NCBI RefSeq assembly: GCF_030144855.1
Contig: NC_082715.1
Location: forward strand, 129,828,001-129,892,000
Direction: 5' to 3'
DNA: 64,000 nt
DNA from: Hypanus sabinus
Lineage: Eukaryota
Position numbers and translations under genes: made by a program. Of this stretch, positions 1 through 64,000 are shown piece by piece; position 1 is the stretch's first letter, and the number at the start of each line of letters is the position of its first letter. The notes under the pieces are model-generated. The model worked only from the letters and a program-made list of their open reading frames with translations. It did no database searches and had not been told where the DNA came from.

Positions 1-2419
1 AACTTGGTCTCAATCCTACCCTGTTACTTTATCCTCGGTTTATCTTAAATAGAAATAAACTTCCCTTTCGTTTAATATGCATATGCGCACTTTCATTTCT
101 TTCTATATAGCTACACCAGTTATAACTGATGTAAATTTACATTGATACCAAAACACTGGATCACATCAGTACTTTGCCCGGCCTGTTGAAGGGCAACACT
201 CCTCCAGTACTGCATAGCACAGGACTCCAAGGAGTTACACAGCTGTATTAGACTTTTTTTTGGGGGGGGAGAGGATTGCAGAGGGAAGGGGAGACAAAGA
301 AAGGAACATGACAGCAAAGGGGAGAGGGATTGCTGAATGGGAGAAGTAGGATCTGGAAGAACTGAGGGCACTGGCAGTGAGTGGGAATGTCCTTTCAAGA
401 TCTGCCTTATGCTCTCAAGAAACTGCACTCAGATGCAGCATTAGTTTGTATTATTGTTTTGTGTCTGCCCGCTGTGCGATAATAAACTTAAGACGATGAT
501 TTTTTATTCAAATTGGACCATGGCCCTCAAATGACAAAACTTAGGGCACCCTTTGCCGTGCTTTCTGACTATGACAGAGGCAAGTAGCAGTAAACAACTC
601 ATTGTAAAGCAGCTATCTTTTTCCTTCAGAGACATGTCATGCTTAAACTTAAAGTGAAAAGGAAGAAATCAGATTTGATATTAAACAAGGTGAGGTTTCA
701 GGGCTCAGTTATAGCTTTCTTTTTAACCATCTTCAAGAACCAAATGCCCCTTTCACATTCACACAGCTCCAACATCTATTTTGTTTACAATTATCGAAGC
801 AACAGAAAGTTTATTGGAATATAGCCAAATATTTGTCAAACAGATGCTAAAAAAGTTAAGAATTCAAAAATCTTGCAGACGCTGGAAGCTGAAATAAAAA
901 CAGAAAGTGATGGTAAAACTCAGCAAGTCAAGCAGAATCTGTAGAAAGGAAAGCATAGTTAACATTACTGATCAGTGACCTTTAAACAGAATAAAACCGT
1001 ATAGATGGCTCCTTTCTGTTAATCATACGGTGATTTAATCACCTATTCTGATAAACTATCTTCAATCTGTAATGTCAACTCTAGATTCTTTTCTACAGAT
1101 CTGCTTTCATCATTTTCTGTTAAGTAAAAAAATATCCACTTGTGCAGGTGAGGCACTCTTTAATATTTCTTCTTAATATACTGACTGTATAGACTGAGCA
1201 ACTGGAAAATACCAAACAAAAGCAGGTCTTGAAACTTGCACTTTTCGTAGAGGTTCAAAGAAATATTGAACTACAGAACGGTTATAGCACTGAAGGCTAT
1301 TATCAGCCCACTCTATCTGCACCAGCCTTTTCTCCAGTCTTCCTTTTTTCTCAATTCCCTCCTGAAAATGACTCTCCACAAATGAAGGCAGTACATTCCA
1401 GATATCAACCATACATATCCTAATGCCAATTTTAATTCTCTTCCTTTTTATTTTATACCCATGACCTCTAGTTAACATGGAGAACTGCTTTCTACTACCC
1501 ATTCTGTCTCGGACTCTCACCATTTTATACATATACACCCATCAAATCTCCCTTCAGTCTCCCCTTTGCTAAAGTATACAGTATCAGCCTGGCTAATCTA
1601 CCATCGTAAATGTAGACCCTCACCACAGGAACCACCTGTGATGCCCAATACAATGCCCTGAATATACTGTAGTGATCAGAAAAGATCTGATTACTCTAGT
1701 TGAAGTCAGATCAGTGTTTTGTAAAGGCCCAGCACAATCCTCCTGCTTTTATGCTGTGTGTCTCAATCAATTAAGTTCAGAATTCTGTGTGACTTATTAA
1801 CTGTTTTTAGATTGATAAGTATATAAAGGCCAAGCATTCGGAGGGCACACCACAATTAACAGCGCACTGATGATGTCTCCTCATATGGTCACAAAATGTT
1901 TGTAAGTATATTGCCAAGATCAGACAACAACTCAACCCAAACATGATGAAACACAATTTACCTTTGAAAGTTTTTTGCCAGTTCCCCCACGATCTCTTCC
2001 CATGCCTTTCAAAATCCTAGAATGCTTGTTGCAATTTGAGGACTTAATAGCTCAGTCAACTTTATAGTACCTCTATGGGTTTTTTAAAAATACATCTTGT
2101 ACTCAACTAACCCTTCTTTTCTTCTACTTTGGAAACATCCTCTTCCCAGATGAACGGATGCAAAGTACTAACTTAGTATTTTAAAAGTTCCCTGATGATC
2201 CATATTTGTTTTAAATAAGTTCCACTCCTTTATGCACTACCCTTTTACTAATTACATGGCTGTAGAACGAAACTGGTTCCTCAAAACCACTGAACTGTTT
2301 GGTGAATAATTCAAGTGAGACCCAGAATAAATACAGTATGCAGAGGTAGAAAATGAAAAGGAAAGTAGTACAAGCAAATTGAGATAATTATAGAACAGCT
2401 GCTAATATTGACAGGACAC

Positions 2420-3745
2420 TTAAAAGTCTTTTCTAAATTTGGAGCCTAGAAGGCCATTTTTGTAGTGCCACAGAGGTAAGGTTGGAATACACTGAGTACT
2501 GGCACATATCAGAACAATGAGACATTGGCGCATCTTTGGTAGTCTGAGCAAAGAATTGCAGGGGGAGAGGAATGTGATATTAGGAAGGTTAGCCATGTTT
2601 AAAATAAAACAGCCACTAAAACTGGATGGGAAAACTTGACATTCCAGAGGGAATTAGGGATGAAGACTTCAGAAGGGCTTGCCATATTGGTCCAAACCTT
2701 TCTAAAGAGAAGGATGCTGTCATCCTTGATTAAAAAGGCTTGAATGATGAAAGGATAATCAGTTTAACAGCAACGGGAAGCTGTTTTGGAGAGCTGACTT
2801 AGATTAGTTAAAAACAAATTGCTCGAGCAATCTGACACAATTTTTGAGAAGGTATTACAGGCAGCTGGTGAAAAGAACATAGTGCCAATCATCTATGGTA
2901 ATTTTTGAAAGCATTTCACGAAGTCTCACTTAAAAGGGTGGTAAACAAATTGAAACAATAATAGGACTATGAAGACACACAAAAAGAAATTCAAGGTATG
3001 TTGTAATTCAGTCAGGAAAAGTCACTGATAGTCACTAATCTTCCCAAGGATTTAGTGTGGCTTTATACTTAGAGTAAAATTTCCAAGTTTGCGGATTATA
3101 TCAAAGTAGGAGAGAAGAATGAATGCAGAGAAGGGCGAAGTGATACATTTTGGCAGAAAGGAAAATAAGAGATAATATAAATTAAATAATATGATTTAAA
3201 ATATGAGAAGTGTGCAGGAACAGGCAAAACTACATGTAAATGTGCATAAATCTTTGAAAACACAATGACACTCTGAGAAGGAAGTTTGTAAAGTAATTGA
3301 GATGTTGGCTCCATAAATAGACTTGGAGCACAAAAACAGAGGTGTCATGTTGAACTTTTATAAAACATTGATTCAAACACAGATAGAAGACAGCATCCAA
3401 TTTTCATTGTGGCATTAAAAGTTAATGTGAGGATTCTGGAAAGAGTACAGAAGAGATTTACTGAACTGACTTCAAGCTTGGAGAATCAATTGAAAAGATT
3501 AATCTGAAGAAGCCTGGGCTGATTTCTTTGGAGTAGAGTTTAAAAGGTGAACAAAATCATGATAGGGTGAGAGACAGTAGCGGGCAGCTGTTTCTACTAA
3601 GAAATAGCTAGAAGAAAGTTTCATTTTAAATGCATGGTAGTTATCATCCACAACTCACTTGCTGTAAGCATGGCAGAAACTGAGACAATTGGGGCTTGCA
3701 AAACTAAATTGGAACAACACATTGGAAAATTATTTTCTGTTGAGA
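2420..3745 (+). mobile_element. Older, heavily decayed CR1 remnant
   Basis: Patchy similarity to the CR1 RT and 3' region (aaaatttccaagtttgcggat, agagtacagaagagatttac). Confidence 0.5.
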
Positions 3746-3769
3746 AGTTCACATACATAAAGTGTAAAA

Positions 3770-5325
3770 AAGAGGTGACAGTAGAAACTGGACCACTGGA
3801 AAACGGTGCTGGAGAGGTAGTAATAGGGGACCACAAAATAGCCGATGAACTGAATAAGTACTTTGCATCAGTCTTCGCTGTGGAAGACACTAACAGTATG
3901 GTGGAAGTTCCAGGTGTCAGGGGGCATGAAGTGTGTGAGGTTACCATAACTAGACAGAAAGGCCTGAAGGTAGATCATTCACCTGGACCAGATGGTGTAC
4001 ACCCCAGAGTTATGAAGGAGGCAGCTGAAGAAATTGTGGAGACAGTAGTAATGATCTTTCAAGAATCAATATACTCTGGCATGGTTCCGGAAGACTGGAC
4101 AGTTGCAAATATCATGCTACTCTTCAAGAAGAGACAGAGGCAGAAGGAAGGAGACGATAGGCCAGTTAGTCTGACCTCAGTGGCTGGGAAGATGTTGGAG
4201 TCAATTATTAAGGATGAAGTCTCAGGGTACTTGTAGGCACATTATAAAATAGGCTGTAGGCAGCATGGTTTTCTCAAGAGAAAATCTTGCCTGACAAATC
4301 TGTTGGAATTCTTTGAAGTAACATGCAGGATAGACAAAGAAGAATCAGCTGATGTTGTGTACTTAGATTTTCATGAGGCTGCTTAACAAGCTATGAGCCC
4401 GTGTAGCACAGGAAATATTCGAGAATGGATAACATAGTGGCTGATTGGCAGGAGGCAAAGAGTGGGAATAAAGGGAGCCTTTTCTGACTGGCGGTCAGTG
4501 ACCAGTGGTGTTCCACAGGGGTCTGTGCTGGGACTGATTCATTTTACGTTATACGTCAATGAAACGGCAGATGGAATCCAGTGTCGGGAAGTGTATGATT
4601 GTGCACTTTGGTAGAAGAAATGTAAGGAGAGAAAATAGAAAAAAAAAACTAAGGTGCAAAAAGACTTGGGAGTTCTTGTGTAGGATTCCCTAATGGTTAA
4701 TTTGCAGGTTAAGTCTGTGGTGAGGAAGGCAATGCAATGTTTGCAATCATTTCAAGAGGACTAGAACATAAAAGAAAGGATGTAATGTTGAGACTTCATA
4801 AAACACTAGTGAGACCTCACTTGGAGTATTGTGAGCAGGTTTGGGTAACTTATCTTAGAAAGAATGTGCTAAAACTGGACAGGGTTTAAAGGAGATTCAC
4901 GAAAACAATTCCAGGATTAAATGGCTTGTCAATGAAGAATGTCTGATGGGTCTGGGCCGTATGTACTAGAACTCAGAAGAGGGGTAACCTCATTGAAACC
5001 CTATCAAATAGTGAAAGCCCTTGACAGAGTGAATTTGGACAGTATGTCTCCTACCATGGGAGAGTCTAAGACCAGAGGATACAGCTTCAGAATAGTGGTG
5101 AATCTGTGGAATTCTTTGCCACAAGCAGCTGTGGAGGCCAAGTCTTTATGTCTACTTAAGGCAGACGTTGATAGATTCTTGATTGATCAGGGCATGAAAA
5201 GATACAGGGAGAGAGCAGGAAATTGGGGCTGAGAGGAAAATTGGATCAGCCATGATGAAATGGCGGAGCAGACTTGATGGGCTAAATGGCCTAATTCTGC
5301 TCCTACATCTTATGGTCTTATGGTA
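3770..5325 (+). mobile_element. CR1 LINE, 5'-truncated ORF2 RT region and 3' end
   Basis: ADELNKYFASVF, SPGPDGVHPRV, VPEDW, RPVSLTSV motifs; (TCTTATGG)n tail. Confidence 0.92.
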
Positions 5326-6765
5326 ATGAAATGGAACTGACTGGATAGCACCGCAAGGAGATTACATCATAGGTCTCTCTCTCTCTCGCTGCACTGAAAT
5401 GATTCAATGATTCTATACAGGACATTGAGTATCAATATGAAAAGGGTTATGCTTTCTTAACAATGTTTAATATAATTATAAAAATTGATTATACAGAAGG
5501 CCCTCCTTTGATGATAAATGCTGAGACTGATATAAATAGACCGAAAGCTCTCAAAGATCCACAGACAATTAAGCACTGAAATTTGCCCTGCAATGTGCTG
5601 CAGTAAAGGATATTGGGATCTGAATAACAGGAGCAGCAGTTTGTCTTCAGTCACCAGCGCTAAATAAATGGGTCCTGATCAGCGCTAGCAACAAAGACAA
5701 ATTGGCAGTATCGGAGAAGCCAAATTAAGTTAGTGTGCTTCTGGCACCAACCTGTGGGTCTTTCAAAAGGCCTTCTATATTTTTGCTGAAGGAAAATGGC
5801 TTAATGAATTGTTCTTTGAAATTTGGAATTGTTCCTTTGTGCTTTCCAATGCTACTTGAAAAATGATATCTGCAGTGCTCTCTAATTAGATGAGTTGACT
5901 CAGATCAGTGCATTTGTTTAATGTTTCTATGTGGACATTGGACATAAATTGTACTTCTGCTCACTGATGCCTTTTGGAAGAAAGTCAATTGCTGTTTAAA
6001 TGGAAATAACAGAGGCTAGGAAATAAAATGAAAACATAATATAATTTCATTATGTAAGCATTACAATCTTGTCTTTAGATCAGTATAATTTTAACAACTT
6101 GCCTATTGAGGAAGAAAAGACCACAGCCCTTTGGTGATGGTTGTAAGCACAGGCAAAGTCGAAACTATATTATCATTACCAAAACATAATACAATGTTTA
6201 CACTGCAAGACTGCCTCAAATATGTTAGTTGGACAACTACAGTAAGAAATTAAAATACTGAAAGAAAATGGATTGAAGTCCGCATTGCCAAATGCTTAAT
6301 TTAACAGGCAACATTAAAAACAAATCTGAACTACATCGACTGTGATAGCCTCAGGTTTTATAGGTATCCTGTCTAAATTATCTCAGCAGGGCACTGGTGC
6401 ATATAGACACAATATGCCCACAGGAAAAGGAGATCAGCAAAGGATATCTTTTATGATGTCTGTCAAATGAGGACTGTTGAAAGTCCATAAATAGACAGCA
6501 TGGTCAAGACAAGATTTGGCCAATCAATGAAGTCACATCGGATAAGTAGGTTATCATAATTCACAGGCATAAATATAAACTCAGATGCTGAAAATATGTA
6601 CAAACTTCAGCCTGAAACATCAACCCTGTTTCTCTTTCCACAGATGCTACCTGACAAGACATATTTGGCATTTTCAGTTTTAGTATCACTACTTTCACTA
6701 GCATATTGGCAAAAATGATAAGGCACTGTTTTCAGACCAGGAAAGAAAACTACAGGAAAATAAAA

Positions 6766-6944
6766 CTGGACACGCCCCTCTGCTGACTGCTCCTTCCACA
6801 GACCCCTGTATCAAGGCGATTGTGTCACTGCTCCTCCCACAGTCCAAGGCGGTCATCCAGCATGGAAGTGGTCCATTTTACTGCTAATAAAAGCCTTTCA
6901 GTATTTACTCGTTCCAGTCTTTTGGAGTTATTGATTGTGCATCA
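6766..6944 (+). mobile_element. Partial solo LTR (Gypsy-like)
   Basis: Decayed TATA-like tgtatcaagg, AATAAA at about 6886 and a ..ttgattgtgcaTCA terminus; 5' TG end and TSD not identified. Confidence 0.45.
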
Positions 6945-7019
6945 AAGAGTGAAATGAGCCTTATTTTATCTGGATAGTTACTAACACTTCAGGTGTCTCC
7001 TACATTTTAAGTTCAAATG

Positions 7020-7400
7020 TACAATTATAATCTGTTAGCCTGGACTCAGTGGTCACACCTTCACCTTCTGAATCTGAAAACAGTTCAAGATCCACTCTCA
7101 ACCCAAGCACACAACTGTAGTTGTCAGAGGAATGCAGTTGCTAAACAGTGATGACTTTTGACAGGTATTACAATAAATTCTGTTTGCCCTCTCAGGTAAG
7201 TGTTTAAAACAATATTCCATAGCACTATTCAGAACATCAAGAACATTACCCTGTGATCTGGCCATGATTTAACCCTCAACCGGCATACCTGTAAATTTAT
7301 TTCTTGGAGTTGTGAGACATTGCTGTGAGAAAACTGGGTGGTGTACTTCCCTACACATGCAAAAGCTTTGAGACAGAGGCCATAAAAAATGCCATTCATT
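7020..7400 (+). mobile_element. Ancient DeuSINE (SacSINE1/AmnSINE1-like)
   Basis: Deu-domain-like tgtttgccctctcaggt..ccatagcactattc..ctggccatgatttaaccctcaacc..ttgctgtgagaaaactgg; recognised from memory of the consensus. Confidence 0.6.
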
Positions 7401-8749
7401 TTTTTATTAGGTAACGAGCTGATGCATTTCAAAAGTAAAAATCTTCAAAAAAGCAGTAAAAATGTCTCTCATTTACAAAACCAATTTGTAATATCACCAG
7501 TATATAAAAAATAACATAACTCATCTCATTCATGTAACTAAAGGTAGAATTATGCTAAAGTACTGGATTAGCAGAGTTCTGAAAAAAGACTAAGTTTCAC
7601 CAAGGCCACCTAGAAATTTAAATTCAAGGAAATAAATCAACAGAAAATAATTTAGATTAAAAGTGTTTTTTTTTAAATAGGCAACTATAAAACTGTTGGA
7701 TTGCTGTAAAGCCCCAGCTGGTTTATTAATGTTCTTTAGATTAGAAAATCTGCTTTCCTTCCCAAACTGGTGAATATGTTGCTCCATACTCTTCAATTGA
7801 TTTGATTGTTAAATGCTTCCTCAGTTCAGCTGCAATTAGCTTAACTGCTTCCATTAGAAGACCATAAGATATAGGAACAGAATTAGGCCACTTGGCCCAT
7901 TGCGTTAGCTCCACCATTTCATAGCGGCTGATCCAATTTTCCTCTTGGTCCCAATCTCCTGCCTTCTCCCCATATCCCTTCATGCCCTGACTAATCAAGA
8001 ATCTATTAATCTCTGCAATAAATATTCACAAAGACTCGCCTTGCTCTTCATATTACATGAACCAAATATAAAAAAACATTACAAAGCCACATTGGTAGAG
8101 CAGGAGGGAATACATTGTGCCAGGTGTAATATCATGAACTAGACTTCAAAATAAAGAAGTAATCGAGAGTCTCACAAGACATCTTTCTATTACTTACACA
8201 GAGATTGTCTGAAAATCACAAAGACAGCGAATGAATAAACCAAAGTTAAGGAAACAAGACCTACAAATCAGCGAATAAGAACAACAAACCATTTTGTCAC
8301 TCCCAAATGAGAGGTAGGGATGAAAGAGCTAACTACAAGCACATAATGTCATATCTCTGAATTTGCGCAGGACATTCTGAGAGGGGAGGGAGAGCAGCCA
8401 GCTATCGTGGTCTATGTTGGCACTAACCACATAGGCTGGAAGAGACGACTTGAAAAGAAAATCTGTGGAATTAAGCAGAAAATTAAAGAGCAGGACCTGA
8501 GGTTGTAATCTCAGGATTACCTCCCTTGTCATGTACTCATGAGGCCGAACCACAAATGTCATGACTATTTAATTACCTAGGTCAGGAATGGCAGTTAGTG
8601 ATGAATAATAAGTCACAATATCTGCAGCATGTGAATAAATAAATGAAACTCAGATAATCCCTTGAACGCTAAGAGAATTTAAGCAACTGGGAAAGAAACA
8701 GGGTAATCATACCTACACACGGTGCCTAAATTTTTTTAGGCATAACTAT

Positions 8750-8975
8750 ACATCTGGTCGTTAATGCAAATGTCTAATCAGCCAATCATGTGGCAGCAAT
8801 CCAATGCATAAAAGAGGTTCAGTTTTTGTCCAGATCAAACATCAGAATGGAGTACAAATGTGATCTAAGTGACTTTGACTTTGAAATGATTGATGGTGCC
8901 AGATGGGGTGGTTTGAGTAATCTTAGAAACCGCTGATCTCCTGGGGTTTTCACACACAATGGTCTCCAGAATTTA
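8750..8975 (+). mobile_element. Tc1-like transposase 5' fragment, third family
   Basis: Encodes KCDLSDFDFEMIDGARWGGLS..ETADLLGFSHTMVSRI, a Tc1 helix-turn-helix N-terminus. Confidence 0.7.
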
Positions 8976-9787
8976 AATGCAAGAGAATCCGCAGATGCTG
9001 GAAATCTAGAGCAACATAAACATAATGCTAGAGGAACTCAGCAGGTCTGGCCGCATCTATGGAAATGAATATACAGTTGATACTTCAGACTGAGATCCTT
9101 CTTCCTACCTCCTACCCAAGATCTACAAACCAAGATGTCTGGGTAGGCCCCATTGACTATGCCTGCTCCTGCTCCACTGAACTCCATTCTGTCCCCATTG
9201 GGTCAGTCCCTTTCCTGCAGTGTCTGAGAGTTGACATCTGGCCTCCGCAAGGTAGAGGACAGTCCGCCACACTACAACAGCAGCCCCTTTGTCTGTGGGT
9301 TTGATGGTAAGGTTGGGATTGGTGTGGAGGGAGTGGAGAGCAGTGTGCTCAAAGAGGATAAAGTTTGAGGAGAACAGAAGAGAGCTGAAGGTGAGCTGGT
9401 TGATGTCTCATTGGCAATTTTGTGAAAATTCAAAAATTTAGAAGCAAAACAGCCCAGAGTAAAATGGTTCCTGAAAGGGTTAAATATAAAAACCATTAAA
9501 TTATTATACCATTCAGAACACTTACCACTGTTATTTAGTAGTATTGAATACTCTCTACAAATAGATTCACTTCATGATACTTCTTACACATCAAGAAATT
9601 AAAACTATACGGGAATGAAGTACTCACAGTCATTTCAGCTGGATATCTAGTTTTTACTTCCACCCAATGAAAAAATGCATTTGGACCAAACTTTCTGCTG
9701 AAATCCCAAACCATTAATGGTACTTTGGGGAAAATGGAATAAACCTGAACAATTAGCACATCAGAGTAGGTGGCACAGTGATGCAGC

Positions 9788-11371
9788 TAGTGCCTTGGAA
9801 GTGTATTCAGCCCCCACAACTATTTTCATATTTTACCGTCTCATTTTTTAAATTTAAAATATATTGAAGTAGGATATTTTGAGCTAATCTACAAAACATT
9901 GTGCATCATGTCAAATCAAAAAAAAATTCCAAAACCTGTCAACAATTTTCTAAAAATTAAAAACCAGAACTACGTGGCTGAGAAAATATTCATCCTCTTT
10001 GTAATTACTATGCTGACTTTCCTCAAGTGCAGTACTATATATTACTTTACCAACTCACCCAATTTGTGGATTTAGAAAATTGGAGGACCACCTGTATTCA
10101 ATTAATTCATAAGAATAAATACCTCCTCTCTCCGTAAGGTCAAACAGTATGGTAGATTTTCAACAGCCCAAACCAAAATGAATACAAAAGAGCATTTAAG
10201 CAAATGATAATAGAGAAGCACAAATCTGGGGAAGGGTACAAGACCATCTCAAGGGCACTGAACATACCTTGGAGCTCAGGGCAGACCTATGTGGAAAAAG
10301 TGGAGGAAATATGAAACCACAGCCACACTGTCTATATCCCTCTAAGCTTAGATACCAGAGAAGAATGGCACATGTAAGAGAGTCTACTGTGACACCAACA
10401 GTCACTCTGAGCGAACTGTGGAAGTTAGTGGCTGGAACTGCAGGTAAAGTTCATGGCTCCACAATCTCCAAGGCCTTGCACAAAAAAAAGGATATTTATG
10501 GAAGAGTGGCAAGGAAAAAGCCCTGCCTTGCCAATAAAGGCTTTGCAAAGCATCACTTAGAAGATAGTGTAGAGATGTGGAAGAAGGTCTCGTGGTCAGA
10601 TAAGACTAAAGTGGAACATTTTGACCTCAGCACTAAGTGGTACATGTTGCATCTGCCAGGTAACACCATTCTAACTGTAAAGTACAGTGGCATCGTGCTA
10701 TGGGAATGCTTCTCAGCAGCAGAGACTGGAAATCTGGTCAGGAATGATAGGAAGACAAGTGCTGCTAATCTACACAGAAATCCTGGATATAAACCTGCTA
10801 GCCTCTGCCAGAAAGCTTAAACTGGGGAGGAAGTTCGCCTTTCAGCAGGACAATGACCCAAAGCACACTGCCAGAGCAACCATGGAGTAGTTTCAAATGA
10901 CAAAATTTGCTGTCCTTGAATGGAACAGTCAGAGTCCTGCACTTGACCCATTCGAATATCGCTAGCAAGACTCAAGATTGCTGTCTTCCGCTGCTCCCAA
11001 CTAATCTGGTTGAGCAATTTTGCCAAGGTGGAATGGATAAATCTTGTGCCATCACATTGTGCAAAGCTAATAGAGGCTTGTCCAAAAAGACTACTGACAA
11101 AAAGACAAAAGGATGTAATAGCTCTGAGAGGTGGTTCAGCCAAATACTAAGCAAAAGTGGATGAATAGTTTTGAACAGCTGACATTTCAGGTTTTGAATT
11201 TTCAGTTTTTCATGCTTTACAACTTTCCCCAATTTTTGGGCTCTACCATGGGGGAAAAAATGAGCATGTAATTCACAAATAAAAATTCTCATTTAAGTTG
11301 ATCAAAATCCCTGAAATAACGTTATTTATGTGAACACCAGGCTGGGGGCAGAATACTTTTACGAGGCTCTG
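9788..11371 (+). mobile_element. Tc1-like DNA transposon, family A, near full length, transposase disrupted
   Basis: TIRs (c)agtgccttggaagtgtattcagccccc / gggggcagaatacttttacgaggctctg|ta; WSDKTKVEHF and QQDNDPKHT motifs; interrupts a V-SINE. Confidence 0.92.
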
Positions 11372-11781
11372 TATCTCATAGTGCCAGGGATCTGAGTTCA
11401 GTGCTAACCTCAGGTTCCTTCTGTGTTGAGTTTGTATGTTTTTCTGGTTCTGTTCCGGTGCTGGTTTTGCATCTCAATTTCCAAAAATCTGCTGGTTGGT
11501 AGGTTAATTAGCTGTTGTAAATTACTCAGCTATTACCCAACGTACTAGAGTGGTAAAAATCAAGAAGGTGAAGAGAATGTGGGGAGGATAAAGTAAATGG
11601 TATAAATCTAAGATTACTGTAAATGGGTGGCTTACTGGTTGTCATGGACTCAGTGGCCTGTTTCTGTGTTGTATCTATCTGCAGCACAGTTTCTATACAA
11701 TATAAAACAAAAAGGATAAAAAATTCAAATCTTAAAGAAAGAGGAGGTGTAGACCTACAATATTGCAATCTGAAAGGGTAC

Positions 11782-11921
11782 CTTAGTATGTCCAGCCCAT
11801 ACGTGCATCTGCTTCTTAGGGAGGTAACACTTCTCTGGTGGTTGATCAGATCGTAAATTGACTCCAAGGTCCTGAGGAATGTGCAAATATGATCTGCCTT
11901 GATAGTCATACATATCTTTGA
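11782..11921 (-). CDS. CDC40: CDC40 internal exon (exon 7 equivalent), runs into first WD40 repeat
   Basis: tctttacag|TC AAA ... ACT AAG|gtaccc; 140 nt, phase 1->0; (I)KDMYDYQGRSYLHIPQDLGVNLRSDQPPEKCYLPKKQMHVWAGHTK; the next expected exon (GVSAVRLFP...) was not found in 1-11781. Confidence 0.96.
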
Positions 11922-13827
11922 CTGTAAAGAGAAAACAATCCTGCTTAGTGCTTTATAGAACTATTTCAGGTTCTTCACGAGGCAAGCAATAAAGGTAAGT
12001 ACTTTTTAAAATTCTAGTCATTGAAAGAATTCCCTTAAAAATCATATTAATTTACAACCATAAAAATTGGAATGTGAATTGGAACACAAATGTGAAAATG
12101 AAAACAAAAAGCTCTTGGAGAGATTTAATTTCGTCAATTAAACTTGCATCTTAAGTATGATCTGGCTCATCAATATAAAAAGTGGAACTACAAATCTGGA
12201 ATAATTGTTTAATATATGCTAGTTTATATTCCTTCCATGCCAAATACATTCTCAGAAAGTCATTTTGCCTTCAGTGCTTTATTTTTTTGCATAGTGAAGT
12301 GCAAATGTCCCATTTCTTGTCGCTGAACAAGCATCTCAGACTCAATTTTTCATTACTTTGCAGAAATTGTTCTCATAATAAATCAAATAAAGCACGAGGG
12401 CTAGTTTTAAAAATGTCAGTAAGTGCTAAGTGCACCAGCTCTGCAAGTTGTTTCTCAATATTTCCAAATGCAAATCAGATGTCACCAAGTGTGTCAGATT
12501 TATAAATTTATGAATCGTTACTCCAACTGCAGGCAGATAGGTGTCAGTCTACCTTGGAAATTAATAGCTATACTTCTTTGAAACTGAATTTTCAGTGCTG
12601 GTCCTCACTTTGACAACATTTTGATAATTCCAAGATTTATGCTACTTGACTCTAGCACATGATTCATGCCTAAACTTAGTATGTTAATAATCAATCTCAC
12701 CAGCAAAACATTTCCTTTATTTGTAAGTGTAATATGCAGAAATATCCAAATGTTAAATTACTTTGGTCCCAATTCAGATTCGAATGACTGCGGGGAACAG
12801 CAACGTGAAGATAAATTGAAGAGGAAATGCTAAAATAAAAATAAATAATAGCAGGAAATAAATGAAAGAAAATTTTTTATTATTTAATGGAGTAGCATCC
12901 CCTATGTTTTTACATTAATATCCTCTTTGTTTTGGCAGCAACTGCTTTTTTACAGATCCCACTACAGCTCTTCAATTTTACTATCTGATGTGGTGTTTTT
13001 AATTCTATTGAATGAGTCACAGGTAAGACACATCTGATGGTTAGTTTTTAAGGTTTCTTGCTCACATTTACTTCTCTGCTCAATTTCTTCTGCTTCTAGC
13101 TCTGTAAAAAACATACTCCCTCAAATTATTACTAATACTCTACAATTTTCTTTTTCTTCCTTTTCCAACTACAGACCTACATAATCATACTCTAATCCTT
13201 ATCTATATTGCACTTATTCTTTTCACATAAATAGGCGTGCAGAGAGTTAACTCTTCCCTTAAATCCAATTTCATAATGAATAATAGGGTCTTATTTAACG
13301 ATAAGAATGTCCTGCAAAGGAAATCCGCATATTGTCTCCAAATTGAGATCATCCGATTATTTGTATTGTGTCGCAGGACTCTTTAACACACCAATGTAAA
13401 CACCCCAGTAAAGCTAGGTGCAGCTCTGATCTCCAGTTTCTCTTTTCTCACTTCATACCTGCTCAGAATTCAGCTCTACCTCACAACCAACTTTCTTGGG
13501 CACACCAATGCAAGTGATATTTTAGGGAACTTGTCACAAAACTCTATGGCTTTAACTTAAGTGAAAATTCACAACTGCATAACAGGTATCAAAATTAAGA
13601 AATGAGAAAGTTTGAGAATAAGGAATACCAGACAGGAAGCAAGCAGAGACAGTAAGTGATATAACAAGTACTAAACAAAACAAAGAAAGCAAAATACTTT
13701 AGACTGCTGTTAATTTGTAGCTGGTGTAAAATAAGATGAAAAATTAAATCAAATCCTCCTTTGCAAAGGATCAGAATTGTTACCCTCTATGCGGAACAGC
13801 AAACAAACAAAATTAAGGTTTTATTAC

Positions 13828-13924
13828 TGTGAAGGATTGTTTTCTCTTCTGCAGGTTTTTCATCGTCTTGTTTGCCCTTCTTCTGCCTCTTTGCGATGAT
13901 CTCATCAAGTTCTTTCTGTTCTTC
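13828..13924 (-). CDS. CDC40: CDC40 internal exon (exon 6 equivalent)
   Basis: caacag|GAA GAA ... CTT CAC A|gtaata; 97 nt, phase 0->1; EEQKELDEIIAKRQKKGKQDDEKPAEEKTILH. Confidence 0.95.
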
Positions 13925-13933
13925 CTGTTGAAT

Positions 13934-13985
13934 TAACAACATTATTTAAATCAAGTAGGGTAACAACATTATTTAAATCAAGTAG
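13934..13985. repeat. Perfect 25-bp tandem duplication in the CDC40 exon 6 acceptor region
   Basis: taacaacattatttaaatcaagtag at 13934-13958 and 13961-13985. Confidence 0.95.
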
Positions 13986-15769
13986 CCTGCAGTAAAATAT
14001 CATTTTATTGATTATTCACACAGCTACATTACTCAGAATGTGCACAGAGAAAGAAAGGATGATCTAATTAGGAATAACAGAGAACATGTAAACCATGAGT
14101 TGTATCGAGCAGGAAGAACTTCAAATTGTTTGAGAGATTTAAAGTATATTGTGATTTTTTTTGTGATACACGAGTGTTGGCTTTGCTCTATATATTGTTG
14201 GCAGAAGGATACAGAATAGTACTTTCCCAAATTTTTAATCAATTATGTAGTGTTTTATCAGGATGGTTTCACATAAATTTGCTCTGACTCCAAACAATTT
14301 GCCACTTGCCTGTCAGAAAGGATGTTTCTTTGATTTAGCCGTTCAGTGTTACAGCACTGAAAGAGGCCCTTTGACTCATCAAGTCCATGCAGACAACAAA
14401 ACACTTATTTACATTAATCCCAGTTTTATTCTTCTCACGTTCTTGTCAAACAACACTAACCGACAAAAATCTACAGTGGCCAATTAACCTACTTTGGGAT
14501 GTAGGAGGAAACACGAGTTCTTTGAGAAAACCCACAAAGTCACAGAGAGAATATAACCATATAACAATTACAGCATGGAAACAGGCCATCTTGGCCCTTC
14601 TAGTCCATGCCAAACGCTTATTCTCACCTAGACCCACCTACCTGAACTCAGCCCATAACCCTCCATTCCTTTCCTGTCCATATACCTATCCAACTTTTTT
14701 TTAAAATGACAAAATCGAACCTGCCTCTACCACTTCTACTGGAAGCTCGTTCCACAGAATGTGCAAACTCCATACAGCCAGCACCAGAGGTCAAGTCTGA
14801 ACCTGTGTCGATGGGGCTGTGAGGCAATGGCTCTCTCTACTAGCAGTGCAATTATGATATGATAAAAAAAGGTTTAAATGAAATAAAATCATAGTTTTAC
14901 CCACTCAAGAAACAGAACACAGTACTCTGTCAGTCATATGAGATAAGGTACTAAAAGAACCATACTTTGAAATCCAAAAGCAAAATACTACAAATGCTGG
15001 GAATATGAAACAAAATAGAAAGTGGTAGAAATACTAGGTAGCAGCTGTGAAGAGGGAAAACCAATTTTTCAAAGGGATGACCTTTCATCTGATGAAGGGC
15101 AGCAACCTGATACATTAACTGTTTCTCTCTCTATAAATGCTGAATATTTCCAGCACCTATTATCTCTCATTTACCAACTGATGTCATAATAATTCTAAGC
15201 AAATGGTAACCCAGAGGACTAGTCATGCATTACTTCTACTGTGCATTTGAACAACTTAAAAATACATACTGGGAACTGATTTAAGGAATCGCTGCAAATA
15301 CAAGTCAAATAAGTTCTAGAAAACTCTATATTTAATCAAAAAGCTCCCAACTTAACAAAGCAATACTATGTTTATAACACGCTGCCAACATCAGATGGAC
15401 TTTTTACAAAATATCTTGACAATATCAGTTTCAGCACCAGAACAGTGTGTGCATTTTACACAGCCTTATTTTAAACCATGTAACAGTTTCAATCAGCGCC
15501 ACTGCAGGAAACCAATGCATGCTTGAAATGCCCATTGGCAAAAAGAGATAAGCAAAAATTTAACATATCAAATCTTGAATTCACGGTCATGATCCTATTC
15601 TCACGCAGCGGTTTTTGACTTGCAATTGCAAATAAGGGAGGATTGCGGGTGGAAGCTGACCAGTCAGTCTGATACAGTACAAAGTCCCATCTACTATTCG
15701 AGTCAATAGCGGGGTGCATAATCACAGTCCATAGCAGAGGAAGAATACCACTGGTAAAGATCACTTGGA

Positions 15770-16090
15770 AGCAGCACACTGCCGCAGCTGGTAGAGTTTG
15801 CTGCCTCACAGCATCAGAGACTTGGGTTCAAACGTGATGTTAGGTGCGGTCAATGTGGAGTTTGCAAATTGTCCCTAAAAATGCATAGGTTTCCCTGAAC
15901 GTTCAGGTTCTCTCCCATATCCCAAAGGCATATGGGTTAACTGGTTACTGTAAACTGCCCCTAACGGCAGTGAGTGGTAGAATCTGGGAAAGTTGATGAC
16001 AATGTGGAAAGGATTAAAATAAAGACTGATGTAGGATCATTTGGCACAGGCTTGGTGGGCCAAAATGCATTTCCATGCTCTCTGTCTCTA
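15770..16090 (+). mobile_element. tRNA-derived V-SINE (HE1-like)
   Basis: tRNA-like head with B-box gggttcaaa; V-domain-like gtggagtttgcaaattgtccc..ggtttccc..caggttctctcccatatcccaaag; other copies at 9768-9790 + 11374-11680 (+, split by Tc1) and about 14340-14850 (-). Confidence 0.75.
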
Positions 16091-16463
16091 CACTACACTA
16101 AATTAACACAGATTTTTCTTCAAACATTTCATTTCAAAATTAGCTGCCTCATTAAGTAATGTCTGAGCCAAAAACTGTAGTAGCCAACAAACATTCCATC
16201 AATTATTTTCACCATAATAATAACTGCTAAGTTACCAGAAAGAATGACAATTTGTTAGTTGGCAAGATATTTTCATACACACATATGTTGACATTGAGAA
16301 AAACTGCAGATTTCTGTTTTACACAAGTCTATGACTGCCATCGTCATCATTGATAAATTACATTGGGCAACAATATTTTTTAAAATACTCAGAATTTGTA
16401 ACTATTATTTAAGTACATGTAGATTTTAAATTTATCTATCTTTGCACAGGTGAATAAACTAAC

Positions 16464-16603
16464 CTCTGAAGGCTTGGCCACATCCTTTTCATCGACATAC
16501 TTTGCCCAAGGTCCTTGAAAGCCTTCAATATTTGCTGGGTCTGCTTCTTTTAACTTTTTGCGCTTTTCTGATTTCTTTTTACCAGATTCAAATACTGTAA
16601 GTC
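16464..16603 (-). CDS. CDC40: CDC40 internal exon (exon 5 equivalent)
   Basis: tgtgcag|GA CTT ... TCA GAG|gttagt; 140 nt, phase 1->0; (G)LTVFESGKKKSEKRKKLKEADPANIEGFQGPWAKYVDEKDVAKPSE. Confidence 0.96.
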
Positions 16604-17004
16604 CTGCACAATTTTAAAATCAATACAAAAGACGTTGGCAAATACTTAAGAAAGCTGAGCAAATTCACTTTAATTAAAATGGGTTCTTCAAATTAACATG
16701 TCACTCAGCAATGTTTCAAATATTTTATTTTTGAAAAACCACGCAAAGGGCAAAAGGGCTGATAGATTTTTAGCTATTAAGAAAATTAAAGGATTCAGGT
16801 TTAGGGCAGTAAACTGGATCCAAAGTAAAAGATCAGCCATATTCTTACTGAATTGCAAGGATGAACAGTCCAAACCTCATCTATTTCTTAGGTCCTTTTG
16901 ATACTATGCTCAAAACCAAATTCAAACATCATCAGTAATTCAAAGGCAATAAAACAGGGTCATAAATTATAATAAAAAAAGAGACAGATCCAAATCCATC
17001 AAAA

Positions 17005-18340
17005 GATCATAAGACATGGGAGCAGAATTAGGCCACGGCCCATCAAGCCTGCTCCACCATTCCATTATGGCTGATTTATTATCTCTCTCAACCCCATTTT
17101 CCTGTTTCCTCCCTGTAACCTATGATGCCCTGACTAATCAAAAACCTATCAACCTCTGCTTTAAATATACTCATAACTTGGCCTCCAAAGCTGTCCGTGG
17201 CAATGAATTCCACACTCTGACTAAACAAATTCCTCCTCATCTCTGTTTTATGTAAATGGATGCACCTCCATTCTGAGACTGTGCCCACTGGCCCTGGATG
17301 CATCTATCATATGAAGTATCCTCTCCACATTCATTCAAAATTCAAAGTAAATTTATCATCAAAGTACATATACACCATCATATACAGTCCCAAGATTCAT
17401 TATCTTGTGGGCACACTCAATAAATCAAATACGCGTAATAGAATCAATGAAAGACCACACTAAAAGGGCAGAAAACCAGTGTGCAAAAGACAACAAACTG
17501 CAAATCCATAAAGAATGAAAAAAAAAACAAGCAAATAAACAAATAAACAACCAAACAAGCAATAAATATCAAGAACATCAGATGAGCAGTCCTTGAAATT
17601 GAGTCCATTGGTTGTGGGAAGAGTTCAATGATGGGGCAAGTGAGGTTGAGTGGTTATCCCCTTTGGTTCAAGAGGATTGGTTGAGGTGTATCAACTATTC
17701 CTGAAACTGGTGGTGTGAGTCCTGAGGCTCCTGTACTTCCTTCCTGATGGCAGCAGTGAAAAGAGAGCATGGCCTGGGATGATGGATACTGTCTATCCAG
17801 GCCTTTCAATAGGTTTCAATAAGATCTCCTCTCATTCTTCTAAGCCACAGCGAGTGCAGACCCAGAGCCATCAAATTCTCCTCATCCTTCCCAGAATCAT
17901 TCCAGTGAACCTCCTCTGGACTCTGTTTTCTTAGATAAGGGTCCAAAAACTGCTCACAATACTCCAAGTGCAATCTGACCAATGCTTCATAAAGCCTCAG
18001 CATTACAATCCTGCTATTATATTCTAGTCCTCTTAAAATGGATGCTAATATTGCATTTGCCTTCCTTACCATTGACTCAACCTGCAAGTTGACCTTACTG
18101 GAATCCTGCACAAGGACTCCCAAGTCCCTCTGCATCTCTGATTTTTAAATTTCCTCCCCGTTTAGAAAATAGTCTGCACCTTTTTTCTTTTATCAAAGTG
18201 CATGACCATATACACTTTCCATCTGCCATTTCTTTGCCCATCCTCCCAATCTGCCCAAGTCCCTCTGCAGACTACCCACTTCCTCAATAATATCTACCCC
18301 GCCACCTATCACCCACAAGCTTGGCCACAAAGTCATCCAG
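17005..18340 (-). mobile_element. CR1 3' portion split by a Rex1-type 3' fragment (about 17330-17790)
   Basis: ORFs 17806-18135 (QRDLGVLV..VRLHLEYCEQF..RGDLIETY) and 17088-17303. Confidence 0.85.
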
Positions 18341-18909
18341 CATTCAGTTTTTATTGTAAATTGCGAGCAGTACATTGAATTTAAACAGCCAAGACTTTTG
18401 CAACAGATAATTATTAAGGCATTGTTAACTGGCTTGCATCAAACCAGGCAACATGGCTAAGTTATTTGTATTGTTACCCAAGTTCAAACTGGCAGACCAG
18501 ATGGATGTTGCTACGTAGCATATCAAATATGGTCACAGGAGTTTCTGTGTACAGTACTTACCATATTTGTGTACTCAGAGACAGCCATGACAACATTAAT
18601 TTTGGGTTTATGGCTGTCCGTCTGTCATCATTTGTGTTAATATTTGTGTTATTTAGTTTCTCCCAAAGGCGTTTGGACCTTCAGAAGCGCTTTAACAATT
18701 ACAATGTATTTCCACTATGCATCTCAAAGGAATCATTTGTCAACTAAAAATATTTAAGTAAATAATCTCATTGTAACTATTGAAATTATACTGAATCACC
18801 TACTGTTATTTTGATCTTAAGGGTATAAAAATGTGATATGCCTTTGGGTTTGTGAGCCTCGGCCCAGTGTGTCTCCAGAATGATACCTGCTTGTTTCAAT
18901 GAATAAATA

Positions 18910-20370
18910 CATTACCTCGAAAAAGTTTCAGTCCCCACAACTATTTTCACATTTTACTCAATTACTCAATTTAAAATACACTGAAATTGGATTTTTGAGC
19001 TAATATATAAACCATTCTGCATCATGTCAAATCAAAAGAAAAATTCTAAAACCTATCAACAATTTACTAAAAATTAAAAATGAAAGTTGTGAGGCTGAAG
19101 AAGTATTCATCCCCTTTGAAAGTAGTACACTAACATTCCTCAGGTGCAATATACTGTATTACCTTACCAACTGCTGTCGATGTAGAAAATTGGAGTATCA
19201 CCTGGTTTCAATTAATTCAAAAGAATAAATACTCCTTCTCTCTGTAAGGACTTTAAGTATGGTAGATCTCCCAACAGACCAAACCAATATGAAGACAAAA
19301 GAGCATTCAAGACAAGTCTGGGAAATGGCAACAGAAAAGCACAAATGTGGAGGAGGATACAAAAGTATCACAAAATGCACTGAACATACATCGGAGCTCA
19401 GTGCAGTCCACTGTGGAAAAAGTGGAAAAATTATGAAACACTGCTGAGGTCAGTCCATCCCTCTAAACTGAATCACTGGAGAAGCATAGCACCTGTAAGA
19501 GAGGCTACTCTGACACCAACCGTCACTGAGTGAGCTGCGGAAGTTAGTGGCTGCAACTGGAGATGAAGTTCATGGCCCCACAAACTCTAAGACCTTGCAC
19601 AAAAAGGGAAAAGTCCTGGCTAAATTTTTAAAAAAAAGCAGAACATCTTTGCCTTTAAGACTTTCCAAAGCGTCACTGAGAAGATACTGTAAAGATGTGG
19701 AAGAAGGTCTTGTGGTTGGACAAGACTAAAGTGAAACATTTTGTCCTCAACACTAAGCAGTACATGTGGTGAGAATCTAATACTACACATCAGCCAGGTA
19801 ACATGATCCCTACATAAAGTGTCCTGGAGGTAGCATCATGTTATGGAGATGCTTTACAGCAGCAATGACTGAAAATCTGGTCAGAATGAATGCTGCTAAA
19901 TACAGAGAGTTCCTGGATACAAACTTGGGGTGGGGGGGGGGGGGAGAGGGTGGAGTTCATCATTCAGCAGGACAATGACCCAAAACACACTGCCAGAACA
20001 ACTATGGAGTGGCTTCAAATGAAGAAAACTAATGTCCATAAGCAGCCCAGCCAGAGTCCTGACTTTAACTCGATCGAACATCTCTGGCAAGACCTCAAGA
20101 TTTCTGTCCACTACTGCTCTTATCCAAAAAGACTACCAGCCTGAATAGATGTGAGAAGTTGTTCAACTACATACTGAGCAAAGGGGAGGTGAATATTTTT
20201 GAACTGCTGACATTTCAGTTTTTGAATTTTTAGCTTTTCATGCTTTCCCTTTATTTTGTGCTCTACTGTGAAAAAAATGGGCATATGAATTCACAGATAA
20301 AAATTCATAGTTAAATTGATCAAAATGCCTGGTTGTATTACTCATTTATGTGAACAAAGCATTGGGTGCA
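18910..20370 (+). mobile_element. Tc1-like transposon, family A, second copy (3' TIR eroded)
   Basis: Co-linear with 9788-11371; MKTKEHSRQV start; QQDNDPKHT...SPDFNSIEH gives D34E spacing. Confidence 0.9.
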
Positions 20371-20529
20371 TTGCTTTATATATCACCAGCTTTATGGCCA
20401 CTCTGGTGACTTTGAGCATAGTCACAATAGTTTGAAAACTTGGCCACAGAGCCTTTAATTCTGTCATCCTAATCGTTGACCTATAACATGAAAAGAAGTG
20501 ATCCCAATAACAATACTTGCAGAACACCA

Positions 20530-22985
20530 TTAGTCATCGGCAGCCAACCAAAATAGATTCTCTTTATTTCCACTCTTTGCCTCCTGCCAATCTTCTATCC
20601 ATACTAGTGTTTTTCCTATCTTGTTAAGCAGCCTCATGTGCGGCACCTTGTCTAAAGCCTTCTGAAAATCCAAGTAAGCAACATCCACTGACTGTTATGT
20701 CCTCAATGAATTCCTATAGGTTCATCAGGCAAGATTTCCCATTAAGCAAACCATGCTGACTTTGGCTTACTTTATCGTACACTTCCAGGAAGCCTGAAAA
20801 CCATCAAAGTCAGGCTAACTGGCCCATAACTTTCCTTGCTCTGTCTCCCTCCCTGCTTGAAGAGTGGAGTGACATTTGCAATTTTCCAGTCTTCTGGAAC
20901 CATTCCACAATCTAAAGATTTATAATGCTTCCACAATCTTTTCAGCCATCTCCATAACCTAGGGGTGTAATCCATCAGGTCCAAGTGACCTATCTACTTT
21001 CAGGCTTTCAGCTTCCCAAGCACCTTCTCCTTAGGTATAGCAACTACACTAATTTCTGCCCTGACAGTTTTGAATTTCTGGCATACTGCAAGTGTCTTCC
21101 ACAGATAACACTGATGCAAAATATTTATTAAGTTAGACTGCCATTTCTTGGTTCCCCCATTACTACCTCTCTAGTGTAATTTTTTATGTGGTCCAATATC
21201 CATTCTCTTACGTTTTATATATCTGAAAAAACTTCTTGTATTCTCTTTTATATTATTGCTGGCTTACCTTATTATTTCATCTTTTCTCTCCTTACGTTTT
21301 TTTAGTTGTCTTCTGTTTGTTTTTAAAAGCTTCCCAATCCTCTAACTACCCACTAATTTTTGCTATATTATATGCCCTCTATTTTGGTTTTATGCCGTCT
21401 TTGACTTCCCATCAGGCATGGTTGCCTTGTCCTCCCTTGAGAATACTTCTTTATCTTTGGGACATTTCTATCCTGTGCCTTCCGAATTTCCCCCAGAAAC
21501 TCCAGTCATTCAGCCATTGCTGTTCTGTTGCCACCCCTGCTAGTGTCCCCTTCCAATAAATTTTGGCCAGGGCCTCTCTTCTGCCTCTGTAATCCCCTTT
21601 ACTCCACTGTAATACTGACACATCTGACTTTAGCTTCTCCCTCTCAAACCGTAGGGTGAATTCTATCCTATTATGATCACTGCCTCCTGAGAATTTCTTT
21701 ACCTTAAGCTACCCTAATCAAGTCAGTTTCATTGAAAAACACCCATTCTAGAATTGCTTTTCCCCTAGCGAACTCAACTAAATGCTACTCAAAAAACCTA
21801 TTTCTTAGGCATTCTACATAATTTGCTTGGGATCCAGCACTAACCTGATTATCCCCAATCTACCTACATATTGAAATCCTCCATAACTACTGCAACATTG
21901 CCCTTTTTACATGCATTTTCTATTTCCTGTTGTGAGTTATATCCCACATCCTGGCTATAGTTCAGGGCCTGTATATAACTCCCATCAGGGTCTTTTTAAC
22001 CTGGTAGTTTCTTAACTTTACCTATAAGGTTTCTCCATTTTTTGATCCTGTATCACCTCTTTCTAAGGATTTGATTACATTTTTAACCAACAGTGCTACC
22101 CTTCCCTTCTGCCCATCCTTTTGATGCAACGTGTATTCTTAGATGTTAAGCTCCCACTGTGACCTTCTTTCAGTCATAACTCAATGACTGCCACAATGTC
22201 TTGCCTGCCAATTTATAGCTGTGCTACAAGATCATCTACCTTATTCCGTACTACCATGAGCATTCAAATCTAACACCTTCAGTCCTGTATTCAGCACTCT
22301 TTTCAATTTTGCCTCTATGCTACACATGAACTCATCCCACTGACTGCAATTATGCCCTATCATCTGCCTGTCCTTCCTCACAGTCTCACTATATGTTGCA
22401 TTTACTTGTATACCAACTGCCCATCTTTAGCCCCATCACTCTGGTTCCCATCCACCTGCCAAATTAACTTAAACCCTTCCAAAAGCCAACCTGCCTGCAA
22501 GGATATAGATGTCCTCAGTTTCAGATGTAACCCATTCTTTTTGTACCTGTTATACCTTCCCCAGAAGAGATCCTAATGATCCAGAAATCTGAAACCCTGC
22601 TCCCTGCTCCACTCCTTGAGCCACTCATTCATCTGTACAATCATCCTATTCCTGCCCTGGCAGTGGGAGTAATCAGGAGATTACCACCTCGGAGGTCTTG
22701 CTCTTCAGCCTCTTCACTAACTCCCTGTGCAGGACCTTTTCCCCCTTTCTGCCCATGTCATTGGTGCCAATGTACACCACAATCTCTGGCTGCTCAGCCT
22801 CTCCTCTTGAGAATCTTCTGCAGCTGCTTTGAGACATCCTGGATCCCAGGACCCGGGAGGTGACACACCATTCTGGCTTCTCTCTCACGGCCACAGAATC
22901 TCCTGTCCGCGCGCCCCCCCACCCCCCAAACTATAGAGTCTCTTATCACTATTGCTCTGTCTGACTTTACCCTTCCCTACTGAGC
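20530..22985 (-). mobile_element. CR1 internal fragment: ORF1 esterase (SGNH-like), ORF2 EN and RT start
   Basis: QPEIVVYIGTNDMGRK (22673-22894); VPEDWKIANVTPLFK..YGPVSLT (20772-20984); a second esterase fragment lies at about 8350-8550 (+). Confidence 0.85.
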
Positions 22986-23703
22986 CTCAGGGGCAATCAC
23001 ATCCAGTTAAAGGATACATGGAGTTTAAGAACATAAGAAATAGGAGCAGAAGTAGGCCATCTGGCCTGTCGAGCCCACTCTGCCATTCAATAAAATCATG
23101 GCTGATCTGGCCATGAACTCATCTCTACCTACCCACCTTTTCCCAACAACCCTTAACTCCCACCTGCTTGCACCAATTCATCTCATCGTTTTTGTTTTTT
23201 TAAAACTTGCTTCAGTCCTTACATTAGCTATTCCCCTTTAAAGTTGTACTAAATAGAATGGGTAAATATATATTGCACGCAGCTCCAACAGGTTGTAGAA
23301 GAATGCTGGGTGCCCCCTGTCTGATAGTAAGTAAATTGCAATTGCGAGTTACAGCTTAAACAAGTCACACTAATCTTGAAGCAACTCCAATTCACGACCC
23401 AAAAGAAAAATCAAGCAAGCATTTGTAATTTTCAATAAATTGATTATGAGTAATGGACTAGTCAGTATTTATTAGTGGGTATGTTCCCCTACTTCCTTTG
23501 ACATCAGCAACCAAAACTGCTACTGGATGTGTACTTCACTACAATAATGGGAAATTAGTTCAGTATTTTGCTGATAGAATTACTGGTAATACTTTAACAT
23601 TACATAAAAAGTAGTAAATTAAAGTTCTGTACATCCTGGTTGGGGATGCATTCCTTAGATTCAAAGAACTTCTCTGGAGTTTCCTAGAAACCTTGTTCAT
23701 GAT

Positions 23704-23828
23704 CACAAGAGATTCTGCAGAAGCTGGTAATTTGGAGCAACACACACAAAATGCTGCAAGAACACAGTAGGTCAAGCAACATCTACGGGGAGGAATAAAC
23801 AGTCGATGTTTTGGGCCGAGACTCTTCA
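23704..23828 (-). mobile_element. 125-bp solo insertion of the Penelope tail with TSD
   Basis: 12-bp TSD cttgttcatgat at 23692-23703 and 23829-23840; matches 36308-36425 in reverse. Confidence 0.85.
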
Positions 23829-25671
23829 CTTGTTCATGATGTTGTATGGTGATGCTAATAGCTCATGAGCTTGCCTGGCTTTATCTGGCATCATACACAC
23901 AAATCACACAGTCATTCACAAACTAGAATATTTTCCATTTATGCACTCTGGTTGGTTAATGATAGCATGGACATACTGAGTTCTGCAGAAAGACAAGGTC
24001 ACAGTGCTTTTGATCATTCATCATCTGCAAGAATGGATACTGGTAACTTCCAAGAAAAAGTGTAAAAATATTATTCTCACTCAATTTAAAAATACCTGTA
24101 TGGAATTAGAAAGGTTTAATTGCTCCAGATGGGTCTTGTTTTGATTTAAAGATACTAATTTGTATTCATAAACTCAAGGGATTCTGCAGATGCGGGAAAT
24201 CTAGAGTAACAAAAAATGCTTTCCTTTTTAATTTGTATTCATTAACTGTTGGATTGGAAAGCTTTCTACCTTATGTCATAAACCACTTCCAGGTCAGGAA
24301 TACATTTTCCTCTGGCCTCAGTTCCAACCAGGCAAGAACCTAATTTTATCAATAGAATTTTTTCCCCCACTATTTTCCACTTCAAACATCCTGAAAGCTG
24401 CCAAGTAAGAATGCATTTGTTTAATCTGGAGTGGATTTGTTTCAAGTTCCTGAGGTAAAATGCATGTGACTGTTCACTGCTTGTTCTGTCTGTGGCTTTT
24501 TATATATATAAAAAAATCAAACTGTTTAAGTTGATTTTTTCTAAACAATCATTTTTTCGAAAGATTAGAAGTTCAAAAACAAAAAGACATAACTTTAACT
24601 GGGGACAGAAATTTAGGCAATGTTTTTTAAGAAGCTAATAATAATGCAATTCATTTACCAAAGACATTTCAACAGATCCAATTTATGAAGTCGCAGTTTC
24701 ATAGACTCACAGAAATGCATCTTAAATACGTGGAAAATTATGGAAAAGCAAGTCTCAGATATCCCATTTATCAGATATTATTATTTGTTTTCTTATAATT
24801 GTCTGTAATTCCAAAATGAAATTGAACAAAAATTGACATGTCCAGATTTGCAAGGAAAGAAAAATATTTAGGACAGGGAAAAGATACTTGTGCTTGTCAC
24901 CTCACCGTCTGTTCCAAATCTGCAACAGATAACATAGCATGATTTAGAGATGCTGACTAATCTCAAAATTGTACAGAAAAGATTCCAGATTCAATTTCTG
25001 ATCAATGTTGAGATGATTCTTACTGACAACCGTGGGTTGGACAGTGAGGAGAAGCAAGAAACTGTAGATGGTGGAATCTGGAGCAACACAAAGATATTGG
25101 AGGAACAGTGGGTCAGGCAACATCTATGGAGGGAAATGGACAGTGAATGTGTCAGGTCAAGACCCTTCATTTGCACTGAAAGAGAGGAGAGACAGCCAGA
25201 ATAAAAAAGGCGAAGAGAAGGAGTGGAGTAAGGGTTAGCAAGGTGGAGAGGGACGCGGAGAGGGTTTAGCATAACTAAACAACCAGTTAATTCTCACTAT
25301 TGTAACAGACCAGGGAACCCAGAAATGACTGAGAACACTGGTGACGCAAGAGACTGGAGCAAAATATCAAGCTATTGGAAGAGCTCAGCAAGTCAGGCAG
25401 CATTGTGAAAGTAAAAGGGTAGTTGGGAATTTCAGGAATAGACCCTAGATTAGGTTCATAAAATATTTGTTAATTAATTAAAAGGACAAAAAGTTACAAC
25501 TTAATGGTATCATTACCTTCCACCCCTCTAAGTATGCTACAGTGATATTATCTACAAACAAAATGTTGCCATTACACACCAAGGATAGCACACTGATAGT
25601 AACCAAATTCCCGAGCTGAAAGTTAACAAGTCATAAAATTTAGATTCCATTTTTGAGTTCACAACACAAAC

Positions 25672-25761
25672 CTTGATTCTTTTCAGCATCTTCAACACTA
25701 CCAATATATGTGTCCCCTGCTGGAACTTCACTGTGGTCTAATGTTGGATCCAAAGCATAAC
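25672..25761 (-). CDS. CDC40: CDC40 internal exon (exon 4 equivalent)
   Basis: ttttag|GT TAT ... AAT CAA G|gtttgt; 90 nt, phase 1->1; (G)YALDPTLDHSEVPAGDTYIGSVEDAEKNQ versus recalled human YALDPSLDNHQVSAKYIGSVEEAEKNQ. Confidence 0.94.
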
Positions 25762-25964
25762 CTAAAATTAGAATAAAATGTTTTTAAAAAGGCAAGTTAT
25801 AGAAATGAAAGATAAGTTAAAGTCAATCAACACACATTTGTGTTCCCTCAAACTTCAGTGAGGATTAAGAGATGCAACAAAAATTGACAATATTAAGATG
25901 GTGAATTCTTCAAACAATGTTCCAGACTTACTCATGTCAAGATGAGTTAGATGAAGGAACCATT

Positions 25965-28900
25965 TAAAAAAGGATGAGTAACACTGAACTTGAGGGGGGC
26001 CAATATCCTTGCAGGCAGGTCTGCTCGAGTTGTTGGGAGGGTTTAGGACCAGATTGATAGATCAGAGGATGGGGTAGGTGGTGTACAGGTAGATGCAGCA
26101 TGTAGAAAGTCCATGAGGAAGGACAGGCAGTTAATAGGGCAAAACTGCAGACAGTTGGATGGGATAAAGTGTTTCTACTTTAATGCGAGAAGTGTCAGCA
26201 ACAAGGATGAACTTGGAGCATAGGTCAGTACATGGAACTATGACATGGTGGCCATTACAGAGACCTGGTTGTCACAATGGTACGAATGGCTGCTGGATGT
26301 TCCAGGGTTTAGATGATTATAAAGGAACAGGGAAGGTGTTAAGGAGGTGGGGAGAGACATCGCTAATCAGGGATAGCATCACACCTGCAGAAAGGGAGAA
26401 TGTCCTGAAGGGATCGTCTAATGAGTCATCGTTGGTAGATAACAGAAACAGGAAGTGAGCAATAACAATATTGGGATTATTCAATAGATCCCACCTCCAA
26501 TAGCAACAGATACTGAGGTGCAGATTGCAAGGTAGATTTTGGAAACGGATTGTTGTCATGGGTGATTTTAACTTCTCTTAATACTGATTGGCACCTCCTT
26601 AATGAAAAAGGTTTAGATGGGGTGAAACTTGTTAGGTGAGTCGAGGAAAGATTCTTGACACAATATGTCAACAGGCCAACTACAGAAGAGGACATACTAG
26701 ATTGGGTACTAGGCAATGAACTGGTCAGGTGTCAGATCTCTTCGATGGTGAGTTTTGTGAAGACAGTGAACACAACTCCCTGACCTTTACAATTGCCTTA
26801 GAGGCATAGGAGCAGACGGTATTTAATTCAGAGAAGAGGGAATTATGATGCTATTAGGCAGGAATTTGCATGTGTAATTTGGGAACAGATGTACTTGGGG
26901 AAATGCACAATAGCAATGAAGTGTTTAGGGAGCACTGCATGGGGTTCTGGACAGAAATGAGAAGTTTAGGGAGTAATTGTTTGGGGTCCTGGATAGGTGT
27001 GTCTTACTGAGGTAGGGAAAGGATGGTAGAGTGAAGGAATAATGGGTGATAAGAGACGTGGAATATCCAGTTATGAGGAAGAAAGCTTGCTTAAGGTTCA
27101 GGAAGCAAGGATCAGACTGAACTCTAGAGTTTCAAGGTAGCCAGGAAGAAGTTTAATACTGGACGGGAGAGCTGGAAGGGGGCATGAGAAGGTCTTGGTA
27201 AATAGGATTAAGGAAAACCCCAAGAAGCATTCTATGCGTATGTGAAGAACGGGAGGATTATTAGAGTGAGAATAGCGACCCCTATTCTTTGTGATCTTTA
27301 TAAATTACTTGGATGAGGAAGTAAAAGGGTGGGTTTGTATTTTCGTGGATGACACGAAGGATGGAGGTGTTGTGAAAGTGTAGAAGGTTGTCATAGGTTA
27401 CAATGAGGCACTGACAGGATGCAAAGTTGGGATGAGAAGTGGCAGATGGAGTAGAAATCCGGAAGAAATGTGAGGAAGCTCAAACTTATAGGGAGAATAC
27501 AGGGTTAATAGCAGGATGCTTAAAAAAAAGTAAAAATAAGAAAAAACATCCAAAAAAAAGCAAACACCAGAGGACATATGTACAAAATTAAGGGAGGTAA
27601 GTTTAGGGGAGGTATCAGGGGTAAGTTTTTTTACACAGAGGGTTGTGAGTGCCTGGAATGACTTGCCAGGGATGGTGGTGGAGGCTTAAACATTAGGGGG
27701 TATTTAAGAGCCTCTTGGACAAGCACATGGATGAAAGAAAAATAAAGGGTTAGGGAGTAGTGTGGGTTTAGTACTTTTCTTTTAAGGATTATATGGGTCG
27801 GCACAACATGGAGGGCTGAAGGGCCTGTACTGTGTTGTAGTGTTCTATGGTTCTAAGCTTAGGAGTATGGATGAACAAGGAGATCTTGGGGTCCATGTTC
27901 CTAGATCTCCCAAAGCTGAGGCTCACATTGATAGGGTTGTCAAAAAGCTGTATAGTGCGCTGGGCTTCTTTAGTCAGGGGGCCAACATCAGAACATCTTT
28001 CAAGAGGGTGTACCCTTGCAATTTTCAGGCCAATGGTGTATTGGCTAGGGCACTGAAAACCGGTGCCAAACACTGGTGGGAGTGTTAAAGGATGTCTTCA
28101 ATCTCTCACTACTGCAGTCAGAGGTTCCCACTTGCTTCAAAAGGGTGATACCAGCACCCAAGAAGAGCAGAGTGAATTGCGTCAACAACTATTGTCCAGT
28201 GGTATTCACATCTACTATGTGAAGCGTTCTGAGATGTTGGTGATGGCTAGAATCAACCTCTCTGTCTAAGCAAGGACTTGGGCCTGCACTCGATGTTTCA
28301 GGAACAGCTTCTTCCTGTCCGTCTCTTTAAGCCCTATATATTTGTTTTTTAATATATACTTATTGTAATTTATAGTTTTTATTACTATGTATTGCAATGT
28401 ACTGCTGCCACACAGCAACAAATTTCATGACATATGCTGGTTTTATTAAACCTGATTCTGATTAAGTTCAATAGCTCTGAGGTAATGTTGCAGCTCTATA
28501 AAATCCTGGTTAGACCACACTAGGAATATTGTATTCTGTTCTGGTCACCTCATCATGGGAAGGAGGGTGCACCAGAGTACTGCCTGGATTGGAGAGCATG
28601 TCGTATGAGGAGAGGGTGAATGTTAGGGATTTTCTCTTTGGAGAGGTGACAGTAGAGGTGTACAAGATGACAAGAGGCATAAATCAAGTGGACAGCAGAG
28701 ACGTTTTCCCTGGGTGGAATTGACTAATACAAGGGGGCATAACTTTAAGTTGGTTGGAGGAAAGTATATGGAGGATGACAAAGGTAAGTTTTGTTTACAC
28801 ACAGTGTGGTGAGTACCTGGAACACAACACAGTGGTGGTAGAGGCAAATACATTAGGGACATTTAAGGGATTCTTCAATAGACACAAAGATGATAGAAAA

Positions 28901-29015
28901 TAATGAGTGAACTATGTGAGAGGGAAGGGTTATATAAATCTTTGAGTAGGTTAAAAGGTCATCACAATATTGTGGGCTGAAGGGCCTGTGTTTTGCTGTA
29001 ATGTTCTATGTTTTA
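25965..29015 (+). mobile_element. Mosaic of CR1 pieces (EN to 3' end, with deletions) containing a Rex1/Babar insert at about 27985-28465
   Basis: tactttaatgcgagaagt (YFNARS), gccattacagagacctgg (AITETW), atgggtgattttaac (MGDFN), ttcgtggatgacacgaag (FVDDTK); two CR1 3' ends; the Rex1 insert ends in (ctgatt)n. Confidence 0.8.
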
Positions 29016-31754
29016 CATTCTATATAAAAACGTGAACACAGCAAAAACTGTGTAATGAATTACTTCAATTTCTCAAAGTTCCAGAAAATCTCTTATATCC
29101 AACATGATTAATCAAAGATGCAAAAAAATGAGCAATTGTGGCATCATCACATGAACAATAATCTAAGTGATAACACGGTTTATAAATTGATGCAACAAAC
29201 ACTATGAAGCGTGACCAGAGGAATGACCTTGAACATAAAATCTCGTTGAAGTAACACATATTTGCATAGAGACACTAAGAATTTGACAAAACAGGCTGAA
29301 CAATTTGTACAGAAATAACTTTTATAAAGCAATATATATATATATAAATGCCAATGCCCCAGGCTCAGGCCGGGAAATTATTTTGAAGCACATGATTTTT
29401 AACAGATGTGTAAAGCTGCAAAGCTGTCTGCAAGTTGATTTCAAAGTGCTCTGCTAATTGCTAAGATATGGGAATGAAAATGATTAAGAACATCTAATAC
29501 ATCAAAACCTGTAAAAGGATTGAGGTGGGGGGGGGGGGGGGGGTTAAAAGAATCAATTTTGTCTCCAGGGCACTTTGATGTGTGTCACACATTCTCTGCT
29601 ATTTTATTCTAATGAATGGATTTGGGAACCAACAATTCTCTGGTGCTCAGTTACACAAGAATTGCACAATCCAGATAGTGTAACTAATATAGAACAACTA
29701 GCCTTTTACTGTATCAAAAACAACATTCAGCTACGTGTTATTGCTGGAGCCAACAAAGAAAATAACAAAAAAAAATTGAAAGATATCCAAATGCAAACAC
29801 ATGTGTAAAATGAAAATCGACTCCATAGGATTTGATTAGGATTATTTGCTCATGTGGAGATTGAAAGCAAACATGGCTAGCCCAAAATCCTCTATTTCTG
29901 TGTTAAAACTGCTGAGTAGTTTTATTTACTAAAGAGGATTTTAAAAACTGGAAAGGAAAACAAGTATTTATTATTTAAGGTAATTATAAAACCAGTGTAA
30001 AGTCAAAGTTCAAAGTAAATTTATTATCAAAGTACATATACGTTACCACAAATAACATTCTCCAAAATAAAATGTATTAGGAGGTTTCACTGCTTTTTCA
30101 TTTTCAGTTTTCATCACCATTTTGTTTTAGATTACTACATAGTTAGTGCTTTTATTTTCAGTATCCAGTCTTCCGGTGGTTTACAGGACAGGGAATTGAC
30201 TGTCATTAGCAGACCAGTAGAGGTTGTGCATTACTTGTGCATTCTGTTCCATATATCTCCACAATAACCACAATAACTTTGTGAAGGAAAGGTGACTTAG
30301 TGACTCAAGTTCACTATAAAACATCTGGAATTACTTGGAGCATCCAGTTCAGGAGCTTCCTGAACATGTGGTGATTATCCAAGTGAATGATGCCTGGTGG
30401 TAGACCACCGGAGTCTGATCTGATTCATTTATTGCGGCGTTGCTAGTTTTACTTATAGCATAAATGCTTTCCCTCCTGCAAGCCGGTAGCTTACTCTTCA
30501 GTATAAGTAATGCTCCGGAATATACTTGCACATTCCTCTTCTACTTTGGTATATAATACTGGTTAAAAAAAAGGGCATCTGGTCACAGGATCATAGATTG
30601 TAGAGGAGTGCGATCCTGCTATTACTAATGGCCACTGCAAATAATGAATGCCCACTTTGGGTTTCTACCATCAATCACTAATCCTCTTTTTCCCCAACAA
30701 CCACCCCCAAACCCCTAGCCCACTGTTACCCGATTTCTTTCCCATTCCCCACCTAGTTCTGCCTGCCAATCGCCCATACACATACAACACATTGCAGCCC
30801 CTATACCCTCCCACTGCATTCTGATCTGCCCAGTTTCTGATCCACTCATCGATTTCCTTTCTTATTAAATTCAATAATTTGCAGCCCACTATCATCTCTC
30901 AGCCTCTGCTACCATCTCCACCCTTCCCATCCACATCTGGCTCCATTTGCCCATCAACTCCTCACCTGGATCCACCCAACCCCTGACACATCAGCTTCAC
31001 CCATTCTCCTCACCTCTTTATACCAGCTATCTCCCCTTTAAACTCAAAACACTTAAATGTCAACTATCCATTCACCTTTACAGGTGCTGCTTGAATCACT
31101 GGGTTCTCCAGCAGCTTCTGCACGAGTTCCTCAGGTCTTCTATTGCTAAGACAATGATCTTCCTTCCATTGTAAGGCCAAAGTGATGGTTGCGCACAGTT
31201 CAATTCTAGCATGAGGCAAGACTCAAATAACAATCACATGGAATGGAAAATGCATTTTTTCCATCACACCAGATAGTCTCTATCAAGAGAGCTTAACAAT
31301 TACGCTTGACTTCCAATGACATACCTTGCTGAATCCCCACCATCCACAAACAGCAGGTCAACTGTGATTAGAAACTGAACTGTACCAGCCTCATAAATAT
31401 CAAAGTCACAAGAACAGGGTAAAGAGTGGGTATCTTGTGGTGTGACTTAGCTTGATACTTCAAAGCCTTTCAATTTACAATAATCAGTCGTTGAGACCAC
31501 ATAAATCAGTCACTGAAACCACACCTGCCTAGAGGAGTGTGGTTTCAGCAACTGCCAGCAAGTTTGTGCCGATCAGTCAAAGCAGCCTGCTTGACTGACA
31601 CCATCAACCAAATTAAACATTCACTCCTTACATCATCCACGGTTCTCTGTCATCCTTCTACAGCTTCTGAGGTATGGGAGTGCTCTCTCAAGTACAAAGA
31701 TGTCCATGATAAAAGAATAACATTAAATATAAAGCAGAAAAAAAGAAGCTTATG

Positions 31755-32148
31755 TTGAGAGATATAGGAGCTGAGTTAGGCCATTCAGCCTATCAAGTCT
31801 GCTCTACCACTTGATCATGGTTGATTTATTTTCCCTCTCAACTCAATTCTCCTGTCTTTTCCCTTTAACCTTTGATACCATTACTGATCAAGAACCTATC
31901 AGCCTCTGCTTTAAATATATATAACAACTTGGTCTCCACAACTGTCTGTGGCGATGAATTCCATAGATTCACCACCCTCTAGCTAAAGAAATTCCTTCTC
32001 ATCTCTTCTAAAGGGACAACCTTCTATTCTGAGGCTGTGCCCTCTGATCCTAGACTCTCCCATGAATGGAAATCGCTTCTCTACATCCACTCTATCCTGG
32101 CCTTTCAATATTCGGTAGGTTTCAATAAGATTTGTCCTCGTTCTTCTA
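31755..32148 (-). mobile_element. CR1 3' end
   Basis: Reverse complement of the tail family at 5000-5325; further short 3' ends at about 7860-8040(-), 23027-23160(-), 54088-54305(+), 63800-64000(-). Confidence 0.85.
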
Positions 32149-32149
32149 C

Positions 32150-33083
32150 AATAGGGATGGTGTTAACTGTCTGATGCACAGTAATAGATTTACGCCACAT
32201 GTACCACTTAGTACTGAGACCAAAAAGTTCCACATCAGTCTCATCCGACCAGAAGACCCATTTCCACATCTTTTCCGTAACTTCTAAGTGATGCTTTGCA
32301 AAGTATTTATGGGCAAGGATATGCTTTTTTTTTTAAAAAAAGGACTTCTTCCTTGCTACTTTAACGTAAATACGCTTCTTATGTTAGCCTTTAGAGTTTG
32401 TGGAGCCATGAATTTCATCTCCAGTTGCAGCCACTGACTTCTGCAGCTCACCCAGAATGACTGTGGGGCACCACAGTATCCTCTCTTAAAAGTGCCACTC
32501 TTCTCCAGCGACTAAGTTTAGAGCAACAACCTGGTGTAGGCAGTATGGCTGTGGTTTCATTTTTTTTTCCACTTTTTCATGATGGACTGCACTGAGCTCT
32601 AAAATATGTTCAATGCCTTTGAGATGATGGTCTTGTACCCTTCCCCAGACTTGTGTTTCTCTGTTGTCATTTCCCTGACTTGTCTTGAATGCTCTTTCAT
32701 TTTGGTTTGGTCTGCTGAAAATCTACCATACTGTTGAACTTTACGGGGGGGGGATATATTCTTCCGAGTTCACTGAAAACAGGTGATTCTCCTATATTCT
32801 ACATCAACAAATTGAATGAGTTATAAGGTATTGCAGTATTGTACATCTGAGGGAAGTTAGCATAGTAACTACAATAGGGATTAATATCTCTTTAGCCTCA
32901 TAATTTTGGATTTTAATTTTTAGTAATTTGTTGACAGGTTTTGGAATTTTTCTTTTGATTTGAAATGATGCACGTTTTGTAGATTAACCGAACAAATCCT
33001 ACTTCAATATATTTTTAATTTAGAAAATGAGACAGTAAAATGTAAAAATAGCTGTGGGAGCTGAATACTTTTTCATGGCACTG
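32150..33083 (-). mobile_element. Tc1-like transposon, family A, third copy (5' part only)
   Basis: Reverse complement of the 5' part of family A; ends gctgaatactttttcatggcactg|ta. Confidence 0.88.
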
Positions 33084-33732
33084 TAATTCAGGAAATGACA
33101 GGATCAGTCAAATTAGCAAATGATGACCAGGCAAATACTGTAAATCAACATAGTGGATAAACATCTGGAAGGTATGTTGACCAACGAAGCTACATGGGTT
33201 TGTTTAAAGAACGTTATGACTGACCGATTCTTTGATGAAATGGCTTCCGCTCTACCACAGTTGACATAATCTTTGAGGAATTTAAATAGATATTATATAT
33301 TGAAAAGCTTTAGGAAGGATGTCTTGAGAATAGGTTAAAAGGAAGCATCAGGATATGGATGCAAAATTAGCCCAGTGAAATGTACAGCAATTTAAGTATA
33401 CGGTGCCTATAAAAAGTACTCACCACCTTTGGAAGTTTCCATTTTTTATTGTTTTACAACATTAAATCACCACGGATTTAATTTGATATATTTTTTACAC
33501 TGATCATCAAAAGAAAAAAAATTCTTTCACGTCAAAGTGAAAGCAGGTCGCTACAAAGTGATCTAAATTAATTAGAAATACAAAACACAAAATAATTGAT
33601 TGTATAATTACTCATCCCCTTCAAGTCAGTATTTAGTAGATGCACCTTTGGCAGCAATTACAGCCTTGAGTCTGTGTGGATAGGTCTCCATCAGCTTTGC
33701 ACATCTGGACACTGCAATTTTTCCCCATTCTT

Positions 33733-34207
33733 TTTTTTTTAATTGGTTTTTTAATGCATTTTCTACAACACTACAGAAAAGAAAAAACCCCAAACCAAAA
33801 TAAAAAAATTAATACAGTGCAAAAATAAATATACAATAATAATACAAAAAAGATAATTGAGAAAGCACCCAAATTGAAGTCATGTAAAGTTAGTATCCTC
33901 CCCAAGCCCCACAGCAAAAAAAAACTCCAGACCAACCACAACACAATATAGAGAATATAAATCAGGACATTCAAACCCCCAAAACTGTAAATACACTTGA
34001 AAACAGAAGATAATAATGCCTACTACCAAAAAAAAGAGCTGAAAGGGACTGAAGAAAAAACCTTAAGAGGAAAGTTATGAAAGTACTCAATAAAAGGTCC
34101 CCAGACCTTATGAAACTTTATATCCGAATTAAGAATTGAATAATGAATTTTTTCAAGGTCTAAACAGGACGTAATATCATTAAGTCATTGAGCATGCGTG
34201 GGTGGGG
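33733..34207 (-). mobile_element. 5'-truncated L1 (ORF2 C-terminus, 3' UTR, poly(A)), different family from the full-length copy
   Basis: Minus strand encodes ..ITSCLDLEKIHYSILNSDIKFHKVWGPFIEYF, similar to ..ISCLSLEKIRSTIFDSSIKFEETWRPFIRHF; TSD ccattctt at 33725-33732 and 34208-34215. Confidence 0.85.
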
Positions 34208-34278
34208 CCATTCTTCTTTACAAAACTGTTCAAGCTCTGTCAAATTGCATGAGGATAGTGAGTGAAAATGGTAGGGAT

Positions 34279-36425
34279 ATAAAACCTGCTGTTAAGCGGG
34301 GAGCTGTTGTTATCTGGCGTACTAACCTCTACCTGGCCGAGGTACAGCGACAACTCTCTGACAACTCTCCTCTTATTTACCCCTTGATCATGACCCCACT
34401 AAGGAGCACCAGGCCAATGTCTCCTATGCCATCACCAACCTTATCAGCTCTGGGGATCTCCCATCCACTGCCACCAACCTCATAGTTCCCAGCACCCACA
34501 CTTCCCGTTTCTACCTCCTACCCAAGATCCACAAACCTGCCTGTCCAGGTAGACCTATTGTCTCAGCTTGCTCCTGTCCCACTGAACTCATTTCTGCATA
34601 CCTTGACACTGTCTTATCCCCCCTTGTTCAATCTCTTCCCACCTATGTTCGTGACACTTCTCATGCTTTGAATTTTTTCAATGATTTTAAGTTCCCTGGC
34701 CCCCACTGCCTTATTTTCACCATGCACGTCCAGTCCCTATATACTCTTCGCTTCTTTTTGGATTCCAGACCTAACCAATTCCTCTCTACCACCACTCTCC
34801 TCCGTCTAGCGGAATTAGTTCTTACTCTCAATAATTTCTCTTTTGGCTCCTCCCACTTCCTCCAAACCAAGGGTGTAGCCATGGGCACCCGTATGGGTCC
34901 CAGTTATGCCTGCCTTTTTGTTGGCTTTGTGGAACAGTCTTTGTTCCAAGTCTATATGGGTATCCGTCCCCCTCTTTTCCTTCGCTACATCGATGACTGC
35001 ATTGGCGCTGCCTCCTGCACACATGCTGAGCTTGTTGACTTCATTAACTTTGCCTCCAACTTTCACTCTGTCCTCAAATTTACCTGGTCCATTTCCAACA
35101 CCTCCCTCCCCTTTCTTGATCTTTCTGTCTCCACCCCTGGAGACGGCTTATCTACTGATATCTACCATAAGCCTACAGACTCTCACAGCTACCTGGACTA
35201 TTCCTCATCCCACCCTGTCTCTTGCAAAAATGCTATCCCCTTCTCACAACTCCTCCGTCTCCGCCGCATCTGCTCTCAGGATGAGGTTTTTCATTCCAGG
35301 ATGAAGGAGATGTCTTTCTTTTTTAAACAAAGGGGTTTCCCTTCTTCCACCATCAACTCTGCTCTCAAACACATCTCTCCCATTTCCCGCACATCTGCCC
35401 ATCTGCCCGCCACCCCACTCGGGATAGGGTTGCCCTTGTCCTCACCTACCACCCCACCAGCCTCCAGGTCCAACATATAATTCTCCGTAACTTCCTCCAC
35501 CTCCAACGGGATCCCACTACCAAGCACATCTTTCCTTCCCCCCTTCTGCTTTCCGCAGGGATCAGGTAGCATGATTCCCTTGTCCACTCGTTCCCCCCAT
35601 CCCTTCCCACCGATCTCCCTCCTGGTACGTATCCTTGTAAGCGGAACAAGTGCTACACCTGCCCTTACACTTCCTCCCTCACCACCATTCAGGGCCCCAG
35701 ACAGTCCTTCCAGGTGAGGCGACACTTCACCTGTGAGTCAGCTGGTGTGATATACTGCGTCCAGTGCTCCCGGTGTGGCTTTTTATATATTGGTGAGACC
35801 CGACGCAGACTGGGAGACTGTTTTGCTGAACACCTATGCTGGGTCCGCCAGAGAAAGCAGGATCTCCCAGTGGCCACACATTTTAATTCCACGTCCCATT
35901 CCCATTCTGATATGACTATCCATGGCCTCCTCTACTGACAAAATGAATCCAAACTCAGGTTGGAGGAACAACACCTTATATACCGGCTGGGTAGTCTCCA
36001 ACCTGATGGCATGAACATTGACCTCTAACTTCTGTTAATGCCCCTCCTCCCCTTCTTACCCCATCCCTGACATACTTAGTTGTTTGCCCATTCTCCATCT
36101 CTCTCTGGTGCTCCCCCCACTTTCTTTCTCCCAAGGCCTCCTGTCCCATGATCCTTTCCCTTCTCCAGCTCTGTATCACTTTCGCCAATCACCTTCCCAG
36201 CTCTTAGCTTCATCCCACCCCCTCCGGTCTACTCCTATATTTCACATTTCCCCCTCCCCCCACTACTTTCAAATCTGTTACTATCTTTCCTTTCAGTTAG
36301 TCCTGACTAAGGGTCTAGGCCCAAAACGTCGACAGTGCTTCTCCTTATAGATGCTGCCTGGCCTGTTGTGTTCTACCAGCACTTTGTGTGTGTTGTTTGA
36401 ATTTCCAGCATCTGCAGATTTCCTC
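34279..36425 (+). mobile_element. Penelope-like retroelement (RT + GIY-YIG endonuclease), 5'-truncated and frameshifted
   Basis: IKPAVKRGAVVIW, QTKGVAMGTRMGPSYA, LRYIDDC, LPFLDL, YHKPTD RT motifs (ORF 34668-35480); GIY-YIG segment VIYCVQCSRCGFLYIGETRRRL (35714-35938); 11-bp TSD atggtagggat at 34268-34278 and 36426-36436. Confidence 0.92.
36298..36335 (+). ncRNA. Degenerate minimal type I hammerhead ribozyme in the Penelope-like element tail
   Basis: tagtc-CTGACTA-a-gggt ctag gccc-AAAA-cgTC-gacag; stems I and II intact, both core boxes mutated relative to CUGANGA and GAAA. Confidence 0.6.
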
Positions 36426-38639
36426 ATGGTAGGGATGGTATGTTTTTGAAGATGTACATTGCTTGGCTTGCACCAAACATAGCATTTAGTCTGATGGCCA
36501 AAAAGCTCAATTTTGGTTTCATCAGACCATAGAACCTTCTTCCAGCTGACTTCAGAATCTCCCACATGCCTTCTGCTAAACTTCTGCCGAGATTTTATAT
36601 GAGATTTTTTCAAAGTGGCTTTCTGTTAGAAAACTCTCCCATAAAATAGCAACTGGGAAAACACCCGGGCTATAGTTCTGGATTCACAGTCTCTCCCATC
36701 ACAACCACTGAAGCTTGTAACTCCTCCACAGTTGTCATAGGTCTCCGGGTGGCCTCCCTCACCAGTCCCCTTCTTGCATGTTCACATAGTTTTTGAGAAC
36801 TGCCTGCTCTAGGCAGATTTACAGCTGTACCACATTCTTCCCTTTTCTTGATGATTGACTTAACTGTACTCCAAGGGATATTCAGTAACTTGGAAATGTT
36901 CTTGCATTCATTTCCTGAATTGTGCTTTTCAATAACCTTTTTGCAGAGCTGCTTGGAGTGTTCTTTTGTCTTCATGGTGTAGTTTTTGCCAGGATACTGA
37001 CTCACCAGCAGTTGGACCTTCCAGATACAGGTGTATTTTTACTACAATCAATTGACAGGTCTCCAAAATCAGATTTCCATTTAATTTATTTTGTGTTTTA
37101 TATTTGTACTTAACTTAGATAACTCTGTACAGATTTGCTTTTACTTTGATGTGAAATAGTCTTTTTCCATTGATCAGAGTCAAAAATGCCACATTAATCC
37201 ACTGTGATTCAATGTTGTGAAACAATAAAACATGAAAACTTCCAAATGTGGTGAATACTTTGTGTAGGCACTGTATAATTCTTATTGCAGGTAGTTTGAA
37301 TTAGTATTTTTCAAGGGTGTGTTTCAAATTCAGTGCTCTTGTTAAATAAATGGAAGGGTATTGAAAAGTCAGATAAGTAGAAACACCACTTGTAGGAGTT
37401 CTTAAAAGTTGCTAGGAAATGTCAACTAGATGGCTTAAAATAGAATATTATAAGTTAAAAGCAAAGATATCACACTAGATCAACAATTAAACCCAAACTA
37501 AAGTATAGCCAGCAAATATGGGCGATGTATTTTAGAAATATTTGAGAAAGGCTATATAAGAGATTTACCAAGAGGTTACCAGAAATGAAGGACTGACATG
37601 AGTTATGGAAAAGTAGAACTATTCTCCATGAAACAAAGAATGTTAGGGTTAAGTCATTTTTTTTTAAAAAAAGGATATGGAATTAAGAACAACCTACAAA
37701 GAACCACACAGTAATTATACTTCTGTCCTGCAAGTTTATGAATTCCACACAAAACAGAATTATTTCACACTGAGGTCCTGTCCTGGGGCTGGAGAATATG
37801 CCAAATATTTAGAATGTATAACAGGTGTCACTTTTTCAAAGCATTCCACAGTATTTATGTTTTTTTTCCATTAAGTATTTAAAAAATAGGAGGCTGTAAA
37901 TTTACTTTCATAGATGCCTAATGAAGAAATCACTCTTGATCCCTGAGCAACACATACAAAGGAACTCAGCAAGTCAGGCAGTATCTATGGAGGGGTATAA
38001 ACAATTGATAATTACAGGCCGAGTCCATTAGGACTGAAAAGGAAGTGAGGACAAGACCAAATGAGGCTGAGGAAGGAAGGATACAAGTTTGCAGATGATA
38101 GGTGAGGGGGAAGCAGAGGAGAGGGGCTGTACAGAGGCTGAGCGATGTTAGGTGCAAGGGGTAAAAGCTGAAGAGTGAGGAATATAATAGGAAAGGATAA
38201 TGAAACATGGAATGAAGGATAGGAGTAGTGGTTCAGGAACAGTTCAACCATCAATCAAGCTCTTGAACCAGAGTGGATTCCTTCACTCACCTCAACACTG
38301 AAATGGTCCATAACCTATGAACTCACTTTCAAGATCTCAGCCTCTTACTTTATGGTCCCTCTCCCTACCTTCTCCCTCACCTGGTCTCACCTATCATTTG
38401 CAGGCTCCTTCTTCAGCCTCTTATAATAATATTAATTATTATTATTAATAGTAGATTTTTCCCTCTCTGTTTGTTGTCTTCTGCACATTGGTTGCCTGTC
38501 TTTGCCATGTGCAGCTTTTCATTGACTCAGTCGTGTTTCTTTGTAGTTACTGCGAATACCCACAAGAAAACGAATTTCAGGATTGTAAATGGTGACATAT
38601 ATGTACTTTGATAACACATTTTTAAACTTTGAACCCGTA

Positions 38640-39545
38640 TCTCTCCCATAAGGTTCCTCTCATCCTTACCTAAACCACATTAGCCCCCGTATCCAGCACA
38701 TTGTTTTTGAAAGGGATCCTACCACTAAGTACACCTTTCCTTCCTCTCCCCACTCTACAGCGATCTCTCTCTATGCGACTCATTTGTCCATCCCCACAGA
38801 TCTCCTTCCTTGCACTTATCCCTAAAAGCTTGACAAATGCCACACCTGCCCTTACACCACCTCCCTTACCACCATTCAGGGTCCCACAGAGTCCTTCCAG
38901 GTGAGGTGACACTGTACCTACAAGTCTGTTGGTGGTTATCCACTGAATCTGGTGCTTCCGGTGCAGCCTCCTCTACATTGGTGACAGCTACCCACCCATT
39001 TTCATTTGTCTTCCCATTCTCATACTGACATGCCTGTTCATGGTCTCCTCTATTGTCACAATGAAGCCGAACTCAGGGTGATGGAGCAACACCTGAAGCA
39101 TGAACACAAACTTCTCTAAATTCCAGCAATTATTCCTTCCCCACCCCCCTTTTTCCACTCCCCATTCTGGGCACCCTCTCACCCCTTATCTTCACCTCAC
39201 TTGCCCATCACTTCCCTCTGGTTCCCTCCTCCGTCCCTTTATTCAATGGTGCACTGTCCTCTTCTATAATATTCCTCCTTTTTCAGCTCTTTACCTCTTC
39301 TATTTATGCAACTCCTTATTCATACACCTTTCTACTCACGTAGCCTCACCTATCATCTGCTAGCTTGTACTCTCCCCTCCTTATTTGGGCTTCTGCCTCC
39401 TTCCTTTCCAGTTCTGATAAAACTTCTCAGCCCAAAACATTGGCTGGTCATTTCTCTCCATAGATGCTGCCTAACTTGCTGAGTTCCTTCAGCACTTTCT
39501 GTGTGTTGCTCAAGATTTCCAGCACCTGCATGATTTCTTGTGTCT
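38640..39545 (+). mobile_element. Decayed Penelope-like element 3' part (GIY-YIG region plus tail)
   Basis: Co-linear with 35450-36425 (accaccattcagggtccc..agtccttccaggtgagg; ctctacattggtga; same tail). Confidence 0.8.
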
Positions 39546-40284
39546 TGTTCTCTGGACCTTACAGCACATTTGCATTTAATTCTTACTGAAGAGGACACAG
39601 CATTCAATGATGCAATTTTTAATTTCTCCCACTGGGTGGTGTTGAACAAGCGCAAGTTATAACAGCACTTAACTTGACATAGGAAGTCAAAGGGCTGAGA
39701 ATGCAAAAAAAAGACAGGGACAATTCTTCCATTCCATTTATGATGGTGGAGCTAAACTTCTTTCCTTACCAAGTGCTGACTTGAAATAAGGCCAGAAATG
39801 ACTTAATTGATTAAGTAATTTTAACTCATCATAAGGAATCATTGCTCCTAGTCAACAACTTGACATGGTACACAAAGGAAGAGCTATATTAGAGACAAGT
39901 GTCTAGAAATTCTTTTCTTTCTTTTTCAATCTTTTTATTAATTTTCACATATACACAAAAAAAATAACATAGTAATAAGTAAATTATAAATACAATAGAC
40001 TTGAAATCACATTGATAATAAGATAATAATATCCTACTAAACATCAACAAAAGAAAATACCTTAATCAAGTCCACATGATTATATGAAAAAAACAAATAA
40101 CCATTAAAAAAGAAAAAAAAATATTAAAAAATATGTGAGAAAAAAAAATATATTAAAAAAAATAAAACACTAAACTAAACTAACATAGGCAATAATAACA
40201 GTTTACAAGTATAAGATAGTGTCAAAGAACTCCGGAACTCCATACCTGAACATGAATAAGCAGAAAGGTCTGGAGAAGGCCAAA

Positions 40285-43200
40285 TTAATTCATATGAAAA
40301 TGTCGAATAAACGGTCTCCAAGTTTCTTCAAATTTAATTGATGAGTCAAAAATAGTGCTTCTAATTTTTTCCAAACTCAGACAAGAAATAGTTTGAGAAA
40401 GCCATTGAAATGTAGTAGGAGGATTTACTTCTTTCCAATTTTGTAGTATAGACCTTCTGGCCATTAATGTTACAAAAGCAATCATTCGTCTGATTGAGGG
40501 GGAAAACTGATTGCCATCTTCATTTGGTATGCCAAAAATTGCAGTAATAAAATGAGGTTGTAAATCTATATTCCAAATTGAGGAAATAGTAGTAAATATA
40601 TCCTTCCAATAATTATGTAAAGTGGGACATGACCAAAACATATGGGTCAATGAGGCCACTGCTAAATGACATCTGTCACATAGAGGGTTAATATGAGAAT
40701 AGAATCGAGCAAGTTTATCTTTAGACATATGAGCTCTATGTACAATTTTAAATTGTATTAAAGCATGTTTAGCACATATAGAAGAATTAACCATTTGCAA
40801 AATTTTTTCCCATTTATCTGTTGATATGTTGTATTGAAGTTCTTTTTCCCATTCTTGTTTAATTCTAACTGATATTTCTGGTTGTATCTTCATAATCATA
40901 TTATAAATAAAAGCTACTAATCCCTTCTGACAAGGATTTAAGATAAAGATCAAATCTGTAGTGTCCATCAAAGTTGAATTAGGAAAAGATGGTAAAACTT
41001 TATGTAAAAAATTTCTAATTTGTAAATATCTGAAAAAATTAGATTTAGGTAGTTCAAATTTATTAGAAAGTTGATCAAATGACATCAAAGTATCTTCAAA
41101 AAAGAGATCACGAAAACATTTTATACCTTTCCTTTTCCATATGTTAAAAGCTTGATCTGTCCAGGAGGGTTTGAAAAAGAAATTAAATAAGATAGGGCTA
41201 TCAAGAACAAAGTTTTTCAAAATAAAAAACTTACGAAATTGAAACCAAATTCGTAATGTATGTTTAATAACAGGATTAAGTATTTGTTTATTAAATTTAA
41301 CTAAATCCGCAGGAAGACAAGAACCAAGAACAGAGAATAGAGAATATCCCTTTACCTCATTACATTCCAAATTTACCCACTGTGGGCACAGTGGTGAATC
41401 CAAATCTAATTTCCAATACAATAAATTACGAATATTATTTGCCCAATAATAAAATCTAAAATTAGGTAAAGCTAAACCACCATCTTTTTTTGATTTTTGC
41501 AATTGCTTTTTACTTAACCTAGGGTTTTTATTTTGCCACACAAATGAAGAAATTTTTGAATCAATGTTATCAAAAAAAGATTTAGGAATAAAAACTGGTA
41601 GGGCTTGGAATAAATATAAAAATTTCGGTAAAATCATCATTTTGACAGCATTAATCCGACCAATTAATGATAAAAACAAGGGAGACCATCTTGTAGTAAG
41701 TTGATGAATTTGATGAAACATAGGTAAAAAATTCATTCTGAATAAATCTTTATATTTCTTGGTAATTTTTATACCTAGATAAGTGAAGTTATCAGTAACA
41801 ACTTTAAATGGTGTCCTATCAGTCAATAAAGTTTGTGCATTTAAAGGAAATAATTCACTCTTATCTAAATTTAGTTTATAACCAGAAAAAGTACCAAATT
41901 GAACCAACAAGGATAAAATAGCAGGAATAGACCTATCAGGGTCAGAAATATATAACAGCAAATCATCAGCATAAAGAGATAATTTATATAACTTCTCATT
42001 ACAGGTAATACCAAAAATATTAGGAGATTCACGAATAGCAATAGCTAAAGGTTCTAATGCAATATTAAATAATAAAGGACTTAAGGGACAACCTTGTCTC
42101 GTACCACGAGATAATTGAAAAAAAGAGGATCTGTGGTTATTCGTAAAAACAGAAGCAACAGGTTTATGATATATTAATTTAATCCATGATATAAAATTAG
42201 GACTAAAATTAAAATTTCTCAATGTATTAAATAAATATATCCATTCAACTCTATCAAAAGCTTTTTCAGCATCTAATGAAATAACACATTCTGGGATTGT
42301 GGGTGGTGAAGTATGAATTATATTAATCAATTTTCTAACATTAAAAAAGGAATACCGATTCCTCATAAAACCAGTTTGATCTTCTGAAATAATCTGAGAC
42401 AGTACTTTTTCTAATCTAATAGCTAAAATTTTTGTAAGAATCTTAGAATCTACATTTAATAATGATATAGGGCGATAAGATGTACATAAAGTAGGATCTT
42501 TATCTTTTTTAAGAATTAGAGAAATATTAGCTTCATAAAAAGATTGAGGTAATCTCTTCTTAGCAAACGCATCATTAAAAATTTCACATAACCAAGGAGA
42601 AAGCAAAGAAGAAAAAGTTTTAAAAAATTCTACTATATAACCATCAGGACCAGGAGCTTTCCCTGAGTTCATTGATGAAATAGCCTCTCCTATTTCCACT
42701 ATAGAAATAGGAGCATCTAACAGGCTATGATCTTCATCAGTCAGTTTAGGAATATTCAAATTGTTAAAAAAACTATCTATCATGGACTGGTCACCATCAA
42801 ATTCTGAATGATATAAAGATTTATAAAAATCTTGAAAGGTATTATTAATTTCTTTATGATCAGTAGTTAAATTACCGTCTGATTTGCGAATTTTAATAAT
42901 TTGTCGCTTAGTCGAGATAGCCTTTAATTGATTAGCTAACAGTTTACCAGTACGGTCACTATGAATATAAAATTGAGCCCTGGTCCTAATTAATTGATTT
43001 TCAATTGAAGAAGATAATAGTAAACTATGTTCCATTTGAAGCTCAACTCTCTTCTTATAAAGTTCTTTGGTAGGAGTCACGGAATAAATCTTATCAATTT
43101 CCTTAATTTTATCCACCAATAAAGCAATATCTAAATATCTTTGTTTTCTTTTACCAACAGAATATGAGATAATTTGACCACGAATAAAAGCCTTAAAGGA

Positions 43201-44091
43201 GTCCCAAAGTATTCCTCTGTCGATTTCTTCAGTACAGTTTGTAGAAAAGAACAAGTCAATTTGCTGTTTTATATAAGTAATAAATTCCGGGTCTTGAAGC
43301 AAAGTAGCGTTAAGTCTCCAAGATCTGGTGTTATTGGAATAGTCCGAAATCTTAATAGATAACTTCAAAGGTGCATGATCCGAAATAGTAATAGAATCAT
43401 ATTTACAATCAATAACATCCGTTAATAACCGATGATCAATAAGAAAATAGTCAATTCTAGAGTAACTATGATATACATGTGAAAAAAAAGAAAATTCTTT
43501 ATCTTTAGGGTTCAAAAACCGCCATATTTCTGTAATTCCCGAGTCAACCAAAAATGAATTAATAAGTAGGGCTGATCTATTCGGAAGAGTGCGAATAGGT
43601 TTAGATCTATCCATCAAAGGATTCAAACAACAATTAAAATCTCCACCCATTATCAACATATACTCATTTAGATTAGGAAGAGAGGTAAATAAACGTCTAA
43701 AAAATTCAGGGCAATCAAAGTTTGGAGCATAAATATTAACTAGAACAACTTTCCGATGGAAAAGTAAACCAGTTATCAACAAAAATCTACCCTGTGGGTC
43801 AGAGATAATTTCATGATGTGTAAACGATATTGAGGGATCTATAAAAATAGACACACCCCTAATTTTGGCGGTACAATTCGAATGAAATTGTTGACCCTTC
43901 CAGAACCTAAAAAAACGTTGATTATCCTCCCTCCTGATATGGGTCTCCTGTGCAAAGATAATATTAGCATTCAGTCTATGGAATACTTTAAATATTTTTT
44001 TGCGTTTAATCGGATGATTTAAACCATTAGTATTCCAGGAGATAAAGTTAACAGATCTATCCATCATACCAATATTAATTGTGTGTATCAT
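40285..44091 (-). CDS. L1 ORF2p (APE endonuclease, reverse transcriptase, CCHC zinc knuckle), 1268 aa
   Basis: EN motifs SWNTNGL, QETH, YAPN, GGDFN, SRIDYF, SDH; RT motifs APGPDG, DAEKAFD, QGCPLSP, YADD; C-terminal CDRC..HMFWSC; the true start may be one of the downstream Met codons (MMDRS). Confidence 0.97.
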   Translation of the reverse strand: MIHTINIGMMDRSVNFISWNTNGLNHPIKRKKIFKVFHRLNANIIFAQETHIRREDNQRFFRFWKGQQFHSNCTAKIRGVSIFIDPSISFTHHEIISDPQGRFLLITGLLFHRKVVLVNIYAPNFDCPEFFRRLFTSLPNLNEYMLIMGGDFNCCLNPLMDRSKPIRTLPNRSALLINSFLVDSGITEIWRFLNPKDKEFSFFSHVYHSYSRIDYFLIDHRLLTDVIDCKYDSITISDHAPLKLSIKISDYSNNTRSWRLNATLLQDPEFITYIKQQIDLFFSTNCTEEIDRGILWDSFKAFIRGQIISYSVGKRKQRYLDIALLVDKIKEIDKIYSVTPTKELYKKRVELQMEHSLLLSSSIENQLIRTRAQFYIHSDRTGKLLANQLKAISTKRQIIKIRKSDGNLTTDHKEINNTFQDFYKSLYHSEFDGDQSMIDSFFNNLNIPKLTDEDHSLLDAPISIVEIGEAISSMNSGKAPGPDGYIVEFFKTFSSLLSPWLCEIFNDAFAKKRLPQSFYEANISLILKKDKDPTLCTSYRPISLLNVDSKILTKILAIRLEKVLSQIISEDQTGFMRNRYSFFNVRKLINIIHTSPPTIPECVISLDAEKAFDRVEWIYLFNTLRNFNFSPNFISWIKLIYHKPVASVFTNNHRSSFFQLSRGTRQGCPLSPLLFNIALEPLAIAIRESPNIFGITCNEKLYKLSLYADDLLLYISDPDRSIPAILSLLVQFGTFSGYKLNLDKSELFPLNAQTLLTDRTPFKVVTDNFTYLGIKITKKYKDLFRMNFLPMFHQIHQLTTRWSPLFLSLIGRINAVKMMILPKFLYLFQALPVFIPKSFFDNIDSKISSFVWQNKNPRLSKKQLQKSKKDGGLALPNFRFYYWANNIRNLLYWKLDLDSPLCPQWVNLECNEVKGYSLFSVLGSCLPADLVKFNKQILNPVIKHTLRIWFQFRKFFILKNFVLDSPILFNFFFKPSWTDQAFNIWKRKGIKCFRDLFFEDTLMSFDQLSNKFELPKSNFFRYLQIRNFLHKVLPSFPNSTLMDTTDLIFILNPCQKGLVAFIYNMIMKIQPEISVRIKQEWEKELQYNISTDKWEKILQMVNSSICAKHALIQFKIVHRAHMSKDKLARFYSHINPLCDRCHLAVASLTHMFWSCPTLHNYWKDIFTTISSIWNIDLQPHFITAIFGIPNEDGNQFSPSIRRMIAFVTLMARRSILQNWKEVNPPTTFQWLSQTISCLSLEKIRSTIFDSSIKFEETWRPFIRHFHMN

Positions 44092-45010
44092 AAAAGGTTA
44101 AAAAGACACATAACCCACAATTCAGGAAGGAGGAAAATTGATTCAGGAGCAGCCGGAGAACATGACACCTCAACAATATTAGTAATTTAAAGTCGGCCCA
44201 TAAACTAAAAGCAAAAAAATAAAAAGCAAAAGCGTGAAAAAAGATCCCTACCCCCTCCCCCCACCCTTCGAAAAAAAGCCAAGCGGCAGGCGCATAATCT
44301 AATACTAATATTACCCCCATTTCAAGATGGCAGCTCTATAAAAAAAAAGATTAGAAGAAAACTATATATCACCCAAATTAAAATATAGAGTTGCAAAAAA
44401 ATATATATATCAATCAGAATAATAAAAAAAAACTAATATAATACAACAATCATTAATAAAAAAAAGGTATAAACGTCAAAATTTAAAAGTGTAGTATACC
44501 TTTAAAAAAAAATCCCATATTCAAATACAAGATGATGTTTCAAGAGCAAAGACTTATGGGAAGAAGAAACGCCATTTTGAAAAAGCCATATTACTAAATA
44601 CAAAAGTGAGTTCAGCGATCTGTTAAAAGACAAAATAACATTTAAAAAGAAAGGGATATAATAAACAGTACAACATATATATAAAAAAAACTAAAAATCC
44701 AAAACATTCGTCCCATATCTGAGTACAGGCAAACAGATAAATGCTTGTAAAAAACAGAATCTTACGGGAAAAATAAACATCTTAAAAAAAAGATAAATCA
44801 TTAATGCAAAATATAAACGTATATAACCAAAACAGAAAGAAAAAAAAGAATATTATCAAAACTAAAAAAAAACATCTATAAACAATGAAGCTAGTAAAAA
44901 AAACCGGACCCATAGATCAAAAAATAAAAAGTTATAACCCAACTTCATAGGTTAAAACTTAAAATAGAAAGATATCCTCTCTCCGAAAAATCTTCCACAT
45001 AACACATAGT

Positions 45011-45868
45011 TCAAGTTGCAGTAGAAGATCGAAATTCTCCAACAAATTTCTTCGCTTCTTCCAGAGTGTTGAAAAATCGTTGACTGTTGTCGGGCAGCAC
45101 AATTCTAAGCTTCGCTGGATACATTAAAGCTTGTCTAAGTCCGATCGAATGAATCTCTGCCATCACTGGTTTAAAAGCGATCCTGGCTCTCATTACTTCA
45201 AAAGAATAATCCTCAACTATTCGAAATTGAAAGTTTTTGTAGGAAATCATACCTTTTTTACGAGCTAATCGAATTAAAAGCTCTTTCTCACGAGGATAAT
45301 GAAGGCGAACAATCACCGCTCGTGGTTTATCAGGCACAGACGAAAACCTCGCAACTCTGTGAGCGCGGTCGATAATAGGTTTAGTTTTCAAACCTTCATC
45401 ACCGAAAATTTCCCATAGTAAATTAGAGAAAAATTCAGTTAAATCACCGGACTCAACTTTTTCGGGAAACCCGATAATAAGCAAATTCTGTCTGCGAGAT
45501 CGATTTTCGAGATCAGAAATTTTAAACTTATACTGATCTACAGTCTTAAGAGTCGATTGTACCTTCTTATCCAACACTTCAATTGTACGTACTTTTTCAA
45601 CAATTAATTTTTCAAGAGTCGCCAACTTATCTTCATGCCGCTGAATAACCGATGCCTGCGATTGAAACTTAGTATCAAGCGATTTAACAGCTCCTTCAAG
45701 TTCAGACATTTTCGTGGTAAACGTGTTTTCCAAACTTGCCATTTTACTTTCCAAACTTGCCATTTTACTTTGCAGCTTGTTATCCAAACCTGCAAGTTTA
45801 GTGTCCAGAAGATTAGAAATTGTTTCAACAGATAAAGGCTCCTTAGACGATTTCTTACTTGTAGCCAT
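45011..45868 (-). CDS. L1 ORF1p (coiled coil, RRM, C-terminal domain), 285 aa
   Basis: Heptad-rich N-terminal half; DLENRSRRQNLLIIGFPE and IDRAHR motifs typical of L1 ORF1. Confidence 0.93.
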   Translation of the reverse strand: MATSKKSSKEPLSVETISNLLDTKLAGLDNKLQSKMASLESKMASLENTFTTKMSELEGAVKSLDTKFQSQASVIQRHEDKLATLEKLIVEKVRTIEVLDKKVQSTLKTVDQYKFKISDLENRSRRQNLLIIGFPEKVESGDLTEFFSNLLWEIFGDEGLKTKPIIDRAHRVARFSSVPDKPRAVIVRLHYPREKELLIRLARKKGMISYKNFQFRIVEDYSFEVMRARIAFKPVMAEIHSIGLRQALMYPAKLRIVLPDNSQRFFNTLEEAKKFVGEFRSSTAT

Positions 45869-46020
45869 TTTAAGTTCGGCAAAGTTAGATCAAATATAGT
45901 TTTAAAAGAAAAAAAAGTCAATCGAAAATATCAACTCATTTGATTAAATTCGAAAAGATTAGATTAAAGGGTGATTATAGTTAGAAAAGTGAAGAGCGCC
46001 TAAAAGGCAGATGTTTACGT

Positions 46021-46030
46021 CGCCATCTTG
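46021..46030 (-). promoter_or_regulatory. YY1-type motif (CAAGATGGCG) at +14..+23 of the L1 internal promoter
   Basis: Matches the YY1 consensus AAGATGGC at about the same position as in the human L1 5' UTR; binding is inferred. Confidence 0.6.
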
Positions 46031-46237
46031 AAACTCCACCCCCGTGTCTAGAAATTCAATTGCATTACACTTTCCTAACTCACCCAGGGTTATTCAGACT
46101 AAAATGTGATAATAATTATTTTGGAGCTGTCTTGTTCTGAAAATTTGATTAGCCCTTCCCTGGAGTGATTCATTCTTACTCTAAAGAAGTGATTGTTGCA
46201 TCATTCGCACAATGTTATTCTCATTTTGGCACTATAG

Positions 46238-46320
46238 CAGGTTCCGCACCATGGGGTCCATAGATCCCTTGCTTAATGGGTTTGGTTCATGGTATATTAA
46301 AAAAAGGTTGGGAAATTCTA
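46238..46320. mobile_element. 83-bp hAT-type MITE
   Basis: Degenerate Charlie-like ends (caggttccgcacc / ggttgggaaattcta); 8-bp TSD cactatag/cactgtag. Confidence 0.6.
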
Positions 46321-47069
46321 CACTGTAGGGGAAATTGATAAATCATTCTAGAAGCATTGGTTAGTCGAGGGGCAACAAGGTTTTAGTAATTCCTGGCTCC
46401 ATTAGAATACTTCTAATTCCACAATGCCTCAAATCTCCAATCTCTACCTTCTACACATTCTAACTCCACCTAACTCCATTCATCACCTTGAACTGCCCCT
46501 ACCTAATCTCTCAAAACATTCCCCCATCTTACCTTTCAAGTTCACTAAGACCCACTAAACCTCCATAGGTCCATATCCACGGTCTTCCTGATTTCCTAAG
46601 GCTAGGTCTCAGCCCTTTCCCAATAGAAATAACCATCCATTTCTGAGACACATTAATGTTAACATTCTTGAAACACAGGTTTCAATCTTCCAAAGCCTGA
46701 ACACCATGATCCCTGGCACTTCCATTTGCAGCCAACAAACCAACTCTATGATCCTTCAAGTAGCATCGATCCATTAGAATTCCCAAATAAAGGTCCAACT
46801 CTTTCAATTTACCCAAATGCCCTGACAAACTCCAAAATCCAACAGCCTCCACCACATGCTCACCAACTCAACCCCAGGTTCCTATCAAGCCTATACTGCC
46901 AGCCTCACTCTCTCCAACACCCAATGACACAGCTAGGGTGTGGGGCAACATACTTTCAATTATGAAAATTGCAGCAGGTTCCTCCACAACCAAAATGCTT
47001 GATCTGCACACTAATGCAAGCGAAGGTAGCTTAGCAGGTAATTTACTGACAAGTAATCAAAGGTAAGGA

Positions 47070-47355
47070 CTAACAGTCCAGAGATCAAAGTTCAGATCCC
47101 ACTATGAAAGCTGTGGAATTTAAATTCTGATTAGTAATAGTCTGCAAATCATTAGCAACACTGATTGGTGCTTTATTAATATCAATAAAGCTACCAGGCT
47201 GATGCAACAAAAGAAGAACTACCTGGTTCAATGATGCCTCTTAGGGGAGGAAATCTGACATCATAATCCATTCTGGCTTGCATGGGACTCAGGCAATGCC
47301 AGCCAACCCCATAGGGCTGGGTCTTAAATGCCCTCTGAAATGGCCAAGCAAAAAA
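47070..47355 (+). mobile_element. Old tRNA-type SINE, unnamed family
   Basis: Shares gttca.atcccac..ggaatttaaattc..ctggttca.tgatg.c.ttaggg.aggaaatctg with an inverted copy at about 7570-7830. Confidence 0.5.
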
Positions 47356-48129
47356 CTCCAATGTAATATTTTAGTTGTGTTCAAACAGAGAAAGAATGAA
47401 ACTGGAAAGATACTTGAGATCGATCAAGGCACTGAATTCAAACAAGGCAAAATTGCTGAAAGCAGAACTGACATTGCGAAAATAGTTCGAGACTGCTGCC
47501 AGGAGGACCACCAAGCATAGCTAAAAAGAAGAGATAACAACATAGGCATGATGCAACACAGGTCTACACTTGAACATACCAGTTAAGTGCAGGGGTATGC
47601 CATTTGACCCCATACCTCCTACCTAATGGTAACAGACTGACATAATGGTATTTACAGAATCATACCGTACAGACAACATTGCGCTTTCTATCTCAATCTG
47701 TAATGACGTTCTGTCCCACCTGCAGGGTAGAGCCACCAGATCTGGTGGCATGACGGCATACAGGTGGGTAGGAGAAATCTTTGAAGTCCTCAGCATTGAA
47801 TTCATATCTCTACCTTAAATAGATCACCTCTATCTCTCACAGATGAAACATCCTCTCCACATGCTCCCTATTAAGACTACTCTGAGCCTTATATTTCTAT
47901 TAAATTATCTTTTACACTACCAAAGTCCTGTGGATAAAGGCCTAGGCTGTAGAAACCTTACTCATGGGATCACACCCCCCTCCAACAGAGGGTTTAATTC
48001 ATGAAGTATTTACTAAGCTGCTCCCAGTCCGTAAACACCATTCTTGAAAGATGAAGATCAATATCATACACAATACTGCCGATGTGATTTAATGGATGCC
48101 CAATATAACACACCAGCAGCTGGAGTTAG

Positions 48130-49020
48130 AACTCCTACAATGAAGATGCTTGTTATTGTTGGAGAGTGACCATTACAGCCCCAGGGCATCAGTGCAGGAG
48201 TTCTTTATGCCATTCTCCAGGCCAAACCATGTTATACTGCTTTATCATAATCATTCTTCCATCAATGTCAGAAGTGACATTGTTTACTAATGATTGCACA
48301 TGTTCAATTCCATTTGTAATTCCTCAGTAACTGAAGTATCCATGCCTACATTGTCAAGAACCGGATATCATTCAGGAATGGACTGATAAGTAGAAGGTGA
48401 AAAGAGGCCATTTTCAATATTATGACTATCAGCAAGTTCATCACCAACTTGTGTCATCACTGATCTGAAACTCAACTTGATTCAGTGACATAAATATCAT
48501 AGGTACAAGAGAAGGACAGAGGGTGATATCCTGGGACAACTGTCCAAACTCTGTCATTCCAAAATCATTCCACACATACAAGACACAAATATGGAGTACT
48601 CTCTATTTGCCTTGGGAATTACAACTCCAACAAATGTCAAGAATCTCCAACTATCCAGGTGGAAGTAACTCTCTTGATTAGAATACCATGAATCACCCTA
48701 AACATCTGTAATTCTCTGACGTTAGCACATTGTTTCTGATACTCAGAGCACTCCAAAGTCAGGAGGTGCAAGAGGACACTTCTATCTGCAATTTCTCTCC
48801 AAGTCACACATCATCCTGGTTTTGAAATACATCATCAATCTTTCCTTGTAGCTTTGTCTAAATTCTGGAATTCTCTACCCAAAGGTACCATGGGGGTATC
48901 TTCATCAGAAGAATATACTGGTTCAAGGCAGCACCTCATCATTCTTTCCCAAGGGTAATTAGAAATGGACAATAAATACCGATCTTGCCAGTGATGTCCA
49001 GAACACAGAAAACGAATGCA
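48130..49020 (+). mobile_element. Ancient CR1/L2-group LINE RT and 3' remnant
   Basis: gcaggagttc..ccaggccaaaccat..tgtttactaatgattgcaca (degenerate QG..GP and FADD region) and a terminal caataaatac; a related piece lies at about 31150-31660. Confidence 0.5.
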
Positions 49021-50046
49021 TTAACACCAAATGCTCAGGTGAACTATAACTTCTAGTTGTAAAATGTCTATTGCTTTTGTATTCTGCTAAACAAATCTTT
49101 CTTAAACCTTCATGAGTTTTAATGTTTTATTGTCATTGAATATATATTTATTATTGATCGTTCCATAAGCTGTCAGTAGCCTTGGGAATAAAGAACACTA
49201 ACTCTTGATTACTTCACCTCAGCAGAGCAGCTAGTAGAGAGCCTGTTGACAAAGCACCTTTGATAAAGCACTTTGCAAACATGTTTTTGCATTGACATTG
49301 CTCAGATTAGTTCACAGTGCTTTTATCACTTTGTTGAGAAAAATCCTGAAGCTCTTCAAATAAAAATCCCCCAGAATACATGTGTGATACATACACACAC
49401 ATTTAAGAATCTTTCCTATATTCATCTCTTTTCCCTTAAGGCAAAATATTATGTTGGCAGTTAAAAAAAAAGACTTAATTAATTGGCACACTGGAAGAAG
49501 GGTAGAATCCGAATCAGATTTATTATCACTGCATTTATGATGTGGAAGTTGTTATGCGGGGGCAGTACAGTGTAAAGACACAAAATTACCATAAATTACA
49601 AATAAACAGCGCAAAACAAAAAGGAATAATGAAGTACTATTCATTGACCATTCAGAAATCTAATGGCTGAAACATCTAAAAATGTTTCTAAATTGTTGAG
49701 TTCAAGCTCTTCTGTATCTTCACCCTCTTCCCTGATGGTGTGAATTTAATAATCAAGGAAAGGTAAGAGCTAACAGTTCATCCATTATTTGTTTATCAGT
49801 TTTACTACCATGATCACAGTTCACCCAAGGGAGGAAACAAAAGGTAATGTTTCCCTAAAAGTTACCGACAGCTTTGGTTACATAGCCATCCATTTTCAAC
49901 ACCTCTTTAAACTGTTACCTCAACATCAGTGAGCCTAAATCCATCAAAATTTCATCACATTCCTTTCCAGCATTTATGCAGAGTTAATGTCTGTTATTGC
50001 AAACACAAAGTCTCCTAGTGCATGACTACTTTTAACACATTTTATA

Positions 50047-51345
50047 TCAGAATCAGGTTTACTATCATCGGCATGTGTCATGAAATTTGTTAACTTAGCA
50101 GCAGCAATTCAATGCAACACATAATCTAGAATAAATAAATAAATAACATTATATGTATATTGAAGAGATAAAAAAAATCATCAAAAACTGAAATAATATA
50201 TATTTAAGAAGTGAGGTAGTGTTCAATGTCCATTTAGGAATTGGACGGCAGAGGGGAAGAAGCTGTTCCTGAATCACTGAGTGTGTGTCTTCAGGCTTCT
50301 GTACCTCCTACCTGTGGTAACAATGAGAAAAGGGCATGCCCTGGGTGCTGGAGGTCGTTAATAATGGGCATTGCCTTTCAGAGACACCGCTCCTTGAAGA
50401 TGTCCTGGGTACTTTGTAGGCCAATACTCAAGATGGAGCCGACTAAATTTACAATCTTCTGCAGCTTCTTTTGGTCCTGTGCAGTAGCACCCCTGCTCCA
50501 TACCAGACAATGATGCAGCCTCTCAGAATGCTCTCCATGGTACACCTATAGAAGTTTTCGAGTGTTTTCTCTTGACACCCCAAATCTCTTCAGACTCCTG
50601 ATTAAGTATAGTTGCTGACTTGCCTTCTTTATAACTGCATCGATATGTTGGGACCAGGTTAGGTCCTCAGATATCTTGACACCCAGGAACTTGAAACTGC
50701 TCACTCTCTCCACTTCTGATCCCTCTGTGAGGATCAGTATATGTTTCTTCGTCTTACCTTCCTGAAGTGTAAGGTTGATACTGTGACAGCACTCCACTAG
50801 TTAGTATATCTCGCCTCCGTATGCCCTCTCATCTCCATCTGATATTCTACCAACAATAGTTGTATCATCAGCAAATTTACAGATGGTATTTGAGCTATGC
50901 CTAGCCACACAGTCATGGGTGTAGAGAGAGCAGAGCAGTGGGCTAAGCACACACCCCTGAGGTGCACCAGTGTTGATTGTCAGCAAGGAGGAGATATTAT
51001 CATAAACTCACACAGTTTGTGGTCTTCTGGTTGGAAGTCGAGGATCCAATTGCAGAGGGAGGTACAGAGGCCCAGGTTCTGTAACTTATCAATCAGGATT
51101 GTGGGAACGATGGTGTTAAATGTTGAGCTATAGTTGATGAACAGCATCCTGACAAAGGTGTTTGTATTGTCCAGGTGGTCGAAGGCCATGTGAAGAGCCA
51201 TTGAGATTGCGTCTGCTGGTGACCTATTGTGGCGATAGGCAAATTGCAATGGGTCCAGGACCTTGCTGAGGCAGGAGTTCAGTCTAGTCATGACCAACCT
51301 CTCAAAGCATTTCATCACTGTCGATGTGAGTGCTACTGGGCGATA
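50047..51345 (-). mobile_element. Rex1/Babar-type LINE, RT and 3' end
   Basis: [57 protein letters not shown]; (CTGATT)n tail. Confidence 0.9.
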
Positions 51346-51584
51346 CTGAATATCTTATCTAATATCCATAGCTTCTATAAACCTAACCATTTCTGGGTGG
51401 TGTGGTAAAATATTGGATATAAAGTCTATTTTATTTCTTTCTTTTCTCAGTTCTGGTAAAAGACCAGCAATCTAAAATGTTAACTTCATTACCCTTTTCT
51501 CAGATGCTGCTTTGTTGCTGATCTATGTATCAAACAATGAAAGATCTAATATTGAAGTGTTCATTCAATGTACTGCAATGATCT

Positions 51585-52350
51585 TAGATGGTGTCACAAT
51601 AACAACCTTGCACTCAATGTCTGTAAGACCAAAGAGCCAATTGCGAACTTCAGGAAGGGTAAGACAAAGAAACACAAACTGATCCTCATAGAGGGATCAG
51701 AAGTGGAGAGAGTGGGCAATTTCATGTTCTTGGGTGTCATTATCTCTGAGGATCTAACCTGTTCCCAACATTATCGATGCAGCTATAAAAAACACTCAAG
51801 ATCTTCTGAAGATGTACTCTGGAGAGTATTCTGACTGGTTTCATCACAGTCTATTATGGGGGTTGGGGGGGGGGGAGAAGAAGAGCTACTGCACAGGACC
51901 GTAGTAAGCTACAGAGAGTTGTAAAGTTAGCTCCATCATAGATAATATCCTCTGTAGTATCTACAACATCTTCAGGGAGCAGTGTCTCAGAAAAGGATCA
52001 AGGACCACCACCACCCAGGACATGCCCTCTTCTCAAAATTACTGTTGGGAAGGAGGTACAGAAGCCTGAAGGCACACACTCAGCAATTCAGGAACAGCTC
52101 CTTCCCCTCTGCCATCCAATTTCTAAATAGACATTGAACCCAAGAACACAACCTTTCTGCTTTTTTTAGATTTCTGATTTTTGCACTACTGATCTTAATT
52201 TAACTATTTAATATATATATATATATATATACATACATACTTACTGTAATTCAGTTTTTTTTGTTTATTTATCATGCATTGCATTATACTGCTGCTGCAA
52301 AGTTAACAAGTTTCATGACAAATGCTGGTGATAGTAAATTTGATTCTGAT
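51585..52350 (+). mobile_element. Rex1/Babar-type 3' fragment, inverted relative to 50047-51345
   Basis: WCHNNNLALNVCKTKE..FMFLGVIISEDL; ends tgattctgatt; contains (TA)n at about 52212-52231; a related fragment lies at 52620-53030. Confidence 0.85.
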
Positions 52351-53044
52351 TAGTAACATAGTTTGATCCAAGCTTAGAAAATTGAATTCTCACAGCAAAA
52401 ATTAGTAATTCAAGATGAAACTTGGCTCCTAATGTAAAAATAGAAAGGTAACAAGACCTGACCAGCAAGTGGGGACTCTACTCTCTGAAATTTGGGCACT
52501 ATAAGCTATCCTTGGAGAGTTGCATTTTTAGATATCCATGTCAATTTTGTCCATAAGCCGGGAAGTACAGAAAGGTCACTCAAAATGGTACCCATACCTC
52601 CAGAGTATTGTACAGTACTTTCGATTCCAAATGCTTTCAAGTGGAAAATCCTACAAAAAGTAGTTGATAAGTCCCAGTCCATCACGGGTAAAGCCCTCCC
52701 CACCACTGAGGATTTCTACATGAAGCACTGTTGCAGGAAACCAGCAACCATTATCAGGGTCACCCTCTATCCAGGTCATGTTCTCTTCTCACTGATGCTA
52801 TCAGGAAGGTGGTACAGGAGCATCAGGACTCACACTACCAGGGTCAGGAACAGTTATTACCCCTCAACCATCAGGCTCCTGAACCAAAGGGGATGACTTC
52901 ACTCAGCTTCACTTGCCCCAGCTTTGAAATGTTCCCACATCCTATGGACTCACTGTCAAGGACATTTCATCTCATGTTCTTGATATTTATTGCTTGCTTA
53001 TTATTATTACTATCTTTTTGTAGCTTTCTGGTAGTCAAGAATCT

Positions 53045-54082
53045 AAGAATTCCGACTAAAAACATAGCTAAAAGCACCTTGTAAGAGGCAAGTTGTGTTA
53101 AAAGTATTGCCGCAAATAGTGAAGGAGGCAAGCAATGGCAAGGTGAATTTGGGGGATGAGTCGAGATGGTGTGCTTCAGATTATTAACAAATGAAGTCCA
53201 ATACCCCTACAGCTACCTGGATGCAAGGTCAGATTGCCCTGGGCGCCAAGCCAGTTTGAAGGGCTTGAGTGTGGCTTCGGGCTGGGCGATGAAATCTGAG
53301 CCCAGAGCGAGTTACTGGGCAATGTGGTCTAGGCCCCAAGCCCTTCTCAGTAGCCCAGTCCTGGTGCAATTCACTGTTTAGATAATTTAAATGCCAGCGC
53401 GTTGAAGGCGAGAGCCAACTTTGCTCGCTCTTCGCGATGTTCAGTCCTTTCTTTGGAGCATCAGAGTCTTTCGCTGAAGTGGTTCCCATGTACAATGTGA
53501 GGCATGATCCATTGTTTGGTCCATTTAAATGCTGACCCAGATAGACTAAAAAGACAGGATGTCAGGATCCAAGGTGAGAGACAATTTTGCTTGCTCTCCT
53601 CTACGGGAACCGAGGCTATGAAGACTGCCCTAGCTGCTGTGCTCCATGTCAGCTACTATGATGAATTGATAAACGAGGCTTTCGGCCTGCTCCAGATTCA
53701 GATTGGTGTTGTTCGCTTCAATTGTTTGCATGATTTGTTTTTTTCCCTCTTGTGTATCAGGTATTGGTCTTTTATTTTTGTTTTAAATGTCTTTTTCTTT
53801 AATTGGATTCTTTCAGGTATCTTTACTTTGTGGCTACCTGTGAGCAAGCATATCTCAAGGTTGTATAATTTATACAGTCTTTGATAATAACTGTACTTTG
53901 AACTTTGTATTTGCATAGTTTGTTGTCTTTTGTAAACTGGTTGAATGCTCAAGCTGCTGCAGTCTTTCATTGATTCTATTATGATTATTATTCTATTGTG
54001 GATTTATCCCACAGGAAATAGAATCTCAAGGTTGTTTATGGTGAAATATATGTACTTTGATAATAAATTTACTTTGAACTTT
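53045..54082 (+). repeat. Dispersed non-coding retroposon family ending gaatctcag.gttgtat..tactttgataataaatttactttgaactt
   Basis: The same terminus recurs at about 17335(-), 30003(-), 38570(+), 53850(+), 54020(+), 56097(+), 58272(-). Confidence 0.6.
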
Positions 54083-54589
54083 ATTTAGAAGGTGGTAAGT
54101 CTGTGGAATTCATTGCCACAGACAGCTGTGCAGGCCAAGTTATTGGACACATCTAAAGTGGAGGCTGATAAGTTCATCAAGGGCATCAAAGGTTCCAGGG
54201 AGAAGGCAGGAGAATGAGGTTGAGAAGGAAAATAAAGCAGCCACGATCAAACAGTAAAGCAGACAAGATGGGCTGAATGGCGTAACCCTGCTCCTATATC
54301 TTATGGACCCATTGGATAGATGATCATTTCAAGTTGGGCAATGCAGTAATTCAAGTTTCACAAACTTTTAGTTTCTTTGTGGAACTTTACTTAAGAAAAA
54401 ATTCCACCTATGAAAATCCTAGAAGATAACTAGAAGGAACCAATATCTTGCAAATCTATTGCACAGCACAGTACACTATATCATCCATAAAAAGGAATTC
54501 CTCTGCTGTTACTTAAATCAGGCAGTGCTAATGGAGGGAGAAAATCTGAGCCAATATCACAGGTGAACGATTTACAGTAGGAACGGCCA

Positions 54590-55260
54590 GTTCTGCTACA
54601 GACAGAGAAAGCAAGTTACCTTAAGTTGCACAGTTCAATATTGAGTCCAGAAGGCTACAGTGTACCCAGAGGGAAAATCAGGTGCTATTCTTCAAGCTTA
54701 GTTCAAGCTTCATCCCACAGTGCAAGAGGCCACAAACAGATGTCAAATTGAGAGTGGGATAGAGAATTAAAGAGGATGACAACTAAAGCTTAGGTCACCT
54801 CTATGAATTGAACAGAAGTACTCTGCAAAGTGCTCATCAAATCAGCATTCAGTTTCTTCAAAGCAGAGGAGGCCACTATGTGAATAGTACTCTACACTGA
54901 AGAATTACACATGAATCTTCATTTAAAGGGCTGTTCGAGTCTTTGGATAGTAGGAAATGAAAAGGTGAAAGGCCAGGTTGCATCTCCTGTTATTGCACGG
55001 GAAAGCGATAAAATAACGAGAAAGAGTCAAAGAGAACTGGCAAAAACTAATGAAAACCACAGAAGTACTGAGATAGAAAAATAAGGGAATGCATTGGCAG
55101 GAAAAATAATGACATTTGTGTTCTTGTTCTATCTCTTTCCCAGTTCCAAAGAAAGGTCTGTGACCAGAAATGTGAACTCTTCCTACAGACATGGAGTAAT
55201 CTGCTTAGTCATCCCAGTATTTTCAGCTTTTAAGATTTCTAGCATCTATAGTTGTTTTGA
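54590..55260 (-). mobile_element. Old Penelope-like remnant with an inverted tail copy at its 5' side
   Basis: Reverse complement resembles the end of the GIY-YIG region (gaagaatagcacctgattttccctctgggtacactgtagccttctggactcaatattgaa); plus-strand tail copy at 55140-55260. Confidence 0.5.
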
Positions 55261-56544
55261 TTCTTTGTTACATCTAGAACTTCCTGTCCCGTGATTAGGC
55301 TAGGATTAAATTGGGGGATTGTTGGGTAGTGTGGTTCAAAGGGCCAGAAGGGCCTACTCCACGCTGTATCGCAATAAAAATAAATAAATAAATCCCAGCT
55401 AGCTTCTTATTCTCCACACTCTATAAAATCAAACTCATCCAAAATTAGAATTATATCTTGCTGTTCCATTATTTTAGAGCTCCAGCATTGTCAGCTGTGC
55501 CTTATATCCAACAATTCCCTCCTCTAACTTCTTTGTACTTCCACCTGCACCACACCACTCTGATCTGTGATTCTCATGCAATGCAGTTTTGAATTATGCT
55601 TACGTGAACACCTCGGGTGACTTAGTCTGCTAAAGATTCTATTTAAATGCAAGTTTCCATTGCTCTTTATAAAATATAAACTTTGAAGTCTCACTTATGG
55701 TCTGCATCTGGTGACCCTTTTTCAACCCATTTACAATCTAGTTTATAAAAATAATTTACAGGTGTAAACTAAGGTGAAAAATAGGTTCAAAATGGGGGGG
55801 GGGGTGTTTGGGACTCGATGATCTTGTTGCGCTTGTGCAATTTATTTTTTGTACGGGGGAGGTCTGGGGATTGATGTTCTTGTTGTCGTTTGCGCGGTTT
55901 ATTTTTATTGTGGGGGCGATAGGGTTTGATGTTCCCTTTGCTCTTTGCACAATTTGTTTTTTTGCATGGGAGTGTTTGGGTTGATGTTCTTGCTGCAGTT
56001 TGTGCAATTTGGGTTTTTTTTGTGCAGGGGGAGTTTGGTGTTTTTCTTTGAATGGCTTCTATTATTTTCTTTGTTTTGGGACTGTCTGGAGAAGACGAAT
56101 CTCAGAGTTGTATACTGCATACATACTTCAATAATAAATGTACCTTGCACTTTGAACCATATATACCCTGCAGAATTACAGGTTATTTCAAACTAATAAT
56201 TCCAGCAACCAAGGTGACTTTATACAAAGAACTAAGCTCAGCTGAGGTTTTTGTTCTCATTTGGTATTAATTAATTAATGTCACAGATTTCACTACTGTT
56301 AAATACTGAATGCTTATAAAAGTAGTCACAGAAGATTCAAGTCTTTAGGGATATGGATCTATATTAAGTATAATTGAAAAGATGAATGCTGTAGTTGGAT
56401 GAAATTTGAAATAAAAACAGAAAATACTGGACTATTCAGTTGATCAGGCAAATACATAAAAAATATGGCATGAACAACAGTCGAATAAAATGTCATTGAT
56501 AGCCTCTTCTAATAACATAATATGAAGAGTCAGTTGGAGCTTAC

Positions 56545-56674
56545 CATAGGTGTGAAAGGTCCTTCTTTGCTCCTCAAACCTGAAGTCATTAATATGGGCA
56601 GGTTCAGCATATCCAGACAGCATATTTCTAGGGGCAGCCATCTGCTGTGTCTTGAAAGGGTTCACTGGTCCAAA
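56545..56674 (-). CDS. CDC40: Pre-mRNA-processing factor 17 (CDC40/PRP17), internal exon (human exon 3 equivalent)
   Basis: ttttcag|TTT GGA ... ACC TAT G|gtaagc; 130 nt, phase 0->1; encodes FGPVNPFKTQQMAAPRNMLSGYAEPAHINDFRFEEQRRTFHTY, nearly identical to the recalled human FGPENPFRTQQMAAPRNMLSGYAEPAHINDFMFEQQRRTFATY. Confidence 0.96.
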
Positions 56675-57644
56675 CTGAAAACATATTATGTACTTGCGAT
56701 TAATTGTTCTGACTCAAAATACATAGCCTTTTATTCTAGTCACTGCTCTGTAATTTCAATAATAAGCCATGTCATTTACTTAATAATTATACTAAAATAT
56801 TTATGTTGAAGTGTAAACTGAACATGAACTGTTAAATTAGGACAAGAAAACCGTTTAGTTAAAATGTATTTCTGTGAATAAAGCAAAAAAATGTTCAGCA
56901 ACTCCTTTCCAAGAAACTGAATTAAAAGAAAACAAGCTCATTAGAATTTTGCAGCATCATATTGTTATTCAACTATCCATTAACTACAGGACAGTGTTAG
57001 AAACATAGCTATCAAAAGCTTTTCAGTCTAGTTCCAAAATAATGTTGCAGCGGTATTAAGGGGAAAAATGGCTCCTCTCAAGTAGAATTCTTAAACTATT
57101 CTCAAGTGTAAGAAGAAAGTGAAAATAAGAGGGAAAAAGAATACTTGAACCTTCTTTGAACTATTTCCAGAAGAAGTGTATCCCTCGTTAAACAACAGTG
57201 ACCAAAGTTATATGCAGTACCTCAGGTGTAATCTCACCAGTGCTTGGTACGGTTGTAGAAGGCTTCTTTTGCATAAACTCACATGAATTACTTTCCCAAT
57301 TACTTATTCATTCCGATAGTCTATCTTTCATATTAGTGGCACTTAGTTTCCTCTTAACCCCAGCAATCTGTAGTCTCTTTCTAGTTACGAAATATCCTGC
57401 TCTTTTTTCTTCATCCAGTAAATTACTATAAAATCAAGAGACATGGGGAGTGTATGAACGTGGTACTGAGGCCAAGACCAGTACAGCCACAACAAAACAC
57501 GTACAGTAAATTTGAAGTCTGAATGAGCTACACTTGTTCCCTATATTTTTATCTTATTTTCCCACAGAAGCAGATAAGCACACATTTCACGCATTAACTT
57601 ACATCACTGAGCAAAGTTTTTGCATCATCCCCACAATTTATCTT

Positions 57645-57682
57645 GAGTCCTGATGAAGGTTCTTGGGCTGAAACGTCAACTG
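57645..57682 (+). ncRNA. Minimal type I hammerhead ribozyme motif, core boxes intact, stems weakened
   Basis: gagtc-CTGATGA-a-ggtt cttg ggct-GAAA-cg-TC-aactg, at the start of a short Penelope-tail copy (57645-57740). Confidence 0.6.
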
Positions 57683-60600
57683 TTTACTCTTTTCCATAGA
57701 TGCGGCCTGGCCTGCTGAGTTCCTCCAGCATCTTGTATGTTACCTTTCTACCAATCTTTTGGCAACAACAAAGATGGCTACAATACAACAGATCCCTTTA
57801 TCAAAGTCACCTTTGTAGATTTTAAACAGTTGTGGTATCCCAGAGGTTACAACCTGAAACATTTTATTGGATCTCAATTGTGTAAGTCTTCTATCTATGC
57901 TGATATAGTTTTCCAATGCCTTGACCTCTTAAAAGTAGGTTGAGCATTGGAAAAATTGGCAAAACAAATTCTCAAAGGTTTTGTGAGCACATTTAAAACT
58001 ACAGTAATAGCTAAAGATTATGTATATTTCACAGAAGTAAATTCTCTCCTGGTACATAAAAGTCAGGTATTTGGACTGTGAAGCATGGTTATAATGTTGA
58101 ATACTGCCTCATTCTTAACTATGTGAAAAACAATGGTTAAAAAAAAAGCAGGAAATGGGTGAGGGAATGGGAGCACAAGCGAGCGGGAAAGGAACCTCTG
58201 AATAGAATTTTTGGACTTCGTTATTATGACACAAGCAGGTGCTTATCAACTTTGTTATGTCTAGATTCAGTTCAATGTTCAAGTAAATTTATTATCAAAG
58301 TATATATATGTCACCATATACAACCCTGAGATTCAATGTGCTGCGATGCATTGTCACAGAAATTATCTCCAGTGTTATTGCTACTTGGATTAAGACATAT
58401 GAAATCAAAAGTCAGATTTCCAGCATCCTTAATGAAAAAAAATCAAAATGCCATCTCACAAAAAAATACTTTTTTTGAGGTAAGTTTGACAATTGATTAG
58501 GATAGAGTAGTGGATCAGGATGACGCTGAGCTTCAGTCTTCATCAGGATCGTGGCTCAGAGTTTTAAGTTCAGAGGGTTGCTTTTGGGGACAAAAGAGAG
58601 TGAGGGGTCAGGTTGGAGTTTAAAGACAGTGATGTAGGCCTCAGCTCTGCTTTCAAAGGTCAGCGACATGGGTGGGTGACGAAGGACATTTGGAATCTAT
58701 GCCTTTGTTCTGTGCTCAAAGGCCAGTGACTTGGACATCTGACGAAGGACATCCATGGATGTCAAGCTGTCCCAGGTTGGTGAGTGCTAGGAGTGAACAT
58801 CTGTGCAAACAGAGGCAGGAGGAGGCACAAGGGATAGTCATTTGGAGTTCGAACTTGGAATTCAGGATCCCATTGTGGATAAATCCGGGTGTGCGATACT
58901 GAGGGTCAATCAGAAGTCCAAAAATCATAGCCTGATGGCTGAAACCTAGAGACAGGGGTTGGGAGACCCAAGACTGCAGGTCTGTCCTGGAGTTAGAGGA
59001 GTGAGTGTGAGAGGAAGGGGGGAAGTGCTTGGGTGAATGCTTGCAGATTATTTTCCCTCAGGTTGGGTGAGATTAGAACTAGAGGGCATAGGTTTAGGGT
59101 GAAAGGTAAAATATTTAAGGGGAATCTGAGGGAGGACTTGTGGGCATGCTATGTTGTCACTGGAATGTGTGGCCTACAGTACATCCCTTAGTTGTTAACA
59201 AAAACATCGCATTTCCCTGTCTGTTTCAATGCATATGTGAAAAGTAATTCTAAACTTGAATCTTGATGTTGCCTACATTGACTTTGGTAATGCATCTGAA
59301 AAGGTCCCTCAAGATAGACTAATCCAGAGATCAAGTGTATTGGTAAACCTGATAGAAAACTGAGGGTAGTGGTAGAGATGTGGTTTGACAGTGGCCTGCA
59401 CTGCTCTACAAGAATCTGTTACTTGTAATATTCACTCAATGACCTCCATTCTTGTTTCAGTTGGTACCTAATAAGGTGGCCACTGAGTGTATTTTTGCAT
59501 GTTCATGGTTTTCTGGTCCTGTATCCCATCCACTTCAAGGTTTGGCGTGTTGCACATTCAGAGATTCCAACACACCACTGTTGGAACTCTAGACACAAGC
59601 CCTTTGCCCCATGTTGTCTCACCTACCTGCATCCAGACCACAGTCCTCTATAACTCTCATTCATGCACTTATTCAAACTTCTCTGAAATATTACAATTGA
59701 CCTCGCCTCATCAACGTCTCATACAACTTCAACATACCAACTCCTGTACTCAATGCCCTGATTTACGAAGGTCGATGTGCCAAAAACTCTCTTTATGATC
59801 CTATCAATCCACACCCATACCACCCTCACCGTGAGGAAGTCCTCCCTCAGATTCCCCTTAAATATTTTACCTTTCACCCTAAACCTATGCCCTCTAGTTC
59901 TAATCTCACCCAAACTGAGGGAAAATAACCTGCAAGCATTCACCCTACCCATACCCCTCATAATTTTGTATGCTTCTATAAGATCTCCCCTCATTCTCCT
60001 GCTCTTCAATGAATAAAGTCCTAACCTATTCAACCTCGTCCTATAATTCAGTTCCTAAAGTCCTGGCAACATTCTTGTAAATTCTGTCTGCAAACTTTCT
60101 TGTGGGTAGGTGACAAGAAATGCACACCTCCAATTTTGGCCTCAACAATGTCTTATACAACTTCATAAATCAGGGCATTGAGTATAGGAGCTGGAATGTT
60201 GAAGGCCAATGTACCAAAAGCTCTCTTTATGATCCTCTCAACCTGCACTGCTGCTTCAAATAAATTATGGATTTGTATTCCCAGATCGCTTTGTTCTTCC
60301 TCACACCTCAGAGCCTTACTGTTCACTGTGTAAGTCTGGTGTGCTTTGCCCTCACTAAGAGCAACACTTCACACTTGCCTGCATTAAATTCCATCTGCCA
60401 TTTTTCAGCCTATTCATCTGGTAGGTCCAGATCCCACTGCAAGAGTTGATAGTTTTCCTCACCATCCACTACACCCTCAATCTTGGTTCATCTGCAAATT
60501 AGCTGATTCAGTTTACCACACTGTCATCCAGATTGTTGACATAGATGGCAAACAACAATGGACCCAGCAATGATCCCTGGGACACACCACCACTAGTTCC

Positions 60601-61112
60601 AGGCCTCCAGTTAGAGAGACAACCATCTACTACTATTCTCTGGCTTCTTCCGCAAAGCCAATGGTGAATCCAGTGGACTGCTTCATCGGGACTTTCTCTA
60701 AGGCCTTGCTGAATCCATGTAGACAACATCTATCATCTCTTCTTCAACAACCTTCTTGGTAACCTCCTCAAAATCTCTGTAAGATTTATTAGATGTGACC
60801 TGTCACACACCAAGTCATGTTGACTATCCTTAGTCAGGTCTTTTCTAATACCTTCCAAAAATTTACCCAAGACTGTTGTAAGGCTCACCAACCTAAAATT
60901 TCCCAGCTAGCTCAGAGCCTTTCTTAAACAGCAGAACATTAGCTATCCTCCAATCTAGTGGTCACCAACCTTTTTAAGCCCAAGATCCCTTACTTCGGCC
61001 TTAGTGAAAGGCAAGATCGACCCTAAATTGGTTAGTCACATGCATGCGCACTGGGCAGAAAAGACTGAAAGTAAAACCCCGCAACCCGGAAGTAGACATA
61101 ATGTATGTACAC

Positions 61113-62032
61113 TAGGGGTCACCACCTTTTTTTGCACTGCGGACCGGATTAATATTGACAATATTCTTGCGGATGGGCCAACAGGGGGGCGGGGGAGGTG
61201 GTGATGTTAAACACGGAATACAGCGATACTCGAAGCAGGTTCCCCATGTCCAGTCTATTCTGCAATGTAGTTTATGTGGCTCTCAGCACTTAGCTTCTGT
61301 CCCGCTTGCTCACGTTTTTTCCACTGAAAAAACTCAGTGGATTTGTCTTTAAGTGCAGGATGCTTGGATTCAAGGTACCGAAGCAGTTTTGAGGGCTTCA
61401 TTGCCTCATCAGACAGCCTCCGGGACCGAACTCCAGCTTCCCGCCCGCGGCTAGTCGTGGGTGGGGTGAGAGCACAAGGTAAGGGCCTGAGGTCCCCGTG
61501 TCGGGGCCACGGCGGTCGCAGTCCGGACAGAGCAAGCGAGCAACCAAGTGAGGAGTGTGTCAGGGCACGCCACCCGCCCTCCTTGTAGGTAGGTAGGATC
61601 TATTGGCCAACAAATTTTGACCCGAGGGATGACTTGCAGTAGATCGCAGCGAGGTAGCTGCTCTGCTACTTATGAAACCCTGAGCCCAAATTAGGTCGTC
61701 CGCAAATATTTTAGCACCGGGTTCCCCACGAACATTCGGTGTACTAAATAGGTTTAGAGGTGGCACCCATCTGTCTGTGCTCCAGGCCAGTAGCAACGGC
61801 ACTTCTTGCTGGCCACGTGAGGTGGCTGGTTACCTGAGGCCAACCAGTGATCCCTGGTGCGAGGGCATCACTGCGTTTAAGCAACAAATGACCTTACATG
61901 GATAATGACCTCATGTGAATTCAAGTTCAACAGTGGGCATGACAGGGAATGAGGAAAGGTGCTGCTGACTCATATTGTTTCATATCGCCAAATCATATCG
62001 TTTCCTCGCGGCCCGGTGTTTGGGGACCACTG
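61113..62032 (-). mobile_element. Internally deleted Charlie/Buster-type hAT transposon nested in the MITE, carrying captured rDNA
   Basis: TIRs taggggtcacca / tggggaccactg; 8-bp TSD atgtacac/aagtacac (7/8); minus-strand transposase remnant LSDEAMKPSKLLRYLESKHPALKDKSTEFFQWKKREQAGQK at 61294-61416 and C-terminal-like RLDMGNLLRVSL near 61220-61260. Confidence 0.87.
61609..61881 (-). rRNA. 28S rRNA 3'-terminal fragment (non-functional, captured)
   Basis: Minus strand reads TTCGTGGGGAACCCGGTGCTAAAATATTTGCGGACGACCTAATTTGGGCTCAGGGTTTCATAAGTAGCAGAGCAGCTACCTCGCTGCGATCTACTGCAAGTCATCCCTCGGGTCAAAATTTGTT, recognisable as the conserved 3' end of animal 28S rRNA. Confidence 0.88.
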
Positions 62033-62489
62033 AAGTACACTGTAGTGCATGGCGGGGGGGGGGGGCTACACACATGCACACTGGGCAGAAAGGATGGAAC
62101 TAAAACACCACAACCCGGAAACAATCTCTCAAATGTATTTGTGTATTTCTTTTTTGGGATCTACTGGGAAAGTCTCAAAGATCAACCAGTCGATCGCAAC
62201 TGACGGGTTGGTGACCACGACTCCAATCCTCCCGCACCTCACCTTAAGGATGTTTTAAATATCTCTGTGAGGGTCTCTGCACTTTCTCCCCCAAGGTCCG
62301 AGGGAACATCTCATCAGGCCCTGGGGATTTATCCACTAATTTTCCTCAAGATAGCAAGCACTTCTTCTTCAATAATACAGATATAATCCATGACTATTCT
62401 TTTACCCCCAAGTGTGACCTGACCATTATCATGTAACATGACCTCCCAACCCTTGCACAATTCCTGAGGAAATAGAGGCATTGGTGAGT

Positions 62490-63400
62490 ATTTATGGCCT
62501 TGGCAGCTACATGGTTGAGTCAGGACAGGGTACTGGAGATGTTTACTCCTAGGAACTTGAAGCTCTCAACCTCAAGTCTGTTGATGTAGATAGAAACATT
62601 TGCACCGCCCCCTTCCCAAAGTCAGTGACCAGCTTTTTTGTTTAGTTTTCATTGAAGGAAATGTTGTCATGACATAATACCACTAGTCTCTTGGTCTCCT
62701 TCCTGTACTCAGACTCATTGTTATTTCAGATGAATCGTGGTATCACCTGCAAACTTGTAGATGGAGTTGGAGCAGGATCTGAGTGCATTTTGAGTAGAGT
62801 GTGGGTGGGGGGTGGGGGACGACGACTGACAATGCAGCCTTGTGGAGCATCAAGGATAATTGTGGCGGAGGTGTTGCTGTTCCTGATTGATTGTGGTCTA
62901 TTGGTCAGAAAGTCATGATCTGGTTGCACAAAGAGGAAGGCATTGAGTTCCAGGTTCCAGAGTTTGGTGATGAGCTTGCTCGGGATTAAATATGAAAGGC
63001 AAAGCTTGTTGTCAATAAACAAGTCTGACGTAGGTGTCTTTACTGTCCAACTGCTTTGAGATGACTGCAGGGCTTGGGAGATAGCATCCGCTGTAGACCT
63101 GTTTCAGCAGTAGGCAAATTGAAGTTGGACAAGATTTGTCTGTAAGGCTGGAGTTAATGCATGCCATGACCAGCATCTCAAAGCATTTTTATGATGGTAG
63201 ATGTCAGAGACACTGGAGCACATTACTTAGTTTTTCTCAGGTACTGAGATGATAGTGGTCTTCTTAAAGCAGATAGGAACTGCAGGCTAAAGTAGGGAGA
63301 GGTTAAAAATGTCTGCACATACTCCCGTCAGCTGATTTGCAAAGGATCCAAGCACATGGTCAGGGGCACCATCCAGGCCCAGATGCTTTTTGTAGGTTCA
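62490..63400 (-). mobile_element. Decayed Rex1/Babar-type RT fragment
   Basis: IPSKLITKL..DFLTNRPQS..APQGC (62726-63022). Confidence 0.75.
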
Positions 63401-64000
63401 CTCGCAGGAAGATCTATCTTATTTCTGCACCGTGACTGTGCTTAGGTGCACTGGAGGCTACTGGGATGGGTGATGACATACCCATTCCCTTCTGTTCAAA
63501 CATTCATAGAATGTATTAAGCTCATTGGGAAAAGATCTGACGTTTTGTTGGCCCAGGCATCAGTAGGGAGTGGATCACCCAGTTCATTCATGGTTTCTTG
63601 TTTGGGAACACCAGATTATCCTCTTAGGTATATGTACAGTCCTCTACACAACTCCTCACGGAATTTTTCTACAACATGCAATTTTTCCACAACACAGTCA
63701 TAAATAGGCAACCGGTTGTTCTGAGACAAAGCATTCTGATTCTGGAGGATCTCATGAGAGGAAGTATGAGCCTCCCAACAATTTCCCTGATGAGCCCTCT
63801 GACAATTTTATGTTTTAATAAGATTGTCTCTCATTCTTCTTTACTCCAATGATTCGAGTCCCAATGTGTTTCATAGAACTTAACAGTACAGGTTCAGGCC
63901 TACTGGCCCACAATGTCCATGCCATAAGACTATAAGACAATTAGGCCATTCAGCCCATTGACTCTGCTCCACCATTCCATCATGACTGATTTTTTCTCCC

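What the first reader, a model, noticed from the sequence alone, without database searches (positions are those of the whole stretch)
61113..62032. hAT DNA transposon that has captured the 3' end of 28S rRNA plus probable 3' ETS
Seen: between TIRs with an 8-bp TSD, the minus strand reads 5' subterminal region, about 270 nt of 28S 3' end (61609-61881), about 190 nt of GC/CpG-rich sequence directly after the mature rRNA end (61417-61608), a BED-region transposase remnant (AMKPSKLLRYLESKHP) and a C-terminal-like remnant. There is no poly(A) or TSD around the rRNA piece. Established: Pack-type gene capture is well known for plant MULE/CACTA elements, and retroposed 28S-derived SINE28 is known in mammals. 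Inference: rDNA including 3' ETS was copied into a Charlie/Buster hAT during gap repair and may have been amplified by cut-and-paste, giving a 'Pack-hAT' rRNA family. The fragment is sense to CDC40, so it would be present in the pre-mRNA. Whether the rDNA came from the host or from another organism cannot be decided by eye.
Basis: partly seen in the sequence, partly recalled or inferred. Interest (0 to 1): 0.8.

Follow-up and report, generated by a model that had tools for sequence, protein, structure and literature searches.

The report
hAT transposon family carrying host rDNA
A cut-and-paste (hAT) transposon remnant in this vertebrate genome picked up about 540 bases of the host's own ribosomal DNA (the end of 28S plus the spacer after it) once, and then spread to well over 1,600 sites. 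It is a clear but mechanistically ordinary case of cargo capture that scatters rRNA look-alikes through the genome.

Summary
Window 61610-61882 (minus strand) is the last ~273 nt of 28S. Window 61416-61609 continues without a break into the host's own 3' ETS. Both were shown by alignment to rDNA units found in this assembly.

The rDNA piece is a family feature, not a one-off. All 30 copies examined share both junctions. The two junction 33-mers occur 1,881 and 1,634 times genome-wide (reversed-pattern control 0). Standalone copies have different 8-bp target-site duplications.

Transposase-coding Buster-type hAT relatives in the same genome share the ends and the coding remnants but lack the rDNA. 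In the short element the rDNA replaces the 5' UTR and about 66 codons, with 2-4 nt microhomology at the junctions. This fits filler-DNA capture during gap repair.

The founder rDNA is 96.7% identical to modern host rDNA in both the 28S and ETS parts, so the source was the host lineage.

One correction: the window copy did not insert by its own ends. It sits inside a second hAT-type MITE (60956-62220, perfect TSD CTCCAATC), and that composite amplified (at least 1,122 copies).

It lies in CDC40 intron 2, in sense orientation.

An earlier scan lead was verified: an unrelated TA-duplicating transposon here carries ITS2 plus the 28S 5' end.

Verdict: new member of a known kind.

The parts
60948..60955 (.). 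Target-site duplication (CTCCAATC) of the composite element, left copy
   Evidence: Perfect 8/8 match with 62221-62228. Other composite copies have their own different 8-bp duplications.
60956..61104 (-). Arm of the outer hAT-type MITE that hosts the rDNA-bearing element (terminal repeat TAGTGGTCACCAACC...)
   Evidence: Shared at 77-92% identity by 11 other loci that have the same inner/outer junction. The junction 33-mer occurs 1,122 times genome-wide.
61105..61112 (.). Inherited 8-bp duplication (ATGTACAC) from the original insertion of the inner element into the outer MITE
   Evidence: The same flank is present in the other composite copies.
61113..61215 (-). 3' terminal inverted repeat and subterminal region of the inner hAT element
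   Evidence: Aligns to the 3' ends of all family copies and of the transposase-coding relatives L039-L046.
61216..61275 (-). Remnant of the transposase C-terminal region. About 330 bp more is kept in the 1.1-1.3 kb variants and deleted here.
   Evidence: Element positions 760-813 align to the 3' coding region of L039-L046. The L011 remnant, residues 49-89, matches the last ~40 residues of hAT transposases.
61276..61415 (-). Remnant of the transposase N-terminal zinc-finger region (...EAMKPSKLLRYLESKHPALKDK...)
   Evidence: Translation. 87-92% nucleotide identity to the N-terminal coding part of L039-L046. phmmer matches to residues ~70-125 of hAT transposases.
61416..61609 (-). Segment derived from the host rDNA 3' external transcribed spacer (+1 to about +265 of the modern unit; shorter here through indels)
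   Evidence: Contiguous alignment to rDNA loci L031-L034 past the mature 28S end. Family majority versus rDNA: 203/210 aligned positions identical.
61610..61882 (-). Segment derived from the last ~275 nt of host 28S rRNA, including an expansion segment
   Evidence: Rfam LSU match. Alignment to host 28S, whose 3' end was fixed by Rfam on L031. Family majority versus rDNA 266/275.
61883..62032 (-). 5' terminal inverted repeat and subterminal repeats of the inner hAT element. It has a 24-bp deletion typical of the composite subfamily.
   Evidence: Alignment of 30 copies. Matches the 5' ends of L041, L043, L045 and L046.
62033..62040 (.). Inherited 8-bp duplication (AAGTACAC), partner of 61105-61112
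62041..62220 (-). Other arm of the outer hAT-type MITE
   Evidence: Shared with the other composite copies at 78-84% identity.
62221..62228 (.). Target-site duplication (CTCCAATC) of the composite element, right copy

Best explanation
This is one copy of a high-copy, non-autonomous hAT (Buster-like) transposon family. The family's founder was an internally deleted element.

In the founder, the 5' UTR and about the first 66 codons of the transposase gene were replaced by about 540 bp copied from the host's own 45S rDNA: the last ~275 nt of 28S plus the first ~265 nt of the 3' ETS. The most likely route is abortive gap repair after excision, with the repair strand switching to an rDNA template and back at sites of 2-4 nt microhomology (filler DNA).

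The founder kept both terminal and subterminal regions. It was therefore moved in trans by the family's transposase and reached at least 1,600-1,900 recognisable copies, with the rDNA piece as passive cargo.

One copy landed in a 345-bp hAT-type MITE. That nested composite was then mobilised by the outer ends and gave more than half of today's copies, including the window copy in CDC40 intron 2.

Shown: the anatomy, the rDNA origin, the shared junctions, the independent insertions, the absence of rDNA from coding relatives, and the composite.

Inferred: the repair mechanism, mobilisation in trans, and the neutrality of the cargo.
For: - Family size. 4,526 first-look candidates; 30 loci at 78-83% identity, many covering the whole element.
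- Same rDNA start. It falls at rDNA position -275/-272 in all 30 copies, and the same 3' junction is seen.
- Junction 33-mers genome-wide with up to 3 mismatches: 1,881 (5') and 1,634 (3'), reversed-pattern control 0.
- Independent insertions. Standalone copies carry different 8-bp duplications, 6 perfect and 5 at 7/8, of the nTnnnnAn type.
- Host rDNA. Arrays with 18-21 kb period. The unit is annotated 18S, 5.8S, 28S by Rfam. The 28S 3' end was fixed on L031.
- Contiguous 28S/ETS alignment. Founder-like majority versus modern rDNA: 266/275 and 203/210.
- Coding relatives. L039-L046 share the 5' end, the N-terminal piece and the 3' ~480 bp at 82-92% identity, and have nothing matching the rDNA part.
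- Breakpoints. Parental ...CATCAGTCG|GTCATTAAC... against element ...CATCAGTCG|CCTAAACGC....
- The parental configuration of that site occurs 211 times, against 1,881 for the rDNA junction.
- Composite. Identical inner/outer junctions in 12 of 30 loci, each with its own outer TSD. The junction occurs 1,122 times.
Against: - The repair mechanism is inferred from anatomy alone. Two to four nt of microhomology is weak evidence.
- A pre-rRNA template cannot be excluded, because the captured ETS part may lie inside the primary transcript.
- Copy numbers come from pattern matches, not a curated annotation.
- The 30 copies studied were chosen by similarity to the window copy, so they over-represent its subfamily.
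- The 28S part diverges slightly less from the family majority than the other parts (4.8% against 6.7-9.0% at non-CpG sites), and one copy (L004) was overwritten by modern rDNA. The cargo may therefore not be entirely inert.
- Dfam and Repbase could not be consulted, so the family may already be catalogued.
Confidence: 0.82

Rival explanations
1. The rRNA piece entered through RNA. A pre-rRNA (or a read-through transcript) served as template for repair of the excision gap, or a reverse-transcribed pre-rRNA fragment was ligated into the break.
For: The piece is a single colinear stretch in rRNA sense that starts inside 28S and ends in the transcribed spacer. It has the same orientation as the transposase gene. 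A second family in this genome also carries a stretch across a processing boundary, ITS2/28S. Both captured stretches are plausibly within the primary transcript.
Against: There is no poly(A), no target-site duplication around the piece, and no sign of LINE-type integration. The sequence does not distinguish a DNA template from a pre-rRNA template. The end at about +265 shows no obvious relation to a termination site. Repeated terminator-like motifs sit near +775 and +835, but that reading is a recollection, not a test.
Confidence: 0.1
2. The rDNA cargo is not passive. It helped the family spread or is kept by exchange with the rDNA arrays, for example through nucleolar or open-chromatin association, or homology-driven conversion as proposed for Pokey in Daphnia.
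For: The rDNA-bearing junction is about 9 times commoner than the parental configuration of the same site. Copy L004 has a 28S part that is 222/223 identical to modern rDNA at non-CpG sites, while its ETS part is as decayed as in other copies. The 28S part shows somewhat lower divergence than the rest. An unrelated transposon family in this genome also carries rDNA.
Against: Short deletion derivatives routinely outnumber autonomous elements whatever they carry. Only 1 of 30 copies shows conversion. CpG decay in the rDNA part (about 23-27%) is the same as in the transposon parts. The window copy has decayed to 82% identity.
Confidence: 0.1
3. The rDNA came from another organism: the family arrived by horizontal transfer already carrying foreign rDNA.
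For: hAT elements are known for horizontal transfer (general knowledge). Six non-CpG differences, fixed in the family, separate its 28S expansion segment from modern host 28S.
Against: The ETS, which evolves fast, is 96.7% identical to the host ETS over 210 aligned positions and differs mainly by 13 short indels. The conserved 28S core is identical to the host's. A 51-nt string taken from the family alignment matches the host arrays with 0 mismatches. Coding relatives of the family are abundant in the same genome.
Confidence: 0.04
4. A one-off event: an rRNA pseudogene or rDNA fragment landed in this particular hAT copy only.
For: None after testing.
Against: All 30 related loci carry the piece with the same junctions. 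There are 1,634-1,881 junction matches genome-wide.
Confidence: 0.01

Closest known systems
Pack-type (transduplicating) non-autonomous DNA transposons: Pack-MULE, Pack-CACTA, and filler-DNA-bearing Ac/Ds-type hAT deletion derivatives
   Same: A non-autonomous element with intact ends and TSDs carries a fragment of host DNA between the ends. The fragment was acquired once and then amplified with the element. The breakpoints show short microhomology.
   Different: The cargo is not a protein-coding gene fragment. It is 45S rDNA across the 28S/3' ETS boundary. The host is a vertebrate, the superfamily is hAT (Buster-like), and the copy number is in the thousands.
Pokey / mPok (piggyBac) of Daphnia (PMC3849761; listed in Table 2 of PMC10946416)
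   Same: A DNA transposon whose internal non-coding part holds sequence derived from the host rDNA spacers (IGS and ITS2), with evidence of exchange with the rDNA.
   Different: Pokey inserts at a specific site in 28S, and the autonomous element itself carries the rDNA-derived repeats. Here no element sequence is found in the rDNA unit, only the deletion derivative carries the rDNA, the piece includes mature 28S sequence, and exchange with rDNA was seen in 1 of 30 copies.
SINE28 of mammals (Longo et al. 2015, as cited in PMC10946416)
   Same: Dispersed repeats that contain 28S rRNA-derived sequence.
   Different: SINE28 is a retroposed element. This family has TIRs, 8-bp TSDs and no poly(A). 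It contains spacer sequence beyond the mature rRNA end, so it is not a copy of mature rRNA.
The second rDNA-bearing family of this same genome (about 1,035 bp, TA duplication, ends CAGGTCGACCTTCACTAATCC...)
   Same: A non-autonomous DNA transposon that carries a host rDNA stretch across a spacer/28S boundary.
   Different: It has unrelated ends and a TA duplication (Tc1/mariner or pogo type). It carries a different rDNA part (end of ITS2 plus the first 178 nt of 28S) and has far fewer copies.

Membership tests
hAT superfamily | 8-bp target-site duplication | tested here: met
   Standalone copies: 6 perfect and 5 at 7/8, all different (TTTTAAAC, GTCTTATG, CCATAATG, TTTTAAGA and others). The composite in the window has CTCCAATC, 8/8.
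hAT superfamily | Short terminal inverted repeats starting (C/T)AG | tested here: met
   CAGTGGTCCCCAACC... and ...GGTTGGTGACCCCTG are conserved across 30 copies.
hAT superfamily | Transposase with the hAT C-terminal dimerisation region | tested here: met
   The remnant ORF matches 580-640-aa proteins at their N-terminal region and their last ~40 residues. P0007 and P0096 pass Pfam PF05699. Loci in this genome that code for such proteins share the element's ends.
hAT, Buster clade | Transposase groups with Buster / ZBED5 / SCAND3-type proteins | tested here: inconclusive
One hit (P0005) has the SCAN + Znf_SCAND3 + Dimer_Tnp_hAT architecture. No tree was built.
Pack-type (cargo-carrying) non-autonomous DNA transposon | Host-derived fragment lies between intact ends, is absent from the autonomous relative, and is shared by independently inserted copies | tested here: met
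Retroposed rRNA copy (SINE28-like or processed pseudogene) | Poly(A) or LINE-type tail and a target duplication around the rRNA piece; limited to mature rRNA | tested here: not met
   No A-run and no duplication at the junctions. The piece continues about 265 nt past the mature 28S end.
rDNA-specific DNA transposon (Pokey-like) | Copies inserted at a fixed site within the rDNA unit | tested here: not met
   A complete 18,007-bp unit shows no homology to the element outside the captured stretch. Only one unit was examined.
Functional 28S rRNA gene | Full-length LSU model match above Rfam's gathering score | tested here: not met
   Only model positions 3297-3399 match, 39.9 bits against a gathering score of 50. 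The true host 28S scores 2,900 bits.

The most novel reading that the evidence does not exclude
In this lineage the rDNA arrays are a preferred donor, and a continuing exchange partner, for DNA transposons. Two unrelated superfamilies each captured a stretch across a 28S/spacer boundary. At least one dispersed copy was later overwritten by modern rDNA. On this reading the thousands of dispersed 28S/ETS copies are not inert: they would act as ectopic recombination or conversion partners of the nucleolar organiser, or the cargo would have helped the family spread.
Probability: 0.12. Interest if true: 0.7.

Novelty: new member of a known kind. Interest (0 to 1): 0.45.

Why it matters
- Rarity. 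In the 2024 review of rDNA-transposon interplay (PMC10946416, Table 2), the only listed transposable elements with 45S-derived parts are Pokey/mPok (spacer repeats) and SINE28. A vertebrate hAT family with 28S plus 3' ETS, in thousands of copies, adds a clear third case.
- Recurrence. Together with the second family found here, it shows that rDNA capture can recur within one genome.
- Practical consequences. More than 1,600 dispersed 28S 3'-end look-alikes will be labelled as rRNA fragments or pseudogenes by repeat and RNA annotation. They will attract rRNA reads in RNA-seq (many sit in introns, as here in CDC40). They can also distort rDNA copy-number estimates or FISH with 28S 3' probes.
- A dated record of the spacer. 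The family preserves a snapshot of the spacer. Compared with it, the modern ETS is 96.7% identical but 66 nt longer, through 13 indels all in one direction.
- The nested composite that out-amplified its parts is a tidy example of how MITE families are renewed.

Tried and rejected
- Rfam at gathering threshold on the whole window found nothing. The rRNA match appears only with the E-value threshold. The weak ZEB2_AS1_3 match at 61118-61207 (E 1.8) is chance.
- A search of the own genome with Rfam family RF02543 failed four times because the machine was busy or unreachable. The rDNA was found instead with a 51-nt pattern read from the family alignment.
- A DNA search with the ITS2/28S 5' junction returned only rDNA arrays among the 40 scored candidates. 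A pattern search was needed to find the dispersed second family.
- Sequencing-run look-up and read laying. Organism names are coded and all material was short contigs. This shows only that runs under four different organism labels hold thousands of family contigs, including the hAT/28S junction. It gives no dating and no evidence on expression. No RNA run held the stretch.
- The idea that the homology to 28S extends upstream of -275 was rejected. The apparent similarity there is a tandemly repeated subterminal motif that is also present in the coding relatives.
- Literature searches found no description of this family.

Full report
**What is at the coordinates**

On the minus strand, window 62032 to 61113 reads as follows:
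- a hAT-type end (CAGTGGTCCCC...) and subterminal region;
- a stretch that Rfam aligns to the last 103 positions of eukaryotic LSU rRNA (61611-61713, 39.9 bits, E 1e-7, below the gathering score);
- a GC-rich stretch;
- an open remnant that translates to ...LSDEAMKPSKLLRYLESKHPALKDK...;
- the second end (...GGTGACCCCTA).

Eight-base near-repeats flank it: ATGTACAC and AAGTACAC. The description is therefore accurate.

**Is it a family?**

A search of the window's own 4.04-Gb assembly gave 4,526 first-look candidates. It returned 30 loci at 78-83% identity, many covering the element end to end. In a MAFFT alignment every copy carries the rRNA-like and GC-rich parts. Some copies are 1.1-1.3 kb because they keep about 330 bp that the window copy has lost.

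**Host rDNA**

The Rfam-family search of the genome could not be run. A 51-nt string that is invariant in most family copies was used as a pattern instead. It matched 673 places. These include tandem arrays with 18-21 kb spacing on contigs C283, C285, C388 and at C17:345-421 kb, with 0 mismatches.

One unit was annotated by Rfam as 18S (1,731 bits), 5.8S and 28S (2,900 bits, full length). These are real 45S units. Rfam fixes the mature 28S 3' end on L031.

**The rDNA piece**

The window element aligns to these units from element position 151 to 576 at 82% identity. The alignment starts 274-275 nt before the 28S end and runs without a break into the spacer.
- All 30 copies begin at the same rDNA position, within 4 nt.
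- The longest copies reach about +265 of the spacer. There all copies switch to the same transposon sequence, TGTCTAATGAGGCAATGAAGCCC.
- In window coordinates, 28S is 61610-61882 and the ETS is 61416-61609.

**Counting and independence**

| 33-mer (up to 3 mismatches) | Matches genome-wide | Reversed-pattern control |
|---|---|---|
| 5' junction (transposon/28S) | 1,881 | 0 |
| 3' junction (ETS/transposon) | 1,634 | 0 |

The matches are spread over all large contigs.

Standalone copies have different 8-bp duplications: TTTTAAAC, GTCTTATG, CCATAATG, TTTTAAGA, TGGTAAGG, CTTTAGAA and others. Six are perfect and five match at 7/8. The capture happened once and the product transposed many times.

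**The parent**

The open remnant of copy L011 (90 codons) was searched against 1.84 billion protein representatives.
- Proteins of 580-640 aa match it twice: at residues ~70-125 and at their last ~40 residues.
- Three of them carry or nearly carry Pfam Dimer_Tnp_hAT. One is a SCAND3/ZBED9-like protein.
- One such protein used against the own genome found many loci, three with uninterrupted frames of 631-658 aa.
- Eight fetched loci share the family's N-terminal coding piece and about 480 bp of 3' sequence at 82-92% nucleotide identity, and most of them also share its 5' end. None has anything matching the rDNA part.

Alignment of four of them shows what the rDNA replaced: the 5' UTR, the start codon and about 66 codons, up to just after the CxxC of the zinc finger.

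The breakpoints are:
- 5' side: parental ...CATCAGTCG|GTCATTAAC against element ...CATCAGTCG|CCTAAACGC, while rDNA reads ...AATCCCG|CCTAAACGC, sharing CG.
- 3' side: a similar 2-4 nt overlap.

A second deletion removed the transposase core.

This is the anatomy expected from interrupted gap repair with a template switch (filler DNA). The mechanism itself is inferred. The parental version of the 5' site occurs 211 times, against 1,881 for the rDNA version.

**Source of the rDNA**

The majority state of 29 copies (L004 left out) was computed inside a script for statistics only. It is identical to modern rDNA at 266 of 275 28S positions and at 203 of 210 aligned ETS positions.
- The modern ETS has 66 extra bases in 13 indels, all in the same direction.
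- The six non-CpG 28S differences all lie in the expansion segment, -253 to -204.

Because the ETS evolves quickly, this points to the host lineage (or a very close relative) as donor, some time ago.

Copies differ from the rDNA by a median 3.6% at non-CpG sites in the conserved 28S core. About a quarter of CpG positions have changed. Decay is similar in the rDNA and transposon parts. The one complete rDNA unit examined holds no other element sequence.

**The window copy is a nested composite**

Twelve of the 30 loci share the same sequence outside the inner element's ends. Aligning those flanks shows a 345-bp hAT-type MITE split by the inner element. It has its own ends (TAGTGGTCGCCAACC... 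and ...GGTTGGTGACCACTA) and a different 8-bp duplication at each locus.

In the window the composite is 60956-62220, flanked by a perfect CTCCAATC. The inner/outer junction 33-mer occurs 1,122 times. More than half of the rDNA-bearing copies therefore spread as this composite.

**Gene context**

Open stretches on the minus strand match human PRP17/CDC40:
- residues 90-137 at 56447-56713 (E 1e-21);
- residues 240-290 at 11758-11952 (E 3e-26).

The exon for ...LDPFLKEVTFNPLYETMFAPE lies 6.3 kb beyond the window's end, and exon 1 lies further on. These two exons were recognised only by motif matching, not confirmed with a search tool.

The composite therefore lies in intron 2, with the rRNA-sense strand the same as the gene's. 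Its presence in the pre-mRNA follows from that position. No RNA evidence was obtained.

**Other organisms**

Contigs of four runs under four different coded organism labels held thousands of pieces of the family at 90-99% identity. Some show the transposon/28S junction as loose ends. The differences listed there are mostly T>C and A>G relative to the window. This fits CpG decay in the window copy. Nothing more can be concluded from coded names and short contigs.

**A second capture in the same genome**

Two earlier, unchecked notes of this scan mentioned another transposon with the 28S 5' end.
- A 40-nt pattern from the start of host 28S matched 346 places, including isolated chromosomal sites.
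- Seven such loci carry the last 40-150 nt of ITS2 plus the first 178 nt of 28S, at 80-93% identity to the modern unit.
- The rDNA sits inside a shared element of about 1,035 bp with ends CAGGTCGACCTTCACTAATCC... and a TA duplication.

This family is unrelated to the hAT family. rDNA capture has therefore happened at least twice here.

**Comparison with what is known**

The 2024 review of rDNA and transposable elements lists, for 45S-derived parts in TEs, only Pokey/mPok (spacer repeats in a piggyBac element) and SINE28. Pokey's repeats exchange sequence with the rDNA.

The present family works like a Pack-type or filler-DNA derivative and resembles Pokey in its cargo. It differs from Pokey in three ways:
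- it is not rDNA-targeted;
- only the deletion derivative carries the rDNA;
- it shows one clear conversion among 30 copies (L004).

It is not a retroposed rRNA copy: it has no poly(A), and spacer sequence is included.

**Verdict**

It is a new member of a known kind. Interest is moderate, raised somewhat by the copy number, the spacer fossil and the second independent capture.

Noticed in passing
L053:1089-2127 and L059-L064 (for example G000:C1:92402288): An unrelated transposon family of about 1,035 bp, with a TA duplication and ends CAGGTCGACCTTCACTAATCC..., carries the last 40-150 nt of ITS2 plus the first 178 nt of host 28S (80-93% identity to the modern unit).
   Followed up: partly
L004 (G000:C38:79595138-79596065): The 28S part of this composite copy is almost identical to modern rDNA: 1/223 non-CpG and 2/50 CpG differences. 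This includes sites where 25-29 of the 30 copies share family-specific bases. Its ETS part is as decayed as in other copies. It looks like a gene-conversion tract from the rDNA arrays.
   Followed up: partly
L039, L040, L042 (G000:C37:63440691-63442502, C38:62909433-62911214, C24:138785587-138787365): Buster-like hAT transposase reading frames of 631-658 aa without stops, 39-45% identical to P0007. L039 lacks a match to the family's 5' end. Whether they are active elements or domesticated genes was not examined.
   Followed up: no
window 60883-60955 and 62229-62346: The composite itself sits inside a further high-copy repeat. Many contigs from four runs join about 60955 to about 62245 with roughly 20 other letters between, and contig depth in these flanks runs into the thousands in places.
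   Followed up: no
L036 / rDNA unit, spacer +1 to +265: All 13 indels between the family's ETS and the modern ETS go one way: the modern spacer is 66 nt longer. Either the spacer grew after the capture or the founder copied a shorter variant.
   Followed up: no
rDNA unit, spacer about +775 and +835: Two copies of a motif GGTTAAC(C/G)AGTTGCCCCGCCCGGACTTGG lie downstream of 28S. They may be Pol I terminator repeats (a recollection of the Xenopus GACTTGC box, not tested).
   Followed up: no
G000 contigs C283, C285, C388, C488, C17:345-425 kb: The rDNA arrays differ in unit length (18-25 kb). They differ by up to 5% in the ITS2/28S 5' region, so rDNA is not fully homogenised between arrays.
   Followed up: no
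window 61883-62032 versus standalone copies: Composite-type copies share a 24-bp deletion in the inner 5' end, between two ACCGGGCCGC repeats. This is a handy marker of the subfamily.
   Followed up: partly
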